A stretch of 64,000 bases of DNA from a virus: IMG/VR virus record IMGVR_UViG_3300023174_000089, positions 32,001 to 96,000 of that record. The stretch is one strand, 5' to 3'. The position numbers were made by a program, and so were the translations under genes. The first letter of the stretch is position 1; each line of letters starts with the position of its first letter. Under the pieces are notes generated by a model. The model saw nothing but the letters and a program-made list of their open reading frames with translations, had not been told where the DNA came from and made no database searches. Below, piece by piece: positions 1-64,000 of this stretch.

Positions 1-7261
<7,261 letters not shown>

Positions 7262-7300
7262 GGTTCACTATCCCCTTTGATTTAAAACATACTTCTATAA

Positions 7301-8461
7301 CTAAGTATTTAGTTTAATAGTTTGAGGCAAATCGTGAGGATAATTTTTCTTTAACCAATTCAATTGAAGTCTTGCATCATTTCTTTCATACCAACCATTA
7401 CCAGTGTAAACATTTAAAACGGATTGAAAATATTCCTCATACATTTTGCCAACTTTCTCCAATGTAAAGTTTTCAGCAAAAGCACGACAATTTTTAGGAT
7501 TTATATTGTGTATATTTTGTGCAGCCCACATAAATTGTTCAAAAGTTCTACAACGATAACCGGTAATACCATGAATATTATTTTCTGTAAATGAACCCCA
7601 ATCGGTTGTAATAGTAGGAGTTCCAGAGAACAACATTTCTACCTGAACACCGCCAAAAGGTTCAACATACATTGATGGCACAAAGGCTGCTTTTGCACCA
7701 GACATTAATTTTCTTCGTGTTTCAACGTCAGCATAACCAATTTCAGTAACATGAGCTGGTATTTCTTTGTAACCCATTTGTGTCAATGAGTTTTGACCAG
7801 CAATAACTAATTTTGCACCTATTGCTTCAGTCGCTTGAACGGCAACATTAACACCTTTGCCATCATACACACGACCTAAGAATAGAAAGTAATCTTCTTT
7901 TTTCTCCTGAAAAGTAAAATCATCAGGATCGAAATAGTTTGGAATTACTGCATCATACCAATCTTGTTTACAACTGCCAACTGCTGTCATTCCATAATAA
8001 GCGTGATAGATTGCATATGATTCAAATATTTTCCAACGAGCCCAATGGCCACCAGCATAACCAATTCCTGGTTCTACACAGATCATATCAGAGTGTGCAT
8101 CACAAACTGGACGAACACCAGAACCCCAAAATGGAAGAATGAAATCGTGTTTTTGTTTTCTTAGACCAACTTCACGGATGGCATTTTTATAAAATGTTTG
8201 ATAAGCGTGGTCATTGACATCAAACTTATAGAAGTTCTTCCGCCAGTCATAATCACCATAAGCAATTTCTAAATCTTTATTGGTGGTTACTGTAACGTGT
8301 TCATCACAAACTAAATTTGAATCTTCGTGACCATAGTGAATGATGGTATGGCCAAGAGCCTTCATCATTTTACCAAACTTAACTACCTTTTGTGTATAAG
8401 CACAGGCATTATATTCTTTTGAAGATACTGTATGTGGTAAACCTAAAATATGAAAACGCAT
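7301..8461 (-). CDS. Glycosyltransferase family 4 (GT-B)
   Basis: [12 protein letters not shown] and [16 protein letters not shown] motifs (E-x7-E). Confidence 0.9.
7306..7313 (-). promoter_or_regulatory. T4-type late promoter candidate (ACTAAATA) upstream of the fibre genes
   Basis: Variant of TATAAATA about 45 nt upstream of the 7261 start. Confidence 0.5.
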
Positions 8462-8482
8462 AATAAAATCACCTTTTAAAAA

Positions 8483-9859
8483 TTATATCGTGATTAGCCT
8501 TCTAATCATTTTAACAGTATTTATTGCTTGTGTGGGACGGAAATATAGGTTGACCAAATTGTTGTTTACGTCAGCATCAAACTGACCTAAAGTAATATCA
8601 CTTACCAATTCACCATATTGTGTCATAAAGGCACAGATACCATTGTGCATGACTCTCAATTCAATTACTTGATAATAAGAACCTGAAGTAATCTGAATTT
8701 CATACTTAGCACTTCGATAAGTATAAATGTCAAAATTGTCAACGGCAATAGGATTTGTGGTAGTTGTATCGAACTGTATAATTGAAACTCCACCACCAGC
8801 AGCTTCTAGTGCTGTTGCTGATGTGATGCGACCAAAACGATCAACCGTTATAATTGGAATTCGATTGGCTGAACCGTAAGTTCCAGGACTTACACCAGTT
8901 TCAGTTAATGCAAATGTACCAGTACCGCCAGTCCCACCAGTTCCACCGGTTATGATTGTTGTTGCTGTGCCTGTACCTGATGTTAATCCTGAGGCATACG
9001 GGTTACTATACAACACAGATGAAACATTTGTTGTTACTGCTAACGGTCTTGCAGTTGCTAAATCTGTTTTTAGTTTTGTTGTTCCAACTATTTGTAATAA
9101 AGAGTTTTGTGTATCACCTACACTTGAAAAAGTGAGAACAGTTTGGTAATCTTTTACGATAGCCAATGAGTTTTGATAGAAATTGATATCACCATTACGT
9201 CTAACATTTAATAAAGATTCTAAGGCATTGACATCAGTTATAATTGTATTGATACTAGAAACAGAAATATTACTGTAAGTATTTCCATCAAATTCATATA
9301 AAGAATTGCCTAAAGTTATTGCATCCTGAATTATTGAATTGCTTGTTGAATTAACATCATCACGAATATAAAGACTGGTGAAATTACCTAGTATAGGTAC
9401 ATTATTCTGTGTTTGGTCCGCTTTATTCGTTAATGCTAAAACCTGTCGACCTATCGATAAGGCAGTATTTAAATCTGGATACAAAACCGTATTTGCTGAG
9501 CGTTCAACACCAGAGATATAATCTGTATGTGTTTTAAAATTTGAAACTGCTGTAAGTGTATTGATGACAGATGTGTATAGAGTATTTGCTTGAGTTGGTG
9601 CAGCATTAAATGTTATATTACTTGTATTACAATTAGCAGCCATGCCATTTAAAACGATTGTAATATTATTCAATACTGATGTGTAAGGATTTTGATAATA
9701 TCCTGTGGCTGTGGCAGATGCAATGTCATCAACCTGCCATTGGCTTAAATTGATTGAAGAATTATTAAGAAAGTTATTTGCACCAGGAGCTAAATCAACA
9801 TCATCACCAAATTTGGTGGTATCAAAATTATAACCTAGTCGATTGTATATGCTAGACAT
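8483..9859 (-). CDS. Virion structural protein (tail/baseplate associated)
   Basis: Fibre-type motif GVSPGTYGSANRIPIITVDRFGRITSA, C-terminal YRSAKYEIQI...HNG domain common in T4-like virion proteins; lies in the baseplate operon. Confidence 0.6.
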   Translation of the reverse strand: MSSIYNRLGYNFDTTKFGDDVDLAPGANNFLNNSSINLSQWQVDDIASATATGYYQNPYTSVLNNITIVLNGMAANCNTSNITFNAAPTQANTLYTSVINTLTAVSNFKTHTDYISGVERSANTVLYPDLNTALSIGRQVLALTNKADQTQNNVPILGNFTSLYIRDDVNSTSNSIIQDAITLGNSLYEFDGNTYSNISVSSINTIITDVNALESLLNVRRNGDINFYQNSLAIVKDYQTVLTFSSVGDTQNSLLQIVGTTKLKTDLATARPLAVTTNVSSVLYSNPYASGLTSGTGTATTIITGGTGGTGGTGTFALTETGVSPGTYGSANRIPIITVDRFGRITSATALEAAGGGVSIIQFDTTTTNPIAVDNFDIYTYRSAKYEIQITSGSYYQVIELRVMHNGICAFMTQYGELVSDITLGQFDADVNNNLVNLYFRPTQAINTVKMIRRLITI

Positions 9860-9860
9860 A

Positions 9861-10604
9861 TTATGATTCCATTGGTGCGTTTAGAGGTGGCGATGTTGGG
9901 AATCCACGGTTACCAATATGTGTATGCATGTTTACTTTGATTCTGAACATTTCTACTGAACCAAACATATCAGAAACCATTGGTGCAAACATTGATACAC
10001 CTGCATCGATAGTTGTTCCTGCAATCATGTAACCTAAAGTTTCAACAGATTTGTTACCAGATACAGAAAGACCTGCTGTTATATTACCATCAGCCTGAAT
10101 AGACTGTGATGTGCCTATATCACCACGAACATATAGATCAGCATTAACATTAACTGTTGATGCACCTAGTGTAATATCACCTGAAGAATTAATTTCTACA
10201 TCACCATCAACAGATTGTATTGCATCACCGGAGATGGCTTGATTGACATCACCTTTGATATTTTGAAAAGCTGATCCATCAATTTGTGTGTAAGCATCAC
10301 CTTTTACATGAAGCACCGAATTACCTTCAATCGTTATATTACATATGCCTTTAATTAATACATTTTTATCAGAGGCAATAATCTCATAACCTTTGCCAAC
10401 AATTTTGTGAACTTCATCACCATTTGGGTGCATCTCAATGAATGAACCAGAACGGTGTTGTATGCGCACACGTTCCCGTGTTGGTGTATCATCCATTTCA
10501 AATGAATGACCAGATTCAGTTTGTTGTATATTATTATATGAATATATTGGCTGGTAATCAGTATTGGCTGCTGATTCCGGTTCGGTCCATGACATATCTG
10601 GCAT
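9861..10604 (-). CDS. Baseplate spike, gp5 C-terminal (beta-helix) half
   Basis: TESGHSFEMDDTPTRERVRIQHRSGSFIEMHPNG gp5 motif, 8-residue (V/I)xG repeats, terminal HTH (HxH) motif. Confidence 0.85.
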   Translation of the reverse strand: MPDMSWTEPESAANTDYQPIYSYNNIQQTESGHSFEMDDTPTRERVRIQHRSGSFIEMHPNGDEVHKIVGKGYEIIASDKNVLIKGICNITIEGNSVLHVKGDAYTQIDGSAFQNIKGDVNQAISGDAIQSVDGDVEINSSGDITLGASTVNVNADLYVRGDIGTSQSIQADGNITAGLSVSGNKSVETLGYMIAGTTIDAGVSMFAPMVSDMFGSVEMFRIKVNMHTHIGNRGFPTSPPLNAPMES

Positions 10605-11539
10605 TATGGCTTCACAATCGTTTTTTGAGTTGGCACAATAGTTTCTTTATCGGTCAATGCCTTTTCAGCTGCAATTGCAGATGAGTTGGCTAAAGAAACA
10701 TTACCTTCTAAAATATTTTTCTGTATTTCTTGGCCAACAGCAATTGCTCCCGAAATTCCACTAACCGCTTCATTTAAACATTGTTGTAAAAGTTTAGCAA
10801 TTCTAGTTGGTAATGTGGCAATATAATTAACTAATTTTTGTAATTCATCTATTAAATCTTTTGCTGCTTTAATATTATCTTGCACCTTTTTAATAAATTT
10901 TTGTACCACTTTAATTTGTGATTTAATTGTTTTCACTGCACTTCTTATCTCATCAGCAAAAGGACTCGATGATGCACTAGCCCAAAGTGCTTTAAGTTCT
11001 GTTCTAATTACTTCTACAAGTTCACTTACTTTAAATGACATCTTGGCGATTTCAAATTTCATACTCATAGATATATCACATACGTGAGCAACTTTTGAAT
11101 TTGATTCTGCAATAGCCGTTTTATCAACTACACCTCTTGATAAAGGTGAAAGTGTTGGTTTTCCAACTTCATATTGAACCTGACCTTTAGGTGGCGTTGC
11201 AGGTTTTAAATCACTTTGAGGTGAAAATCCTTTACTTTTATCTGGTGAGGCTTCAAGACCAGGAAAAACACCCATCATTACTGGCGCTTGAGAAGAACTA
11301 CCATCTGAAAAGAAACCCATCACATAATCACCCAATCTAGGTGCACTAAATGATTTTGAGTTATTAACAGGATTAACCGCTGCAGCCCAAGGCAAATCTT
11401 TAGTTGGCAATTCGGCTAGATTATCTGTATGGTGACCAAAGATACGAACCTTTGCACGACCTAGTTTGGCAGGATCATTAACATCCTCCACTACACCATA
11501 CCACCAATTAAATCCGTCTTTTCCTATAAAATTGTTCAT
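10604..11539 (-). CDS. Baseplate hub gp5 N-terminal OB-fold half
   Basis: FNWWYGVVEDVNDPAKLGRAKVRIFGHH...LPWA...VMGFFSDG...PVMMG is the Gp5_OB signature. Confidence 0.88.
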   Translation of the reverse strand: MNNFIGKDGFNWWYGVVEDVNDPAKLGRAKVRIFGHHTDNLAELPTKDLPWAAAVNPVNNSKSFSAPRLGDYVMGFFSDGSSSQAPVMMGVFPGLEASPDKSKGFSPQSDLKPATPPKGQVQYEVGKPTLSPLSRGVVDKTAIAESNSKVAHVCDISMSMKFEIAKMSFKVSELVEVIRTELKALWASASSSPFADEIRSAVKTIKSQIKVVQKFIKKVQDNIKAAKDLIDELQKLVNYIATLPTRIAKLLQQCLNEAVSGISGAIAVGQEIQKNILEGNVSLANSSAIAAEKALTDKETIVPTQKTIVKP

Positions 11540-12912
11540 TCTTCTACTGCCTCTTTAAATTCAGCTGTGTTGATATTTTGATAATTACTTGGTACACTAT
11601 CTTTACTAATCTCAACAACGGTTTGATATTTGTTTGGCTGTATGATATGCCTTACTGCTGTGACCAAATATTTACCTGAATAAAATTTATCTAATTGTTT
11701 CTCTCTTGTTTCTGGTTTCAATGACATCAAATTAAATTCAATCGTTCTTCCTACTGTGAGGCCTGGATCTCCAGGTATCGTTATCTTAACTACAGTATAG
11801 TTTGCCAATGCTATTTGTGCTGTTCTATTCGGTACGTAAGTTTCTACTGCAATATTTTTTGCAACTGATCCTGGTATTTCTTTGAAATAAGCTGCATCAT
11901 TTTGTCCTGAGTTTGATAATGCCACTTTTAAAGTAGCGTCATATGTTTCATACTGTGTCAAACCTAATCTATTTTTTAGTGCATTACTGACATCACCATC
12001 ATTTAATGAAACAGCCTGATCTTTGTATTTTGAATAATTGAAATCAGTTATTTTGTATGTTCTTGTTAATGGATCGATAGATATCAATCGGTTTGCAAAT
12101 GTACCGGAACTTATTTCATTTACCGAATCATATGTCTTAACGAACTCATAATCCAAAACACTTATTGTTTTTTCTTTGAACGATTGTTTGTCCATTTCAA
12201 TGTTTTGTGCCTGATATTTATAGGTGGCATATGGTTTTTCTTTAAACATTGATTGTAATGATCTATAATTATAACCTTCTTTTGTTTCAAAAAACAACAT
12301 ATCAGCACCAATTGAACCATTACCAGCAGGCCGAGCATATGTTGATAACCAACTAATTGCTTCAAATGGTTTTAATCTTGGTATTACAAAATCATATAAA
12401 CCTGTTGTGGGTTCAATAATATTAATTTTATCTTTCGATACTCTTAATCTATCAACTAATATATTTTCAACTATATCTGATATTTTATAACCAGTATATG
12501 ACTTACTAATTTTAATTTGTTCAGATAACAATAATTCTTCAGAACAAAAATATAATGTATATGTTTCTGTGTTTAAATTGCCAGAAGGTTTTTTATCACC
12601 AATTTTATATACACGAAATAATTGAATATTGTTATTTGGCCCATTCTTTACTTTGCCAAAGTTAACTTCAATAAATTCATTACCAGTTAATTGAAAGAGT
12701 TCAATGAAACCTTGAGAGTCGGTAATTGTAATATAACCAGATGCTGTAAAACTATACAAATCTTCATAGTATGACATATCGACCAATAATTTCTTTAACT
12801 CAAACCTTTGACCACTAGCAGTCAAAAAATTTAGAGTTTCTAAAGAAAAATCTTGTGCGTAGTAGGCGCCAGGAGATTCTACACCTACAGATGATTGATC
12901 AATTTCTGCCAT
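11536..12912 (-). CDS. Baseplate hub protein (gp27-like)
   Basis: Located between gp53 and gp5; YYEDLYS...GYITITDS, ITIPGD and YSGKYLVTAVRH motifs. Confidence 0.75.
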   Translation of the reverse strand: MAEIDQSSVGVESPGAYYAQDFSLETLNFLTASGQRFELKKLLVDMSYYEDLYSFTASGYITITDSQGFIELFQLTGNEFIEVNFGKVKNGPNNNIQLFRVYKIGDKKPSGNLNTETYTLYFCSEELLLSEQIKISKSYTGYKISDIVENILVDRLRVSKDKINIIEPTTGLYDFVIPRLKPFEAISWLSTYARPAGNGSIGADMLFFETKEGYNYRSLQSMFKEKPYATYKYQAQNIEMDKQSFKEKTISVLDYEFVKTYDSVNEISSGTFANRLISIDPLTRTYKITDFNYSKYKDQAVSLNDGDVSNALKNRLGLTQYETYDATLKVALSNSGQNDAAYFKEIPGSVAKNIAVETYVPNRTAQIALANYTVVKITIPGDPGLTVGRTIEFNLMSLKPETREKQLDKFYSGKYLVTAVRHIIQPNKYQTVVEISKDSVPSNYQNINTAEFKEAVEE

Positions 12913-12913
12913 G

Positions 12914-13507
12914 TTATGCCATCAATTTTTTAAACTGCTTTTCTAATTCACCTACGTAACTTGAATTTAATAGTTTTATGTTTCTGTATGATTCATTTAA
13001 ATCAGATTCATAATCATAATAAGAAACAGTTCTTTTACTTGTAGTGATACTAAAAGGTCCAGTGGCCATACTACGTTCAAATATACCTGTGCTCATTGTA
13101 TTGTATGTGTTTTGATCGATTGTGTATTTTTCTACCGTGGTCGTATTTGTATTTAAATCAATTTTTGTAATTACTTTTTCATAGTGATGTATTGTTGACT
13201 TTGTATTAAAAGTATATTTGTCCGCCAAATAGGATTCAAACACACTTGATTGTAGCGGCCAATGCCATTGTGGATCTAATATTTCATTAACATATAAAAC
13301 AATCCAGTAACGATAAGAATCACCATAATACTTATAAGCAATAATTTCTGGTGTATCACCTTCTTGTATATCATAAGCATAATATACTAAAGGATTTTTT
13401 AATATTTCTGGAATAATACTACATCTTGCCATCAGGTTAACCATTAAAGATGATTGACCATTTGGCTCCGTTTTTATAATTTTAGGAAGTGTGTCGAAGT
13501 ATTGCAT
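12914..13507 (-). CDS. Baseplate wedge subunit gp53
   Basis: YDIQEGDTPEIIAYKYYGDSYRYWIVLYVNEILDPQWHWPL LysM-like gp53 motif. Confidence 0.9.
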   Translation of the reverse strand: MQYFDTLPKIIKTEPNGQSSLMVNLMARCSIIPEILKNPLVYYAYDIQEGDTPEIIAYKYYGDSYRYWIVLYVNEILDPQWHWPLQSSVFESYLADKYTFNTKSTIHHYEKVITKIDLNTNTTTVEKYTIDQNTYNTMSTGIFERSMATGPFSITTSKRTVSYYDYESDLNESYRNIKLLNSSYVGELEKQFKKLMA

Positions 13508-14514
13508 TAATAACCTTGATTTTCTATTTTTTCTCTTGTAATGAGTTCGATTTCTTTAAAATTGATTGTTACTGTTGTTTGCACTGGTGCACCATCACCG
13601 AATGTGGAGAATCCATTAGGTGAATAATTGACATCAATACTTTCAATCACACTTTCTGCAACACGACCAACATTCTGGTTTCTTTTACCGTCAAATAAAA
13701 AATCTAAATTAAATGTCGATGGAGGAATAAAAAACATTCCTGCTGTGCCTTCTACCAACCTTGGTGCCGCATGCATCTTTAACATTTTTACAATTTTTGC
13801 AACTGTTTCGGCTTCTTTTTTAGAATATGGTGTAAATGTAAATGCCATTTGATATGTTCTGAAATCGATGCCATCAAATAGTAATTGTTGTTGTGGGTTG
13901 AAAGCGATACCAGCACCTTTAGCCAACAATCTTGCTGGCCCACTATTTGCTATAGAAGCAAGTGCACCAACTGCTTTTCCTGCCAAAGGTACTTGTGAAG
14001 CAGCATCAACTAAACTTAATTGACCATATGAGGCATTGTATGTAAATGCCATTGTGTCTGGTATATACAAAGAAATTGTTGCAACTGATCTTTTTGTTGG
14101 ACTTTTAATATTAATATTTTCATTGCCCAAAAATTCTTTTACGCCAGCAACACCTTTATCTAAAGCAGACTCGATTGTAAAATTTTCAAGTGGATTCTCT
14201 ATTTTTCCGTTTCTTACATTGTCGACAAAGGTGCCTACATTTTTTTTGGCGGTTTCTAAAGATTCACCAGCTGAACCGAGTATTTTATCTTTAGCTTTGA
14301 TGAATGAACTTTTTACTGATTCATAGGTTGCTGGTTCTACTTCATTGACATTGATTACTACAACATGGCCTCTCGTAGATGTTTGTAAATCTCTTGGATA
14401 TTGTAAGTCTGTTCGACCAAACTTGTTTCCAAACAGAGCACCCAATGGTCCTTCAACCACAGCACCAGGTATAGAAACACCACCTATGGAATTTGGTATG
14501 GTAATGATAGCCAT
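13507..14514 (-). CDS. Baseplate tail-tube cap gp48
   Basis: ISLYIPD, NPQQQLLFDGIDFRTYQMAFTFTP and FKEIELITRE motifs. Start moved to MAIIT (ATG at 14514, GAGGA RBS) to avoid overlapping gp4. Confidence 0.85.
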   Translation of the reverse strand: MAIITIPNSIGGVSIPGAVVEGPLGALFGNKFGRTDLQYPRDLQTSTRGHVVVINVNEVEPATYESVKSSFIKAKDKILGSAGESLETAKKNVGTFVDNVRNGKIENPLENFTIESALDKGVAGVKEFLGNENINIKSPTKRSVATISLYIPDTMAFTYNASYGQLSLVDAASQVPLAGKAVGALASIANSGPARLLAKGAGIAFNPQQQLLFDGIDFRTYQMAFTFTPYSKKEAETVAKIVKMLKMHAAPRLVEGTAGMFFIPPSTFNLDFLFDGKRNQNVGRVAESVIESIDVNYSPNGFSTFGDGAPVQTTVTINFKEIELITREKIENQGY

Positions 14515-14543
14515 TAAGTCCTCTGTAAAAAAGTTATACATAG

Positions 14544-14551
14544 TATTTATA
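14544..14551 (-). promoter_or_regulatory. T4-type late promoter TATAAATA driving the gp48-gp53-gp5 operon
   Basis: Exact T4 late consensus about 30 nt upstream of the gp48 start. Confidence 0.75.
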
Positions 14552-14985
14552 TGGCTTATAATGGACGTTTCACACCTTCTAATCCTCAAAAATACGTTGG
14601 GGACCCTAAAAATATCATCTATCGCTCATCTTGGGAGTGTAAGATGATGAACTGGCTCGACAAAAATCCAGATATTATATCGTGGGCTTCTGAAGAATTG
14701 ACTATTCCATACAAATCTCCGTCAGATGGCCGTTGGCATCGTTACTTTCCAGACTTCTTGGTTAAAGTAAAGACTAAAAACGGAACACTAAAAACCATGT
14801 TACTTGAAGTGAAACCAAAGAAACAAACGGTTACTCCTGAACCTAGAAAACGTGTTACCAAACAATATGTAAACGAGGTAGTTACATATGGAGTCAATCA
14901 GGCTAAGTGGAAAGCAGCAACCGAATACTGTTTAGACCGTGGTTGGGAGTTCAAGATTATAACAGAGGAACATCTAGGACTCTAG
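14551..14985 (+). CDS. Head completion nuclease gp4 (TnsA-like)
   Basis: YRSSWE...WASEE...YFPDF...EVKP...NQAKW motifs. Confidence 0.92.
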   Translation: MAYNGRFTPSNPQKYVGDPKNIIYRSSWECKMMNWLDKNPDIISWASEELTIPYKSPSDGRWHRYFPDFLVKVKTKNGTLKTMLLEVKPKKQTVTPEPRKRVTKQYVNEVVTYGVNQAKWKAATEYCLDRGWEFKIITEEHLGL

Positions 14986-14998
14986 ACTAAATAATCCA

Positions 14999-15595
14999 AT
15001 GGGATCAAAACTTACACAACTGGCTAAAGAAAGAACCACTGCTCAACTACAAGTAATGGGCCGTGAGTCAATTAAATGGTTAACTGCAAAGATTGCTGAT
15101 TTAAGAAATCCATCTGGAATAGCATCAACAATCAATAATGAGGCCTTTCGAAAAAGAAATAGATTTGTAACTGGTGGTTTGTATTATTTTTACTATGACC
15201 CCAAAACAAAAAAAGATATGCCATACTATGATAGATTTCCTCTGGTATTGGTATTAGAAAGATATAAAGATGGTTTTCTTGGTTTGAACCTACATTATTT
15301 ACCGGTAAAATACCGAATTGCACTTTTGGATAAATTGATGGATTACGCCATCCTTGACGGCAATAATGACATTATGCGTATGAGAGTCAGCTACGATATT
15401 TTAAACGCCTCCAAGCGTTACAGAGAGTTTCGGCCATGCCTTAAAAAGTATTTACATGGTCACATACAATCAAAAATACTTGCCGTCCAACCAAATGAGT
15501 GGGATATTGCGGCATACTTACCAATTCAACAGTTTAAAAAGGCAACTGTAAATGAAGTTTGGCAAGATTCATTAGACGAAATAAGGAAACACTAA
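14999..15595 (+). CDS. DNA end protector protein gp2
   Basis: YDPKTK..PYYDRFPLV...FLGLNLHYLP motif; ACTAAATA late-promoter-like site at 14986-14993. Confidence 0.92.
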   Translation: MGSKLTQLAKERTTAQLQVMGRESIKWLTAKIADLRNPSGIASTINNEAFRKRNRFVTGGLYYFYYDPKTKKDMPYYDRFPLVLVLERYKDGFLGLNLHYLPVKYRIALLDKLMDYAILDGNNDIMRMRVSYDILNASKRYREFRPCLKKYLHGHIQSKILAVQPNEWDIAAYLPIQQFKKATVNEVWQDSLDEIRKH

Positions 15596-16264
15596 ATGCC
15601 TCGTACCATTAACGACTTTAAATCCACTTTCACAAAAGACCTAGCCAGAGCAAATAGGTTTGATGTAAACATTCCCATTCCTTTAACTTTAATACCATAC
15701 ATCAAATCTGCCAAAAATTTGACATACCGTTGTGAGAATGCTCATTTACCTGGCAGAAGTTTAATGACTGTAGAGCAAAAGATTGGATCAAATCCAGTTG
15801 AAAAGTATCCATATCTAACTGGTTACAACGATATCGATTTAACATTTATTGTTGACGGCGATATGCAACAGAAAATATTTTTTGATGCATGGATAAACTT
15901 TATCAATCCAACATACAATTATAATTTTAGATACAAAGGTGATTATGCAACAACAATGCAAGTTAATCAATATGATTTAGAAAATAAAATATCATATTCG
16001 GTTAATTTGTTTGATGCTTTTCCGATTTCAATGAACCAATTAGATTTGGATTGGTCATCAGACAATCCACATAAACTTTCAGTAACTTTTGCATACACCC
16101 GTTGGAGTAATAATTCGTTACAAGCATTTGGTATGGAATTGGTCGATGCAGGTTTGGCCAATTTCTCAGATATAGTTGGCGGATTAGGCGGAAATGCTCA
16201 AGGTGCTTTGAGTAATGCTGGTCAATCAATAATAAACAAGGTGCAAAATACTATATTCAAGTGA
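15596..16264 (+). CDS. Tail tube initiator gp54 (gp19-fold)
   Basis: LARANRFDV, CENAHLPGR, FFDAW, AFPISM...LDWS...VTFAY motifs. Confidence 0.8.
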   Translation: MPRTINDFKSTFTKDLARANRFDVNIPIPLTLIPYIKSAKNLTYRCENAHLPGRSLMTVEQKIGSNPVEKYPYLTGYNDIDLTFIVDGDMQQKIFFDAWINFINPTYNYNFRYKGDYATTMQVNQYDLENKISYSVNLFDAFPISMNQLDLDWSSDNPHKLSVTFAYTRWSNNSLQAFGMELVDAGLANFSDIVGGLGGNAQGALSNAGQSIINKVQNTIFK

Positions 16265-16283
16265 TTTTATAAGGAGATAAATT

Positions 16284-17009
16284 ATGGCTTTACCAAAACT
16301 TGACGTGCCGACATATGAAATAGAATTACCATTGTCAGGAAAAAAAATTAAGTATCGACCATTTTTGGTCAAAGAGCAAAGAAATCTTTTGATGGCAGTA
16401 GAATCAAATGAAACATCTACCATACATCAAAATGTAAAAGATATTCTCTACAATTGCACTCTGACAGAAGGTGTCGATATTGAAAAATTACCCATCATTG
16501 ACGTTGAATTTTATTTTGTCAATTTACGTGCCAAATCAGTAGGTGAAGTCGTTGAATCAAAATACAAATGCAACAACGAAGTTGATGGTAAAGTTTGTGG
16601 CAATCTAATGGAGAAAGATATTAATCTATTAGATTTGAAGGTTTCACAAGATAATCCTGTTAGTCCAGAAATTCAATTAACAGATTCAATTTCAATTAAA
16701 TTAAAATATCCTGAATTCAATATAGTTCAAGATTCATTGAAATATAATAACATTACTGAAACAACATTCAACATGATTGCCAACTCAATAGAGTATATCT
16801 ATGATGGTGAGCAATTTTATTATGCATCTGAAGCACAACCAGGTGAAATGTTAGAATTTGTAGAAGGTATGAATCAGGCACAGTTTTCTAAAGTTGAAGA
16901 ATTTTTTAATAACTTGCCAAGATTAAAAGAAACAATTGAAATTGATTGCTCAAAATGTGGGTTTCACCATAAATTAGAAGTAGAAGGCCTAGAAAATTTT
17001 TTCGGCTAA
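16284..17009 (+). CDS. Baseplate hub assembly protein gp26
   Basis: MALPKLDVPTY...YRPFLVKE...LRAKSVGE...CSKC...EGLENFF signature. Confidence 0.9.
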   Translation: MALPKLDVPTYEIELPLSGKKIKYRPFLVKEQRNLLMAVESNETSTIHQNVKDILYNCTLTEGVDIEKLPIIDVEFYFVNLRAKSVGEVVESKYKCNNEVDGKVCGNLMEKDINLLDLKVSQDNPVSPEIQLTDSISIKLKYPEFNIVQDSLKYNNITETTFNMIANSIEYIYDGEQFYYASEAQPGEMLEFVEGMNQAQFSKVEEFFNNLPRLKETIEIDCSKCGFHHKLEVEGLENFFG

Positions 17010-17191
17010 TTTTTCGTCATGACAATCTGAGTAATTATTACAAGACAAACTTTTCATTGATACAACACCACAAATATAGTTTGTCAGAGCTTGAAAATAT
17101 GATGCCTTGGGAACGGGACATTTACGTTTCTATGTTGATTGCGTATATTGAAGAAGAAAACCAAAAGATACGAGAAAGACAAAGAAAATAG
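16997..17191 (+). CDS. gp51-like baseplate hub assembly catalyst, in the -1 frame relative to gp26, no ATG before the conserved region
   Basis: Manual translation: FFRLIFRHDNLSNYYKTNFSLIQHHKYSLSELENMMPWERDIYVSMLIAYIEEENQKIRERQRK*. Missing from the ORF track. Confidence 0.8.
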   Translation, partial: FFRLIFRHDNLSNYYKTNFSLIQHHKYSLSELENMMPWERDIYVSMLIAYIEEENQKIRERQRK

Positions 17192-17194
17192 TAG

Positions 17195-18751
17195 ATGGAT
17201 TATTACAGAGCCCAAGACATTAGAAAAAAAGGTTTAATATCCATGATGACTGAAAGATTGTCATCTGGCATGGGCACGGGTGCGGCCATCAGAAGTTCTA
17301 TCTCGGATAAAACAAAAGCAACATTCACTGGTATAAAACAACGACTAGATCCATTAAACATCGCTAGAGTTGTAACTGGTGGTTCAAAGTTTGCACCTGC
17401 TTTACTTGGTGCTGTAACAGGAAGAAGCAGGCGAGATATTGGATTTTTTACTGGTAAAAAGAATCGTGAGTTTGCAGGTTTAAAAAGTTCTTCTATACAA
17501 GGTTCAGGAGAGGTTGTTCAATATCTTGGGCAAATATATGAACTATTACTTAAAATTGAAAATGATAGAACATTAGAATTAGAACAATTAAAAAACAAAC
17601 AGGAAGAAATTGAGTTAGAAGAAACTCGTAGAAATCAAGCCATCATTCAGGCGCTGACTGCAAGAAAGAAAGCCAAACCACCAAAGAAAGAAGTAAAGAA
17701 GTTAGAAGATGCCAATAAACAAATTGGTAAACAAAAAAAGAAAACAGATGAAATAGAAGGTGTAACACCGCCTGCTATGCCAAAGCCAACAGCTGCTCCA
17801 TCTCCAGCTCCAACTGTGCCAAAACCAACCGCAGCACCAGCACCTGCGCCAGCACCAAAACCACCAACGCCTGCACCAGCACCAGCGCCAACAGTAAAAC
17901 CACCTACAGCAGGAAAAGTTATTACAGGTGCAGCAATATTAGGTGGTGCCGTTGTTGCTGGCACCGCTGGTTTAATTGGTAAAGAAGCTCTTGCTGCAAA
18001 CATTTCAAAATATGAAAGTGGAAAAGCAGGTTATAATGCTTACAATAAAGGAACTGTTGGTAACACAATGATACCTTCGGATAAACCTATCGATTTTAGT
18101 AAAATGACCATTACAGAATATCTAAGACGAGGTGATTTAAAGAAAGATGATCCTGACAGGTTATTCGCTGTTGGTAAATATCAAATTATTCCGTCAACAA
18201 TGAGAGAACTAGTCAAACAATTAAAAATAAATCCGGATACTACATACTTGGATCCAGCCACACAAGATTTATTATTTACGAATGGATTGGTCGGTGTAAG
18301 GCGAAAGAAAGTTGATGCCTACGTAAAAGGACAAAGTGATGACAGAGATGGTGCCATATTAGAATTGGCCAAAGAATTCGCATCAGTTGGTATACCATAT
18401 GATATGGATGTTGGTAAGAAGAAACTAAAGAAAGGCGATTCTTACTATTCTGGCGTAGGTGGTAATAAAGCTCATAACTCTCCAGAACAAGTTGGTGCAG
18501 CATTAGATGCTGATAGATTGAAGAACATGCGAGGGGGAGATAAATCTTCTGCTGTTACAGAAATACCTACAGGAAACAAAATTGATACAGAAACAAAAGA
18601 AAATATTGGTTTAAAGAAATCATTTCAGGAATCTCCAGCAACCAGTAAAAGTGTAAATAATACCAATGTAAGTAATAAAACAGTATCCAGTAATGAAACA
18701 AAGAAAGAGGATGATACAAATCCTTTAATAAAGAAAGCTAGATCAACATGA
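17195..18751 (+). CDS. Tape-measure/hub-like protein with Pro-rich linker and lysozyme-like domain
   Basis: Helical N-terminus, PAPAP linker, then ISKYESG..YNAYN...AVGKYQIIPST...QD lysozyme-superfamily motif; follows gp26/gp51. Confidence 0.7.
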   Translation: MDYYRAQDIRKKGLISMMTERLSSGMGTGAAIRSSISDKTKATFTGIKQRLDPLNIARVVTGGSKFAPALLGAVTGRSRRDIGFFTGKKNREFAGLKSSSIQGSGEVVQYLGQIYELLLKIENDRTLELEQLKNKQEEIELEETRRNQAIIQALTARKKAKPPKKEVKKLEDANKQIGKQKKKTDEIEGVTPPAMPKPTAAPSPAPTVPKPTAAPAPAPAPKPPTPAPAPAPTVKPPTAGKVITGAAILGGAVVAGTAGLIGKEALAANISKYESGKAGYNAYNKGTVGNTMIPSDKPIDFSKMTITEYLRRGDLKKDDPDRLFAVGKYQIIPSTMRELVKQLKINPDTTYLDPATQDLLFTNGLVGVRRKKVDAYVKGQSDDRDGAILELAKEFASVGIPYDMDVGKKKLKKGDSYYSGVGGNKAHNSPEQVGAALDADRLKNMRGGDKSSAVTEIPTGNKIDTETKENIGLKKSFQESPATSKSVNNTNVSNKTVSSNETKKEDDTNPLIKKARST

Positions 18752-20130
18752 ACTACCAAGAAGCCAAAAAAATAAGAGAAAAATCTTACATGGCATATCT
18801 GACAGAAAAACTTTCAGAAGGCCGTGGTGTTGGTTCGGCCATAAAATCAACAATATCTGAAAAATCTCGAGCAAGGTCTATGGGTTACAAAGAAAAGTTT
18901 GATCCATTAAATGTTGTTAAATTTATGACCGGGGGCTCTAAGTTTGCAACTGCTCTTTATGGTAGTATGAGTGGCAGAACTCAACAAGATATACAATATT
19001 TTGCTGGTACCAAAAAAGCAAAAGAAGTTGGTGGCACCGCTACACGAATAGGTCAATTAGAATCTGATAATCAAGTATTAGATGTTCTCTCCAAGATATA
19101 CAGTTTGTTAAAAACGACAAATGAAAATAATACTTTGCGTATGGAGAAAGAAGGTAATACACAAGAAGAAAAAGAATTAGAAAGAGAAAAAAGGCATAAA
19201 GAATTGATTGCTGCTATTACAGGCAAAAAACAAACTGGCAGCACAGCCGTGCCAACAGCAACTAAGGCTGATGATGGTTCTGGACTAATATCTACAATTT
19301 TAGGAATGGTAACGGGTTTGATTGGTGATGCAATTAAAGGTGTGATGTCTGTTATATCTGGTATTACCAGTTTTATCTCAATGATTACATCAGCATTAGG
19401 TGGTGGCGGTGTTGCTAGTATTGGTAAATTATTATTTGGATTAGGAAGATTTTTAGTATTTAATCCTGTTGGTATAGCTATTGTTGCTGGTACGGGAATA
19501 GCACTAGCTATTTGGAAAATGATAAAATCTGAGCCTAGTGAAGAAGCTAAGGCTGAAGCCGCAGGAATAGAGCAGGCTGAAAAAGTTGGTGGTTTTGTTG
19601 GTGTAAGAGATGAGATGGATCGCCGTAAAAAATTACCAGAGTATGATAGAACTGTTTTAGAAATAAAAGATTATGAAAAATCGTATAATGAAGGCCAAAA
19701 GTTAAACAATAAACAATTAGAAGGTTTCGCTAAACGTGGACCTGGAGCTTTAGAAGCAGTTGAAGATTATAAATCAGAGAGAGATAGAGTTCAATCAGTA
19801 ATTGATTCCAGAAATCAAACTGCAACACCAGTAACACCTCCACCACAAACAACAGAACCCACAGAAAATCCAACGATGAGTAGGCAAGATGCTGGCCCAG
19901 CACTAATGAATCAGATGAGTGATGCAGTGAGTAAGTTGAATACAGTAACAAGTGAGAATCTAGAGTTGAATTTACCAAGCACACCAGAGGCTGTTACTAC
20001 AGCACAGATAACAAACAATATGAATGTCAATTCAACAAAAGAACAGAAACCGAAAGGTTCTATACCTTCTGTAAGAAATATGGAAGATTCGTTTCAAAGA
20101 ATGTTATTAAGCAGTTTACGAGTTGTATAA
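18748..20130 (+). CDS. Tape-measure-like protein, paralogue of the upstream gene
   Basis: Shares the N-terminal ~170 aa (DPLN..TGGSKFA.AL.G) with 17195-18751; has a central Gly/Ala hydrophobic segment. Confidence 0.6.
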   Translation: MNYQEAKKIREKSYMAYLTEKLSEGRGVGSAIKSTISEKSRARSMGYKEKFDPLNVVKFMTGGSKFATALYGSMSGRTQQDIQYFAGTKKAKEVGGTATRIGQLESDNQVLDVLSKIYSLLKTTNENNTLRMEKEGNTQEEKELEREKRHKELIAAITGKKQTGSTAVPTATKADDGSGLISTILGMVTGLIGDAIKGVMSVISGITSFISMITSALGGGGVASIGKLLFGLGRFLVFNPVGIAIVAGTGIALAIWKMIKSEPSEEAKAEAAGIEQAEKVGGFVGVRDEMDRRKKLPEYDRTVLEIKDYEKSYNEGQKLNNKQLEGFAKRGPGALEAVEDYKSERDRVQSVIDSRNQTATPVTPPPQTTEPTENPTMSRQDAGPALMNQMSDAVSKLNTVTSENLELNLPSTPEAVTTAQITNNMNVNSTKEQKPKGSIPSVRNMEDSFQRMLLSSLRVV

Positions 20131-20131
20131 T

Positions 20132-20162
20132 AAAAAACCCACCATAAAGGTGGGTTTCTTTT
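20132..20162. terminator. Bidirectional intrinsic terminator
   Basis: AAAAAACCCACC-ATAAA-GGTGGGTTTCTTTT between convergent genes. Confidence 0.85.
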
Positions 20163-20175
20163 AAGTGAAAGAAAA

Positions 20176-20304
20176 TTACTTCTTCTTTTCTTCTTTCTTA
20201 ACTTCTGCTTTTGGAGCTTCTTTCTTTGGCTCTTCTTTCTTAGGAGCTTGAGCAAAGGCGGTTACTGCAAATGCAGCTGCGAGTAGAGATACGAGATACT
20301 TCAT
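20176..20304 (-). CDS. Small secreted Lys/Glu-rich protein (42 aa)
   Basis: MKYLVSLLAAAFAVTAFAQAPKKEEPKKEAPKAEVKKEEKKK; AAGGA RBS; A-F-A signal peptidase site. Below the ORF-track cutoff. Confidence 0.75.
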   Translation of the reverse strand: MKYLVSLLAAAFAVTAFAQAPKKEEPKKEAPKAEVKKEEKKK

Positions 20305-20350
20305 TTTACTTCCTTTCAATCAAAGTTAAAAAATCACAAACAACTCATCA

Positions 20351-21235
20351 TTAATTTTCTTCGGCCAATTTAGCAAAATAAGCCATGTCATCATCATCTG
20401 CTAAATCAGGTTCAACATCAACGGCTTTCTTAGGTGCCTTTGCTTGTTCTTTAACTTGTTCAACAGTTGTTTTTGCTGCAGGTGTTTCACCATTCAATCC
20501 AAGAACTTTGTCAAGGCGTTTCTTTAGATCATCATATGATTTAAATTCTTTGTCACCAATCAACTCTTGCAAAGAGTGTTGTGATTTCCAAATTGTTTCA
20601 AGTTCAGAATCATCTGTCGAAAGAGGAGAAGCAGATTCAAATTCAGACTTATCATAATTCTGATAGCCTTCAACTTTACGAATCTTTAGTTTAAAGTTAG
20701 CACCTTTCCATAAATCAAATGGGTTAACTGCCTGTTCATCTTCAAACTGAGGATTCATCGCCTCTGAAATCTTATCAAAGATTTTCTTGCCATAACGGAA
20801 CAAGAATACTTTGCCTTCATTCTCAGGATGTTTTGGATCAGATACAATGTAAACATTTGAAACATAGTTTAGTTTACGTTTTTGTTTGCGAACAATATCT
20901 TTATTCGCTTCGATGCCAGAATTCCATAATGTAGAATTATGTTCACAAACAGGACATTTTTCGTCCTTTGTGGTCAAACAATTATCAATCAACCAACCAC
21001 CAGGACCTTGGAATCCGTGTGAGAAGATTTTGACCCATGGTAGACTATCTTCACCATCTTTTTCAGATGCGGGAAGAAAACGGATAGTGGCCATGCCATT
21101 ACCTGCTTTGTCAACTTCTGGTCGCCAGTAATTATCAGGCTTTTCAGAACCTTCGGATGTTTGAGAGAGTGCCTCGATTGCTTTAGATAGTTTGTCGAGG
21201 TTGCCAGATTGGCGTTTAAGATTTGCAAAACTCAT
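20351..21235 (-). CDS. Single-stranded DNA-binding protein gp32
   Basis: IRFLP, HGFQGPGGW, CLTT...CPVC, NPFDLWKGANFKLK, NYDKSEF, acidic tail. Confidence 0.95.
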   Translation of the reverse strand: MSFANLKRQSGNLDKLSKAIEALSQTSEGSEKPDNYWRPEVDKAGNGMATIRFLPASEKDGEDSLPWVKIFSHGFQGPGGWLIDNCLTTKDEKCPVCEHNSTLWNSGIEANKDIVRKQKRKLNYVSNVYIVSDPKHPENEGKVFLFRYGKKIFDKISEAMNPQFEDEQAVNPFDLWKGANFKLKIRKVEGYQNYDKSEFESASPLSTDDSELETIWKSQHSLQELIGDKEFKSYDDLKKRLDKVLGLNGETPAAKTTVEQVKEQAKAPKKAVDVEPDLADDDDMAYFAKLAEEN

Positions 21236-21299
21236 AGTATTTCCTTTCGTATAAACGGAATATTAACGGTGTATAAAACGACTTATCCACAAACAACTC

Positions 21300-21328
21300 A
21301 TTATATAATAGTATTTATCCAATGTCAA
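21300..21328 (-). promoter_or_regulatory. Sigma70-type promoter for gp32 (TTGACA-17-TATAAT) with a late-like GATAAATA in the spacer
   Basis: Perfect consensus hexamers. Confidence 0.8.
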
Positions 21329-21813
21329 GCATACATCTTCAAAATACCAATGGTAGTTAAGGCATCCGTGTGAAGTATACCAATACCACCATCTGTTCTC
21401 CATTGATCAATGTTTTGTGAAGTGTCATCAATCAATAGATAATCTGGTCGAGCATATGTTCTTTTCAATCTTTTACCTGGTACCAGGTTAACAGGAAACT
21501 CAATGTTGTGTTTCTTTAACCAATCTATCTTCTGTTCTCTAATTTCAGCATCACGTTTCTCGGAAGATGTTGATGATAGAATTTCAGTAGGCAGGGGTAA
21601 CGACCTTAGATAGTTAATTAATGTCAAAGCATCAGGCATTAAATCCAACTTTGCAAATTCTCTATCAGCAATAAACATTGTGAAGAACTTGTCAAAAGTT
21701 TTATATGTGTCTGCGTCCCTTGGAGCAATTTTATATAATTCTTTATATCTCTTGTCAAAGTCAGCGATTACACCGTCCATGTCAAGATATATTTTTGTAA
21801 CTTTAGTATGCAT
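21325..21813 (-). CDS. HAD-family 5'(3')-deoxyribonucleotidase
   Basis: YLDMDGVIADF and LLIDD motifs. Confidence 0.85.
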   Translation of the reverse strand: MHTKVTKIYLDMDGVIADFDKRYKELYKIAPRDADTYKTFDKFFTMFIADREFAKLDLMPDALTLINYLRSLPLPTEILSSTSSEKRDAEIREQKIDWLKKHNIEFPVNLVPGKRLKRTYARPDYLLIDDTSQNIDQWRTDGGIGILHTDALTTIGILKMYA

Positions 21814-22417
21814 TTTCTTTTATTTTTTCTTTCAAAATTTGTTTGAACTTATTTTTATCATAATGTAAAAATGGTTTATACTTTACACATTTCATTTTAA
21901 AATTTGGCCAAACAATGTCATCATATATTTCTTTTTCCCACATTGGAAAAAAATTCATTAAATCATCCAAAATAACCAGTGTTTCTATCGAAATGTCACC
22001 GTGTTGAGCATATTGCATCAATTTAGGAAATTCATTTTTATTTGCAATCAATAATTCATTTGGATTATCAACATTTTCTAACAGTTTAATTATATCATTT
22101 TCAAAGGTATAAGTCAAGCTTTGTTGCCGTTTTTGCCACTTCTTGTAATTATCTTCGGCTTCTGGACCAAGTATATCACCAATCCATTGGACATTATCTA
22201 CCAAAAAATTGGCAATATAATAATCTCGTAATTCTGTCAATCCAAATTTACGTGATAAACGATAGAATGAATACTTGTCTTTTCTGGTAGAGAATGTGGT
22301 TTTGCTGACATTGGTTTTACCTTTATATTTGATATAATCATAACTATCTGAGGTAAAATGCAACTTCAACGCATGAAACATTGCGAAAGCGGCAAAGCCC
22401 GAATTTTCAACTGTCAT
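21803..22417 (-). CDS. Helicase loader gp59
   Basis: ALKLHFTSDSYDYIKYKGK...RKDKY...ISIETLVIL...KYKPF; T4 gene order 33-59-32. Confidence 0.9.
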   Translation of the reverse strand: MTVENSGFAAFAMFHALKLHFTSDSYDYIKYKGKTNVSKTTFSTRKDKYSFYRLSRKFGLTELRDYYIANFLVDNVQWIGDILGPEAEDNYKKWQKRQQSLTYTFENDIIKLLENVDNPNELLIANKNEFPKLMQYAQHGDISIETLVILDDLMNFFPMWEKEIYDDIVWPNFKMKCVKYKPFLHYDKNKFKQILKEKIKENAY

Positions 22418-22418
22418 A

Positions 22419-22640
22419 CTATAATGGTAATCTAGATGTTTTCTTCAACATATTATTGTCTTGCGCTTCTTCTTTGATTTTAGCTTTGAGCGCAGGTGAG
22501 ATTAGTGTTGCTGCTACTTCAATTTCCAAACCTGTTTCTTTACAATGATGGCAGATTGCATCCATATAACCTAACCGATGTTCTACCACCAATTCTTCAA
22601 TCATCATACTAAATTTTTTTATTTCATCACGGGTGGGCAT
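22419..22640 (-). CDS. Late transcription coactivator gp33
   Basis: FSMMIEELV...YMDAI...LKAKIKEEA...LKKTSRLPL; adjacent to gp59. Confidence 0.88.
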   Translation of the reverse strand: MPTRDEIKKFSMMIEELVVEHRLGYMDAICHHCKETGLEIEVAATLISPALKAKIKEEAQDNNMLKKTSRLPL

Positions 22641-22642
22641 AT

Positions 22643-23185
22643 TTAAATTCTACTATAAAATATATGATTACCTATTTTTGTTACAACCTTATTTCTATTC
22701 CAACCAGGATTTACATAAGTTGCGTGGTAATACAACGCATTTGTTTCTGCTATCTTATCATGTAAAACTGGAACTGTCAATGCTCTTTTTGCAATTAAAT
22801 GAGATTCTTCCCATCTATACCGATCATGAATGTGTACCATTTCTTTGACCATACAAGTCCATGAGAATTGGCAAACTGTTCTTAAATTTTGATCAGTTGT
22901 TTTCTGATAAACAACCGAACATATATCTTTAGGGAAAATGCCACTATTTACACGGTTCAATGTGACCTGTGCTACGGCTAATTTACCTTCATATGTTTCG
23001 CCTGCTGATTCATAGTAAATGTTTTTAGCAAGGCATTCTACTTGTTTCTGATAATCTGCTGCAACTTGTTTTTGTGTTGCAGTTGTAACAAACTCTCTCG
23101 ATAGAGTTGGTGCTGTGTATACGATTGTCAATACTGCTAATACTACTGCTAATGTGTTAAACTTCTGTGTGTTAAATTTAAACAT
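22643..23185 (-). CDS. Cell wall hydrolase, SleB/Hydrolase_2 family, N-terminal membrane anchor
   Basis: CLAKNIYYESAGE...AVAQVTLNRV...CQFSW...YYHATYVNP.W...IGNHIFY. Confidence 0.9.
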   Translation of the reverse strand: MFKFNTQKFNTLAVVLAVLTIVYTAPTLSREFVTTATQKQVAADYQKQVECLAKNIYYESAGETYEGKLAVAQVTLNRVNSGIFPKDICSVVYQKTTDQNLRTVCQFSWTCMVKEMVHIHDRYRWEESHLIAKRALTVPVLHDKIAETNALYYHATYVNPGWNRNKVVTKIGNHIFYSRI

Positions 23186-23238
23186 CTTTCTTCCTTATTG
23201 ATTACGGCAGCCAAACATCTGACTGCCTTGGTCTCCAA

Positions 23239-23517
23239 TTACGAATTTGTTTTCGTTTTTACTTTAACTTCAGGTTGTGGAGTGGTTTGAGAAACGAATT
23301 GATTGAGAGCTTCCGCTTTCTTTACAATTTCATCTTCTGTGGGAAATGCCGGTAAGGCAGGGTAGTCAGGTGATGTTGTACCAGCAATTTTAGCTGCATC
23401 GACCTGTGTATGCCATTGTTGCTGTAGAGAATCACGTTTGGTGTGAAAATCATCAGTTAGCATATCTTTGGCCATTTTTAAGAGTTCTAGCCGTATCTCG
23501 TATGGTGTCATACTCAT
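23239..23517 (-). CDS. Conserved T4-like phage hypothetical protein
   Basis: PYEIRLELLKMAKDML...PTEDEIVKKA.AL..FVS; strong AAGGAG RBS. Confidence 0.75.
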   Translation of the reverse strand: MSMTPYEIRLELLKMAKDMLTDDFHTKRDSLQQQWHTQVDAAKIAGTTSPDYPALPAFPTEDEIVKKAEALNQFVSQTTPQPEVKVKTKTNS

Positions 23518-23580
23518 TTACTTCTCCTTTTGTGTGTTGTGTGTGTTATCAGCGAAATGTGTGTGCTGATACATTATATA

Positions 23581-23884
23581 GGCCAGGTGATTCTGTTGCT
23601 AAGTTCACCTGGTGAAACTCCGCTTACCGTTTAGGCAGCAAGTGCAAACTTATTATCGTTAGCGTTTAATTTAATTTGCTTCTTCGGCCGAGTATCTTCA
23701 ACCCTAACGTCTTTAGCTTTGACGATTCTCCATTGTTCTAATTATTGCTATGTCGAATCTAGGCACCCCCATCAGAAGTATATTGCCACATTTGTGTTTG
23801 CTACCAAGAACCTGGTTCGTCAATATACTTTTGGTGGAGGTGGTGGGAATCGCACCCACGTCCACAACAACTTTGAAACAACTT
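23581..23884 (-). ncRNA. ssrA: Circularly permuted (two-piece) tmRNA; tag peptide ANDNKFALAA
   Basis: Acceptor piece ...GTGGG-TGCGATT-CCCAC-CACCTCC-ACCA ends at 23832 and comes before the coding piece starting GGGGGTG...ATTCGAC at 23770. The 7-bp acceptor stem has G3:U70. Tag ORF at 23663-23631. Outer ends approximate. Confidence 0.92.
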
Positions 23885-23992
23885 CTACGAATTTCCTAGA
23901 ATTAATAATGTTGCCATAACTAAAGCAACACCACCAATCCAATAATTAAATCTATTTACTTTTTTTTGTTCTACACAATCTTTACTAGGCAT
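23885..23992 (-). CDS. Small membrane protein (35 aa)
   Basis: MPSKDCVEQKKVNRFNYWIGGVALVMATLLILGNS; TAATG-coupled to the upstream ORF. Confidence 0.5.
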   Translation of the reverse strand: MPSKDCVEQKKVNRFNYWIGGVALVMATLLILGNS

Positions 23993-24120
23993 TACAGAAT
24001 CCTTCCTAACAACCAAATGATAAAAAGAAAACTTAAACCACCAGCCAATACTTTTAGAGCCCCGATTTGTCTTGCGTTCTGCTCGGGAGTGCAGAGTTTT
24101 TTCCAATATTTGTTTTGCAT
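23992..24120 (-). CDS. Small membrane protein (42 aa)
   Basis: MQNKYWKKLCTPEQNARQIGALKVLAGGLSFLFIIWLLGRIL; AGGA RBS; TATAAGTA late-like site at 24144-24151. Confidence 0.55.
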   Translation of the reverse strand: MQNKYWKKLCTPEQNARQIGALKVLAGGLSFLFIIWLLGRIL

Positions 24121-24167
24121 AGTGTTCCTATTATAAGTGTTTATACTTATATAGGCAACCAGCTTAC

Positions 24168-24827
24168 TTAATATTTACCACTTTTCTCATAATATGAAAT
24201 GGCGTTGACTAGACCTGTGATGTGGTCCTCGGTCTTTTGTTTGAATACGATTGGATGGTTATTCTCAACGGCCATAATGATTACTAGGTCGTGGATAGGT
24301 TCACCTATCAACTCCTCATACATCAACGCATAGGCGCTTGTTTGCCAAAAATAATCTTCAATATCTTCATGGCTTTTAACTTTTTTGGATGTTTTGAAAT
24401 CAATTACCGAAAGCACACCATCAAATTCGGCAATACAATCTACACGACCTGCCATATTCAATTGTTTTGACCAAAGTGCCTGTTCTTGGTAATGAATGTT
24501 ATTAATACGATTCAGGTGTGGTTTAATTGATAAGAACATTTCATGTGCATCAGGCATCACATTACCCAAATCTTCATTATTCAAATATCGTTCACATAGT
24601 GTATGAACATTTGTACCACGAGAAGTTGCTTTCTTGGTAATTGCATTAGCAACATCATCACCTACTTTATTACGCCATGCTTGAAAGATGTGTTTCTTTT
24701 GAGCACCAATCACTGTAGTGACTGATGGTAATTTTGTACCATCAGGCAGTTTGTAGAATCGTCTACCATCAGGAAAAGTTTCTGATTGTAAATCTTGTAA
24801 TTGTTTTGGTGGGCAGTAATTAAACAT
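24168..24827 (-). CDS. PD-(D/E)XK exonuclease (T4-like phage ExoA/Cas4-related fold)
   Basis: PSVTTV, RGTNVH, AGRVDC...IDFKTS, Q.SAYA motifs. Confidence 0.88.
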   Translation of the reverse strand: MFNYCPPKQLQDLQSETFPDGRRFYKLPDGTKLPSVTTVIGAQKKHIFQAWRNKVGDDVANAITKKATSRGTNVHTLCERYLNNEDLGNVMPDAHEMFLSIKPHLNRINNIHYQEQALWSKQLNMAGRVDCIAEFDGVLSVIDFKTSKKVKSHEDIEDYFWQTSAYALMYEELIGEPIHDLVIIMAVENNHPIVFKQKTEDHITGLVNAISYYEKSGKY

Positions 24828-25599
24828 TTTTTTTCGTCAAAAACTTTTCTTTTAATCTATCAAATAATGCTATATCTTCTGGTGTAAGAGTAACAGCATC
24901 TACATTTTTTCTATATTCTTTTGCTTGATTCTCAACTTGAAAGATATTCCCATAATATTTGAAATTTTTGGTGATTTGCCTTGTGTCATAGGCATCCATA
25001 ATTATATGATAACGATCTTCATCTGAATCATTTCTAATTTGGTGCCACAAATTCACCCACAGAATATAAACTGAACCATCAGCTGGCATATGTAGATTTT
25101 CACCTTGGCAGATATGCACACATTTCTTATTTGTAATTAATGGAATATGAATTCTTGCCATATAGTTATTTGTGTCTGAATCTTTATGAACCAAAGATTT
25201 TGAATGTGCCTGTAAACAAGATACCCTTGCTCGTCTAGGATAAAACCCTAATGATTCCAAATCATCCAACACTTCTTTAATATAACCAACACATCCTGCT
25301 GTTGGATTTTTATGTTCAAATCCTTCTGCGACATTCATATATTTCATGGCTTTATAATTATATTGGCCATTTGGAAAAAATACATCATTTGTTTCTTTAT
25401 CATCAGAATGATAAACTTCCCAACCATCTCGCCAATCACCAGTTCTAGACAATAATGTCCAACCACCAAAGCCATGGTATTCTAGTGTTTCAAATTCTTC
25501 ACCTTGAATCTGTTGTTTACCAAGAGTGAATACATTATTCTCAACCTCTTTTCTCAATCGGTCGATATCAACTTTATAATCCAACTTTTCATACCACAT
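24820..25599 (-). CDS. 2OG-Fe(II) oxygenase, Asp/Asn beta-hydroxylase-like
   Basis: RARV...HKD...RIHIPLITN...HMPADG...HQIRN...RYHII (HxD...H triad plus Arg). Start at MWYEK, TAATG-coupled. Confidence 0.8.
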   Translation of the reverse strand: MWYEKLDYKVDIDRLRKEVENNVFTLGKQQIQGEEFETLEYHGFGGWTLLSRTGDWRDGWEVYHSDDKETNDVFFPNGQYNYKAMKYMNVAEGFEHKNPTAGCVGYIKEVLDDLESLGFYPRRARVSCLQAHSKSLVHKDSDTNNYMARIHIPLITNKKCVHICQGENLHMPADGSVYILWVNLWHQIRNDSDEDRYHIIMDAYDTRQITKNFKYYGNIFQVENQAKEYRKNVDAVTLTPEDIALFDRLKEKFLTKKNV

Positions 25600-26162
25600 T
25601 ATAAGTTTCCTGTTTCTTTTAAAATTTGACACACATCTTGATAATAATACTGTGTACCTAGAGTAATGGCAAGCCTTTCACTCAAAACATTATTTGGTTT
25701 TACTGCGTGTGGTCGTGTTACATCAAGTAACCACACTTCATTATCTTTTGCGATGAATGATTCTGTTTTTTCCAAATCGTCCTCTTGGTAGATAAATCCA
25801 TTGGTTTGATTATCTATCTGATAGGTATTTGGTTGTTCATCTTTAAACTTATAAAACTGTGTTAAGCAATTTTCAGTTTTTATATAGAAGTTAATTGTTG
25901 AATTTATACCACTATCGGTGTGAGGAGGTATTGAATGGTTCACTTTCATTAAAGACATGAAGAAGTCTTTACGACATCTTTCCGGCAAAACAGAATATAT
26001 TTGTGGATGTAATAATGAATTCAAGTTTAAATATTGTATGCCTTTAAATTGGCCATCAATATTTACACCGTAAGATATTTGAACATCAAGTGGTTCATAA
26101 CCAGGAACAATGAAATTGTTTTTTAATTTAACAAAACTACTTCTTTGATTTCCATTCTTCAT
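25599..26162 (-). CDS. Putative 2OG-Fe(II)/cupin oxygenase
   Basis: IPPHTD...INFY...WLLDVTRPHAV...RLAITL. Confidence 0.7.
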   Translation of the reverse strand: MKNGNQRSSFVKLKNNFIVPGYEPLDVQISYGVNIDGQFKGIQYLNLNSLLHPQIYSVLPERCRKDFFMSLMKVNHSIPPHTDSGINSTINFYIKTENCLTQFYKFKDEQPNTYQIDNQTNGFIYQEDDLEKTESFIAKDNEVWLLDVTRPHAVKPNNVLSERLAITLGTQYYYQDVCQILKETGNL

Positions 26163-26499
26163 ATTGTTTCACGATTTGACATTCATAATCCCAATTAATA
26201 CCTTCATGTGGATTATCCTTAGCGGCTTGCCAAGGTTTACCCAAAATATGTTCGAGAATAGGAATGCCAGGATGTAATATTTTTTCTAATACATCAGCAT
26301 AATCAGTAAACATTTGAAACAACCGCTCTTTATCGGGTTGTTGTAGATTTAAAATGTCGCTGTTCAATTGAGTATCGAAATATTTTACGATATGTTTACG
26401 ATATAACTCAATTTCTTCTTCTGTAACAATACCATCACGGTTGATGTCGGCGTCTGCTACACCATCGTTATTTAAATCAATATCTTTAATATCAGACAT
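26137..26499 (-). CDS. Hypothetical protein with EF-hand-like acidic loops
   Basis: DLNNDG and DINRDGIVTEEE (Dx[DN]xDG motifs). Confidence 0.6.
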   Translation of the reverse strand: MSDIKDIDLNNDGVADADINRDGIVTEEEIELYRKHIVKYFDTQLNSDILNLQQPDKERLFQMFTDYADVLEKILHPGIPILEHILGKPWQAAKDNPHEGINWDYECQIVKQYEEWKSKK

Positions 26500-27475
26500 T
26501 TTCTAATTTCCCCTGAAACAGTTTTTCTTTAAATTCTATTAATTTACTTAGATATAGAGCTGTGTAATAAGTAAAAAATACAAGAGCCCAAATTGTGTAT
26601 ACGGCCAAGACTTGTTGTTTTCTATTTGATTTTGGTTTTGGTGGTATATAACTGACCACTCTACAGATAACTGTACCAATTTTCATAATGATACGACCCA
26701 TGGTGTTATCTTGTTTCAAAACACCCATCTTATAAGCCATATGTTCAGACCAAGGTGTTCCAATCTTAACAGCCATTTCAGTTGCAACAATCTTTTGTTC
26801 AATTTTACGGCGTGATTCTTTTTTGATCCAGAACATAAAATCTGGACCTTTAGCATTCATCCATGATGTAACGATACGAGCCCAACGGATATAACCACGA
26901 TAAACCCTCTTATCTGTTTTACGTAACATCTGGCCATATGCCTGATCAGCTGCCCATATTGTAGAACTCATTAGGCCTTTATCATACAAATCAGCACAAA
27001 CGATCTTAGAACAGTTACATGCACAGTTACAATTAAATGTTGCTGAAGCTGCGGCGCCACAATTGTAGCCTACAGTTGCATTACAGTTACAATTATATCC
27101 AGAAGAACAGTTACAATTGGCTTGAAGATACGATTGTGTATCACAGTTTGTGCAATTTATACCAGAACAATTTGTGCACTGAGATTCAAAGGCACCAAAA
27201 GGTAAACACTGCTGACATTGAATGTTTCCACAGTTACAGTTACAGTTTGTGCAATTTGTAGGAGGACAATTGGTATTTGAACAGTTACCATTATCACAGT
27301 TTCCGTCCATATTTCTCTGATAGTATGCTTTATCTTTAAAAGCATCCATGTTTGGACTGGCTGGAGGATTCTTTAAATAACCATTTAAAAACTGCAAAGA
27401 TGCAGAATATGTTGCACCTAAACCTAGTTCGGTCGTTACATCAGATGTCGATATTTGGCCACTTGGTGTTGTCAT
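26492..27475 (-). CDS. Asn-Cys-repeat protein; putative radical SAM substrate and possible virion protein
   Basis: 22 Cys in residues 59-155; N-terminal PSGQISTSDVTTELG; C-terminal KIVC...YRGYIRWA domain and a hydrophobic segment. Confidence 0.75.
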   Translation of the reverse strand: MTTPSGQISTSDVTTELGLGATYSASLQFLNGYLKNPPASPNMDAFKDKAYYQRNMDGNCDNGNCSNTNCPPTNCTNCNCNCGNIQCQQCLPFGAFESQCTNCSGINCTNCDTQSYLQANCNCSSGYNCNCNATVGYNCGAAASATFNCNCACNCSKIVCADLYDKGLMSSTIWAADQAYGQMLRKTDKRVYRGYIRWARIVTSWMNAKGPDFMFWIKKESRRKIEQKIVATEMAVKIGTPWSEHMAYKMGVLKQDNTMGRIIMKIGTVICRVVSYIPPKPKSNRKQQVLAVYTIWALVFFTYYTALYLSKLIEFKEKLFQGKLENV

Positions 27476-27502
27476 TTTACTGTCCGTTACAATTTATTGT
27501 AG

Positions 27503-27510
27503 TATTTATG
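27503..27510 (-). promoter_or_regulatory. Late promoter candidate (CATAAATA) upstream of the Cys-rich gene
   Basis: Shares ATAAATACTA with the gp48 late promoter and sits a similar ~28 nt from the ATG. Confidence 0.55.
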
Positions 27511-28951
27511 TTGTTTCCAACCGTGATTTTCCATATACTTCAATACCTTCTACCTGACCTATTTTTTCACTTACGACCTTGATGGGTATAACCTTTTTCT
27601 TTGGTTCCTCTTTGTGTTCATAGATTGTACCAAAAATATCTTGGCGTTCTAGGGGTAGACCTTCCGCCTTAATTAAAGTTGGAATGTAACCACCAGTAAT
27701 TTTCTCAATGGCCAAGGCAAACAATGGTACATTATCTGAATATGAGTTTGCACAAGATATATCCCAAAACTTTTCATCTAGGAACATACAAGCACCTTTA
27801 CATAGGTGTAAAACTGGACAACCGCTACATTCTTTACGATTACTCCAATGTGTAGAACTTTTGATTCGAACATTATCAAAATCATCTAGTGTTCCACTAT
27901 GGTGACTTTCACCATTTTTACCCATTTCTAAAGAACTTACGTTTTGACAGGTCATAACATTACCACGCAGGTCAACAGCAAGGGTGTGTTCATCATCCAT
28001 GCCACACTTTTGACCTAAGAATTTAGAATTTGTGTGTGTTAATACTGAACCAATAAACCCATCGATTTTGGCCAACTGGCCAAAGAATCCTATTTTACCT
28101 TGTGTGGTGAATATATCAGCAAATGCTGTTCTACGATATTCAAAGTGTTCTTGTTTTGTTTGTAATGAATTAACGATACCATCTTCATCATAAGCGTCAA
28201 CAATACCACCTTCACCCAATACAACATTTGGATCACCGGTTAGTTTAACAAACCATTCATAAATTTCTTTACGTGATTTGTTTTTCGAATTCATCATTGG
28301 GTTGAAACTAAATGATTTACCCAATCTACTCATCATACGGTGAAATCCAAGAATTCTTTTCTTGGCTTCTGGATCATCAAATGGATCTGGCCCACGAACT
28401 GATTGTCCTGGTCCATCATGTGATATTGATACGGAGAAATCCATCATCATCAACCAATCAATGATATCATCAGTTAGAATTGACCCGTTGGTAATGATAG
28501 AGAATTGTGGTTTTCTTTTCCAATCAGAAAACTTTTCTGCAATAGTTTCGGCCAAAGGTTTTAATGTTTTCCAATATACAAGTGGTTCACCACCCCAAAA
28601 CTCAACTCTTAAGCCAGACTGTTCATCAAATTCTAGTTTGTTAAATTTTTCCATAAAAGAATCGATATCTTTTTTGGATGTTTCTGGCATTCTTTCAACA
28701 AATTTCTGTGAACAATAATCGCAGGAGTAGTTACAACTCAAACCTAATTGAATTTTAATATGTTTAACTAATCTAGATTTTTTGAGTGGATTATTCTTGT
28801 CGAATGGGACATAAGGTTTTAAACCATGTGGTTGAATATTATTGTATTGTAATATGTTTCCATTTTCATCAGACAATATGTTGGTCATATTATCATAATA
28901 AAAAATCCTCTTATCGTCTTTTGACTTCTCGGTGTGTATTTCAAATAACAT
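27506..28951 (-). CDS. Radical SAM/SPASM domain protein (peptide-maturase-like)
   Basis: CNYSCDYC, FWGGEP, ITNG, ISHDG; SPASM Cys pattern KCG...GNVMTC...CSGCPVLHLCKGAC...C. Confidence 0.92.
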   Translation of the reverse strand: MLFEIHTEKSKDDKRIFYYDNMTNILSDENGNILQYNNIQPHGLKPYVPFDKNNPLKKSRLVKHIKIQLGLSCNYSCDYCSQKFVERMPETSKKDIDSFMEKFNKLEFDEQSGLRVEFWGGEPLVYWKTLKPLAETIAEKFSDWKRKPQFSIITNGSILTDDIIDWLMMMDFSVSISHDGPGQSVRGPDPFDDPEAKKRILGFHRMMSRLGKSFSFNPMMNSKNKSRKEIYEWFVKLTGDPNVVLGEGGIVDAYDEDGIVNSLQTKQEHFEYRRTAFADIFTTQGKIGFFGQLAKIDGFIGSVLTHTNSKFLGQKCGMDDEHTLAVDLRGNVMTCQNVSSLEMGKNGESHHSGTLDDFDNVRIKSSTHWSNRKECSGCPVLHLCKGACMFLDEKFWDISCANSYSDNVPLFALAIEKITGGYIPTLIKAEGLPLERQDIFGTIYEHKEEPKKKVIPIKVVSEKIGQVEGIEVYGKSRLETT

Positions 28952-29214
28952 TATTTTTCCTGTAGTCCTTTAGTTGTTCTACTTCTCTTTGTTGTTTTAT
29001 ATATTCTATTAGTTCCTGTCGAACTCTTTCCTTGTTGTGATATTCGTAATATAGCCGCTGTTGTTTTGACATCATTCTTTTTTTGCTCATTAAAACTCCT
29101 ATCGTTATTATTGTATTTTGGAATTTTAGAAGCAGGTTCTACAGGATTAACTTTGCCATTATCTGACCTCCTGATATTAAGTAGATGGGGAATTTGACTA
29201 TTCACTGTTACCAT
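28951..29214 (-). CDS. Hypothetical protein (frame uncertain)
   Basis: Fills the gap, but an alternative-frame ORF (MSKQQRLYYEY...) overlaps it. Confidence 0.3.
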   Translation of the reverse strand: MVTVNSQIPHLLNIRRSDNGKVNPVEPASKIPKYNNNDRSFNEQKKNDVKTTAAILRISQQGKSSTGTNRIYKTTKRSRTTKGLQEK

Positions 29215-29483
29215 TCTCTAGGCATCTTTGTTTTGTGACCGTGTTTAACAGTATTTTGTGGAACTTTTTCTTTGATACGACCAATAATCTCACGTTCAAA
29301 TCTTGCATCAGGTTGACCAATACCTGGTACTGACATACGCATGCCGTCACCAAACATTGGTACATCTGTAATGTGTCGTTCTAAATGGGGATTATTTTGT
29401 TTGAAACCATCCAACTCCGATATCTTCATCGTGTGGGTTTCTATTTCGTTTGTTGTTTTATTTAAAAAATCATAGGTTGGCAT
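29208..29483 (-). CDS. FmdB-like small protein (no Cys ligands)
   Basis: MPTYDF N-terminus typical of T4-like FmdB-related proteins. Confidence 0.65.
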   Translation of the reverse strand: MPTYDFLNKTTNEIETHTMKISELDGFKQNNPHLERHITDVPMFGDGMRMSVPGIGQPDARFEREIIGRIKEKVPQNTVKHGHKTKMPREW

Positions 29484-30085
29484 TAACTATACTCATAGGA
29501 AAGTGATTCACGAACATTTTGTGACCACTCTTTCATAAAAGGTGGCACCTCTCTCTTATTTATCTTACCTTTCCATGACCACATTCTCTGTTTTTCCATG
29601 ATATAGTAATTGCGATAAGACTTCAATGAATCACCTGGTACCTTACAAGCATCAGGCATGGCAGGTGTAGGACCAGTAAAACTTACTGCCTTTGGTATGT
29701 TGTTTGGTAGATTCCAAAATAAAGCTTTGACCAAACCATCAGATTCACATTTGTGAACTTTACCATAACGATAGGTGTATTCTTTACATAACTCATTTAA
29801 CAATTTGCTTAACCAAATGTAATTTGAATCTGATTGGCGGCACCATACGGCTGATGGATGATTTACATGAGTGGCTGAATAAAGAATCGTTTCTCTTTCA
29901 TCAGGTAAAATCCAGCGTTTCACTTTACGACCAGTTTTCGATTCAGCAATGGTTTCTTTGCCGTCAATGATACGGTGTGCCGTTGATAATAGTTGGCAAT
30001 ATTCTAGAATCATTTTTACAACGTGCTTATCAACATGATATTGAGCACATTTCACAGGATCATAATCAAGATAAAAAATATTCAT
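29483..30085 (-). CDS. Pyrimidine-dimer DNA glycosylase-like protein
   Basis: MNIFYLD..P..CA.YH.DKHVVKMILE..QLLSTAH...TH.NHP.A.W. Confidence 0.8.
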   Translation of the reverse strand: MNIFYLDYDPVKCAQYHVDKHVVKMILEYCQLLSTAHRIIDGKETIAESKTGRKVKRWILPDERETILYSATHVNHPSAVWCRQSDSNYIWLSKLLNELCKEYTYRYGKVHKCESDGLVKALFWNLPNNIPKAVSFTGPTPAMPDACKVPGDSLKSYRNYYIMEKQRMWSWKGKINKREVPPFMKEWSQNVRESLSYEYS

Positions 30086-30366
30086 AGCATTCTAATTAAG
30101 CCGATTGTATCAATAGTAGTAAGTAAAACGTAATTAGCAACCATGCCAAATGATTTACGAGTATAAGCAGCCCAACCATACATAGCACAACCAAGGATCC
30201 AAATAGGGTATAGAATAAGTAGGGGCGGGTTTGGTACTGTAAGAGCCATTGTGATAGAGCATCCAATAGAGATTGCCCATGCCAAGAGCTCCACAACAAA
30301 GCGGAACTTACCAGATTTCCAATCATCACGAATCCAATCAAATAAATTATAAAATAAATCGTTCAC
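30082..30366 (-). CDS. Small multi-pass membrane protein
   Basis: Three hydrophobic segments. Confidence 0.65.
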   Translation of the reverse strand: MNDLFYNLFDWIRDDWKSGKFRFVVELLAWAISIGCSITMALTVPNPPLLILYPIWILGCAMYGWAAYTRKSFGMVANYVLLTTIDTIGLIRML

Positions 30367-30633
30367 TTAACACTCATCAGACCTGATTATACTCTTTCTG
30401 CCAGAAAAAATAGAATCCAAATCATCTAAATCATCATCTTCAACAATTTTTTGATCAGGCTTTACAACTTCTAAGTAACCGTCTAAATGAAAACCACAAC
30501 CACGCAGAAAGGTTTCAAACTCACCAACCACACCATCTAGTGTATCAGCATTGAATTCAAATGTTCTTTTAGTAACGATTGTGTCACCAAATGGTGATGG
30601 TTCATCTTCACAGACAAATGTAAATTTACTCAT
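30367..30633 (-). CDS. Hypothetical protein
   Basis: Co-oriented ORF with FETFLRGCGF motif. Confidence 0.65.
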   Translation of the reverse strand: MSKFTFVCEDEPSPFGDTIVTKRTFEFNADTLDGVVGEFETFLRGCGFHLDGYLEVVKPDQKIVEDDDLDDLDSIFSGRKSIIRSDEC

Positions 30634-30887
30634 AGTTTTGGAATTTCCAATTCAGCAGGTTTCTTTTTTGGTGGAAAACGTTTTGCAATATCTTCGGCTG
30701 ATACAGTTTGCATTGCAAATTGTTTGAATTGGTCATATGAATCTTTTACTTTCATAATACTACCATGTGTCATAAACAATGCACAACCACCATCAACTAG
30801 AGGAGCAATTTCACCAACCCTATCTAAATTGATAATAATTTTACACGATTTTTCTACTGATTCAACTTCAACAAATAATGCCATCAC
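30630..30887 (-). CDS. Hypothetical protein
   Basis: Tightly packed ORF. Confidence 0.6.
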   Translation of the reverse strand: MMALFVEVESVEKSCKIIINLDRVGEIAPLVDGGCALFMTHGSIMKVKDSYDQFKQFAMQTVSAEDIAKRFPPKKKPAELEIPKL

Positions 30888-31054
30888 TCATCTCCTTTAT
30901 CAGACTTCATAGTTAACTTGGCCATCTTGGCACGTTTTTCGGATACTTCTGCTTCAATCATCATATTCTTCCAATGTCCACGTTTATCTGCCGGCATAAG
31001 TGCCAATATTCTTTTGGACGATTTACTTAATTTAAAATCTTTGTTGGTTTTCAT
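30884..31054 (-). CDS. Hypothetical protein (56 aa)
   Basis: MKTNKDFKLSKSSKRILALMP...KGDE, filling the gap with 4-nt overlaps; not in the track. Confidence 0.55.
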   Translation of the reverse strand: MKTNKDFKLSKSSKRILALMPADKRGHWKNMMIEAEVSEKRAKMAKLTMKSDKGDE

Positions 31055-31317
31055 TTACCTGCCTTTTGAACTAATTCAACTTTATCACAATCTTTTACAC
31101 GAACTAACAGCGTATCAGTTTGATTCAATGGTCGAACAAAAAAACATTCGCCTTTAACTGACCAAACCAATTTATTCTGTATGCCGCCATCAAAATTACC
31201 GTTGACTGGCAAATTCATAAAATATGGTGTGTAGTAAAATGTTAAACCAAACACAACAACAGCTACAAAAAATAAAGTTTTATTTAATTGTAACCATTCA
31301 TTAATTTTTTTAAACAT
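31051..31317 (-). CDS. Hypothetical membrane-anchored protein
   Basis: N-terminal hydrophobic segment. Confidence 0.6.
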   Translation of the reverse strand: MFKKINEWLQLNKTLFFVAVVVFGLTFYYTPYFMNLPVNGNFDGGIQNKLVWSVKGECFFVRPLNQTDTLLVRVKDCDKVELVQKAGK

Positions 31318-31546
31318 GAATCAATCCTTGAGTATATAATACTAACATTATACTAGCAAATACTGCCAATGTCAATAGAATTAAGGTAAACTTCTGTGAT
31401 TCTTCTTGGTAATATTCCATTTCTCTTTGAATCATTTCGTGTTGAGCTAGAACCATATTAGGCACATCTGGTTCCATCATATTGATTGTTTTTTGTGATG
31501 ATTCGAAACGCTTCAATGCCTGCCAATAACGATAATATGATATCAT
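31310..31546 (-). CDS. Hypothetical protein with C-terminal TM segment
   Basis: Start moved to MISYY to remove the overlap. Confidence 0.55.
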   Translation of the reverse strand: MISYYRYWQALKRFESSQKTINMMEPDVPNMVLAQHEMIQREMEYYQEESQKFTLILLTLAVFASIMLVLYTQGLIHV

Positions 31547-31547
31547 A

Positions 31548-32177
31548 TCAATCCCAAAGGTTTTCGTAATACTTTCCAAATAGTCTAAATGCGTTACGCT
31601 TTCTTTCATTGTGTGCGTTGAGGCCGTCCCAATCTACTTTTGGTCCAACATAATCTTCATGCCATGGCAACTTGCCTTTACTTTCAGAGTGGTCAAAGAA
31701 CTTACTTTCTGCATCATCAATTACTTTCTGTTCAAATGCCCAAATCATTTCATCTAACACATATTGCCAGCGTTGGTGAATCATGTCATCTTCACTTGAT
31801 TCTAAAGCTTGAATAGAAGGATCAACCATCTTTTTACTTTTCTTTTTGCCACTACGCATTTCAGCCGGCACATCTTCTTCATCAACAAAAGGTGAACCAT
31901 GAGATTCTGCTTTGAGTTGCTTCAGCATTGGTAGAATGATATAAGCCAAAGTGTGATCCATCGACCATGTATCCCAACGGTCAATCTTTACATAATCAAT
32001 TTTTGGATGAATGAAATCAAGCACCTTTTGAATTGCGGTACAAATAGGCGAAAGCACCTTATTGCATTTCTCAATGAAAGGCTCTTCATAATCAATCTCA
32101 CGCCAAAAGATAACCTTCTCCATAATTCTGTATGGAGAGAACCAATGGCTACGGTAACAACTCAAATAAACTTTCAT
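31548..32177 (-). CDS. Conserved phage hypothetical protein
   Basis: DTWSMDHTLAYIILPML...RWQYVLDEMIWAF...LFGKYYENLWD. Confidence 0.7.
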   Translation of the reverse strand: MKVYLSCYRSHWFSPYRIMEKVIFWREIDYEEPFIEKCNKVLSPICTAIQKVLDFIHPKIDYVKIDRWDTWSMDHTLAYIILPMLKQLKAESHGSPFVDEEDVPAEMRSGKKKSKKMVDPSIQALESSEDDMIHQRWQYVLDEMIWAFEQKVIDDAESKFFDHSESKGKLPWHEDYVGPKVDWDGLNAHNERKRNAFRLFGKYYENLWD

Positions 32178-32178
32178 T

Positions 32179-33015
32179 TTATACTTTCAATAGGTCACTC
32201 AATTTATAAGTTGATTTTAAATAAGACGATGGATTATCTAACACACTATATTCTAAATCACCTTCACGCCTTTGGCAATAGTTAATTTGAAAATTACATT
32301 CATTTACCAATCTAAATGTGGTAGCCATTTGTAATACCGAATGACCTTTACCATGACCTAGATTCTCTAACTTATTTGCCGGTGTTTCGATTGCCATTCG
32401 AATGGATTCACATATCTCATTCACATGAACATAATCACGAATGGGTGTACCATCTTCTGTATTATAATCACCGCCATACAAATTAAATACACCAGTTTCT
32501 TTGGCCTTTATCAGATTGGCCATTAAACCATCCGGATTGGTTGGTGCAATCCCATCAGACCCAATCACATTATAAAATCTGAAAGAGGTGAAAGTTTTTG
32601 AATTTTCAATGCAATATCTTTCGACCACATTTTCAGCACATCTTTTACTCAAAGCGTATGGGTTGATGGGATTAGCGGCTGTGCCTGTCGATGCAAACAC
32701 AAAATTCTTAAAAAATACTTCTTGTAATACATTTACAGTACCATTGATATTGGTATTGTAATATGATATTGGTTTTTTTACTGATTCATTTACTTTAACG
32801 AGAGCTGCAAGATGAACAACAGTATCAAATACTGTGGTCGGCCATTTTACAAAGTTCTCAGCAATATCTAATTTGATAAAATGATTTGGTACCAAGTAAT
32901 CATTAAATCTGGTGTTTTTATCAAGACCAAAAACCTCGTAATCATCCTTTTTGAGGAGTTTTACGAGGTGTTGGCCGATATAACCAGAACTGCCGGTTAT
33001 TAATACTTTTTTCAT
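32179..33015 (-). CDS. NAD-dependent epimerase (GalE-like)
   Basis: ITGSSGYIG, HLAA, YxxxK (YALSK), RDYVHV. Confidence 0.88.
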   Translation of the reverse strand: MKKVLITGSSGYIGQHLVKLLKKDDYEVFGLDKNTRFNDYLVPNHFIKLDIAENFVKWPTTVFDTVVHLAALVKVNESVKKPISYYNTNINGTVNVLQEVFFKNFVFASTGTAANPINPYALSKRCAENVVERYCIENSKTFTSFRFYNVIGSDGIAPTNPDGLMANLIKAKETGVFNLYGGDYNTEDGTPIRDYVHVNEICESIRMAIETPANKLENLGHGKGHSVLQMATTFRLVNECNFQINYCQRREGDLEYSVLDNPSSYLKSTYKLSDLLKV

Positions 33016-33455
33016 TAAACTTGTTCTGCTTTATGTGCTTCTAAAGTTTTACGGAACTTATTGGCATGACTACGCTCTGCTTTGGCCAATGTTTCGAACC
33101 AATCAGCAATCTCATCAAAGCCTTCATCACGAGCGGTCTTTGCCATACCAGGATACATATCGCTGTATTCATGGGTTTCACCGTGAATAGCGGACTCTAA
33201 TGCTTCTGCTACAGTTGCAGCCGATAGACCAGTGCCTGGATCTCCAGCACCACCACTCAACAAATACTCCATGTGACCATGAGCATGGCCTGTTTCACCT
33301 TCTGCTGTAGAACGGAATACTGCCGCTACATCTGGTGCACCTGCTACGTCAGCCATGTTTGCGAAATACAAATAACGGCGATTTGCCTGTGATTCACCTG
33401 CAAATGCCTCTTTCAATGCTGCTTCGGTACGAGTACCTTTTACTGATTTTGCCAT
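33015..33455 (-). CDS. Rubrerythrin (short, ferritin-like domain only)
   Basis: [28 protein letters not shown] di-iron motifs. Confidence 0.92.
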
Positions 33456-33456
33456 A

Positions 33457-33603
33457 CTACTTCTCCTTTACTATTGAATAATATTCTTCTTTAAAACAAC
33501 CACACTCAGGACAAATGAAAGTATCTGGCAAATCCTCAAATTTACCTTCTGCCTCATCATCATGGACATGGCCACACACGGTACAAATATACTGCAATTC
33601 CAT
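33457..33603 (-). CDS. Rubredoxin (48 aa)
   Basis: MELQYICTVCGHVHD...FEDLPDTFICPECG; AAAGGAG RBS; not in the track. Confidence 0.88.
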   Translation of the reverse strand: MELQYICTVCGHVHDDEAEGKFEDLPDTFICPECGCFKEEYYSIVKEK

Positions 33604-33687
33604 AACATCTCCTTTAATAGTTAAAAACTAACAATATTACTTATACATAGTTTATCACTATTAGATGGTTTTGTCTAATGATATTTT

Positions 33688-34038
33688 TTAATTCTGATTA
33701 TCGATTTTTTCAATCTTAATCATCTTACCATCCATGAACAAGGCCTTATATTCAATCCAGTTATCGGCCTTCCAACCGCCATTCTCTTTATCTTCACGGT
33801 AGAATCGAATGAGGCCATCAAAGTCTTCCTCAAACTTCCAATAGAAGTCTTTCCGTTCTATACGGATTTTAAGCCAACTATCTGGTTCATCATGTAATTC
33901 CATGGTGTAACATTCACGCCATAATGTACCATCTTCACGAATCTCATAATCATCCAATGCCTGTTGTTTGGTGTCTTTGGTCTGATACTTATGGCCTTCG
34001 TAGGTGATATAATCAAACATTCCCATAATTACTCCCAA
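33688..34038 (-). CDS. Hypothetical protein
   Basis: MGMFDY...YQTKD phage-type motif. Confidence 0.65.
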   Translation of the reverse strand: MGVIMGMFDYITYEGHKYQTKDTKQQALDDYEIREDGTLWRECYTMELHDEPDSWLKIRIERKDFYWKFEEDFDGLIRFYREDKENGGWKADNWIEYKALFMDGKMIKIEKIDNQN

Positions 34039-34382
34039 ATTCTATGTTTTTCGGCAACCCATTCATAACCATCATACTCATCAATCTGCCATTTTACATC
34101 ATCCGGAATTTCTACAATCTTTAACGATGCAGCAAATCCATTGGCTTCGTCACCAAACTCCTCAATTACAGAAATTAAATTCTCATCATTTCGTGGTGAG
34201 TAATGTTCATATTGAGAAATGAAATAGTCATCATTACCAACATGGCCTTTAACAAAATAATTTGTGTGACCAAAATCAGTTTCAGCACTTTCAAATTCAA
34301 TACCTTTCAACTGCAAAAGCTTTTCAAAAGCTTTATCAGAAAGGCCAAAACCACCATGTTGTTTGTTAATTGCAACTTTCAT
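34029..34382 (-). CDS. Conserved phage hypothetical protein
   Basis: VAINKQHGGFGLS...LKIVEIP...IDEYDG.EWV. Confidence 0.7.
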   Translation of the reverse strand: MKVAINKQHGGFGLSDKAFEKLLQLKGIEFESAETDFGHTNYFVKGHVGNDDYFISQYEHYSPRNDENLISVIEEFGDEANGFAASLKIVEIPDDVKWQIDEYDGYEWVAEKHRIWE

Positions 34383-35239
34383 TATACCTCCAAATATTTT
34401 AATTGAAAATTATCAGCACGAGCTTCATAATTAATGTAACCACGAGGATTACAAACCACTCTGGTGGTGCCAATCAGATAATCAAAATCTTCATGTGTGT
34501 GACCATGAGTCCATAATTTGATTTGTGGTCGATCCAAAATGAATTCATTCAAATCAGAACTATAACCACCATTCATCAAGGCCTCATCTCTATATCTTGG
34601 ATGGGTTGATAAACGGCTTGGTGCATGATGGCCAACCACCACAAACTTATGGTCATGTTTGCCTTCTACTACCATTGAGATGTAGTCAACCATCGCACGG
34701 TGTTCTTTCACCGCATCTTCAGGTGAAAATCTGCTATCACGATATTTTCTCTCACGCTGACCATCATTCTCAACCCAATATCCCACCTGGTTGGCACTAT
34801 TCTTCACGCAACGAAAATCATTCATGGCTCTACCAATGTGCCATAGTGTCAATGGATCTTCCTTATTCATATCGGTCCACAAGGTACCACCAATGAATGT
34901 GACCTCATCAAATAAAGTCCATGCTTCTGTGTCTAGAATTTGTAGATTTGGCAGATGCTTTAATCTCTTTTTTAAATCTTTTACTGTGTGTGCAAAATCA
35001 TAATGATAATGCTCATGATTACCCACGATATACACAACATGAGGAAATTTATTGCAGCAATCATAAAAGAAATCGTGAAGGTTCTTTGACTTTTCGGTAG
35101 CCATAGGATCATCATGGTCAAGCAAATCATGAGCAACGCAGATATCACCAGAAAGGAGCAATACATCAGCAACTTCCGTATTTTCTAATACGATAGGTCC
35201 AAACTCTAAGTGAAGGTCTGATGCTAATGCCAATTTCAT
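34382..35239 (-). CDS. Calcineurin-like metallophosphoesterase
   Basis: SDLH, GD, GNHE, HH.P, HGHTH motifs. Confidence 0.9.
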   Translation of the reverse strand: MKLALASDLHLEFGPIVLENTEVADVLLLSGDICVAHDLLDHDDPMATEKSKNLHDFFYDCCNKFPHVVYIVGNHEHYHYDFAHTVKDLKKRLKHLPNLQILDTEAWTLFDEVTFIGGTLWTDMNKEDPLTLWHIGRAMNDFRCVKNSANQVGYWVENDGQRERKYRDSRFSPEDAVKEHRAMVDYISMVVEGKHDHKFVVVGHHAPSRLSTHPRYRDEALMNGGYSSDLNEFILDRPQIKLWTHGHTHEDFDYLIGTTRVVCNPRGYINYEARADNFQLKYLEV

Positions 35240-35473
35240 TTAATGTACCTGTTTGTTTTCTCGTTCTGTTTTATGTATAACATCTTTTGGTGATTCCAAA
35301 AGTTTTAAATAATCTTCTTCAATATTACTTTGTTTTGCTACCCACGTTAATCGTGCCAATATAACGGCAATCAAATTAAGTGGATGAATTTCAAATGTAG
35401 TCATCCACTTTAATAATTCTGTATCAACATCTAACGATAGTTGTTCTAACATTTCATCATTAAATGCGTCCAT
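35240..35473 (-). CDS. Hypothetical protein
   Basis: Packed ORF. Confidence 0.55.
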   Translation of the reverse strand: MDAFNDEMLEQLSLDVDTELLKWMTTFEIHPLNLIAVILARLTWVAKQSNIEEDYLKLLESPKDVIHKTERENKQVH

Positions 35474-35906
35474 GATTCACTTTCACCATCTGGCCATTTC
35501 TCCATTGCTTACGCCATTTAACTGGCTCAGCATTGTTCTCACGGTCACGCCATAGTGCTGCACATTGTGATTGTGTCAAACCACCATACAAACTACAATC
35601 TTCCATAAACATCTGTTGGTCAGTTTTAGGTTTCGATTCAGGTTTAACCTCAGCCACAGGTGGTTGTGGTTTAACTTCTTCCCACTTTGGTTCTTCATTG
35701 ACAATTGGTGCCTTAGCTACTTCAATCGATTTACTATCATTCTTTGATGGCATAGCAAACACGACAACGCAGAACACGATGCCAATGCCAGTTACAATGA
35801 ATCGCCAATACATACCAACCAAAAAGATGGCAATAGCAGCAACAATTATAATTTGTAATACACCAGTGGTTAAGCCTACTGCGGCTAAATTATCAAATAA
35901 TTCCAT
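35460..35906 (-). CDS. Hypothetical membrane protein
   Basis: Two N-terminal hydrophobic segments. Confidence 0.6.
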   Translation of the reverse strand: MELFDNLAAVGLTTGVLQIIIVAAIAIFLVGMYWRFIVTGIGIVFCVVVFAMPSKNDSKSIEVAKAPIVNEEPKWEEVKPQPPVAEVKPESKPKTDQQMFMEDCSLYGGLTQSQCAALWRDRENNAEPVKWRKQWRNGQMVKVNHGRI

Positions 35907-35908
35907 GA

Positions 35909-36151
35909 TTACTTTTTCTCAATATATGGTTCACAATGAACATTGATTGGCACTAATACTTTGCCAGAATCAGTTTTCTTTACAACATACTCAACATTCG
36001 GTTTCATACCTGCACTAACACAATCTTTATTGTATTTGATGACATCGGTATTGGCCAATGCTTTGGGGCCTTCATAACCAGAAAGTTTTGGTGTTGAACT
36101 ACAACCCACTACCAATAATAATAAACTACTAACTACTATGCTTTTTTTCAC
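35909..36151 (-). CDS. Putative lipoprotein
   Basis: Signal peptide with VVGC lipobox. Confidence 0.65.
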   Translation of the reverse strand: MKKSIVVSSLLLLVVGCSSTPKLSGYEGPKALANTDVIKYNKDCVSAGMKPNVEYVVKKTDSGKVLVPINVHCEPYIEKK

Positions 36152-36329
36152 TTTTTAACTCCATAATGTATTGAATAACTTCTCTTGCTTCTTTCAAATC
36201 GGATTTGTTTACTGCTTCATCAATCATTTCCAATTGAACTCTATGCAAATAATTTAAATGAATTACAATTGCAGCTTGTTTTAAATTATTCACATTTAAA
36301 GTTTTATAATAAACATATTTTTTGTTCAT
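36129..36329 (-). CDS. Hypothetical protein
   Basis: GGAG RBS. Confidence 0.5.
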   Translation of the reverse strand: MNKKYVYYKTLNVNNLKQAAIVIHLNYLHRVQLEMIDEAVNKSDLKEAREVIQYIMELKSEKKHSS

Positions 36330-36534
36330 TGTTTCTCCGTGGTAATATTAATTGATTTAATAACGTCCACACCTTTATCTAAGGATTGTGCTATGCCAGT
36401 AAAACCTATCGTGGCAATAAAAAATCCTAAAATACAACCTAACACAAAGTTAATCATAAAATTCCTCTCTTACTTTAGGTACCATTGTATCACAACCACG
36501 GAATAACACAAACGAGTGTTGTATGGACACAACA

Positions 36535-36753
36535 TCATTCAGGTATCAACTCCAATTTACCAATGCCAATGTATTCTTCAATGGACTTCTTTAGGTTGCG
36601 CTTGGAGGTCGATGGTGCCACGAACACATAGTCCTGATGGTCACCGTCCTTAGGCGCAAGGACGCTGTTTAAATAGGTCAAAGCATCAACAGGATTGCTG
36701 AACTCTTTTTTACCTACATTATTACATAGATTTGGTTTTGCAATGTATTTCAT
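36535..36753 (-). CDS. Hypothetical protein
   Basis: Packed ORF. Confidence 0.55.
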   Translation of the reverse strand: MKYIAKPNLCNNVGKKEFSNPVDALTYLNSVLAPKDGDHQDYVFVAPSTSKRNLKKSIEEYIGIGKLELIPE

Positions 36754-37043
36754 TTCTTACCTTTTGTTTTTTCTGCCAATTGTTCACGCAAGGCAGCACA
36801 TTCTTCTTCAAGCATTTTGTTCTTACGAACTTCTGCCATCATTACATCTTCAAACAAACTCCACAACTTATGGAATTTCACATCATAAACATGAGCAAGA
36901 GCCATTACTTGGTTTGAAAAAGAATCTTCACTATTGTTTTCTACCCAACCTTCAAAGAGGCCTTCATCAAGCTCTTTGAGGTCATCCACAATACTCCAAC
37001 ATTTTACAATTTGTTGTTCAAAATCAAACCTGTCGCTCGGCAT
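36750..37043 (-). CDS. Hypothetical protein
   Basis: DRFDFEQQI..CW.IVDDL. Confidence 0.6.
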   Translation of the reverse strand: MPSDRFDFEQQIVKCWSIVDDLKELDEGLFEGWVENNSEDSFSNQVMALAHVYDVKFHKLWSLFEDVMMAEVRKNKMLEEECAALREQLAEKTKGKK

Positions 37044-37197
37044 AAGTTTTCATCCATTCTGTTAAAATATTTTTGGCTTCTCTACGCTCAAGGCCAAAAG
37101 CTTGTTGCAAATAAGGTGCAGCACCAAACATATTGGTTACACCAGTTTCACGCAATGTATCCAAATACTCAAACATTTCTTCTTTATCGAGTGTCAT
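37024..37197 (-). CDS. Small hypothetical protein (57 aa)
   Basis: MTLDKEEMFEYLDTLRETGVTNMFGAAPYL...; not in the track. Confidence 0.6.
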   Translation of the reverse strand: MTLDKEEMFEYLDTLRETGVTNMFGAAPYLQQAFGLERREAKNILTEWMKTYAERQV

Positions 37198-37281
37198 AAT
37201 TTTCCATAATATAAAAAGGTGCCAATCATATAGCCCGAGCGTTTCACAACGAGTCTAAAAAACTATATGATGGCAGAGAGA

Positions 37282-37608
37282 TTAGGCAGCGACTGATTCT
37301 GATTGAACCGCAGCTACTTTAGGTTGTGCCTTAGCAACAGCACCTTTGAAACGGCCATTGGCATCGAATTGATCAAAGTTAACCAATTGGTACGCTTGAA
37401 CTTTGCGACCACTCTTGATTACTTTAACGATACCACCATCTTTACGAATGTTATAGATGTTGGTACTCAAACGATACAATACTTTTTCTTGATCGGTGCC
37501 TTTGAATACTGCCTCGATTTCAGCAGGACTTACAGGTTTACCAGATAATAATACTTGGGTAATTTTCTCATGACGGTTTACCTTACCTTTACGAACTGTT
37601 AATGCCAT
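37282..37608 (-). CDS. Putative winged-helix DNA-binding protein
   Basis: Basic protein with RLSTNIYNIRKDG...YQL wHTH-like pattern; AAGGAG RBS. Confidence 0.5.
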   Translation of the reverse strand: MALTVRKGKVNRHEKITQVLLSGKPVSPAEIEAVFKGTDQEKVLYRLSTNIYNIRKDGGIVKVIKSGRKVQAYQLVNFDQFDANGRFKGAVAKAQPKVAAVQSESVAA

Positions 37609-37707
37609 TGTGATACTCCTTCAAATAAACATAATAAAAATGTATCCTATTATACACAAGAACCTAGGTTTTTGTATACTATATGATACATACACATAAC
37701 CATTCTA

Positions 37708-38856
37708 TCATACCTGTGGTTGGTTGGCAACCTCAGATGTGGTAGAAATGGTACTTGTATTGGCAGGTGATTCTACCGAACTATCAACCTTCGAATACAA
37801 ATCCAGAAATGCCATTTTCGTTTCTTCATCAAAGCGATTCACACACAAGGTGATGGCCTTCATGCGGTCTTTGAAAATGGTAAAAGCTTTTGCAATATGT
37901 ACCAATCGGCGAGTGGAAATAATCTCATCAGTAGCACCTTCGTCATATGATTTGCGTACCACATCTGCCCATTGTACCAAATGATCCACAAATTCTTTGT
38001 CATCAATTAATGGTGTAAGAATCTTTTTCTCAGTTTTGGCATCAGGATATTCCTGTTCTACCGTAATTGGAAAACGCTCTAAGAAAGCATCATCAAGAAT
38101 CTGTGATAGATACTTGCCTTCATCACTACCACGACCTTTGGTGTTGGCGGTGGCGATGATAGTAAAGCCAGATTTTGGATATACCATTTCACCTGATTTC
38201 TTATTGTAATGTGGTTTGCCTTCCATAATACCTTGCAAGCACATTAGTTTGTTTGAACCACGGTCAACTTCGTCAATCAACAATACTGCGCCACGCTTCA
38301 TAGCGGTGATAACAGGACCATCACGATTGACCACATTACCATTGACCAATGTAGGACCACCAAGCAAATCAGTTTCATCAGTTTCAACCGAAATGTTTAC
38401 ACGAATACATTCACGCTGTAATTCGGCACACACTTGCTCAACCATCAAGGTCTTACCATTACCTGATAAACCAGTAATGAAAATTGGATAGAATGCTTTG
38501 CTTGATACAATGTTTCGTAAATCTTTGTAGAAACCAAATGGCACATAATCAGGCCATTTTTGTGGCACCGATGGTTCGTTCTCATCAACCAATTTTGGCT
38601 GGCGGAACTCTAACACTTGTGCATAAGCCATTTCAGTTTCAGGTTCTTGCTGTGCTTGTTTCACAACTGGTTCACCTGATGCAGGCACTTTGTATTGGCC
38701 TCGGTCATGGCGATATTGTGCCTTCGTAACCAACCAATATGGATACGGTGCACCTGATTCGTTACATACTCTTGTAATGTCATCACGATTCAAAATTGGT
38801 TCAACACCAAAAATTGATTCTGCTGCTGTTACAAAAGCTTTTGCATTTTTATTCAT
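37708..38856 (-). CDS. CobS/MoxR-like AAA+ ATPase
   Basis: GLSGNGKT Walker A, LLIDEVD Walker B, ATANTKG, AFLERF. Confidence 0.9.
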   Translation of the reverse strand: MNKNAKAFVTAAESIFGVEPILNRDDITRVCNESGAPYPYWLVTKAQYRHDRGQYKVPASGEPVVKQAQQEPETEMAYAQVLEFRQPKLVDENEPSVPQKWPDYVPFGFYKDLRNIVSSKAFYPIFITGLSGNGKTLMVEQVCAELQRECIRVNISVETDETDLLGGPTLVNGNVVNRDGPVITAMKRGAVLLIDEVDRGSNKLMCLQGIMEGKPHYNKKSGEMVYPKSGFTIIATANTKGRGSDEGKYLSQILDDAFLERFPITVEQEYPDAKTEKKILTPLIDDKEFVDHLVQWADVVRKSYDEGATDEIISTRRLVHIAKAFTIFKDRMKAITLCVNRFDEETKMAFLDLYSKVDSSVESPANTSTISTTSEVANQPQV

Positions 38857-38885
38857 ACATTCTCCAATTAATCATAACAAAATAC

Positions 38886-38971
38886 TGGTGGGTAAGGATG
38901 GATTCGAACCAACTCAGCCTGAGGCAACGGATTTACAGTCCGCTGTAGCTCTCCAACTCTACGGCTTACCC
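38886..38971 (-). tRNA. tRNA-Tyr(GUA)
   Basis: GGGTAAG/CTTACCC acceptor stem, GCGGA-CTGTAAA-TCCGT anticodon arm, long variable arm, GGTTCGAATCC, encoded CCA. Confidence 0.93.
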
Positions 38972-38984
38972 AATTTAACCTACC

Positions 38985-39035
38985 ATTATACAGGTGCCAC
39001 ATCAAATGTCAATCGACTGTTGTTTTTTAGCAACA
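38985..39035 (-). promoter_or_regulatory. Sigma70 promoter (TTGACA-16-TATAAT) plus TGTTG-N8-CAACA palindrome
   Basis: Read directly, upstream of tRNA-Tyr. Confidence 0.75.
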
Positions 39036-39409
39036 CTCTCCGAATGCTTACATTTACCACGATACGAATAACCAACACAATTACATTGGTACTTACCAGA
39101 TTCTAAGGTGACTGTATAGGTCTTGCCAGAATCACTCTTAACCTGCCAGTTAGGCACATTCAAAGCTTCTGGTTGGTCAACCACCACCGTTGCACCTATG
39201 GCGTCCAATTCTTTGTGTTTGACCTTCACGAACTTACGCCTACGAGTATCCATTGGTAATGGTTTCTTGAATACCATCACCTGACCATCACTCTCACGAG
39301 CATAGGCCAATATATTGGATTTACCATCAAACAAATAGGTATGATTAGGCACCACAAAATCTGGTTCATTCCATTCTGTAATTTCTTTGTATGCTGATAT
39401 ACCCATCAT
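39002..39409 (-). CDS. SWIM zinc-finger protein
   Basis: Y.V...CNC...CKH. Confidence 0.75.
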   Translation of the reverse strand: MMGISAYKEITEWNEPDFVVPNHTYLFDGKSNILAYARESDGQVMVFKKPLPMDTRRRKFVKVKHKELDAIGATVVVDQPEALNVPNWQVKSDSGKTYTVTLESGKYQCNCVGYSYRGKCKHSESVAKKQQSIDI

Positions 39410-39600
39410 TCATCTTTCCATTGGTCATTTTCACCGGTTTCAGTCCAAACATTCCAAATCTTTGCTTCTGGCCAACCGAGTTTAATACTATACACCGCCT
39501 CTTGTGCTGAAATGGCGGATACTTCTTCATAGTGGTGATTATTAACCTTACTCATAGGATGAATTGAATCATCTACAAATTCAACCAAGTAATAATTCAT
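39406..39600 (-). CDS. Hypothetical protein
   Basis: Packed ORF. Confidence 0.5.
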   Translation of the reverse strand: MNYYLVEFVDDSIHPMSKVNNHHYEEVSAISAQEAVYSIKLGWPEAKIWNVWTETGENDQWKDE

Positions 39601-39769
39601 TCTTCTTCCTGAGCCAAAGCTTCAAACACATTTTGGTAAATGATGTAAATATTTTCATCACCATGTTGTTTGAAAAATTGTTGTTTGCAATCTTCCATAT
39701 CTTCGGCACCAAAATGATATTGATTGCCTTCAACTGTTTCAACCATATAAATTTTATAATCAAAGCTCA

Positions 39770-39961
39770 TTATGTTCTCGCAATGTTAGTATTGTACCGC
39801 TCTTCATAAATTAATACGATAGTATCATCAGTCAGCTCACGCAAATTATCAGCCAGCAACTCTTTGGTCACAGCCAATAATTCTGTTTTCTTGAGCTTTT
39901 TGATATCAAGCATCGAATCATTTACCAATTCATCAATTAATTGATTAATTTGTCTACTCAT
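39770..39961 (-). CDS. Hypothetical protein
   Basis: Packed ORF. Confidence 0.5.
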   Translation of the reverse strand: MSRQINQLIDELVNDSMLDIKKLKKTELLAVTKELLADNLRELTDDTIVLIYEERYNTNIART

Positions 39962-39962
39962 A

Positions 39963-40196
39963 TTAGTCCAATAATATCATGTATGCTGAAGCGTTATTGC
40001 TACGAAACCAATCAAGGCCTTTACGAACACCTTTATAATCACCCATCAATTCACAACCTTTGAGGTAATCATAAACTGCAACCTCATCAGGTGTTAGAAC
40101 TGTGCTCTCACCACTAAACGGGTTTTGCACCTCAACTGGTTTTTTATCCAATACCATAATGCCTGGAAATAATTCTTGAATCGATTTCTTTTTCAT
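39963..40196 (-). CDS. Hypothetical protein
   Basis: NPFSGE...AVYD...AYMILLD. Confidence 0.65.
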   Translation of the reverse strand: MKKKSIQELFPGIMVLDKKPVEVQNPFSGESTVLTPDEVAVYDYLKGCELMGDYKGVRKGLDWFRSNNASAYMILLD

Positions 40197-40657
40197 GCTG
40201 TTTCCTTTTCTTTACAAAACTCAACAAAATCAACCAATGAACCATTAAAGATTTCTTCGTAGGTTTCATCATTTGTCATACCAAAGAAATTACAACCACA
40301 ATTCATTACAATGATTTTCAATCCGTTCTCTTGCTTATAAATGTGATATTCATAATCTTGACCACAATCTTTAGCAATTACAGGATACAAATAGAAACCA
40401 CCTGGTTCTTGTTTGAAGTGTGCTACCAATTGTGCAGCCAAATCACCCATACCATTGAATACCACTTCTTTGACCGTTTTCGTATGAATCAAGCCATTCA
40501 CCATACGACCACCAGATAGAAACTCGGCCAATTCGGCACCATGGCCTGTTGGATAACCATCATACTGACGATAAAAATTGATAATTGGTTCATTCACTAC
40601 TGAACCTTTTTCTGTTATGTAAGAATCATACACAAATGTTAAACTTCTGGTACCCAT
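40193..40657 (-). CDS. Conserved phage hypothetical protein
   Basis: MGTRS...YRQYDGYP.GHG. Confidence 0.7.
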   Translation of the reverse strand: MGTRSLTFVYDSYITEKGSVVNEPIINFYRQYDGYPTGHGAELAEFLSGGRMVNGLIHTKTVKEVVFNGMGDLAAQLVAHFKQEPGGFYLYPVIAKDCGQDYEYHIYKQENGLKIIVMNCGCNFFGMTNDETYEEIFNGSLVDFVEFCKEKETA

Positions 40658-40666
40658 AAATTCTCC

Positions 40667-40984
40667 TTAATGACTACGATTATTAGCCCATCTAACACCA
40701 CGCTGAAATGCCTCACGCTCAATACGAATCTCACGGACAGTCCGTGCATCACGCTCATACACATCAAAAGCTTTTGCATCACGCTTACGAGTAGAACTTG
40801 CACCACGATTACGAGGACCACGGAACATTACAAAATATTTGGTAAAATCAATGAATTGTTTTATTGTTTCATAGTTACCAATTGGCATACCTTTGTAGAT
40901 TGACCGAAAGCCAACAGGCGATATGTGATTGGCAAATATTGCTTTCATCACTGCTTCTTTTTCTTCATAACTAAACTGTTTCAT
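40667..40984 (-). CDS. Hypothetical protein
   Basis: Packed ORF. Confidence 0.55.
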   Translation of the reverse strand: MKQFSYEEKEAVMKAIFANHISPVGFRSIYKGMPIGNYETIKQFIDFTKYFVMFRGPRNRGASSTRKRDAKAFDVYERDARTVREIRIEREAFQRGVRWANNRSH

Positions 40985-41278
40985 TTACGCTCCACACCAT
41001 CTAATATGATTAAAATTACCAGTTAATACATTACCACGAGCAAAGTTTCTTGCCGGTGCATTCCATGATGCTGATTTGAGAATGTCACCACGCTTAAACT
41101 TTTTATCATCTACCAACATCACCCACGAATGTGAACTGCGTTGGTTATCTTCCATGATGATATGCACATACTTACGACCATTTACAAAATAAAATTTTTT
41201 GTTATTGTAAGCCGCTGTATTGGTATAATCATTAGCCAGATGGTTTACATAATTTTGAATTGCTTTATCTAAATCCAT
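40985..41278 (-). CDS. Conserved phage hypothetical protein
   Basis: GRKY...GDILKSASWNAPA...RGN. Confidence 0.7.
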   Translation of the reverse strand: MDLDKAIQNYVNHLANDYTNTAAYNNKKFYFVNGRKYVHIIMEDNQRSSHSWVMLVDDKKFKRGDILKSASWNAPARNFARGNVLTGNFNHIRWCGA

Positions 41279-41279
41279 A

Positions 41280-41582
41280 TTAACCTCTACTCAAATTAAT
41301 CACACGAAAATCAAATTCCATAAAACTGGTTTGGTGCGGTACAAACATAATCTTACCAACACGATTCTTTTTATTAGGTCTGGTTTCAAACTTCACAAAC
41401 TTATCAGCAGTCACCGTAATTTTGTAGCAGTTAAAACCAGGTTCATTACAATTTGCCTGCTCTACCACGCCTTCAATAAATGCATCATCACGACCAGCAC
41501 ATGGTTTAAAATCATATGCACGAATCACATCACCAACTTTTGCAATACCTTCAAATTTCAACATATTATAGCTCCTACTCAA
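41280..41582 (-). CDS. Hypothetical protein
   Basis: VGDVIRAYDF; downstream of a promoter. Confidence 0.6.
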   Translation of the reverse strand: MSRSYNMLKFEGIAKVGDVIRAYDFKPCAGRDDAFIEGVVEQANCNEPGFNCYKITVTADKFVKFETRPNKKNRVGKIMFVPHQTSFMEFDFRVINLSRG

Positions 41583-41593
41583 TTAATACTACC

Positions 41594-41644
41594 ATTATAC
41601 ACTTACCACAGGGGTTTTCAAGCCCCTGTTGTAAATATACAACA
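41594..41644 (-). promoter_or_regulatory. Sigma70 promoter (TTGAAA-16-TATAAT) plus TGTTG-N8-CAACA
   Basis: Read directly. Confidence 0.7.
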
Positions 41645-42150
41645 CTATTTGGTCTTTTTAATAGAATACCCTTTTAATAAAACCCATTCCACATACGCCT
41701 GAACGATTGCTGGTGTATCTGGCGTTTCCTGTTGAAGTGCCTTTAATTCTTTGATTGTAAATTCCCATTTACTCATAATTATGCCAAACTTTCATAATCT
41801 TCAATAATGTGCCGTTCTGACATATTATCATATTTTTCAATAATCAACTCTTTAAGAGCTTCGAGCAATTCACCACGGTTCGATGTTTGAAAATAATTCA
41901 TTTTATCACGAACCAAGGCTTCACGCATACGGTCAACATTTGAGATACTCATACGGTCTCCTTAAACCATTCAGTCCAGAGCTCTCGCTCATTCATTTCA
42001 TTCACCAATTCTTCATCGGTAAAATTGTCATAGCCTTTGAAACCAGAATACAAAAAATCAAATAGAAAATCCGTATCGACACCATTATTTTGAATACTAT
42101 CAAAATCAGAGTCAATTAGCATTTTAATCATTTCTTGCCGTCTACTCATA

Positions 42151-42690
42151 TTAATTATTGTCCTCTTCCGCATTTTCTTCTTCCCATTCACGCATGGATT
42201 CGGTGATACAATACATTTCATTCAAAGCTTCGGGAAGATATTCTTCCGCTTCATCAGCATTCATGCCAGAATAATCATAGAATTCATCCACGCCTTCATA
42301 CACACCAGCAAAACCCATACCAGGTTCATAGTAATATGCACGAACCGCAAAACCTAATTGTTCCAACTGCTCATAGGCCTGTATTGGAGGACCCCATGGA
42401 CTATCAAATGAACCAGTCAGCGTATTACCATCAACCTCACACTCATAAGGGCTGATATCCCACTTGGTACCCCAATTATTCACACACCACGAGTACCAAT
42501 CAGAGGCACCATACTTCTCCTGTAATTCTTCATTGGTGAACCGAGCAGGTGCCGTGGTGTCTTCCAACTCTTTTGGTAGTGGAATAAACTCATTCAACAA
42601 TGTGCCATCAGCAAATGCTTTGGTGGCACGCTCGACCATCGCTTTATCAGGATGAGATAACTCAATATTATTATTACACCAATTTGGCAT
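42151..42690 (-). CDS. DUF1281/YubB-like protein
   Basis: MPNWCNN...WYSWCVNNWGTKWD...FDSPWGPP...YYEPG. Confidence 0.75.
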   Translation of the reverse strand: MPNWCNNNIELSHPDKAMVERATKAFADGTLLNEFIPLPKELEDTTAPARFTNEELQEKYGASDWYSWCVNNWGTKWDISPYECEVDGNTLTGSFDSPWGPPIQAYEQLEQLGFAVRAYYYEPGMGFAGVYEGVDEFYDYSGMNADEAEEYLPEALNEMYCITESMREWEEENAEEDNN

Positions 42691-42899
42691 ATTCAAAACT
42701 CCTTAATCACAAAATAAATTAATAACGCTGATGCTACCATATACAACAAAATACCTACATTAATTGCAAGCATCATACTTTGATTACCTTGCATACATCC
42801 AATACAATATCAAACTTACGAAATTGCTCATTGGCATAGGCCACGGCTAATTGGTAACTGTCAAAAAGTAAACCATCACATACATAAAATGTCATATAA

Positions 42900-43136
42900 T
42901 CACCTTATCAATAATTCTAAATCAGCACCCCAACCATTTACCTTTACACAGGTAGCGGTTAATACTTCGTATGGTGCACCTTCTTCCCGCAAATCATCAA
43001 TACGATAGCGTGCGGTATGCTCTTCGGCATATAAACCAAGAATGGTTGGATTGTATTGGTTCTTACCTTCGCCATTGTGGCCGGTTACGATCCATACATC
43101 AGTTTGTTTGCTCATCATTTTCTCCAAATAATACAA
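42900..43136 (-). CDS. Hypothetical protein (start uncertain)
   Basis: Downstream of the promoter at 43139-43167. Confidence 0.5.
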   Translation of the reverse strand: MYYLEKMMSKQTDVWIVTGHNGEGKNQYNPTILGLYAEEHTARYRIDDLREEGAPYEVLTATCVKVNGWGADLELLIR

Positions 43137-43138
43137 CT

Positions 43139-43167
43139 ATTATACAGGAAACTGGTATAAATGTCAA
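43139..43167 (-). promoter_or_regulatory. Sigma70 promoter TTGACA-17-TATAAT
   Basis: Perfect consensus; near-palindrome AGTCGACC-AAAAT-GGTCAACT at 43181-43201. Confidence 0.8.
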
Positions 43168-43206
43168 TACCCTGTATAATAGTCGACCAAAATGGTCAAC
43201 TATTGG

Positions 43207-43494
43207 TTAATCACACAAATTAACCGAACAGGCCAAAATCAATTGGCGCTTCGTTTTATCCACACCTACAATGGTATCAGCATTCGCCCAGCGTAAAACA
43301 CCATAACCGCTCTGGTTTTCACCAAGTTTTCCGGCGCTCCGATACGCTTCAATGATGGCCTGCTCAACTTCTGGCGTAATTTCACCATCATAATCAATAT
43401 CAATACCATCCAACCAAGTATCCTGATAAGATTCCATGCGGTGACTGCCTTCCACCATTTTCCTAGTTTTTACTAACAATTTACCACCAAACAT
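43207..43494 (-). CDS. Hypothetical protein
   Basis: Start moved to MFGGK (GGAG RBS). Confidence 0.55.
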   Translation of the reverse strand: MFGGKLLVKTRKMVEGSHRMESYQDTWLDGIDIDYDGEITPEVEQAIIEAYRSAGKLGENQSGYGVLRWANADTIVGVDKTKRQLILACSVNLCD

Positions 43495-43495
43495 A

Positions 43496-43678
43496 TTACA
43501 CTCCATACATAGAAGGTGGAGATATATTTTTGTTACCAGCACGAACAAAATATATTTCCTGTTCAACATAATCCAATGGCAGGTGCAATACTCTTGCAAT
43601 ATGCTCACTGGTACGGCCTTTGAAGTAAAATTCCTCAATCGCCGAATAAATCAATTCTTTTTCATTTATTGCTTTCAT
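43496..43678 (-). CDS. Small HTH-like hypothetical protein
   Basis: SEHIARVLHLPLDYV. Confidence 0.5.
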   Translation of the reverse strand: MKAINEKELIYSAIEEFYFKGRTSEHIARVLHLPLDYVEQEIYFVRAGNKNISPPSMYGV

Positions 43679-43679
43679 A

Positions 43680-43865
43680 TTACTCCAAGGTTAATTCTTC
43701 AATTTCCACATCCTCGGTTTCACCAAGGTTCTTCAATGGTATTTGATTCTGTACCATTTTCATAAACGCTACCGCCTTATCGTAATCAGAAAAGGCACGG
43801 AGATTCAACCATTCCCAACCGGCAAAATCAACCAAGGCACCAGATTTTACAATATACACATTCAT
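43680..43865 (-). CDS. Hypothetical protein
   Basis: Packed ORF. Confidence 0.55.
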   Translation of the reverse strand: MNVYIVKSGALVDFAGWEWLNLRAFSDYDKAVAFMKMVQNQIPLKNLGETEDVEIEELTLE

Positions 43866-44075
43866 AATAATACCACCATTAATAATAAACCAAATAAAAA
43901 CACATATAGATCCAACTTATACGAATATGGCATAATTACTCCGCAAAGTCCGTCCAATATTCTACTGCCTGCTCTGCCATTTCCAATGAGCAACCTAATG
44001 CTTGGGAGATTTGGTCGGCATTGTAACCACACTCCAATAATACCTGGACTTCATCCAGAAATGCTTTCATACCGC

Positions 44076-44849
44076 TCATGCTGCCTCCTTCAAAATTGTA
44101 ATATGCTTCACAAAGCCAGAGGTATCGGCTTTCGCTTTACCTTTGGCATACAAACCAACCACGACACCACGAGGATCCAGAAAGCGTAAGTCCGAATCAT
44201 CACCGTTGAATATAGGTGCCACGGCAGAATAACCAGGTGCTGTAAATATATGTTGCTTTGGCATGGCCATGGTTTTCTTCAAACCAAACACCACAGCAAT
44301 ATTCATACCTGACTGCCAAGCACGCATCACATCCGCATCATTACCATCCGCTGCTGAAAAGGTTAGGTGGTAATTGGTGATACCTGATACCTTACGACCA
44401 AGCACCTTGGTGTAATCATAGAATTGCACCTCAGCAAACGCTGCAAAAATGTTAGTATATACTACACCACGGCGAGTAACCGAATATTTTTCCCACGATA
44501 AGTCCGAGGTGCCATTCAAACGGAAAACAGGAATCAAATCTAATTTAGCCGATTGTTTAATGGCCAACTCAATATCAGCAACCAACATGGACATAAATTG
44601 CTCACGGTCACTATAAAATAACCGAGTTTTACGAATCCGTGCCTGCTGAATGGTATTGGTGGTTTCACCACGCTTAAACATACCACCACGACCTGCCGTA
44701 TTCAAACAAGCAGCCGCACAACCGTGGGTGGCCTTTGGACAGGTATTATAACCAGAAAGCGTAGCAGGTGCAAGGTGCAAAATGTAGGTGTTATAACCTT
44801 GAGCCAAACCTTTCAAAACCTTAGGATTGCCAGTAGATAATAATTTCAT
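44076..44849 (-). CDS. GP88-like (radical-SAM-related Cys motif) protein
   Basis: LAPA...CP...GC...CL.TAGRG, RLNGTSD, FYDYTK, NYHLTFS, D.RFLD. Confidence 0.75.
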   Translation of the reverse strand: MKLLSTGNPKVLKGLAQGYNTYILHLAPATLSGYNTCPKATHGCAAACLNTAGRGGMFKRGETTNTIQQARIRKTRLFYSDREQFMSMLVADIELAIKQSAKLDLIPVFRLNGTSDLSWEKYSVTRRGVVYTNIFAAFAEVQFYDYTKVLGRKVSGITNYHLTFSAADGNDADVMRAWQSGMNIAVVFGLKKTMAMPKQHIFTAPGYSAVAPIFNGDDSDLRFLDPRGVVVGLYAKGKAKADTSGFVKHITILKEAA

Positions 44850-44879
44850 AATAAAAATTTCCAATCAATCAAAACAACC

Positions 44880-44940
44880 ATTATAAAGGTATGGTATGGA
44901 ATGTCAATAAAAATCGAACATCCGTTGTAAAAAAACAACA
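44880..44940 (-). promoter_or_regulatory. Sigma70 promoter (TTGACA-16-TATAAT) plus (T/C)GTTG-N8-CAACA
   Basis: Read directly. Confidence 0.72.
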
Positions 44941-45127
44941 CCAAAACCTGTATATAACCAAAAGTAATATAGCAAGTGTTGCAAAGTGTGAAATTGTGTG
45001 AAAAAGTGGGATTTTCGCTAATACCATCGCCGCATATATGCTACTTGCGGCTCTTAGTTTGTTCCCACGATTCTCCGCACAATTCCTACCATTTCCTGAG
45101 TATCCTAGAGAAGAGCTCCTAAGCATT

Positions 45128-45337
45128 TCAGAATACCTCATTTAATTCCGTGTAAATTACTGAGCGGCCATGGCGCTTTACTAAGGCTATTTCATTACAG
45201 CGCCGGCTCTCTAGTGTGAATATACTAGGCTTTTCTACTGTAATATCCACCTTAACGGTTAGGCCAAGGTCAGCCTGTAGCATGGCCAATAGTGCTTTCT
45301 TATCGTTTAGTGATAATGCTTTAATATTCTCTAACAT
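45128..45337 (-). CDS. Hypothetical early protein
   Basis: AGGTG RBS; helical N-terminus similar to the neighbouring gene. Confidence 0.5.
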   Translation of the reverse strand: MLENIKALSLNDKKALLAMLQADLGLTVKVDITVEKPSIFTLESRRCNEIALVKRHGRSVIYTELNEVF

Positions 45338-45400
45338 ATTACACCTGTAAAAATGGTATTACTAATAACGCCTCCGTGGAAGCGCTACTATAATACCACT

Positions 45401-45673
45401 TTAAGCGGTAATTACTGTAACCTTGGAAGGTTTACGATTAGCCTTGATAGCTTTGGCACCGACTGGATTGCGAAGCGCTTCGAGCTTGGCTTCCAGAGCA
45501 GCGATACGAGCGGCCTTCTTTTCAGCACGAGCCAGAGCGGAATTCTGCTTCCGCTGGAAATTGGCTTCACGGTTAGCCGCAATGTGCTCTTTAATCATTT
45601 CCTTAATGGATTTTACCAAAGCCCGCTTTTCACGGATTGAGAGGTTTTGAATGGTATCAATGTATGAAAACAT
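45401..45673 (-). CDS. Basic coiled-coil early protein
   Basis: AGGAG RBS; first gene after the promoter at 45724. Confidence 0.65.
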   Translation of the reverse strand: MFSYIDTIQNLSIREKRALVKSIKEMIKEHIAANREANFQRKQNSALARAEKKAARIAALEAKLEALRNPVGAKAIKANRKPSKVTVITA

Positions 45674-45723
45674 ATAATGCTCCTATAAAAAATAAATTTA
45701 ATCAATTAACTACAATAGAACCC

Positions 45724-45751
45724 ATTATACAGGTTCGGCGGTATTTGTCAA
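45724..45751 (-). promoter_or_regulatory. Sigma70 promoter TTGACA-16-TATAAT
   Basis: Perfect hexamers. Confidence 0.78.
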
Positions 45752-46085
45752 ATGGTATTTTCTGCTGCCGTAAGCGCTTGATTGGTATAGGGATAATACT
45801 TGACCGGCCGGCTGGACTATTGGTGGGGGTGGCTCTCGGACGCATACGGACGCACAGGAGCCCCATGGTGGACAAGGCTCGGAGGCGTATAGGAGCAGCT
45901 CTGGAGCCGTGTGTGGTATGACTCGGATTCTGCCATTGTGCGAGCTCTGGACCGACTGTTATATTGTAAAGGGGGGAGGGGGATAGTAAAGCGTTAGCTA
46001 AAAAAGCGCCACCAGGTCAAACTCTTTTTTTCAATTTTTTATTTTCTGGGGCTTCCGTCAGGATTTCGAAATTCCAAATTTTTTT

Positions 46086-46571
46086 TCAGGACCGGTCCAC
46101 GAGGATTCTCTTTTCTATTTCTTCTAGGTCTTGTAAGATTTTTTTTAATTCGGATACAGTAGCATTACTTTTTAATGCATTTGCTCGATGTGAAATAATT
46201 CTCACATTATCTTTGGTATAACCTCCATCATTGTCAATTCTGTCTATCGATGGTGAATTGTCGGTATATCGACCTTGTATATCTTCACGAATCTCAATAC
46301 CCAATACTGGACAAATTTTTGGTATAATCACATCCGAGATATCAATGTTAAATTCTAAACCTTTTTTCTTAGCACGGTTCTTTGCTTTTGTTAGTAGTAT
46401 ACGTTTCTTGTTATTTTTGACATATTCAATCGATTTAATGTTACCACAGATTACACATACACCATCACGTGTATATCTTTTGGAAATATGTCCTTTTTCA
46501 CAAGGTAATCCGGTGAAATAGTGTCTATCACCGTCCAGTTTAGCTTGGTCTCTACTTTTAACGGGATCCAT
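46086..46571 (-). CDS. HNH-like (beta-beta-alpha-Me) endonuclease, possible homing endonuclease
   Basis: N-terminal C..GH...CxxC zinc motif; CPVLG...SPSIDRID...GY..DNV.IIS..AN..K. Confidence 0.75.
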   Translation of the reverse strand: MDPVKSRDQAKLDGDRHYFTGLPCEKGHISKRYTRDGVCVICGNIKSIEYVKNNKKRILLTKAKNRAKKKGLEFNIDISDVIIPKICPVLGIEIREDIQGRYTDNSPSIDRIDNDGGYTKDNVRIISHRANALKSNATVSELKKILQDLEEIEKRILVDRS

Positions 46572-46749
46572 GGAGTTGTTTCTCTAATTCATTAATACGG
46601 TCTACAAGTTTCATTACATCTTCAACTGGTACCCATTTACCAGAGATATCGGTACAGAAGGCTCTCATACGGTCACCCGAAATATGAATGGTTTGTTGGT
46701 TATATCCAATATTATGTTTCTCTAAAGTTTCTACCATACTCTTATTCAT
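46558..46749 (-). CDS. Hypothetical protein
   Basis: Packed ORF. Confidence 0.45.
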   Translation of the reverse strand: MNKSMVETLEKHNIGYNQQTIHISGDRMRAFCTDISGKWVPVEDVMKLVDRINELEKQLHGSR

Positions 46750-46987
46750 GTTGTATCAAAGTCCTTTCTTGTATTAACCAGTATCTTTCTACAGCAGCCT
46801 TAGCGGTTTCAGAATTAATATACATGCCTAATGAAATAGCTTGACTGGTATTAGGATAAACTGTGGTGGTATGTTTCGTATTAATCTGATGACCAGCACG
46901 GTTTACTTCACCAATGATTCGACCAGTATCATCATAGTATAGAAAGTGTGCAACGGTCTCTCCGTCCTTCCATTGGTGGATATTCAT
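46742..46987 (-). CDS. Hypothetical protein
   Basis: Packed ORF. Confidence 0.55.
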   Translation of the reverse strand: MNIHQWKDGETVAHFLYYDDTGRIIGEVNRAGHQINTKHTTTVYPNTSQAISLGMYINSETAKAAVERYWLIQERTLIQHE

Positions 46988-47135
46988 ATAAACCTATCTG
47001 GTCGATCAAAGACCATTGCGATACCACAGATAGTCAGAAGAAGATAACCTTTCGGTGTTTTCTCTTTGAAGAACCAGAAAGATGGTGAAAGCCAAAGAGA
47101 TGGATAAGTCCAGTATTGGAAGATGTGTAGTAACC

Positions 47136-47354
47136 TCATTTGGCGTCCCTATCTTTAATGAGTAAATTGGAAATTGTTTTCCCATTTTGGTCGGTGCAAA
47201 TCCAAGTATGGCTCAGCGGCTTCTGAGGCCGACATTGGAGAATGATTTCCCGACCTTTAGAATCTTTTGCGGGAGCCTCGGAAGGCGCTTCTTGTCCGGA
47301 GGCGGCGGAAACGCAGAGGATTAAGAGAGATGGTATTAGAAGGAGTTTTGCCAT
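47136..47354 (-). CDS. Small secreted protein
   Basis: Signal-peptide-like N-terminus. Confidence 0.5.
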   Translation of the reverse strand: MAKLLLIPSLLILCVSAASGQEAPSEAPAKDSKGREIILQCRPQKPLSHTWICTDQNGKTISNLLIKDRDAK

Positions 47355-47386
47355 AATATAATGATACGTTTCGCAGAGGCGTTTCG

Positions 47387-47557
47387 CTATTGTGTGAGGT
47401 TACGCCAGAGGTCCTTGTAAGTTTCGATGAGGGTTATCCAGAGAGTAATCACGGTACGGATCGGATGCTCAATGAGGGTTGCGAATGCGATGAGTGTTGC
47501 TGGTATGGCAACCAGAACGGTGATGATAAAGCCGATAATGCCTAAAAACGTAATCAT
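47387..47557 (-). CDS. Small membrane protein (56 aa)
   Basis: MITFLGIIGFIITVLVAIPATLIAFATL...; not in the track. Confidence 0.5.
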   Translation of the reverse strand: MITFLGIIGFIITVLVAIPATLIAFATLIEHPIRTVITLWITLIETYKDLWRNLTQ

Positions 47558-47814
47558 GTTGTTTCTTTCACATATTCATTTGAAATGGTTCGTGCTTCTT
47601 CTTCGGTGGTGGCGGTACGAACAGCCTGCCACACTCTGTTATTATAACATTCAATGGTGTAATGAGTTCTACGGTCATATACATCAGCCTGTCGGCTGTT
47701 TTCGGTAATACTAAATTTAGGTCCTAGTTTTTGTGTTGTCATATTTAAGTCAAGCGGTATCTGTTCAGTTAATGGTGTAAAAAATAAATTCTTTTGTACC
47801 ATTATCTCTCCCAC
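47554..47814 (-). CDS. Hypothetical protein
   Basis: Packed ORF. Confidence 0.5.
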   Translation of the reverse strand: MGEIMVQKNLFFTPLTEQIPLDLNMTTQKLGPKFSITENSRQADVYDRRTHYTIECYNNRVWQAVRTATTEEEARTISNEYVKETT

Positions 47815-48071
47815 TTTTGACCGCCCTTCAGAAAATCAATAATCTTTTTGGATGTAGACACATGACGATCCTTCACTTTAAGCAACTCATCAAATTCTTT
47901 AGATAGAATAGTTAATTTTTTACTTTCTATAACCGCATCTTCGTAACCTGGATGATAAGGTGCTTCTGCAACAAGGTTCGGTTCTTCCATGCCGTTGGCA
48001 GAAGATGGTGTTACACAAGTTAAACCTGGATCATAAGCCGCTTTTCTATCATCTGATGTAAATGTGGTCAT
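47802..48071 (-). CDS. Hypothetical protein
   Basis: MTTFTSDDR; AGGAG RBS. Confidence 0.55.
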   Translation of the reverse strand: MTTFTSDDRKAAYDPGLTCVTPSSANGMEEPNLVAEAPYHPGYEDAVIESKKLTILSKEFDELLKVKDRHVSTSKKIIDFLKGGQKWER

Positions 48072-48072
48072 A

Positions 48073-48276
48073 TTATCTCCTATCGAATTCTTGATCTAAC
48101 TCCATTTCTTTACGAATCTCATCAATACGGTGTTGTAATACAGAAGCGGCCGTATTAAAATGTCCTGTGCCTTCGGATTTAGGTTTATAGTAGTGTCGTA
48201 ATAAAGTTTCTTTTTCGGTTTCTAAAACGGCAATATATTCTTCGTTAGTAATATCAAAAGGCATATCATTCTCCAA
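48073..48276 (-). CDS. Hypothetical protein
   Basis: EGTGHFNTA..VL. Confidence 0.55.
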   Translation of the reverse strand: MENDMPFDITNEEYIAVLETEKETLLRHYYKPKSEGTGHFNTAASVLQHRIDEIRKEMELDQEFDRR

Positions 48277-48526
48277 AAATTAAAACAATCTCATTCTCAC
48301 TTACAATATAATAATCTTTATTGTCGTATTTGATTTTTCTTGCTTGGTTCCAATTGGGTAATACCAGATCACCTTCTTTGACTAATTCGACATTTGGTCC
48401 AAGTGATACTACTTTACCTCGATTGGCTTCTGCTGGATCGGCCGATGAAAGAACAATACCAGAACTGGTAACCTTTTCTTTCTCGATCAACTCTACTGCT
48501 ACATTATTCTTGATAGGTCTTAACAA
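48266..48526 (-). CDS. groES: GroES-like co-chaperonin
   Basis: LRPI...V...TSSGIVL...GKVVSLG...VKEGD.V...ENEI. Confidence 0.85.
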   Translation of the reverse strand: MLRPIKNNVAVELIEKEKVTSSGIVLSSADPAEANRGKVVSLGPNVELVKEGDLVLPNWNQARKIKYDNKDYYIVSENEIVLIFGE

Positions 48527-48841
48527 TTACAAATCTCCTTCCATCATTACACATAGTTACCACATCTATTGGAGCATCATAACTCAACTTATTACAATTA
48601 TACTGTATCTCAATCATTTTGTCAAATTTTTTGTGGTAATCATCATTAGACGTATAGGCATAGGCCATCGTCAAGGCAATTATAAAGAGGGAGAGTCGGA
48701 GATATTCTAACATACCCTTATATATGCCAGTATTATCTCCGTTGCGCCGCCAACTGGTCAATTACCTCTTGTATTTTATTTCGTATATAACTACCATGTG
48801 GCGTCCAAGGCAGAAGATGTTTTAGAAATTTCAGTAGTTCA

Positions 48842-49132
48842 TCAGGATGCATCTTTGAAAATACTCGACCATTTTTCTAGTTTCTTCTTTTTAAGTTCCA
48901 TATAGGTCATCAAATCTTCTTCGTTGACTACCTTTTGTTCTACTAATAATCCAATCATACAAAGTAACTGTCCTAGTTCCATCGTTAGGCATTCTCTGGT
49001 TGTTGGTGAATCTTCATTTGGGTAACACGAATCAAAACCGAACCGAAATATCTTTGAGGCGGATTGAATTACTTCAGCACATTCTTCTTGTAATATAATT
49101 AATGTTTCTCTTGTTTTATTTTCCACAATCAT
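48842..49132 (-). CDS. MazG-like NTP pyrophosphohydrolase
   Basis: LQEECAEVIQ..SK..RFG...ELG. Confidence 0.65.
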   Translation of the reverse strand: MIVENKTRETLIILQEECAEVIQSASKIFRFGFDSCYPNEDSPTTRECLTMELGQLLCMIGLLVEQKVVNEEDLMTYMELKKKKLEKWSSIFKDAS

Positions 49133-49397
49133 CTTCTACAAATTTAATTACAGGCATGTATTCTTCCACTTTTTTAATTGCTGCCTCTTTTGTGGGAGCA
49201 ATTACTTTGCAAGTATACAAACCATCTTTCATACTAATCGTAAATGGTACAACACCATTAATAAACCATTCTTCTTGCACATAACACTTGATATGCCATT
49301 CTCTGGCATCAAGGCAGCGTTTAATCATTTCATCAGCAATTTTCTTAGGATTGAATTCATCTTCAGCAATCATATTAGACATCATTCCACCTTTCAA
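49116..49397 (-). CDS. Hypothetical protein
   Basis: Packed ORF. Confidence 0.55.
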   Translation of the reverse strand: MKGGMMSNMIAEDEFNPKKIADEMIKRCLDAREWHIKCYVQEEWFINGVVPFTISMKDGLYTCKVIAPTKEAAIKKVEEYMPVIKFVEDDCGK

Positions 49398-49587
49398 CTA
49401 AAAATTGTGGACCTTTCTTTTCTTCGGCCAGCACATAATCTTCGGCCAAATCTTCTGCTCGTTGATAGTCAGCCGTTGTTTCTTTTTTAATTATCTTATC
49501 ATTCAGATAATAGACAATCGTATAATTGAAATCAGCTCGTTCAACAATTGCTTTTTTATCACCATTCATAAAAGTAGACATTTGCAT
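49375..49587 (-). CDS. Hypothetical protein
   Basis: Likely start MQMST after a GGAG RBS. Confidence 0.5.
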   Translation of the reverse strand: MQMSTFMNGDKKAIVERADFNYTIVYYLNDKIIKKETTADYQRAEDLAEDYVLAEEKKGPQFLVERWNDV

Positions 49588-49588
49588 T

Positions 49589-49780
49589 TTATTCTCCAAA
49601 GGCATATTTCTTGGCAGCTTCTTCTGCTTCTTCTTCTGTTGCAAAAAACTCTGTCTTAAACAAATCAGACTCTTTAAAAAAGTCCACAATATATGGTGAC
49701 ATCACACAGGATGCCACGAATATAATTTCTGCATGCCGGTGACCTTGAGCACCGAAAAAGGATACGATTTCGTTAATCAT
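49589..49780 (-). CDS. Hypothetical protein
   Basis: Packed ORF. Confidence 0.5.
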   Translation of the reverse strand: MINEIVSFFGAQGHRHAEIIFVASCVMSPYIVDFFKESDLFKTEFFATEEEAEEAAKKYAFGE

Positions 49781-51888
49781 GCTATTAGTCCTATAAAGCG
49801 ATTCAACACAACACGGTTTGATAACCGGTTACCAGCATATTTACTAAATGCAGATACAAGACCACGAGTAGTTGCATTTTCTTTTACAACAAATTCTGTA
49901 TCATCATCCGTATCTAGGCCTTCCGAACGGAGCAAATAATATTCATCAAAGCCAGCATTGGTTACAATCTTATACTTTTCTTTACGGAACTCAGATTTTA
50001 ATTTGGCATGATCTGATGATCTCGGAAAGAAGTTATGTGCAACACGGCCAAACTCACGACTAGACAATACATAGAAACCAATAATGTTGCATTGTGTTCT
50101 GACCTTCAACATTTTGACATAAGCAGTCATCAACTCATTACCATAACTATGGTAAATCTTTTCTTCGTGTTTGGTAATAGGATCACGGAGAACAAGCACT
50201 TTTTCTTTACCATATGCAGAACCAAAATCTAAATCTGGATTATTGTAACCAGATAGTCTTTGTTTTTTGCCATTACTATCTAAATTTGAGAACATAACAT
50301 TTCTTACAGGATTACCATCACCATCGGTAAGAAATACCGTGTTTACAATTTGTAGTTTGTAATCTTTTTGAAACTGTGGCACAATCTTCATGGCAGAGAT
50401 TACACCCTCATAGAGAGGAGTTCCACCGAGCTGCATCCAGTGTGGTCGTGGTGCTCTAGGTTTAGCACAGCTCACCAAAGCAGAACAAGCATAAGTGAAT
50501 TCAGAAGCCGACATTTTACTTGATAACAAATTCATTAGTTTGAAACCATTTAAATCCAAATCACCTTCTTTAAAATCAACATGATACTTATCAGTATGTT
50601 CAGAGGTGAAAGCATATACTTCGTAAGGAATGTTTACCTTCTTACAGAACATGACCAAATTGATTAATTGTTTAACAGTATTTTCCATATGGTCAGACAT
50701 AGAACCAGACCAATCAAGGAACATTACGAGACCATGTGATTTGCCTTCAGGTAACACAGTCATGCGTTTGAAAATATCTTCGGTAAATTTATACGCATAA
50801 ACTTTGTTAAGATTCAATTCACCAGTTTTGGCAATTGATGCACGTTTCTGTTGATCGGCATTCTTACGCAATTCAAATTCTTTGGCCAAATAACCAACAA
50901 CTTTTTTAGCATCATTACGAATTTTCATAAATTCTGCTGTGTCAATACCAGACATATTATATTTGGCCAAATCGTTTTTGTATTCAGTCCATAATTGTTT
51001 GTATGGCATTACTGCTTTTTTCAAATCGATATCGTTGATATTACCATAATAGAAATGCCTGTTACTTGATTCGAATAGTTTGCTTTCATTCTTACGATAC
51101 GATTTATCAGTGTGCGAATCCAATGCACCTTCATCACTGCCTTCATGGCCTGCTAGATTTTTCTGTTGTGCACCACTTTCGATTTCATCCATTGATTCAT
51201 CGGTGTTTGAATTCGGTTTGCCAAACTTTTCAATAACATCATCATCAAATTCATCAGAATCATCATAACCATCAGCCGAAAAATCACCATCTGGATTTTC
51301 TTCAAATTCAGGAATAGCTACTTGGCGTTCTTCTTTTTCTTTTTTCATATACGCCATTATTTTGTATGCAAGCTGAATCACATCATCATAAGTTTCAGTA
51401 GATTCGATTTCATTAACTAAACCACGCTCTTCGTCATTGAATTTGATACCTTGTGCTGCACCACCTTTTGTATAAAGGTTTACACGGTCAATGAAATTCA
51501 TATCGTTCAAATCTACACCACTGGTACCAAAGAAATCTTTTTCAATCAGTTCACGATAACCACGAACAAAAGAGGAACGAATACCAGGATATTTGTTTTT
51601 GATTTTTCTTTCAATACGAGAATCTTCCAGCACATTCATAATACCCATTGGGATTTTTTCTTCATGTGCTTTCATCATACCATCTAAAGGAGTGTAAAGT
51701 GCATGGCCAACTTCGTGACCTAGAAAAAGATCATAGAGATAACCCGAGATGTTTTTATCAAGGACTGGAACGGTTAGGATACGGTTCTTTACATCAAACG
51801 CAGCTGTATTGGTATTGCGCTGTTCAATGGTTAAATTTTCGTTGGCCATTAGTTTGGCAAGTAATGATTTAGATTGAATGAGTTCCAT
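49777..51888 (-). CDS. CobT-like protein: HExxH metallopeptidase-like domain plus vWA domain
   Basis: HEVGH, NVLEDSRIE, acidic linker, MIDAS DWSGS, GGTP, LTDG. Confidence 0.85.
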   Translation of the reverse strand: MELIQSKSLLAKLMANENLTIEQRNTNTAAFDVKNRILTVPVLDKNISGYLYDLFLGHEVGHALYTPLDGMMKAHEEKIPMGIMNVLEDSRIERKIKNKYPGIRSSFVRGYRELIEKDFFGTSGVDLNDMNFIDRVNLYTKGGAAQGIKFNDEERGLVNEIESTETYDDVIQLAYKIMAYMKKEKEERQVAIPEFEENPDGDFSADGYDDSDEFDDDVIEKFGKPNSNTDESMDEIESGAQQKNLAGHEGSDEGALDSHTDKSYRKNESKLFESSNRHFYYGNINDIDLKKAVMPYKQLWTEYKNDLAKYNMSGIDTAEFMKIRNDAKKVVGYLAKEFELRKNADQQKRASIAKTGELNLNKVYAYKFTEDIFKRMTVLPEGKSHGLVMFLDWSGSMSDHMENTVKQLINLVMFCKKVNIPYEVYAFTSEHTDKYHVDFKEGDLDLNGFKLMNLLSSKMSASEFTYACSALVSCAKPRAPRPHWMQLGGTPLYEGVISAMKIVPQFQKDYKLQIVNTVFLTDGDGNPVRNVMFSNLDSNGKKQRLSGYNNPDLDFGSAYGKEKVLVLRDPITKHEEKIYHSYGNELMTAYVKMLKVRTQCNIIGFYVLSSREFGRVAHNFFPRSSDHAKLKSEFRKEKYKIVTNAGFDEYYLLRSEGLDTDDDTEFVVKENATTRGLVSAFSKYAGNRLSNRVVLNRFIGLIA

Positions 51889-51911
51889 AAATTCTCCGAG
51901 TTAATACGAAT

Positions 51912-51963
51912 ATTATCTCATATTCCACATACTTTGTCAAATGAGTGTTGTATGAAAACAACA
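51912..51963 (-). promoter_or_regulatory. Sigma70 promoter (TTGACA-17-GATAAT) plus TGTTG-N8-CAACA
   Basis: Read directly. Confidence 0.7.
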
Positions 51964-51964
51964 A

Positions 51965-52132
51965 TCATTTAAACGAATACATTTCCTGAATCTTTTGGTA
52001 CTCGGAAAGGTCTTTTTCCATACCAGATAATACTGCCCATTTCCGAGTAACGATATCCAAGCGTTTCCACGCAGGAATTTCATCATCATCTACGATTGCA
52101 TTTAGCCAAAAATAGTTGGATTTTTCATCCAT
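51965..52132 (-). CDS. Hypothetical protein
   Basis: Likely start MDEKS (AAGGA RBS). Confidence 0.45.
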   Translation of the reverse strand: MDEKSNYFWLNAIVDDDEIPAWKRLDIVTRKWAVLSGMEKDLSEYQKIQEMYSFK

Positions 52133-52313
52133 GATTTTTTCCTTCGTTTTTATCAAAAATTCGTTGTTCAATCGCAGTTGCCAGCTCATCGGCAAGCTTC
52201 GGATTGAATTTTACCAGAAAATGAGCGACATCATCAGCTGGTATATGACGCAGATTGTGCATAATTTCATCAATTCCACGATAAATTTGTGTTTCTTCCC
52301 ATTGTGTTAACAT
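52125..52313 (-). CDS. Hypothetical protein
   Basis: Likely start MLTQW (GAGGT RBS). Confidence 0.55.
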   Translation of the reverse strand: MLTQWEETQIYRGIDEIMHNLRHIPADDVAHFLVKFNPKLADELATAIEQRIFDKNEGKNHG

Positions 52314-52494
52314 ATTTACCTCACATTTTATAAAAAGTTTCATTCGGAACAATAATTTTGCCTTCTTTTTTTGCTTTTCCGAGCGTTTCAAGCAATTTTA
52401 ACTCAATTTCGAGCTCTTTGGCAGACAAATTTTGCAAATATTCCTCATAATCGTCCCAATCTTCATTATTCCAGCCTTTTGGATTCATTTTTGA

Positions 52495-52839
52495 CTATCT
52501 CCGCATGCTGGAAATTTCTTTTGCTTCAGTATCCGTGAAAACCGGCACAGCATTTGACTTATGCATTGTAGCCACACCTTTCATTTTGTCACCTGTATAA
52601 GAAAATGGAAGTTTTTTTGTGCAAGGCACAAAACCAGTATCTACGGACGCAAATTTAGGAGTTTCTCGACCTACAGGAACCTTGTAAGAAGGAACATTGT
52701 TATAATTCTTCGTGGATTTGGTTTTACTGAAATTGGTAGTGATTGAATTAATGGTAGTTAACCATTCTTCGTTTTGAATTTGCTTGGCTTTTGAAACCTT
52801 GCGTTGTTTGCTTTTTGGAATATATCCGTAGATCATCAT
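52495..52839 (-). CDS. Conserved T4-like hypothetical protein
   Basis: YTG..MKGVATMHKSNAVPVF...ISSMRR. Confidence 0.75.
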   Translation of the reverse strand: MMIYGYIPKSKQRKVSKAKQIQNEEWLTTINSITTNFSKTKSTKNYNNVPSYKVPVGRETPKFASVDTGFVPCTKKLPFSYTGDKMKGVATMHKSNAVPVFTDTEAKEISSMRR

Positions 52840-52864
52840 AACAATTCTCCATTGTAGAAGAACC

Positions 52865-52918
52865 ATTATACTACAGGAATAGGGGAATGTCAATACAGAA
52901 TGTTGCTAGGATACAACA
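52865..52918 (-). promoter_or_regulatory. Sigma70 promoter (TTGACA-17-TATAAT) plus TGTTG-N8-CAACA
   Basis: Read directly. Confidence 0.78.
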
Positions 52919-52991
52919 CTATTACCAATACCTCTTATCTGAAAGCGGACATACCTACTTATGCTTAAAAAACAGAAAAATATTGGTATTT

Positions 52992-53174
52992 TTAAGAATT
53001 CTTACTATGTGAAATTTCATATTCTTCGAAATCTTCACTTTGCCAGTTTTTAAACTGTTTCTTTACTTCTGGATGTTCACCACGGCGTTTTTTGGTGTGT
53101 AATACTGTTTTAGCGTAAGTGTAATCATCATTATAATCTTTGTTTTTGCGAAACTTACCTACAAACTTTGTCAA
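52992..53174 (-). CDS. Hypothetical protein
   Basis: TTG start with AGGAG RBS. Confidence 0.5.
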   Translation of the reverse strand: MTKFVGKFRKNKDYNDDYTYAKTVLHTKKRRGEHPEVKKQFKNWQSEDFEEYEISHSKNS

Positions 53175-53183
53175 TTAAATCTC

Positions 53184-53555
53184 CTATTTCATGGTTTCAA
53201 AATTGATGCCTTTTATTTTGGTTTCTGGCATATTAAACATATCATCTTCTGAAATATAAGTTATACTTGCATCCGGATAACATGCTTTTATAATTTTGAG
53301 TAATTGGCAGACGGTGCCATCGGAATCATTAAATGAAAATACTTCATCTACACATTTTAAACTTTTTATGATGTTCCTGCGTGATTCATAATTTTGAACA
53401 AAACCACCATCTGCCCAAGCAAGATACCAATCGGAGTGAACACCAACAGCCAACCAATCTCCTCTCCTTCTACATTTCTGTAAGAAACTGAGTTGATGGT
53501 TTGTAAGTGGGTCAAATTTTCCTGATACTACTACTATCCTATCTTGTGGATGCAT
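53184..53555 (-). CDS. Cytidylyltransferase-like protein (degenerate HxGH)
   Basis: VVSGKFDPL...VGVHSD...R..II..LKCVDEV. Confidence 0.75.
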   Translation of the reverse strand: MHPQDRIVVVSGKFDPLTNHQLSFLQKCRRRGDWLAVGVHSDWYLAWADGGFVQNYESRRNIIKSLKCVDEVFSFNDSDGTVCQLLKIIKACYPDASITYISEDDMFNMPETKIKGINFETMK

Positions 53556-53978
53556 TTATGGTAAAAGTTGTGGAAAAGCTTCTTTAACAAATTTGTAATT
53601 TAAACCTTTGACACCTAAATCTTTACTTAATATACCAATAACAACCTCTGCTTCACGTGGTTCTAAGGATTCAACTAATTGTAATAATAATTGCTTCCTT
53701 CTTTCCTCTGATAACTTTTCGGCTGTATCATCACCCTTTCTAAACAAATACAATTTTCTAATTTCTGTTGAGAGTTGTGCTCTAGAAATTCCAGGTAAAG
53801 TATCTGGAATTTTATACTCATCTGGCATTTCTGTTATGAGAAATTCATAATTTGGATGAAAAGCCAATTCTAATACTTGTACCAAAGTCTTTGACAGATT
53901 TTTTTCAATTACTGCCATTTTTTCTTTTTTTGATGCGGCTTCTTCAAATTCATCAAATACTTCATAAATATTTTTCAT
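53556..53978 (-). CDS. Conserved T4-like hypothetical protein adjacent to RNase H
   Basis: RKLYLF...LVESLEPREAE...VKEAFP. Confidence 0.75.
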   Translation of the reverse strand: MKNIYEVFDEFEEAASKKEKMAVIEKNLSKTLVQVLELAFHPNYEFLITEMPDEYKIPDTLPGISRAQLSTEIRKLYLFRKGDDTAEKLSEERRKQLLLQLVESLEPREAEVVIGILSKDLGVKGLNYKFVKEAFPQLLP

Positions 53979-54823
53979 TAAAACTCCTCGATTACGTCCA
54001 TTAAATTTTTAAGTTTGTGTTCCATAAAATAGTTCAATAACTTACCTTTGGCAGGTTTTGTTTCTTCATAGGTATTTATGATTTTTTGTTTGATATCGCC
54101 AGGAATGTTTCTGAGGTCAATAAGTGTCTGATTACGTGAAAAACCTGTTCGAGCGCTTTCATCTTCCCATTCACCATAGTGAACATCTAAGTATTTTTCA
54201 ATAAGTTTTTGTGTAATTGGTTTCTGTCGTAGGTCACGGACAAAACAATCAGCAGGAGAAAAAATATTTGGTATACCATCACCTTTGTCACCACGAATAA
54301 TCTTTTCTTTTAGTTCTAAATGTGGATCAGCAGATTTGACATATTTCTTCTGTGATGGATTGTATTGTTTAACATTACTTCCATACATTTGCAATTGTAG
54401 AAAGTCACCATCACTTGATAGTATTAAAATCTTTTCAGATGGAGCATAGATTGGTACCAGTGTGCCAATAATATCATCTGCTTCTGCACCTTCAACATCA
54501 ATTACTTTATAGGGAAAATTATCTCTTAATTCTTGTTTAAGTTTGGCAAGAATATCAAAGATTAGATGCCAGTCCAAATCAGATTTCTCTCTCGTCTTTT
54601 TTCGACCAGCTTTATAGAATGGGAAAAAATCTTTACGCCAATATTTACGGTTATCACAACACAATACAATTTCACCGTATTCTTTTTTAAAGTTCTTTAC
54701 GTGAGTTCGTATGATGTTTAACACCATGTGACGGATTAAACTTTCTTCTAACTTACCTTTATGATTGGCAATCTGTGCCATGAGGCCAGCTAGTAACACT
54801 TGATTCAAATCAACTAAAATCAT
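53978..54823 (-). CDS. rnh: T4-type RNase H (5'-3' exonuclease)
   Basis: ILVDLNQ, YWRK..FP.YK..RK, EADDII, SSDGDF.QL, GDKGDGIPN. Confidence 0.93.
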   Translation of the reverse strand: MILVDLNQVLLAGLMAQIANHKGKLEESLIRHMVLNIIRTHVKNFKKEYGEIVLCCDNRKYWRKDFFPFYKAGRKKTREKSDLDWHLIFDILAKLKQELRDNFPYKVIDVEGAEADDIIGTLVPIYAPSEKILILSSDGDFLQLQMYGSNVKQYNPSQKKYVKSADPHLELKEKIIRGDKGDGIPNIFSPADCFVRDLRQKPITQKLIEKYLDVHYGEWEDESARTGFSRNQTLIDLRNIPGDIKQKIINTYEETKPAKGKLLNYFMEHKLKNLMDVIEEF

Positions 54824-54854
54824 AATAAACTTTCAATAGTTTCCAATATTACCT

Positions 54855-54883
54855 ATTGTATCATTCTTTTTTGAACCTGTCAA
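54855..54883 (-). promoter_or_regulatory. Sigma70 promoter TTGACA-17-TACAAT
   Basis: Upstream of rnh. Confidence 0.65.
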
Positions 54884-55205
54884 CTATCTTTTCAATGATT
54901 TTTTGAGATGTGGTAGTTTTCTTGGCAATTATACCAAGCCAACCGGAAGGTATTAAGTTTGAAATGTATTCCAATGGATCAGGTAATATGGCATCAAAGT
55001 GATCAAAATCAACATACTTGTCCTGTGTTTCGTGACACCTAAAGAGAACAATGTGATACGCATCACCCATATCACTACCGCCAATCTTTTCTCCAGGATT
55101 GGCATAATCTTGTCCTAGAATTTGAATTGAATTTTCTTTGTCACCATCCAAAAATGTTAAGAAATCAAATTTATCATTTTTGAGTGGCCTGAGAAAGTCT
55201 AACAT
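54861..55205 (-). CDS. Hypothetical protein
   Basis: Packed ORF. Confidence 0.6.
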   Translation of the reverse strand: MLDFLRPLKNDKFDFLTFLDGDKENSIQILGQDYANPGEKIGGSDMGDAYHIVLFRCHETQDKYVDFDHFDAILPDPLEYISNLIPSGWLGIIAKKTTTSQKIIEKIVDRFKKE

Positions 55206-55611
55206 TATAGTCCTTTATATGTGATTTTCTAACTCTTACCATTATCCATGTATTGTAATAGTCATCGCTTTCCATTACACCACGGATAAACTGCTCTTTT
55301 GCTTCAAGATAACCACATTCACCTTTTGATTTACATAAATGCAGAATTTCACGAACAAATTTTTCATGTCCTAATTCTAACACATCTTGCTGTAAATTGG
55401 CACTACTTCCGTAGTAAGTTTGCCAGTCTGATAGGACCTTTGTCCGTTTCTTCTTTCCTTTGACTTGTTTGGTTTTGGTAGAATAGAAAAATTTCTTACC
55501 TATGTATTTTTTGTCATTCGTCAGATTAGTTATCTGATACACGAACCCGTAATTATCACCAATCAAGTCTTCCGTAAAGTCTTTACCATTATACTGCCAA
55601 TTTATTCCCAT
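55174..55611 (-). CDS. GIY-YIG nuclease (endonuclease II/Seg-like)
   Basis: GFVYQITN...KYIGKK...YYGSS...E...YN. Confidence 0.85.
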   Translation of the reverse strand: MGINWQYNGKDFTEDLIGDNYGFVYQITNLTNDKKYIGKKFFYSTKTKQVKGKKKRTKVLSDWQTYYGSSANLQQDVLELGHEKFVREILHLCKSKGECGYLEAKEQFIRGVMESDDYYNTWIMVRVRKSHIKDYNVRLSQATQK

Positions 55612-55790
55612 TCCTTAATGTCCAAATCATCTTCATCATCCTCTATATAGTCCTCGGATAATTCTTCGATTTGTTCACCACAAAATGGGCAGTGTTCTGG
55701 TAATTCTTGTGAAACCATTTCTTGCATGAAGGATACGTTATAAGTTGATTCACAACTCAAGCATTCACCTGATAATGATTTATTTGTCAT
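55602..55790 (-). CDS. Small zinc-ribbon protein
   Basis: CLSC...CPFCG. Confidence 0.7.
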   Translation of the reverse strand: MTNKSLSGECLSCESTYNVSFMQEMVSQELPEHCPFCGEQIEELSEDYIEDDEDDLDIKEWE

Positions 55791-55799
55791 TTAAATTCC

Positions 55800-56786
55800 T
55801 TAATGGGCCCAAACATCTCCCCAATTTCCTGACAAAGCTCCTTTTGCATAATCAGTAGCACGATTTTCAAAGAAATTGGTGTGTGTTGGTGCGTTAATCA
55901 TTTCTTCTACCCAAGGTAGAGGATTCTTTTTCACTTTAAACACACCTTTGAGTCCCAATGAAATCAACCGGCGGTCTGCAATATAACGAATATACTTCTT
56001 AACATCTTCTGCTGATAGTCCTTCCATTTGATTCACACCAAATGCTAGGTCAATAAATTTATCTTCTAATAAAACCATTCTCTCAGCAATCGTGTAGATT
56101 TTTCCTTTGAGTTCATCATTCCAAATCTCACGGTTTTCTTCTATGTATGTTCTAAACAATTTAATCATAGATTCTGCGTGTTGGGTTTCATCAACGATTG
56201 ACCATGTAATGATTTGTCCCATACCTTTCATTTTGCCATGACGAGCAAAGTTCAATAACATAATAAATGAACTGAATAATTGCATGCCTTCGGTAAAAGC
56301 GGAGAACACAGCAATATGGGTGGCAGTATTCTCTCTTGTGGTATTCTTACTGGAGATATCCATAATGTAGTCATGTTTCTCACGCATCGCTTCATACTCT
56401 AGGAACTCATTATAGGTGGTTTCAGGTAGACCTAGTGTTTCGATAAGGTGTGAGTAGGCTGCGATATGTAACGCCTCTCTGGCAGCGAATCCAGTCAGCA
56501 TCATACGAATCTCTGGCTGTGGAAAGTATGGTAAATAATTCTTAACATAACCACCAGCCACATCAATATCACCTTGTGTAAAGAAACGGAAGATTTGTGT
56601 TAGAAATGTTTTTTCTTCTTTAGATAATTTTTTCTTCCAATCCTTTACATCTTCGGCCATAGGAACTTCGGTATGTAACCAATGAGATTGTTCATGTTTC
56701 AGCCAAGCTTCATAGGCCCAAGGATAGTTAAAAGGTTTGAAATAATTACGTTCTTCCGAAAGATTTGATTCTACTTTTTTTATCAT
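55800..56786 (-). CDS. nrdB: Ribonucleotide reductase class I beta subunit
   Basis: FTQGD, EALH..Y, EG.QLFSSF, DETQH, NFFE.R..DY. Confidence 0.95.
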   Translation of the reverse strand: MIKKVESNLSEERNYFKPFNYPWAYEAWLKHEQSHWLHTEVPMAEDVKDWKKKLSKEEKTFLTQIFRFFTQGDIDVAGGYVKNYLPYFPQPEIRMMLTGFAAREALHIAAYSHLIETLGLPETTYNEFLEYEAMREKHDYIMDISSKNTTRENTATHIAVFSAFTEGMQLFSSFIMLLNFARHGKMKGMGQIITWSIVDETQHAESMIKLFRTYIEENREIWNDELKGKIYTIAERMVLLEDKFIDLAFGVNQMEGLSAEDVKKYIRYIADRRLISLGLKGVFKVKKNPLPWVEEMINAPTHTNFFENRATDYAKGALSGNWGDVWAH

Positions 56787-56803
56787 TATTGTTTTTCCTT
56801 AAA

Positions 56804-58612
56804 TTAACCTTCGCAAGCGATACAATCATTACCTTGTGCAATAGCACTCATATCCAATTCTTTAATCACTTCTCTTTCAATTTTTTTGGCAACTTTATCT
56901 GCTTTACCAATTTTTTCAGAACGACAATAATACAAAGTTTTCAATCCTTTTTTCCATGCCATGAAATGAATGGCATGAATATATTTAATGTGTGCATCTG
57001 GTCTAAAGAACAGATTGAGTGATTGTGCTTGGTCGATATACTGTTGTCTATCAGCAGCTAAATCAATTACCCAACGTTGATCGATTTCCATAGAAGTTTT
57101 AAACACATCCTTTTCTGCTTCATTAAGTATATCTAAATGTTGAACAGAACCATCATTAGCAATAATTGACGACCAAATATCATTATAATCTTCCGTGGCC
57201 AGTGCACCACTTTCGTCAGCCAATTTGTTTTGAATGAGTTGGTCTAACCATTTATTTTTATTTAAGTAAGCACCAGATAATGTATCTTGCCGATAAGCAT
57301 TAGCACGGTATGGTTCAACACTAGGTGATGTATTACCCATAATGATAGAGCTACTAGCATTAGGAGCGATAGCCATAACATGACTAAACCTGCGGCCGGT
57401 GCCTTTTGCATCTGGTGCTTCACCACGTTCTTTGCCCAATTGTAAATTCGCTTCATCTAGTCCTTCTTTGATATGTTTGAACATTCTATTGTTTGCAACT
57501 TTGGCCATCACTCCTTCAAAAGCAATACCATTACGCTGTAGATAAGCATGGAACCCAAGAGCACCGATACCGATAGAACGTTCTCTTTCGGCACTATATC
57601 TTGCACGAGCGATAGCATCAGGAGCATTAGTGATGAAGTAACTGAGGACGTTATCAAGCATTTCGGCAACGTCTTTGAGAAATAATGGGTCAGATTTCCA
57701 TTCATCATAGTTCTCCAAGTTTAATGAAGATAGACAACATACGGCTGTGCGTTCTTCGTTTGTGGGCAAAATAATTTCAGAGCAAAGATTTGACTGATGA
57801 ATCTTCAAACCTTTATCTTTGAGAAATTGTGGTAAGTGTTTATTACTCGTATCAATGAAGTGAATATATGGTTCACCTGTATGCATACGCAATTCTAAAA
57901 TTTGTTGCCAAAGATGCTTTGCTGACACTACTTCACGGACTTCACCTGAGTGTGGGTCTTTTAATTCCCAATCATCTTTTGCTTCAGGATCCAACATACA
58001 ATTTTCAATGATTTGCATGAAGTCATCGGTGATGTTAATACCATGATGTAGATTTAAACAACGAACATTTGGGTCGCCTGTTGGCTTCCGCATCTCTAAG
58101 AAAGGGATAATATCTGGATGAAAAATACTGAGGTAAGCAGCATAACTGCCCCTGCGAGTGCGACCTTGCCTGTATGCCAAAGAACTGGCGTCATAGATTT
58201 TGAGGTGAGGCATGACACCAGTAGATTTATCGTCTGCTGAACGAATACCAAAGCCAATGCCAACACCACCCCCGAGCATAGAAAGCCAATTAGTTTCTGA
58301 TAGGTTATCAACTAGTCCCTCCGCAGTATCTTCAATATAGTTGAGAAAACATGATATAGGCATCCCACGCTTACTGCGACCAAAAGAAAGAATGGGAGTA
58401 GAATAAGAGAGCCAATGCTTGCTAGAATAATCGTAAAGCCGTTGGGCATGTTCAGCATTTGAGCTGAACGCTTTTGAAACGAATGCGAATCGATGCTGTG
58501 GAGAAGTTTCATCTTCTCGCATGTATGATTCTTGTAATCTTTTAATTCCGAGCTCATCAAATAATTTATCTCTTTCTAAATCTATATTAATCCCTAGATA
58601 TTCCATGTTCAC
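56804..58612 (-). CDS. nrdA: Ribonucleotide reductase class I alpha subunit (no ATP cone)
   Basis: ISCF, NLCSEI, CCLSS, APNASS, LYY, C-terminal CIAC; 602 aa. Confidence 0.95.
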   Translation of the reverse strand: MNMEYLGINIDLERDKLFDELGIKRLQESYMREDETSPQHRFAFVSKAFSSNAEHAQRLYDYSSKHWLSYSTPILSFGRSKRGMPISCFLNYIEDTAEGLVDNLSETNWLSMLGGGVGIGFGIRSADDKSTGVMPHLKIYDASSLAYRQGRTRRGSYAAYLSIFHPDIIPFLEMRKPTGDPNVRCLNLHHGINITDDFMQIIENCMLDPEAKDDWELKDPHSGEVREVVSAKHLWQQILELRMHTGEPYIHFIDTSNKHLPQFLKDKGLKIHQSNLCSEIILPTNEERTAVCCLSSLNLENYDEWKSDPLFLKDVAEMLDNVLSYFITNAPDAIARARYSAERERSIGIGALGFHAYLQRNGIAFEGVMAKVANNRMFKHIKEGLDEANLQLGKERGEAPDAKGTGRRFSHVMAIAPNASSSIIMGNTSPSVEPYRANAYRQDTLSGAYLNKNKWLDQLIQNKLADESGALATEDYNDIWSSIIANDGSVQHLDILNEAEKDVFKTSMEIDQRWVIDLAADRQQYIDQAQSLNLFFRPDAHIKYIHAIHFMAWKKGLKTLYYCRSEKIGKADKVAKKIEREVIKELDMSAIAQGNDCIACEG

Positions 58613-58645
58613 CTTATTGTTGTTATCGTTAATACAAATTTACTA

Positions 58646-59656
58646 CTAAATCTTTTTCCAATTCATGAATTCTATTTTTGCTCTAAGATTTACAAAGGTA
58701 TTTTTACTTATAAAATCTTGGATTTCATCTGGCGAAAAACCAGATAATATCATATCATTAATGTCCTTTTCTTCAATCATTTCTGGCCATATCACCACAT
58801 TATAGTGATTATCTATCGCCTTTTCCATTTTATCTACAATTTGTTTATTACGAGGTTCGTTATCAAATATTAAAACCACTTTTGATTTATCAAACGCATC
58901 AGTAATTGATTCTAAATTTGAATCTGCTGTAGCAACAGCATTTTTAATAAACATAGAATCGATTGGGCCCTCAACAACATATATTAATTCATCCTGGTTG
59001 GTCCTGTCAAGTCCATAAATCTTTTTATCGTTCTCGTCTACCTTTAATGTTATGTATCTGAGCTTGGATTCACCTAATGCTCGACCTTGTATAGCGATGA
59101 GATTCTTTTCAGCATCATAGAACGGAATAACAAGGCGTTTGTCTTCCTTAATAAGCTCTTTCTCAATCCCCAAACTTTGTATGAAGGCTGCAAAGTCTTC
59201 CGCATAGTATAATTGCGAGAGAAAGTCCTCTGGAATTTTCCTTGATTTAACATACACTTTAGCAAAATGCGCTTCTGGTAAAGAGTCGATAGACGGGAGA
59301 TCCAAGGATTTTTTAAATACTGGCTTGGACGTTTTTGCTTCCTCAAATTCCGGCTTAGTATAATTGTTGTTTCCCGTTTCACCATTTTTATATCTCTCTA
59401 ACTGATATTCTTTTATCAATGTTTCATCAACTTGTTTCAAAAAATTATAGAATGTAGTGGATGCACCGCAGTTATGACACATATAAAAATAGTCATTCTT
59501 TTTGCGATAAACATAACCACGAGATTTTAATTTGTTTTTTTGTGAGTCGCCACAAAGCGGACACCTGAAATTATAAAGGTCATCCTTTTTCTTGGTAAAC
59601 CTTTGTAATTTAGGCGATACTTGTAACAGGAAAGACCTGTCAATAAAAACACTCAT
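58646..59656 (-). CDS. DNA primase gp61
   Basis: RCPLCGDS...CHNC, VVEGPIDS, FDNEPRN, KDIND. Confidence 0.93.
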   Translation of the reverse strand: MSVFIDRSFLLQVSPKLQRFTKKKDDLYNFRCPLCGDSQKNKLKSRGYVYRKKNDYFYMCHNCGASTTFYNFLKQVDETLIKEYQLERYKNGETGNNNYTKPEFEEAKTSKPVFKKSLDLPSIDSLPEAHFAKVYVKSRKIPEDFLSQLYYAEDFAAFIQSLGIEKELIKEDKRLVIPFYDAEKNLIAIQGRALGESKLRYITLKVDENDKKIYGLDRTNQDELIYVVEGPIDSMFIKNAVATADSNLESITDAFDKSKVVLIFDNEPRNKQIVDKMEKAIDNHYNVVIWPEMIEEKDINDMILSGFSPDEIQDFISKNTFVNLRAKIEFMNWKKI

Positions 59657-59671
59657 AATATAAAAACCAAT

Positions 59672-60094
59672 TTATTTAATAAACTTACTTATTGTATCAG
59701 GATTAACATGTGAAATCAACCATGAAATAGCAATAATACCACCGGCAACCATCCATTTCCATTTCAGTAAGGCATCTAAAGCATCTTTTTCTTGTTTATT
59801 GTGTTCAGTCATATCATTTCTTAATGACTTAAATTCATTCATAATTTCTTTATTGGAAGCTTCCATTTTATCAAGAACAGTATCAATACGTTGATGTATC
59901 TCTTTAATATCAGCCTCCGTTTCTAACCTGCGATTGTCCATATCTGTGTATACCTTTGCAATATGCCGGTCGTGTTGGTCGACCAACTTTTCTATAACCT
60001 GGTCCATTTTATTACAAAGTGCAGATAAAGTCAATACCTGTGTCTTTAAAACACCAATATCAACTTTAATGTCGGTATCGTCAAACTCTGCCAT
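59672..60094 (-). CDS. Coiled-coil protein with C-terminal TM segment
   Basis: Heptad pattern then KWKWMVAGGIIAISWL. Confidence 0.65.
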   Translation of the reverse strand: MAEFDDTDIKVDIGVLKTQVLTLSALCNKMDQVIEKLVDQHDRHIAKVYTDMDNRRLETEADIKEIHQRIDTVLDKMEASNKEIMNEFKSLRNDMTEHNKQEKDALDALLKWKWMVAGGIIAISWLISHVNPDTISKFIK

Positions 60095-60286
60095 TTATTT
60101 TTTCTCTGGTACTGGTGTGCCTTCTAACTTCTTATGCACCTTGATTTCTTTGCAAACTTCTTTTTCTTTACCAGTTTTTGAGTCTTTTTGTGTTACACAA
60201 GCTTTCTTGGTTTCGGCAGCGTAAGTAATTTGATATCCAACCAAAGACCAAATTACAATATTAAATGCAATTAAAAACTTTTTCAT
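60095..60286 (-). CDS. Small secreted protein
   Basis: Signal peptide and two Cys. Confidence 0.6.
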   Translation of the reverse strand: MKKFLIAFNIVIWSLVGYQITYAAETKKACVTQKDSKTGKEKEVCKEIKVHKKLEGTPVPEKK

Positions 60287-60504
60287 TTTTCTTCCTTTTT
60301 AGCAAATTTTTCTGAGGCGGTAAATCCTAATCCTGCGATTACGAGATATATCATCGAATCAAATAATGAAGGTGTTACTTTATAACCAAATATATCGGCA
60401 ACAAGTGCAAAACCACATATTAAAAATGCCAAAAATGTTATAACTCTTTTGCTACTGACTGAACCATTTTGTCCATCAGAAAGCATACTGTTTAACCAAT
60501 TCAT
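60283..60504 (-). CDS. Putative holin-like two-TM protein
   Basis: SSKRV, two TM segments, charged C-terminus; in the lysis module. Confidence 0.55.
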   Translation of the reverse strand: MNWLNSMLSDGQNGSVSSKRVITFLAFLICGFALVADIFGYKVTPSLFDSMIYLVIAGLGFTASEKFAKKEEK

Positions 60505-60507
60505 TTA

Positions 60508-60987
60508 TTAAATCTCCGGCTGAGGTGGTTGAACTGGTGCAGGTTTACCACCAAATCCTGTTACAACTGCTGGTGTAAATGGCGATGGTGCAGGTGCCGA
60601 TGTAACAAAAGCAGGCGTTGTCACACCACCAAAACTTGGTGTAGATGGTGTTGTTGGTGCAGGCGACACTGTTGTTGTTCTATTGGCCAATTCTAATGCT
60701 TTTCTCTGTGATTCTTTATCACCGCCAGCCAGCATAATACCAGACAATGTGCCTGTTAAAAATGTGGCGATAGGTACAATCAACTCAAAAAACTTTTGGT
60801 CAATTGGTGAAATGGCATTGAGTGGTTGTGTCACAAAGATTAGTGAGTATAACACAACAAATACGATACCAAACAATGTAAGTGATAAACAGATACCAAT
60901 GAAGAACTTCAGACGAGCCATTAACTGCTCTTCTGTATACATGAAGTCTGGTTCTGGTTGTTTTGGTTCTTTATTAAATAAATTCAT
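60508..60987 (-). CDS. Membrane protein (holin-like) with Pro-rich tail
   Basis: Two TM segments, near the endolysin. Confidence 0.55.
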   Translation of the reverse strand: MNLFNKEPKQPEPDFMYTEEQLMARLKFFIGICLSLTLFGIVFVVLYSLIFVTQPLNAISPIDQKFFELIVPIATFLTGTLSGIMLAGGDKESQRKALELANRTTTVSPAPTTPSTPSFGGVTTPAFVTSAPAPSPFTPAVVTGFGGKPAPVQPPQPEI

Positions 60988-61256
60988 TTGCAATTCGCTC
61001 CTGTTACTGGTACTGATGGTATATTTTGTGCAAGAGGTTTATTTCCTCCTGGTCCCAAACGTGGGTCATTTTGGCCTTTGAAGATATGTTCTGGACAAGT
61101 TCTAGTTACATCACAATATGGCAGTTTACACATATCTTTATCCCAATTTGCTGGGTCTTGGCAAGGATAACGGAATCGGTCACCACTAAAATAAGCCAAT
61201 GTTAAAGGCAATAACAATATAAACAAAATCCACTTTAATAACTTCTTGTCATTCAT
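60984..61256 (-). CDS. Membrane-anchored Cys-containing protein
   Basis: TM segment then RYPCQDP.NW...C..P.C....TCP. Confidence 0.6.
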   Translation of the reverse strand: MNDKKLLKWILFILLLPLTLAYFSGDRFRYPCQDPANWDKDMCKLPYCDVTRTCPEHIFKGQNDPRLGPGGNKPLAQNIPSVPVTGANCK

Positions 61257-61882
61257 TAATGAACTCCCAATACATGAAGTGCGTGTTCATAATGTTTAAT
61301 TCTATCTTCAAGTCCAATGATACCACCATTGATACGCTTTGTTAATGTTAGTATGTCGCCTTTGTCAGCCCATTGGTTGAGATTGTTTGTTTCCCAAAAC
61401 CAGCAAGCAGATTGAGCTGCACCTTCAAATGTTTGTAGATATTCGGATGCTTGTTCGACAGGTATTTCAATTGAGGCAGCAAACCAAGAATAGTTCTCTT
61501 TACCTGTCAATTGAATTAGACCACGGCCACAATATCTGAAACCATCACCAGAGGCCTCATCGCCATTACCCATACGATTAGCATAGATACGATTTGCGAT
61601 TGCTTCTTGTTTGTTTGGTTTGTTTGCATACTCATTTGCCAACTCATCTGTTGGAAAATACTTAGCAAATAGTTTGCGTAATGTAGCTGCCTTGTAATTT
61701 AAATTTTCTTTGAGAAATACAAAATTACCAGATTCATGAGCGCACTGTGCTATGAAAGCTGCAATACGTTGTGGTGTGTTAATACCGTAGTCAGGTAACA
61801 ATTGTGCCAAGGCATTGTGCCATTGGTCAATGTATGGATTTTTTGGAAGCAGTTGCTTCAGTTGTTCTTTTGTTAGTTCCAT
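61256..61882 (-). CDS. GH19 endolysin
   Basis: AAFIAQCAHESG...ENLNY...GRGLIQLTGK.NY...SACWFW...INGG..GL.DR. Confidence 0.92.
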   Translation of the reverse strand: MELTKEQLKQLLPKNPYIDQWHNALAQLLPDYGINTPQRIAAFIAQCAHESGNFVFLKENLNYKAATLRKLFAKYFPTDELANEYANKPNKQEAIANRIYANRMGNGDEASGDGFRYCGRGLIQLTGKENYSWFAASIEIPVEQASEYLQTFEGAAQSACWFWETNNLNQWADKGDILTLTKRINGGIIGLEDRIKHYEHALHVLGVH

Positions 61883-61995
61883 TATTTTTTAATCATTCCT
61901 AAAACTTTTGCTTTGATTGCTTTGGCCCAAAATGGTTCTGGAAAATGCCAGCCAACAAATGCGCCTACTAAAATCCAAAATAGTGTATCTACCAT
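61882..61995 (-). CDS. Small membrane protein (37 aa)
   Basis: MVDTLFWILVGAFVGWHFPEPFWAK...; AAGGAG RBS; not in the track. Confidence 0.6.
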   Translation of the reverse strand: MVDTLFWILVGAFVGWHFPEPFWAKAIKAKVLGMIKK

Positions 61996-62005
61996 CTTTT
62001 TCTCC

Positions 62006-62212
62006 TTATACAGCCATCTTTGCAACAGAAATTGCTGCATTGATCATTGTGTTTAATTGTTCTTTGAGTGCTAAACCTTCAGCATCATCATTAATGCCTT
62101 CCATTATATTAATACCTTGTACCAATTGAACATATTCTTCTTTACTGATTTGGCCTTCAGCCCACATCTTATTATACTCTATAATCAAAGCATTTAATTG
62201 TTCTGGATTCAT
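62006..62212 (-). CDS. Hypothetical protein
   Basis: Packed ORF. Confidence 0.55.
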   Translation of the reverse strand: MNPEQLNALIIEYNKMWAEGQISKEEYVQLVQGINIMEGINDDAEGLALKEQLNTMINAAISVAKMAV

Positions 62213-62613
62213 CTCGGTTTGCTCCCTAAAACATGTTGAATGGTATCAGCAGATTTTTCTATTTGTTGTAACTTTGCTTTACAAAATACAGGTGAAATTT
62301 TTTCTGCCTTATTAAAATAATCTCTTGTATCCTTTGTTAATGTCAATAACTTAGTTGACATATTATCCGTATCTTTATTTCGTGGTATATGAGTTGTAAA
62401 GTTTTTAAATTCTAATGCTTTAATATACAATTCATTTACCTGTGTAACCACCAATAATTGATTGTTACAATTTTCTTCAGCAACCTGTGCCTTTGTCTTA
62501 ATATCATTTACAATAAAGTATTCATTGGTATCATACTTGGCCATAAAATAGGCATCAAATAACGTGCAACCACCCAAAGATAAAACAAATATTAAAGGTA
62601 ATAACCTTTTCAT
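62209..62613 (-). CDS. Lipoprotein
   Basis: LGGC lipobox. Confidence 0.7.
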   Translation of the reverse strand: MKRLLPLIFVLSLGGCTLFDAYFMAKYDTNEYFIVNDIKTKAQVAEENCNNQLLVVTQVNELYIKALEFKNFTTHIPRNKDTDNMSTKLLTLTKDTRDYFNKAEKISPVFCKAKLQQIEKSADTIQHVLGSKPR

Positions 62614-63048
62614 TTAATTGCACCAACTTTGTTTTGCTTCACCAAAATATTCACGAGCATAACCATTTTTAATTAACATGGTGCGTAATGATTGGCCATT
62701 TAGTATGATATCACCCAAGACACGGCCACCAAATTTATCCCACCCATACAACACAACTTGGCGCTGATTGGAAGCGGATACTGCTTTTTTTGTAAATTCT
62801 GTTGCTGCTTGTCCTCTGGCATCTTCTGAAGGACATTGGGCTCTGAATCCTTTTTCTGGAGTATCCACACCGAATACTCTAACGGCAAGTTCGGGTTTAA
62901 GTGGTGCCGGTAAAAAGGGAGCCGCTATGACTACAGTATCACCATCATTAACACGAATGATCTGAGCGTCATAGGTTACACCTTGTGGAGTTTTCTGTGC
63001 AAATGCCACCAAAGGTAAAATCAATAAAACAGTTAATAATTTTTTCAT
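62614..63048 (-). CDS. Secreted thermonuclease (SNase-like)
   Basis: Signal peptide (AFA), V.DGDT, VR..GVDTPE, DKFGGRVL, G.AR.Y. Confidence 0.88.
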   Translation of the reverse strand: MKKLLTVLLILPLVAFAQKTPQGVTYDAQIIRVNDGDTVVIAAPFLPAPLKPELAVRVFGVDTPEKGFRAQCPSEDARGQAATEFTKKAVSASNQRQVVLYGWDKFGGRVLGDIILNGQSLRTMLIKNGYAREYFGEAKQSWCN

Positions 63049-63338
63049 TTTACACTTTCAGATATTTGTTTCTGTTGTTTGTACCACAACTGCCAAGCAT
63101 TATATCTATCCTGTAGTTCATAATACAATCCGTAATTCTCATTAGCATTTTCTAATAAATCGGCTAATGTCTTTTTATCTTTACTTAGAGGCTTTAGAAC
63201 CGGAGCGGGCTCCATTAGCACTTGAGGAGCTTCTGGAAACTTTTGGCTCAACGGCACGGTTGTAGAGCACCCAAGCATCATCAGACAGCTTACACTCAGC
63301 GTTAATAGCTTCCCTTTTCGCTTCAATATCTTTAGCAT
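63045..63338 (-). CDS. o-spanin (Rz1-like lipoprotein)
   Basis: LGC lipobox, Pro-rich segment, overlaps the 3' end of the Rz-like gene in another frame. Confidence 0.75.
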   Translation of the reverse strand: MLKILKRKGKLLTLSVSCLMMLGCSTTVPLSQKFPEAPQVLMEPAPVLKPLSKDKKTLADLLENANENYGLYYELQDRYNAWQLWYKQQKQISESVK

Positions 63339-63675
63339 TCCTATTCACCTTCTCTCTAATCAATTCCTTATTTTTACCAACTTCAACAGTTAATTTTTCA
63401 TTCAGTTTAGCAGACTTAACTTCTGCTTCTTTTATCTTTGCTTGCATTTCGGCTATTCTAGCACGATATGACATTTCTACGCCATAACCACCTTCAAAAT
63501 ACACACCAATTAATAATAACACTATACCAACTTGTCTGCCAACTAAAGCATATGGTTGAATCACAGGTATAAATTTAACAAGTGATCCTATAAATGTTAA
63601 TACAAGTCCGAGTATAACCAGACCATGTATTGCCCATTGTAAAATCCAATCAGGTATGAATGACAAAAACCACAT
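63181..63675 (-). CDS. i-spanin (Rz-like)
   Basis: N-terminal TM segments, coiled coil, C-terminal Cys; overlapped by the Rz1-like gene. Confidence 0.72.
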   Translation of the reverse strand: MWFLSFIPDWILQWAIHGLVILGLVLTFIGSLVKFIPVIQPYALVGRQVGIVLLLIGVYFEGGYGVEMSYRARIAEMQAKIKEAEVKSAKLNEKLTVEVGKNKELIREKVNRNAKDIEAKREAINAECKLSDDAWVLYNRAVEPKVSRSSSSANGARSGSKASK

Positions 63676-63677
63676 TT

Positions 63678-64000
63678 TTAAGCCTTAGGTTGTTTTCTCC
63701 GAATCGACATTAAGATTGGAGTTTTTTTCTTTTTCATGTGAACACCTGGTTCACCATCTTTACCTACACCAATACCAGCAATTGCACCACCTCCGGCAAC
63801 ATTAGCAATACCATCTTCATTTATCTCTTTGCGGCGTTCAGCATTACTTTTAACGTTGGGTGCATCGGGATTTTTATAAGGCGTTTTTCTAAAGCCTTTT
63901 GCATCATAATTTCCAGATTTTTTCTTTGCAATTGCTGTAGCAGCAGCTATGGCTGCAGCTGACCCTTCTTTAACACAATTGGGCACCATACGGTTGCCTT
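63678..64000 (-). CDS. Hypothetical protein, probably N-terminally truncated by the window
   Basis: VPNCVKE and ANVAGGGAIAG.G...EPGV motifs. Confidence 0.5.
   Translation of the reverse strand, partial: GNRMVPNCVKEGSAAAIAAATAIAKKKSGNYDAKGFRKTPYKNPDAPNVKSNAERRKEINEDGIANVAGGGAIAGIGVGKDGEPGVHMKKKKTPILMSIRRKQPKA

Follow-up and report, generated by a model that had tools for sequence, protein, structure and literature searches.

A radical SAM/SPASM enzyme paired with Asn-Cys ladders in phages, and a probable modification of the fibre tip

In an uncultured freshwater T4-like phage, a radical SAM enzyme is encoded beside a protein rich in Asn-Cys pairs, and distant relatives of this enzyme keep such a neighbour in most viral contigs that we compared. 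These phages probably modify chemically the fibre tip with which they bind their host, because the enzyme family adjoins tail fibres ending in Asn-Cys ladders in many phage contigs. We consider it rather likely that the enzyme's target is the Asn-Cys ladder within a fibre-tip-type protein, which would receive thioether cross-links, with oxygenases as tailoring enzymes. A literature search found no published description of phage radical-SAM modification of an Asn-Cys fibre tip.

The cassette, its enzyme and the Asn-Cys protein

The window, that is, the whole stretch of 64,000 nucleotides analysed, had been described in an earlier note as holding five co-oriented, tightly packed genes. All five open reading frames were indeed found on the minus strand, at 24820-28951:

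27506..28951, minus strand: radical SAM/SPASM enzyme, 481 aa (Pfam Radical_SAM and TIGR04085)
26492..27475, minus strand: Asn-Cys protein, 327 aa, putative substrate; an ORF that adjoins the enzyme gene in about 80 related contigs
26137..26499, minus strand: 120-aa protein whose helical core is conserved and whose N-terminal part has two Dx[DN]xDG loops
25599..26162, minus strand: probable 2OG-Fe(II) oxygenase, 187 aa
24820..25632, minus strand: AspH-type 2OG-Fe(II) oxygenase, 270 aa from a GTG start (Pfam Asp_Arg_Hydrox)
27503..27510, minus strand: CATAAATA box, 27 nt upstream of the Asn-Cys gene ATG and overlapping the enzyme stop codon

The first two genes are separated by a 30-nt gap, and the others overlap by 8, 26 and 34 nt. 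In at least 90% of relatives the last ORF keeps its Met12, which is probably the true start instead of the GTG; the final overlap would then be 1 nt. The surroundings are non-structural (exonuclease, SleB-type hydrolase and gp32-like SSB genes), and fibre genes lie at 1-7261, about 20 kb from the Asn-Cys gene. As a weak observation, one freshwater contig seems to lack the cassette, with 24828 joined to 29025.

The 481-aa enzyme passed the cut-offs of both Pfam Radical_SAM (35.5 bits, cut-off 29.5) and NCBIfam SPASM TIGR04085 (33.9 bits, cut-off 27), and it matched phrog_1802 (E 2e-64). Its CxxxCxxC is formed by C73, C77 and C80, and its seven SPASM cysteines (C316, C335, C375, C378, C384, C388 and C400), spaced Cx13Gx4C...CxxCx5Cx3C...C, are invariant or nearly so among 56 diverse relatives. 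Profiles and motifs identify it as a radical SAM enzyme whose SPASM domain is complete, with three predicted [4Fe-4S] sites; the radical SAM/SPASM assignment had been read earlier from its Cys pattern. An AlphaFold2 model (pLDDT 93.5) gave its best Foldseek matches to anSMEcpe (4K36-39), CteB (5WHY/5WGG), ChlB (9GM3), TigE (8VPO), SuiB and SkfB. All of these, the closest relatives with solved structures, have peptides or proteins as substrates and alter Cys or other residues in them. The model shows a short three-strand N-terminal extension before the core and no recognisable canonical RRE. Against the NCBIfam profiles, the enzyme came nowhere near the cut-off for any named thioether-maturase family, and its type of reaction is therefore proposed by analogy.

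In the Asn-Cys protein, a conserved N-terminal stretch of about 45 aa is followed by a Cys-rich middle and then by a helical module at the C-terminus; the latter two are located as follows:

26996..27301, minus strand: Cys-rich region, residues 59-160, with the ladder NCNCACNCS and then KIVC at its end
26495..27007, minus strand: C-terminal all-helical module, residues ~157-327, beginning at a conserved xIIC motif and having a hydrophobic last helix

In agreement with the Cys-rich protein first described beside the enzyme, 23 of its 24 Cys fall in residues 51-160, where they are preceded by Asn (18), Gln (3), Ala (1) or Val (1). The share of Asn before Cys, 73-78%, suggests that Asn is a reaction partner rather than a spacer. 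Invariant positions include C60, N110-C111, Y127-N128-C129 and C153-N154-C155-S156-K157-I158-C160. The protein had no match in Pfam, PHROG or NCBIfam, fibre families included, and neither the 64-kb window nor the entire 114.9-kb contig has a second real ORF with the alternating xCxCxC motif. AlphaFold2 gave no confident fold for the Cys-rich region (pLDDT about 30) and a pLDDT of 81-93 across most of residues 160-327, a module that found no structural match (Foldseek E > 0.9; best VIA Z 6.5).

We further found that this module also ends long, ladder-free fibre-like proteins (DUF4815, collagen-like), after poly-Gly/poly-Pro linkers, and gp028 of Synechococcus phage SynMITS9220M01, which adjoins fibre genes. 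Homologues adjacent to the enzyme carry 13-25 Cys, against 1-7 in homologues of the module without an enzyme neighbour. In sister lineages, the N-terminal and Cys-rich parts are shared, the C-terminal module is missing, and the small ladder protein is encoded directly behind a fibre gene that carries Peptidase_S74.

Co-occurrence of the enzyme with Asn-Cys ladders

The order enzyme, Asn-Cys protein, oxygenases is kept in the roughly 80 related contigs, including ones with different flanking genes. A forward test set was assembled from 113 distinct distant enzyme loci in viral contigs, each below 58% identity and with 4 kb or more of sequence upstream. Of these, 104 had an xCxCxC ladder in an ORF of the same orientation, and nine had none under the criterion used. 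Ladder ORFs on the opposite strand occurred in only 7 of all 143 distant loci, and in 234 kb of control DNA without the enzyme they were only short, mostly antisense chance occurrences. In the reverse direction, IMG/VR was scanned for (Asn-Cys)5 alone. Counting ORFs no shorter than 80 aa that had 3.5 kb or more of sequence behind them, the enzyme lay downstream on the same strand of every distinct C-terminal (Asn-Cys)5 ladder (24/24). Judged from these gene neighbourhoods, the pairing of enzyme and ladder is well supported, in line with the earlier claim of an enzyme dedicated to the phage's own Asn-Cys protein. The homologues overwhelmingly have a Cys-ladder neighbour, and a grouping with anaerobic sulfatase maturases is not supported, as the anSME model TIGR03942 gave only 49.2 bits, far below its cut-off of 349.

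In the distant loci, the ladder stands at the C-terminal end of 120-730-aa proteins, most often as the extreme end of a tail-fibre protein, and 5 of 10 ladder-bearing proteins tested matched a tail-fibre PHROG. In gp028 of Achromobacter phage JWF the ladder runs straight into a Hint domain that starts at residue 308 (47.5 bits), and in another locus, L377, it abuts Peptidase_S74 (29.2 bits). Besides JWF, Ralstonia phage RSP15 is a cultured carrier. The earlier note had left the product as either a rigidified virion adhesin or a released peptide; we favour an adhesin or fibre part, because the ladder ends tail-fibre-family proteins in other phages. Genes resembling 2OG oxygenases lie between the ladder and enzyme genes in some of the distant loci, one family (family 0, just under the Pfam cut-off) in 28 of 65 and another (family 4, above it) in 8 of 65. 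The neighbouring oxidative gene set differs between related loci, some of which add a B12-type radical SAM enzyme and a halogenase-like flavoenzyme.

Proposed modification, known systems and alternatives

We propose that the 481-aa enzyme would act post-translationally on the product of the next gene downstream, modifying its Asn-Cys-rich part. Going by all characterised SPASM enzymes with Cys-rich substrates, the likeliest course is as follows: a ladder Cys would bind an auxiliary Fe-S cluster, the 5'-deoxyadenosyl radical would take a hydrogen from a neighbouring residue, mostly Asn, and a thioether would form from the Cys sulfur to the carbon. Repeated along the ladder, these steps would convert a flexible run of Asn-Cys pairs into a stiff, cross-linked knot that resists reduction. 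The AspH-type enzyme and the probable second oxygenase would act as tailoring enzymes on the same protein, for example as hydroxylases of Asn or of further side chains. The putative substrate would be a fibre-type virion component and not a small secreted peptide. In other phages, a self-cleaving Hint or Peptidase_S74 module after the ladder would leave the ladder as the mature tip, and in the window phage the helical, possibly membrane-associated C-terminal module may play the same removable assembly role.

CteB, PapB, QhpD, NxxcB and CrpC, the two-cluster SPASM enzymes with known Cys-rich substrates, all form thioethers (PMC9389541, PMC13692751, PMC7876137). In Methanococcus voltae, CrpC, a SPASM enzyme with three [4Fe-4S] clusters, installs ranthionine thioethers in CrpA, a whole Cys-rich protein (PMC13692751, 2026). 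As in the window, the enzyme gene lies beside that of its Cys-rich protein, and the CrpA Cys cluster is placed towards the C-terminus. However, CrpC is archaeal, cellular and has a predicted RRE, whereas the window enzyme is viral, with none seen, and reaches only 49.5 bits in the CrpC family TIGR04463 (cut-off 525); CrpA also shows neither the Asn-Cys grammar nor a fibre link. In the streptococcal radical-SAM RiPP system, NxxcB links the Cys sulfur of NxxcA to the Asn beta-carbon in NxxC, three residues upstream, and accepts Ala, Gln or Asp as acceptor (PMC9389541). An Asn-Cys run is a chain of overlapping NxxC units, a likeness by linkage chemistry, and the residues that replace Asn before Cys in the phage ladder proteins are likewise A, D and Q. 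In contrast to the short quorum-regulated NxxcA peptide of Gram-positive cocci, the phage enzyme would act on an entire fibre or on a protein of 327 aa.

The succession of radical SAM enzyme and oxygenase is also found in the QhpD/QhpC/QhpG system of quinohaemoprotein amine dehydrogenase, where QhpD crosslinks Cys to Asp/Glu within a protein subunit, the crosslinked form of which is next the target of an oxygenase (PMC7876137). There, unlike in the phage cassette, the product is a periplasmic quinone-cofactor enzyme subunit and the oxygenase a flavoprotein; the window enzyme scored 69.9 bits in the QhpD family TIGR03906 (cut-off 453). Its best NCBIfam match was PapB of the ranthipeptides (77.1 bits, cut-off 340), and CteB (SCIFF; PDB 5WHY/5WGG) was among its best PDB sequence and structure matches. 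Both are thioether-forming two-cluster SPASM enzymes on Cys-rich cores, but they have an N-terminal RRE, a leader peptide and small-peptide products, unlike the window system. The top Foldseek match, anSMEcpe (PDB 4K36-4K39, E 7.6e-13), acts on protein Cys without an RRE, but its product is formylglycine and not a crosslink.

This last match raises the question of whether the enzyme acts on the ladder by other chemistry, such as anSME-like formylglycine formation from Cys, an epimerisation or some further radical reaction, or by preparing a metal site, which we regard as unlikely. Besides its shared lack of an RRE, anSMEcpe acts on folded or unfolded proteins, and the window enzyme reaches the cut-off of no thioether-maturase family. 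Nevertheless, its anSME score is low, there is no sulfatase gene nearby, and no CxPxR/CxAxR motif was seen on reading the Cys-rich region; the strict Asn-before-Cys grammar and the thioethers formed by all five enzymes compared above also argue against it. In the metal variant, the ladder would bind metal or Fe-S in a trimeric fibre tip and the enzyme would only prepare or insert the site. The needle of T4 gp37 carries His-x-His iron sites, and alternating Cys in an extended strand would put all thiols on one face, an arrangement that would favour the binding of metal.

The other alternatives concern the protein more than the chemistry. It is improbable, in our view, that the Asn-Cys protein is a membrane-anchored protein of the infected cell, with a role in exclusion, lysis timing or envelope remodelling and a Cys-rich domain matured by the enzyme. 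Its last helix (residues ~292-314) is strongly hydrophobic and a candidate anchor, the cassette lies among non-structural genes, and the protein itself has no fibre-family match; on the other hand, this helix is amphipathic in some relatives, the module ends fibre-like proteins and a cyanophage protein among fibre genes, and the module-free sister versions sit directly behind a fibre gene. The RiPP-like gene content (SPASM enzyme, Cys-rich precursor, oxygenases), with the B12-type enzyme and flavoenzyme added in relatives, would suit a toxin or signal whose N-terminal part is a leader and whose Cys-rich core is cut out and exported. We think this very improbable, as neither a protease nor an exporter was recognised among the cassette genes with Pfam, PHROG or NCBIfam, the enzyme has no RRE, the distant ladders end sizeable proteins, half of those tested matching tail-fibre families, and the conservation of the first 45 aa resembles that of a structural attachment domain. 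Finally, the gene content between and around the cassette genes differs among related contigs, and the contig apparently without the cassette would weakly agree with unrelated neighbours in a variable region and an unmodified Cys-rich protein. Such a reading is scarcely credible against a two-way co-occurrence that spans very different phage backbones.

Accessory genes and a candidate promoter

The earlier note had named two HxD...H oxygenases. The 270-aa protein bears this out, passing Pfam Asp_Arg_Hydrox (40.5 bits, cut-off 22.6) with H149-x-D151...H197 and R200/R207 conserved, although the match covers the catalytic half only (residues 117-215). It had weak PDB sequence matches to 'Beta-hydroxylase' 7V4F and proline cis-4-hydroxylase 4P7W, and it adjoins an Asn- and Cys-rich protein, much as AspH-type Asp/Asn beta-hydroxylases act on Cys-rich EGF domains. 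For the 187-aa protein the assignment stays at probable: H81-x-D83...H152...R163 is invariant in 18 relatives, but the protein had no family match in Pfam, PHROG or NCBIfam and no PDB sequence match. Its nearest named ESM Atlas clusters, 2OG-FeII_Oxy_3 and Asp_Arg_Hydrox (score 0.89), serve as a lead only. Such oxygenases are common cargo of aquatic T4-like phages.

The 120-aa protein, with a homologue in most but not all related loci, had been called EF-hand-like. Its two Dx[DN]xDG loops are present, but the EF-hand reading is weak because EF-hand_1 scored 14.5 bits, under the Pfam cut-off of 25.4, and only one subclade has the loops (11 of 35 relatives). Conservation throughout the family is seen at L52, F61, M63, Y67, Y113 and W116.

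The CATAAATA box upstream of the Asn-Cys gene is a possible, weak candidate for a T4-type late promoter. ATAAATA has eight sites in the window, two of them within 60 nt upstream of a gene start, and the full TATAAATA consensus occurs there only twice, below chance expectation.

The enzyme and its Asn-Cys partner

The five genes that the earlier note had described as tightly packed and co-oriented indeed all lie on the minus strand, with a 30-nt gap behind the first gene and overlaps of 8, 26 and 34 nt thereafter:

27506-28951 (-), radical SAM/SPASM enzyme, 481 aa
26492-27475 (-), Asn-Cys protein, 327 aa, the putative substrate
26137-26499 (-), 120-aa protein
25599-26162 (-), 187-aa protein
24820-25632 (-), 270-aa protein

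The radical SAM and SPASM identity proposed for the first gene was confirmed by both family cut-offs, with 35.5 bits against 29.5 for Radical_SAM (PF04055; CxxxCxxC at C73/C77/C80) and 33.9 bits against 27 for SPASM (TIGR04085). A SPASM domain is defined by seven Cys, Cx9-15Gx4C...CxxCx5Cx3C...C, and two auxiliary [4Fe-4S] clusters; the enzyme has these Cys in textbook spacing (Cx13Gx4C...CxxCx5Cx3C...C), and C316, G330, C335, C375, C378, C384, C388 and C400 vary little or not at all among 56 diverse relatives. An AlphaFold2 model was confident (pLDDT 93.5), and the closest solved structures were anSMEcpe, CteB, ChlB, TigE, SuiB and SkfB, all of which act on peptides or proteins; by sequence, the closest solved relatives were TigE, CteB and ChlB. 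No named family's cut-off was reached, be it that of the ranthipeptide maturase PapB (NF047865; 77.1 bits against 340, N-terminal core only, residues 64-182), QhpD (TIGR03906; 69.9 against 453), CrpC (TIGR04463; 49.5 against 525) or the anaerobic sulfatase maturases. A canonical RiPP recognition element, that is, an N-terminal winged helix of three strands and three helices that binds the leader peptide, was not seen in the model, where predicted strands at residues 2-10, 13-20 and 25-27 precede the core with no helices. Clustered at 50% identity, the enzyme family has 293 representatives with E <= 1e-30; at E <= 1e-10, none of the 2801 matches in 90% clusters was informatively named.

A Cys-rich protein is encoded directly downstream of the enzyme gene, as previously noted. 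Behind a conserved N-terminal segment (residues 1-45), 23 of its 24 Cys fall within residues ~59-160, and 18 stand directly after Asn. This part has several invariant positions and ends in a ladder, an alternating xCxCxC run of mostly Asn-Cys, here NCNCACNCS followed by KIVC; it gave no confident structure model. In 60 family members, Asn precedes 78% of the Cys of the Cys-rich region, and the remainder mostly follow Ala, Gln or Asp. Asn occupies position -3 for 9 of the 23 Cys in the window's protein, and for 34% across the family. Word-based searches with the N-terminal 58 aa returned close relatives only.

Residues ~160-327 are confidently predicted to form an all-helical module whose last helix is hydrophobic. 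It had no meaningful match among solved structures (Foldseek best E 0.93), its best score in a VIA search (Z 6.5) was within noise for helical proteins, and nothing was found when it was sought among longer proteins. In ladder-less proteins the module starts at the same conserved xIIC motif, behind poly-Gly or poly-Pro linkers; it is also carried by DUF4815-containing proteins and ends one cyanophage protein that adjoins fibre genes. Because of these settings, we infer that it may be a portable assembly or anchoring unit, possibly removed.

Co-occurrence of enzyme and ladder

In about 80 IMG/VR contigs with enzymes 61-80% identical to ours, the order enzyme, Asn-Cys protein, (120-aa), 187-aa and 270-aa protein is kept despite differing flanking genes. 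Homologues of the Asn-Cys protein that adjoin the enzyme gene have 13-25 Cys, while proteins that have only the C-terminal module and lack a neighbouring enzyme gene contain 1-7 Cys, at lengths of up to 1785 residues. In sister lineages (enzyme 59-66% identical), a small protein located after a fibre gene carrying Peptidase_S74 shares the N-terminal and Cys-rich parts and stops directly behind the ladder. At some loci (L080:7490-7972 and the small ladder proteins of L180/L189) the ladder takes another form, repeating PVDC(A/N)C or ending in, for example, CDCACW, and there the gene for the small protein is found upstream of that for the enzyme, not downstream.

A megablast search with the cassette as query matched no record of a cultured phage. 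The nearest cultured relatives of the enzyme, at 43-46% identity, are those of Ralstonia phage RSP15 and Achromobacter phage JWF, and in both the gene lies among tail-fibre genes. The RSP15 side-fibre gene product ends in NTNCQCGN, and in the JWF fibre gp028 a Hint domain is matched from residue 308 (Pfam, 47.5 bits), with QNCNCDCNCNCS running right up to its first Cys. Scans with single JWF or RSP15 proteins gave almost no matches, and distant loci were gathered from IMG/VR by alignments of three clades of the enzyme family. This yielded 143 distinct loci with enzymes <58% identical to the window's, 113 of them with at least 4 kb of upstream sequence.

In the forward test, a co-oriented ORF with an xCxCxC ladder was present in 104 of these 113 loci; the motif occurred on the opposite strand in only 7/143, and 234 kb of control loci without the enzyme had it in short, mostly antisense chance ORFs only. 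The ladder forms the very C-terminal end of the protein in 74 distant loci, with NCNCNCDCNCNCNC or NCNCACNCNCACNCNC as typical runs. These proteins measure 120-730 aa, and five of the ten tested matched tail-fibre PHROGs. For the reverse test we scanned IMG/VR for DNA encoding (Asn-Cys)5, ignoring the enzyme, and discarded duplicates and repeats outside genes. This left 24 C-terminal ladders in ORFs of 80 aa or longer that had 3.5 kb or more of sequence downstream, and every one of them was followed on the same strand by an enzyme homologue. Since both tests agree, enzyme and ladder predict each other, the relation that the gene-neighbourhood check proposed in the earlier note was to test, and a chance neighbourhood is essentially excluded.

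Proposed chemistry and position of the ladder

Four precedents are known from experiment. In Cys-rich peptide cores, thioethers are formed by PapB and CteB. NxxcB ties the Cys of NxxC to the beta-carbon of its Asn and also accepts Ala, Gln and Asp as acceptors (PMC9389541), the target of CrpC is an entire Cys-rich protein, in which it forms ranthionines (PMC13692751), and a protein subunit cross-linked by QhpD is afterwards acted on by an oxygenase (PMC7876137). By its Asn/Cys spacing, the Asn-Cys protein has the character of an NxxC-type (NxxcA-like) substrate. An Asn-Cys run is a chain of overlapping NxxC units, so terminal NCNC ladders satisfy the spacing by construction. By analogy, the enzyme would most likely join ladder Cys by thioethers to neighbouring residues, chiefly Asn.

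The pairing could also serve a different chemistry, in which the ladder would gain formylglycine or a metal site. A maturase of the sulfatase type, anSMEcpe, is among the nearest structures; a grouping with the anaerobic sulfatase maturases, which the earlier note had raised as evidence against its reading, was not found, the enzyme scoring 49.2 bits against 349 (TIGR03942). The cassette has no sulfatase gene, and no C/S-x-P/A-x-R sulfatase motif was seen on reading the Cys-rich region of the Asn-Cys protein. The place of action could likewise differ, the product being a membrane protein or a released peptide. The window's Asn-Cys protein has no fibre-family match, and its gene lies outside the fibre genes. 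A strict RiPP arises from a short leader and core precursor whose small product is freed by a protease; this class was rejected, the substrate being 327 aa long in the window and as long as 730 aa at other loci, with no protease or exporter recognised in the cassette.

Tail-fibre proteins attach by their N-terminus, and a C-terminal ladder would therefore lie at the distal, host-facing end of the fibre. In some fibres a self-cleaving module directly adjoins the ladder on its C-terminal side (Hint in JWF; Peptidase_S74, 29.2 bits against 22, in the contig locus L377), and after processing the mature protein would end in the ladder; in the window's protein a helical module follows instead. The most far-reaching reading, to which we give rather less than an even chance, extends to phages of several unrelated tail types. 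A radical SAM enzyme devoted to this task, in many cases aided by oxygenases, would convert the Asn-Cys ladder at the distal end of a trimeric receptor-binding fibre into a tip stapled by thioethers, possibly with links between chains, and loss of the chaperone, Hint or helical module at the C-terminus would expose it.

Small antimicrobial peptides, one bacterial enzyme subunit and, since 2026, one archaeal Cys-rich protein are known to carry thioethers made by radical SAM enzymes; no report of such chemistry in a virus particle was found in the literature. We likewise found no published description of the enzyme-ladder system in the literature on radical SAM enzymes, phages, tail fibres and thioethers, where one cyanophage paper names a 'radical SAM maturase' merely as an antibiotic-synthesis gene. 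The proposed chemistry being of a known type, it is the enzyme family and its biological setting that are new. A stapled fibre tip would represent a new class of enzymatic post-translational virion modification and a new natural use of RiPP chemistry. Cross-linking would add a step to virion assembly, could account for some fibres withstanding proteases and reducing conditions, and would mean that receptor-binding tips can carry chemistry unreadable from the gene. With cultured carriers (JWF, RSP15) in a large enzyme family, the hypothesis is directly testable, and the family would be a source of new enzymes for stapling whole proteins.

Oxygenases, accessory genes and genomic setting

The two HxD...H oxygenases claimed for the cassette fared differently. 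The 270-aa protein is an AspH-type 2OG oxygenase by sequence, as suggested: it scored 40.5 bits against 22.6 for Asp_Arg_Hydrox (PF05118), and each of H149, D151 and H197 is retained by 90% or more of 52 relatives. A 2OG-Fe(II) oxygenase is defined by a double-stranded beta-helix, HxD...H and a 2OG-binding Arg/Lys; the 187-aa protein, with invariant H81, D83, H152 and R163 (HxD...H...R), is probably one, the motif standing without a family match in Pfam, NCBIfam and PDB sequence searches, and its ESM Atlas neighbours (score 0.89) being a lead only. An EF-hand is a helix-loop-helix motif with a Ca loop of 12 residues. The EF-hand-like assignment of the 120-aa protein is weak, falling below the family cut-off (PF00036, 14.5 bits against 25.4); by eye, one loop, DINRDGIVTEEE, agrees with the canonical pattern, and loops occur in only 11 of 35 relatives, all in one subclade.

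Genes resembling 2OG oxygenases recur between ladder and enzyme genes in distant fibre operons (two families, in 28/65 and 8/65 loci), which argues for oxygenases being part of the enzyme-ladder system rather than cargo. When the window's two oxygenases were compared, profile to profile, with the gene families of the distant loci, the matches were weak only (E ~1e-3), and orthology is not claimed. Related loci add or swap other redox enzymes, 2OG-FeII_Oxy_5 proteins among them, as well as the following:

L017:13824-15338 and L160:5990-7513, B12-binding radical SAM enzyme
L007:9446-10884, two tandem fatty-acid-desaturase-like proteins, inserted between enzyme gene and Asn-Cys gene
L160:11177-12295 and L180:10098-11618, tryptophan-halogenase-family flavoenzymes

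The commonest partner besides the enzyme is a family like RSP15 gp047 (243-412 aa, no known family), encoded directly after the ladder-bearing fibre gene in 32/65 distant loci (L122, L203 and 30 more) and possibly a chaperone or recognition subunit. In the distant loci L191, L194, L196, L202, L209, L212 and L278, a second, shorter radical SAM protein (~335-340 aa; Pfam 43.3 bits) is encoded directly upstream of the SPASM enzyme, its gene lying ~1 kb upstream of the main one, as in a two-enzyme version of the system.

The window spans bases 32001-96000 of a 114,873-bp IMG/VR viral contig, estimated to be 68% complete, of a T4-like myovirus of ~35% G+C with a gp32-type SSB, baseplate and tail genes and collagen-like fibre genes. 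Metagenomes from several freshwater studies, of lakes, rivers and other sites, contain near-identical DNA. One freshwater metagenome contig (run X10; a single contig at depth 5.6 and 90% likeness, too weak to use) joins 24828 to 29025 and skips 4196 bases, exactly the five-gene cassette, which suggests a relative without the cassette or with a replacement. In one RNA run, a few contigs of 150 nt fell on the Asn-Cys gene and the enzyme gene, a signal likewise too weak to use. As for a T4 late promoter, we found a single CATAAATA box only, and the TATAAATA consensus was not enriched within the window. A PD-(D/E)XK exonuclease gene comes next after the cassette, overlapping its last gene by 8 nt. 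Further features of the window were:

1-8000, G+C of 44-50% against ~35% elsewhere; very large collagen-like tail-fibre proteins, one of 1352 aa and one of >1067 aa running off the window
7301-8461, glycosyltransferase, after the collagen-like fibre genes
22643-23185 (-), SleB/Hydrolase_2-type cell-wall hydrolase with a hydrophobic N-terminal segment (84.9 bits), two genes past the cassette
23580-23928 (-), circularly permuted (two-piece) tmRNA gene, tag ANDNKFALAA (Rfam tmRNA_permuted 112.4 bits against 47; alpha_tmRNA 58 against 50)
38886-38971 (-), tRNA-Tyr (GTA) gene

The hydrolase is a possible signal-anchored endolysin, and the tmRNA, being of the alphaproteobacterial type, hints at an alphaproteobacterial host.

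Follow-up and report, generated by a model that had tools for sequence, protein, structure and literature searches.

The Asn-Cys-rich core of a 327-aa protein encoded in the window (the whole 64,000-nt stretch of viral DNA analysed here) is best explained as a segment that is modified by the radical SAM/SPASM enzyme encoded immediately upstream, probably also by two oxygenases encoded downstream, and as the local form of a widespread fibre-tip device. The probability of this reading as a whole is put at about 0.6. Judging from the sequences, the core is likely to be the substrate segment of this radical SAM (rSAM) enzyme.

Grammar and conservation of the Asn-Cys core

The gene of the 327-aa protein (the NC gene) and its parts are as follows.

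26492..27475, minus strand: whole gene of 327 aa (ORF), with an N-terminal domain, the NC core and a C-terminal helical module
27302..27475, minus strand: N-terminal domain, aa 1-58, with the conserved MT(L/T)PxSGxIxxSDxxxExG (from alignments)
27011..27301, minus strand: Asn-Cys-rich core, aa 59-155 (from residue counts, a shuffle test and homologue columns)
27230..27247, minus strand: (AACTGT)x3 array coding NCNCNC, reported by Tandem Repeats Finder as (ACAGTT)x3, the sole DNA-level tandem repeat in the core
26492..27010, minus strand: C-terminal all-alpha module, running from the invariant SKI[IV]C (C160) to a long hydrophobic helix (from AF2)
27503..27510, minus strand: CATAAATA, an octamer like the T4-type late promoter (predicted, read from the sequence)

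The 97-aa core has 22 Cys, which follow Asn in 18 cases, Gln in three and Ala in one, exactly as the original prediction had counted, and the strings named there (NCxxxNC, NCNCNC, YNCNC and FNCNCACNC) are each found. The core also has 22 Asn, and Cys comes next after 18 of them. Composition-preserving shuffles (200,000) gave on average 5.0 N-C pairs and at most 13, against 18 observed, and on average 6.4 [NQ]-C pairs and at most 14, against 21 observed. Asn stands at position -1 for 18 of the 22 Cys, as opposed to nine at -3 (NxxC). It stands at -2 for none of them, which rules out an N-x-C glycosylation sequon. The first four core Cys fall on every fifth residue, a spacing shared with the Cys-every-fifth pattern of CefB (NF038107), and beyond these the core Cys are irregularly spaced. 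The core contains three Phe, three Tyr and no Arg, and is fused to other domains. Outside it the protein has two more Cys, C160 (after Val) and C271 (after Ile). The remaining ORFs of the window (100 aa or longer) each have two N-C pairs at most.

A large protein collection contains 281 homologues of the 327-aa protein, all metagenomic and none named. Among the top 120 of these, about 70% of all Cys are preceded by Asn, and the remaining Cys are mostly at the A-C and Q-C positions of the core and at the I/V-C of the C-terminal module. Aligned over 121 homologues, each conserved core Cys has Asn at -1 in 83-100% of the sequences, except for C87 (Gln in 86%) and C153 (Ala in 92%), and the +1 position is often variable. 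Lineage-specific Cys, present in 9-23% of the 121 sequences, are also N-C, in 11/11, 26/27, 20/20, 25/28, 15/15 and 21/21 cases. The N-C units are kept column by column across 45-85% protein identity, and conservation at the position before each conserved Cys equals that of the Cys itself. The original prediction had proposed conservation of the NC dipeptide as a check, and had named retention of the Cys with loss of the Asn as the outcome that would speak against it. Because Asn is conserved by column in the 121 homologues, as strictly as Cys, and newly gained Cys are again N-C, the check came out in favour of the motif.

At the DNA level the core has a single short array, and its Asn codons are mixed (11 AAC and 11 AAT). 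Together with the conservation of the columns, this indicates that the N-C grammar is selected and is not a DNA repeat.

The 327-aa protein has no family in Pfam, PHROG or NCBIfam. Its matches in cultured phages cover the C-terminal module only, and megablast of the cassette against cultured phages gave no match. The AF2 model, built on a 130-sequence alignment, has an all-helical C-terminal module (residues 157-320) with pLDDT above 90. The N-terminal 52 residues are modelled only moderately, and the NC core is given no fold as a monomer, with pLDDT below 50 over residues 53-154.

The N-terminal domain and the NC core form the functional unit, with the helical module as an optional add-on, because short homologues without the module lie beside rSAM. 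These short forms (139-156 aa, covering aa 1-151 only) consist of the N-terminal domain and the NC core, and they directly adjoin rSAM in Polynucleobacter, Paraburkholderia and other contigs (L155, L156, L194 and L148). The helical module has the signature KIIC...IWxAD...GYxxWA...PWSEHMA...DN..GK, followed by a basic tail. Foldseek found no match for it in the PDB, and its BFVD matches are uncharacterised phage proteins only, including a DUF4815 protein and gp028 of Synechococcus phage SynMITS9220M01, which ends in the same helical module and has poly-Pro/poly-Arg. The module also ends phage proteins that have neither an NC run nor a nearby rSAM (L072-L083; L001 4669-6519), and such carriers are coiled-coil fibres and PT-rich, Cys-containing proteins of 800-1100 aa. 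By analogy with the Hint domains on other fibres, the module may be removable.

An HMM of the N-terminal part found one other protein, L099 4709-5761 (351 aa), from a related phage. It shares the N-terminal MTTPSGQISLSQVNTELG motif and has no NC core, suggesting that the N-terminus can move between proteins as an attachment domain. Ahead of the NC gene, the predicted promoter-like octamer overlaps the rSAM stop codon and lies 27 nt before the NC-gene ATG.

The radical SAM/SPASM enzyme and its cassette

The NC gene is accompanied by four further genes.

27506..28951, minus strand: radical SAM/SPASM enzyme of 481 aa, the predicted modifier (PF04055 and TIGR04085 above cut-offs)
26137..26499, minus strand: 120-aa protein with DxNxDG-type acidic loops (by synteny; a conserved cassette member, in this lineage only)
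25599..26162, minus strand: 187-aa cupin/double-stranded beta-helix (DSBH) protein, a predicted Fe-dependent oxygenase (from alignment, AF2 and Foldseek)
24820..25632, minus strand: 270-aa 2OG oxygenase of the Asp/Asn beta-hydroxylase family (PF05118, 40.5 bits against a cut-off of 22.6)

The rSAM enzyme scores 35.5 against PF04055 (cut-off 29.5) and 33.9 against TIGR04085, the SPASM model (cut-off 27). The CX3CX2C radical SAM motif (C73-x3-C77-x2-C80) is invariant in the enzyme alignment, as are seven auxiliary Cys: C316, C335, C375-x2-C378-x5-C384-x3-C388 and C400. Enzymes that keep a cluster site free for a substrate thiolate, CteB among them, have seven auxiliary Cys rather than eight. The cluster motif has only about 60 residues before it, and no RRE-sized N-terminal domain is evident in the sequence; RRE-bearing models align from their position 80-93 onward.

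The best NCBIfam models for the enzyme are those of thioether formers (PapB, geopeptide, QhpD, CcpM and SCIFF), all far below their cut-offs. The enzyme is not a member of the families modelled for PapB (NF047865, 77.1 bits, cut-off 340), QhpD (TIGR03906, 69.9 bits, cut-off 453), CefB (NF038107, 52.6 bits, cut-off 600) or anSME (TIGR03942, 49.2 bits, cut-off 349). Matches to thioether formers in NCBIfam and the PDB mostly span only about 120 residues of the radical SAM core, and the anSME and DynA models are the only NCBIfam models that align over the full length. Cyclopropylglycine synthase is the top PDB sequence match, followed by CteB and anSME, and the anSME structure 4K37 aligns over residues 72-387. 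Since the maturase scores are below cut-off, cyclopropylglycine synthase ranks first and anSME aligns over the full length, the reaction type is not readable from homology. PapB, CteB, SCIFF and CcpM, the best NCBIfam/PDB sequence matches to the radical SAM core, have the seven-Cys SPASM type in common with the enzyme; unlike the 327-aa protein, their substrates are short peptides with CxxxD-type motifs.

The rSAM gene lies directly upstream of the NC gene in all 123 IMG/VR homologue loci, with the whole gene order kept. These are the full-length homologue loci with enough upstream flank, and they belong to one phage lineage, a large T4-like myovirus. Taken alone, synteny within this lineage is weak functional evidence, since unrelated flanking genes are syntenic too. 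A location beside a Cys-rich substrate, one of the features by which the rSAM/SPASM family is recognised, is seen here with the NC protein as the predicted substrate.

The 120-aa protein has no Pfam family and is a putative Ca-binding protein. The 187-aa protein has an invariant H81-x-D83...H152, which is an HxD...H and not a 3-His triad, and its AF2 model (pLDDT 89.9) has a cupin/DSBH fold. Foldseek matches it to cysteine dioxygenase, MINA53/NO66/YcfD and PHD2 (E ~1e-3, TM 0.4-0.48), with the cysteine dioxygenases (TM ~0.4) ranking above the 2OG hydroxylases. Profile comparison with the oxygenase clusters of prophages (see below) is weak, at 12% and 0.8% probability, and the 187-aa protein and these oxygenases are taken to share a common fold class, with no homology claimed. 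The gene of the 270-aa 2OG oxygenase is conserved within the cassette.

The NC gene is about 19 kb from the tail-fibre module of the window. At that distance lies a 1352-aa collagen-repeat tail fibre (3203-7261, minus strand), adjoined by a glycosyltransferase at 7301-8461. A permuted tmRNA gene with the tag peptide ANDNKFALAA was called by ARAGORN at 23540-23924 on the minus strand.

NC ladders and rSAM enzymes in other phages

Two cultured phages, Ralstonia RSP15 and Achromobacter JWF, encode relatives of the rSAM enzyme (43-46% identity) within their tail-fibre modules. Over prophages and these cultured phages, relatives at 35-59% identity lie 0-3.7 kb from tail-fibre genes whose products end in NCNCNC-type runs. 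The JWF fibre gp028 contains ...NCNCDCNCNCSC, directly followed by a Hint domain, and the C-terminal end of the RSP15 side fibre gp048 is ...NTNCQCGN.

Scanning one genome per prokaryotic species with the rSAM alignment identified 80 loci with 35-74% identity, in genomes that include Limnohabitans, Polynucleobacter, Burkholderia, alphaproteobacteria and planctomycete MAGs. Six-frame translation of these loci gives 4,971 ORFs of 80 aa or longer, and the pattern NC.{0,6}NC.{0,6}[NQD]C is present in 63 of them. The 63 ORFs occur one per locus, all on the rSAM strand and 0-3.7 kb away from the enzyme gene, and there are none elsewhere in the ORF set; 61 are upstream of rSAM and two are immediately downstream, as in the window's lineage. 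In fifteen of the 17 loci without the motif, the upstream sequence extends for about 2 kb at most, and one of the 17 (L176) has N-C units at wider spacing when a looser criterion is applied.

By their PHROG tail-fibre families and collagen repeats the motif ORFs are tail fibres, and their NC runs sit at the fibre C-terminus or just ahead of a Hint domain. Examples of fibre ends are NCNCNCQCNC, NCNCNCNCCGCC and NCNCNCDCCC, or NCNC... followed by Hint. In 54 distinct fibre tails the residue before Cys is Asn in 332 of 477 cases, Cys in 49, Asp in 35 and Ala in 20, and many tails finish in CC, CGCC or similar without Asn. In L160, L186 and L003 (JWF gp028) the NC run is followed at once by a Hint (intein-like) domain that starts at Cys, and self-cleavage by Hint would make the NC ladder the new C-terminus of these fibres.

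The prophages as a rule have, between the fibre and rSAM genes, a gene for a protein of about 280 aa that has no Pfam family and a C-terminal part that is Ig-like by eye. Of 52 complete prophage loci, 39 also have at least one 2OG-Fe(II) oxygenase gene in this interval. These oxygenases belong to PF13759 or PF13640, and their clusters c4 and c11 are related (98.7% hhalign probability). The oxygenases are thus frequent but not universal partners, and the NC ladder and rSAM are the invariant pair.

The reverse search used the DNA pattern (AAYTGY)x4 in viral contigs, and its test set was made up of ORFs of 90 aa or longer that have a run of (NC)4 or longer and are flanked downstream by at least 4 kb. 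The rSAM clade is present for 18 of the 20 ORFs in this set; matches of the search in short ORFs are mostly non-coding microsatellites. The NC motif and the rSAM enzyme predict each other. A repeated modification or recognition motif would be expected to give such a tie across unrelated lineages; a generic metallothionein or disulfide pattern would not. The view that N-C is an enzyme-recognition motif, as originally predicted, thus has good support from its context, through the conservation of Asn and the association with rSAM in both search directions, with the modification itself, and the use of about 20 sites, being predicted. The motif is now placed at phage tail-fibre tips, a placement that was not part of the original prediction. 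By its core and its adjoining rSAM gene the window protein belongs with these fibre-tip NC ladders, and its own fibre nature is putative.

Other Cys-rich sequences were seen alongside. Pure (AAYTGY)n arrays outside long ORFs, apparently non-coding, occur in GVMAG contigs L237, L240, L243, L250, L273, L304 and others, and a Cys-rich 220-aa ORF of a giant virus (L258) has an NC run and no rSAM. Proteins of 67-82 aa in L241 and L293 (also L249 and L309) end in ...HTHIFYDDYST(A/N)CNCNCNCNC..., and the contigs L241 and L293 also carry a distant relative of rSAM (29% identity), an arrangement that appears to be a peptide-sized version of the system. A 134-aa protein in L305 and L264 is rich in Q-x-C/C-Q units (QSCQGCQTCQGCQ...) and ends in TNCNCNCNCSNCDC; an rSAM relative encoded nearby in L305 has only 24% identity.

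Proposed modification and alternative readings

A fibre or fibre-tip protein with a distal ladder of N-C units would be modified by a dedicated enzyme, and the two downstream oxygenases would probably also act on the NC core. The substrate Cys thiolate would be bound at the open site of the first auxiliary cluster of the rSAM enzyme, and the 5'-deoxyadenosyl radical would take a hydrogen from a nearby carbon, leading to a C-S thioether. The favoured acceptor would be a carboxamide residue, which could be the Asn that immediately precedes the Cys (with a 6- or 7-membered ring as the result) or an Asn in a neighbouring unit or chain. The link could be at the Asn C-alpha or C-beta, within an N-C unit or between units or chains. 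Repetition along the ladder would produce a compact, non-reducible tip that resists proteases and oxidation.

A Cys-Asn thioether is proposed as the product tentatively, by analogy, with the odds somewhat against it. A Cys thioether as such is the most likely product in view of three published precedents. NxxcB joins Cys to the Asn beta-carbon and also accepts Ala, Gln and Asp, and TqqB crosslinks adjacent residues (PMC9389541). CrpC, a SPASM enzyme, puts several thioethers (ranthionine links) on a whole Cys-rich protein, CrpA (PMC13692751).

The streptococcal RiPP system NxxcB/NxxcA resembles the one described here in that a SPASM-type rSAM lies beside a substrate with repeated Asn...Cys units, and the acceptor set of NxxcB (Asn; Ala, Gln, Asp) is the set of residues that precede Cys here, where Asn is far more frequent than Ala, Gln and Asp. 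In NxxcA the NxxC motif is part of a short leader-core peptide, whereas here Asn is directly before Cys, in a 327-aa protein or a whole fibre. The setting here is one of phage virion genes, and the enzymes are likened without a claim of orthology. CrpC/CrpA of Methanococcus voltae and QhpD/QhpC also combine a SPASM enzyme with a Cys-rich protein that has repeated motifs. Their motif is C-x-x-Q/D, with the Cys before the acceptor, and they are cellular, whereas the motif here is N-C and viral; CrpC in addition has an RRE. Among the points against the best explanation, the CC/CGCC fibre ends suit metal ligands as well as thioether donors, only 9 of the 22 core Cys fit NxxC, and the distance of about 19 kb between the NC gene and the tail-fibre module leaves a virion role putative.

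It is also possible, if unlikely, that the rSAM enzyme modifies Cys without making a Cys-Asn thioether, the product being formylglycine (anSME-like), a C-C or C-N crosslink or an epimerised residue. Asn would then be a recognition element only, possibly beta-hydroxylated by the oxygenases, which would fit the presence of an Asp/Asn beta-hydroxylase-family gene in the cassette. That only the anSME and DynA models align over the full length, with 4K37 covering residues 72-387, and that a cyclopropyl synthase is the top PDB sequence match, are consistent with such chemistry. The anSME score itself is 49 against a cut-off of 349, however, and the core lacks the C/S-x-P/A-x-R sulfatase motif. The seven rather than eight auxiliary Cys, as in substrate-thiolate-binding enzymes, also argue against it.

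T4 gp37/gp12-type fibre tips carry HxH metal (iron) sites, and the NC ladder resembles the gp37-type tip in that a ligand residue alternates along the strand at a distal trimeric tip. The ladder could therefore be a Cys counterpart of these sites, in which C-x-C thiolates on the threefold axis of a trimeric fibre bind Fe, Zn or Cu, with Asn providing second-shell hydrogen bonds and the rSAM enzyme acting elsewhere or only assisting. The gp37-type tip uses His, and HxH fibres need no such enzyme, whereas the NC ladder uses Cys and always comes with a dedicated enzyme; metal binding here is hypothetical and rather improbable. It would leave a catalytic-looking rSAM/SPASM enzyme in nearly every locus, in both search directions, unexplained, and would not account for Asn in particular, out of all polar residues, being fixed at -1. 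The alternating C-x-C runs, the terminal CC/CGCC clusters and the lack of a monomer fold for the core in AF2 would be expected of a metal-binding ladder, and CrpA is likewise suspected of metal binding (PMC13692751). The missing monomer fold also counts in favour of the core being an rSAM substrate.

A plain disulfide-rich knot, with Asn placed for turns and the neighbouring enzyme a coincidence of phage synteny, would account for the even and high number of Cys and for the fact that synteny in the lineage covers unrelated genes too. It is very improbable, given that the association spans unrelated fibre families and hosts and is also recovered by the reverse search, that phage proteins fold in a reducing cytoplasm, and that Asn at -1 is not known to determine disulfides. 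Slippage of the hexanucleotide AAYTGY in the absence of selection on Asn, suggested by pure (AACTGT)n non-coding microsatellites in giant-virus and other contigs and by the one 3-unit array within the core, is rejected as the sole cause and has next to no probability, because most core N-C units are isolated, with varied spacers and mixed codons, and their columns are conserved at 45-85% protein identity.

For the reading of the core as a segment modified by the rSAM enzyme, the combination of a SPASM enzyme with a Cys-rich substrate is already known in kind, and the novelty lies in the N-C grammar, in a target on virion fibres and in the wide spread among phages. Full-text literature searches turned up no paper that connects phage fibres with radical SAM enzymes or NC repeats. 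More speculatively, phages of many lineages may enzymatically staple their receptor-binding fibre tips, with a dedicated rSAM/SPASM enzyme, often joined by 2OG oxygenases, converting (Asn-Cys)n into a stack of thioether rings that link adjacent or neighbouring Asn and Cys. If true, the ladder would represent a new type of crosslink motif in proteins, and RiPP-like maturation would for the first time be seen on a structural protein of virions.

N-C units next to the rSAM clade would then be a simple sequence rule for finding substrates, and the iterative N-C motif could serve as a genetically encoded stapling tag. A crosslinked ladder would mean that radical-SAM 'RiPP chemistry' acts on virion proteins, a class of post-translational modification that is not considered in phage structural biology or in the engineering of receptor-binding proteins. 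It would also explain the orphan rSAM gene that recurs in tail modules of many prophages and of the cultured phages JWF and RSP15, and whose annotation is often 'anaerobic sulfatase maturase'.
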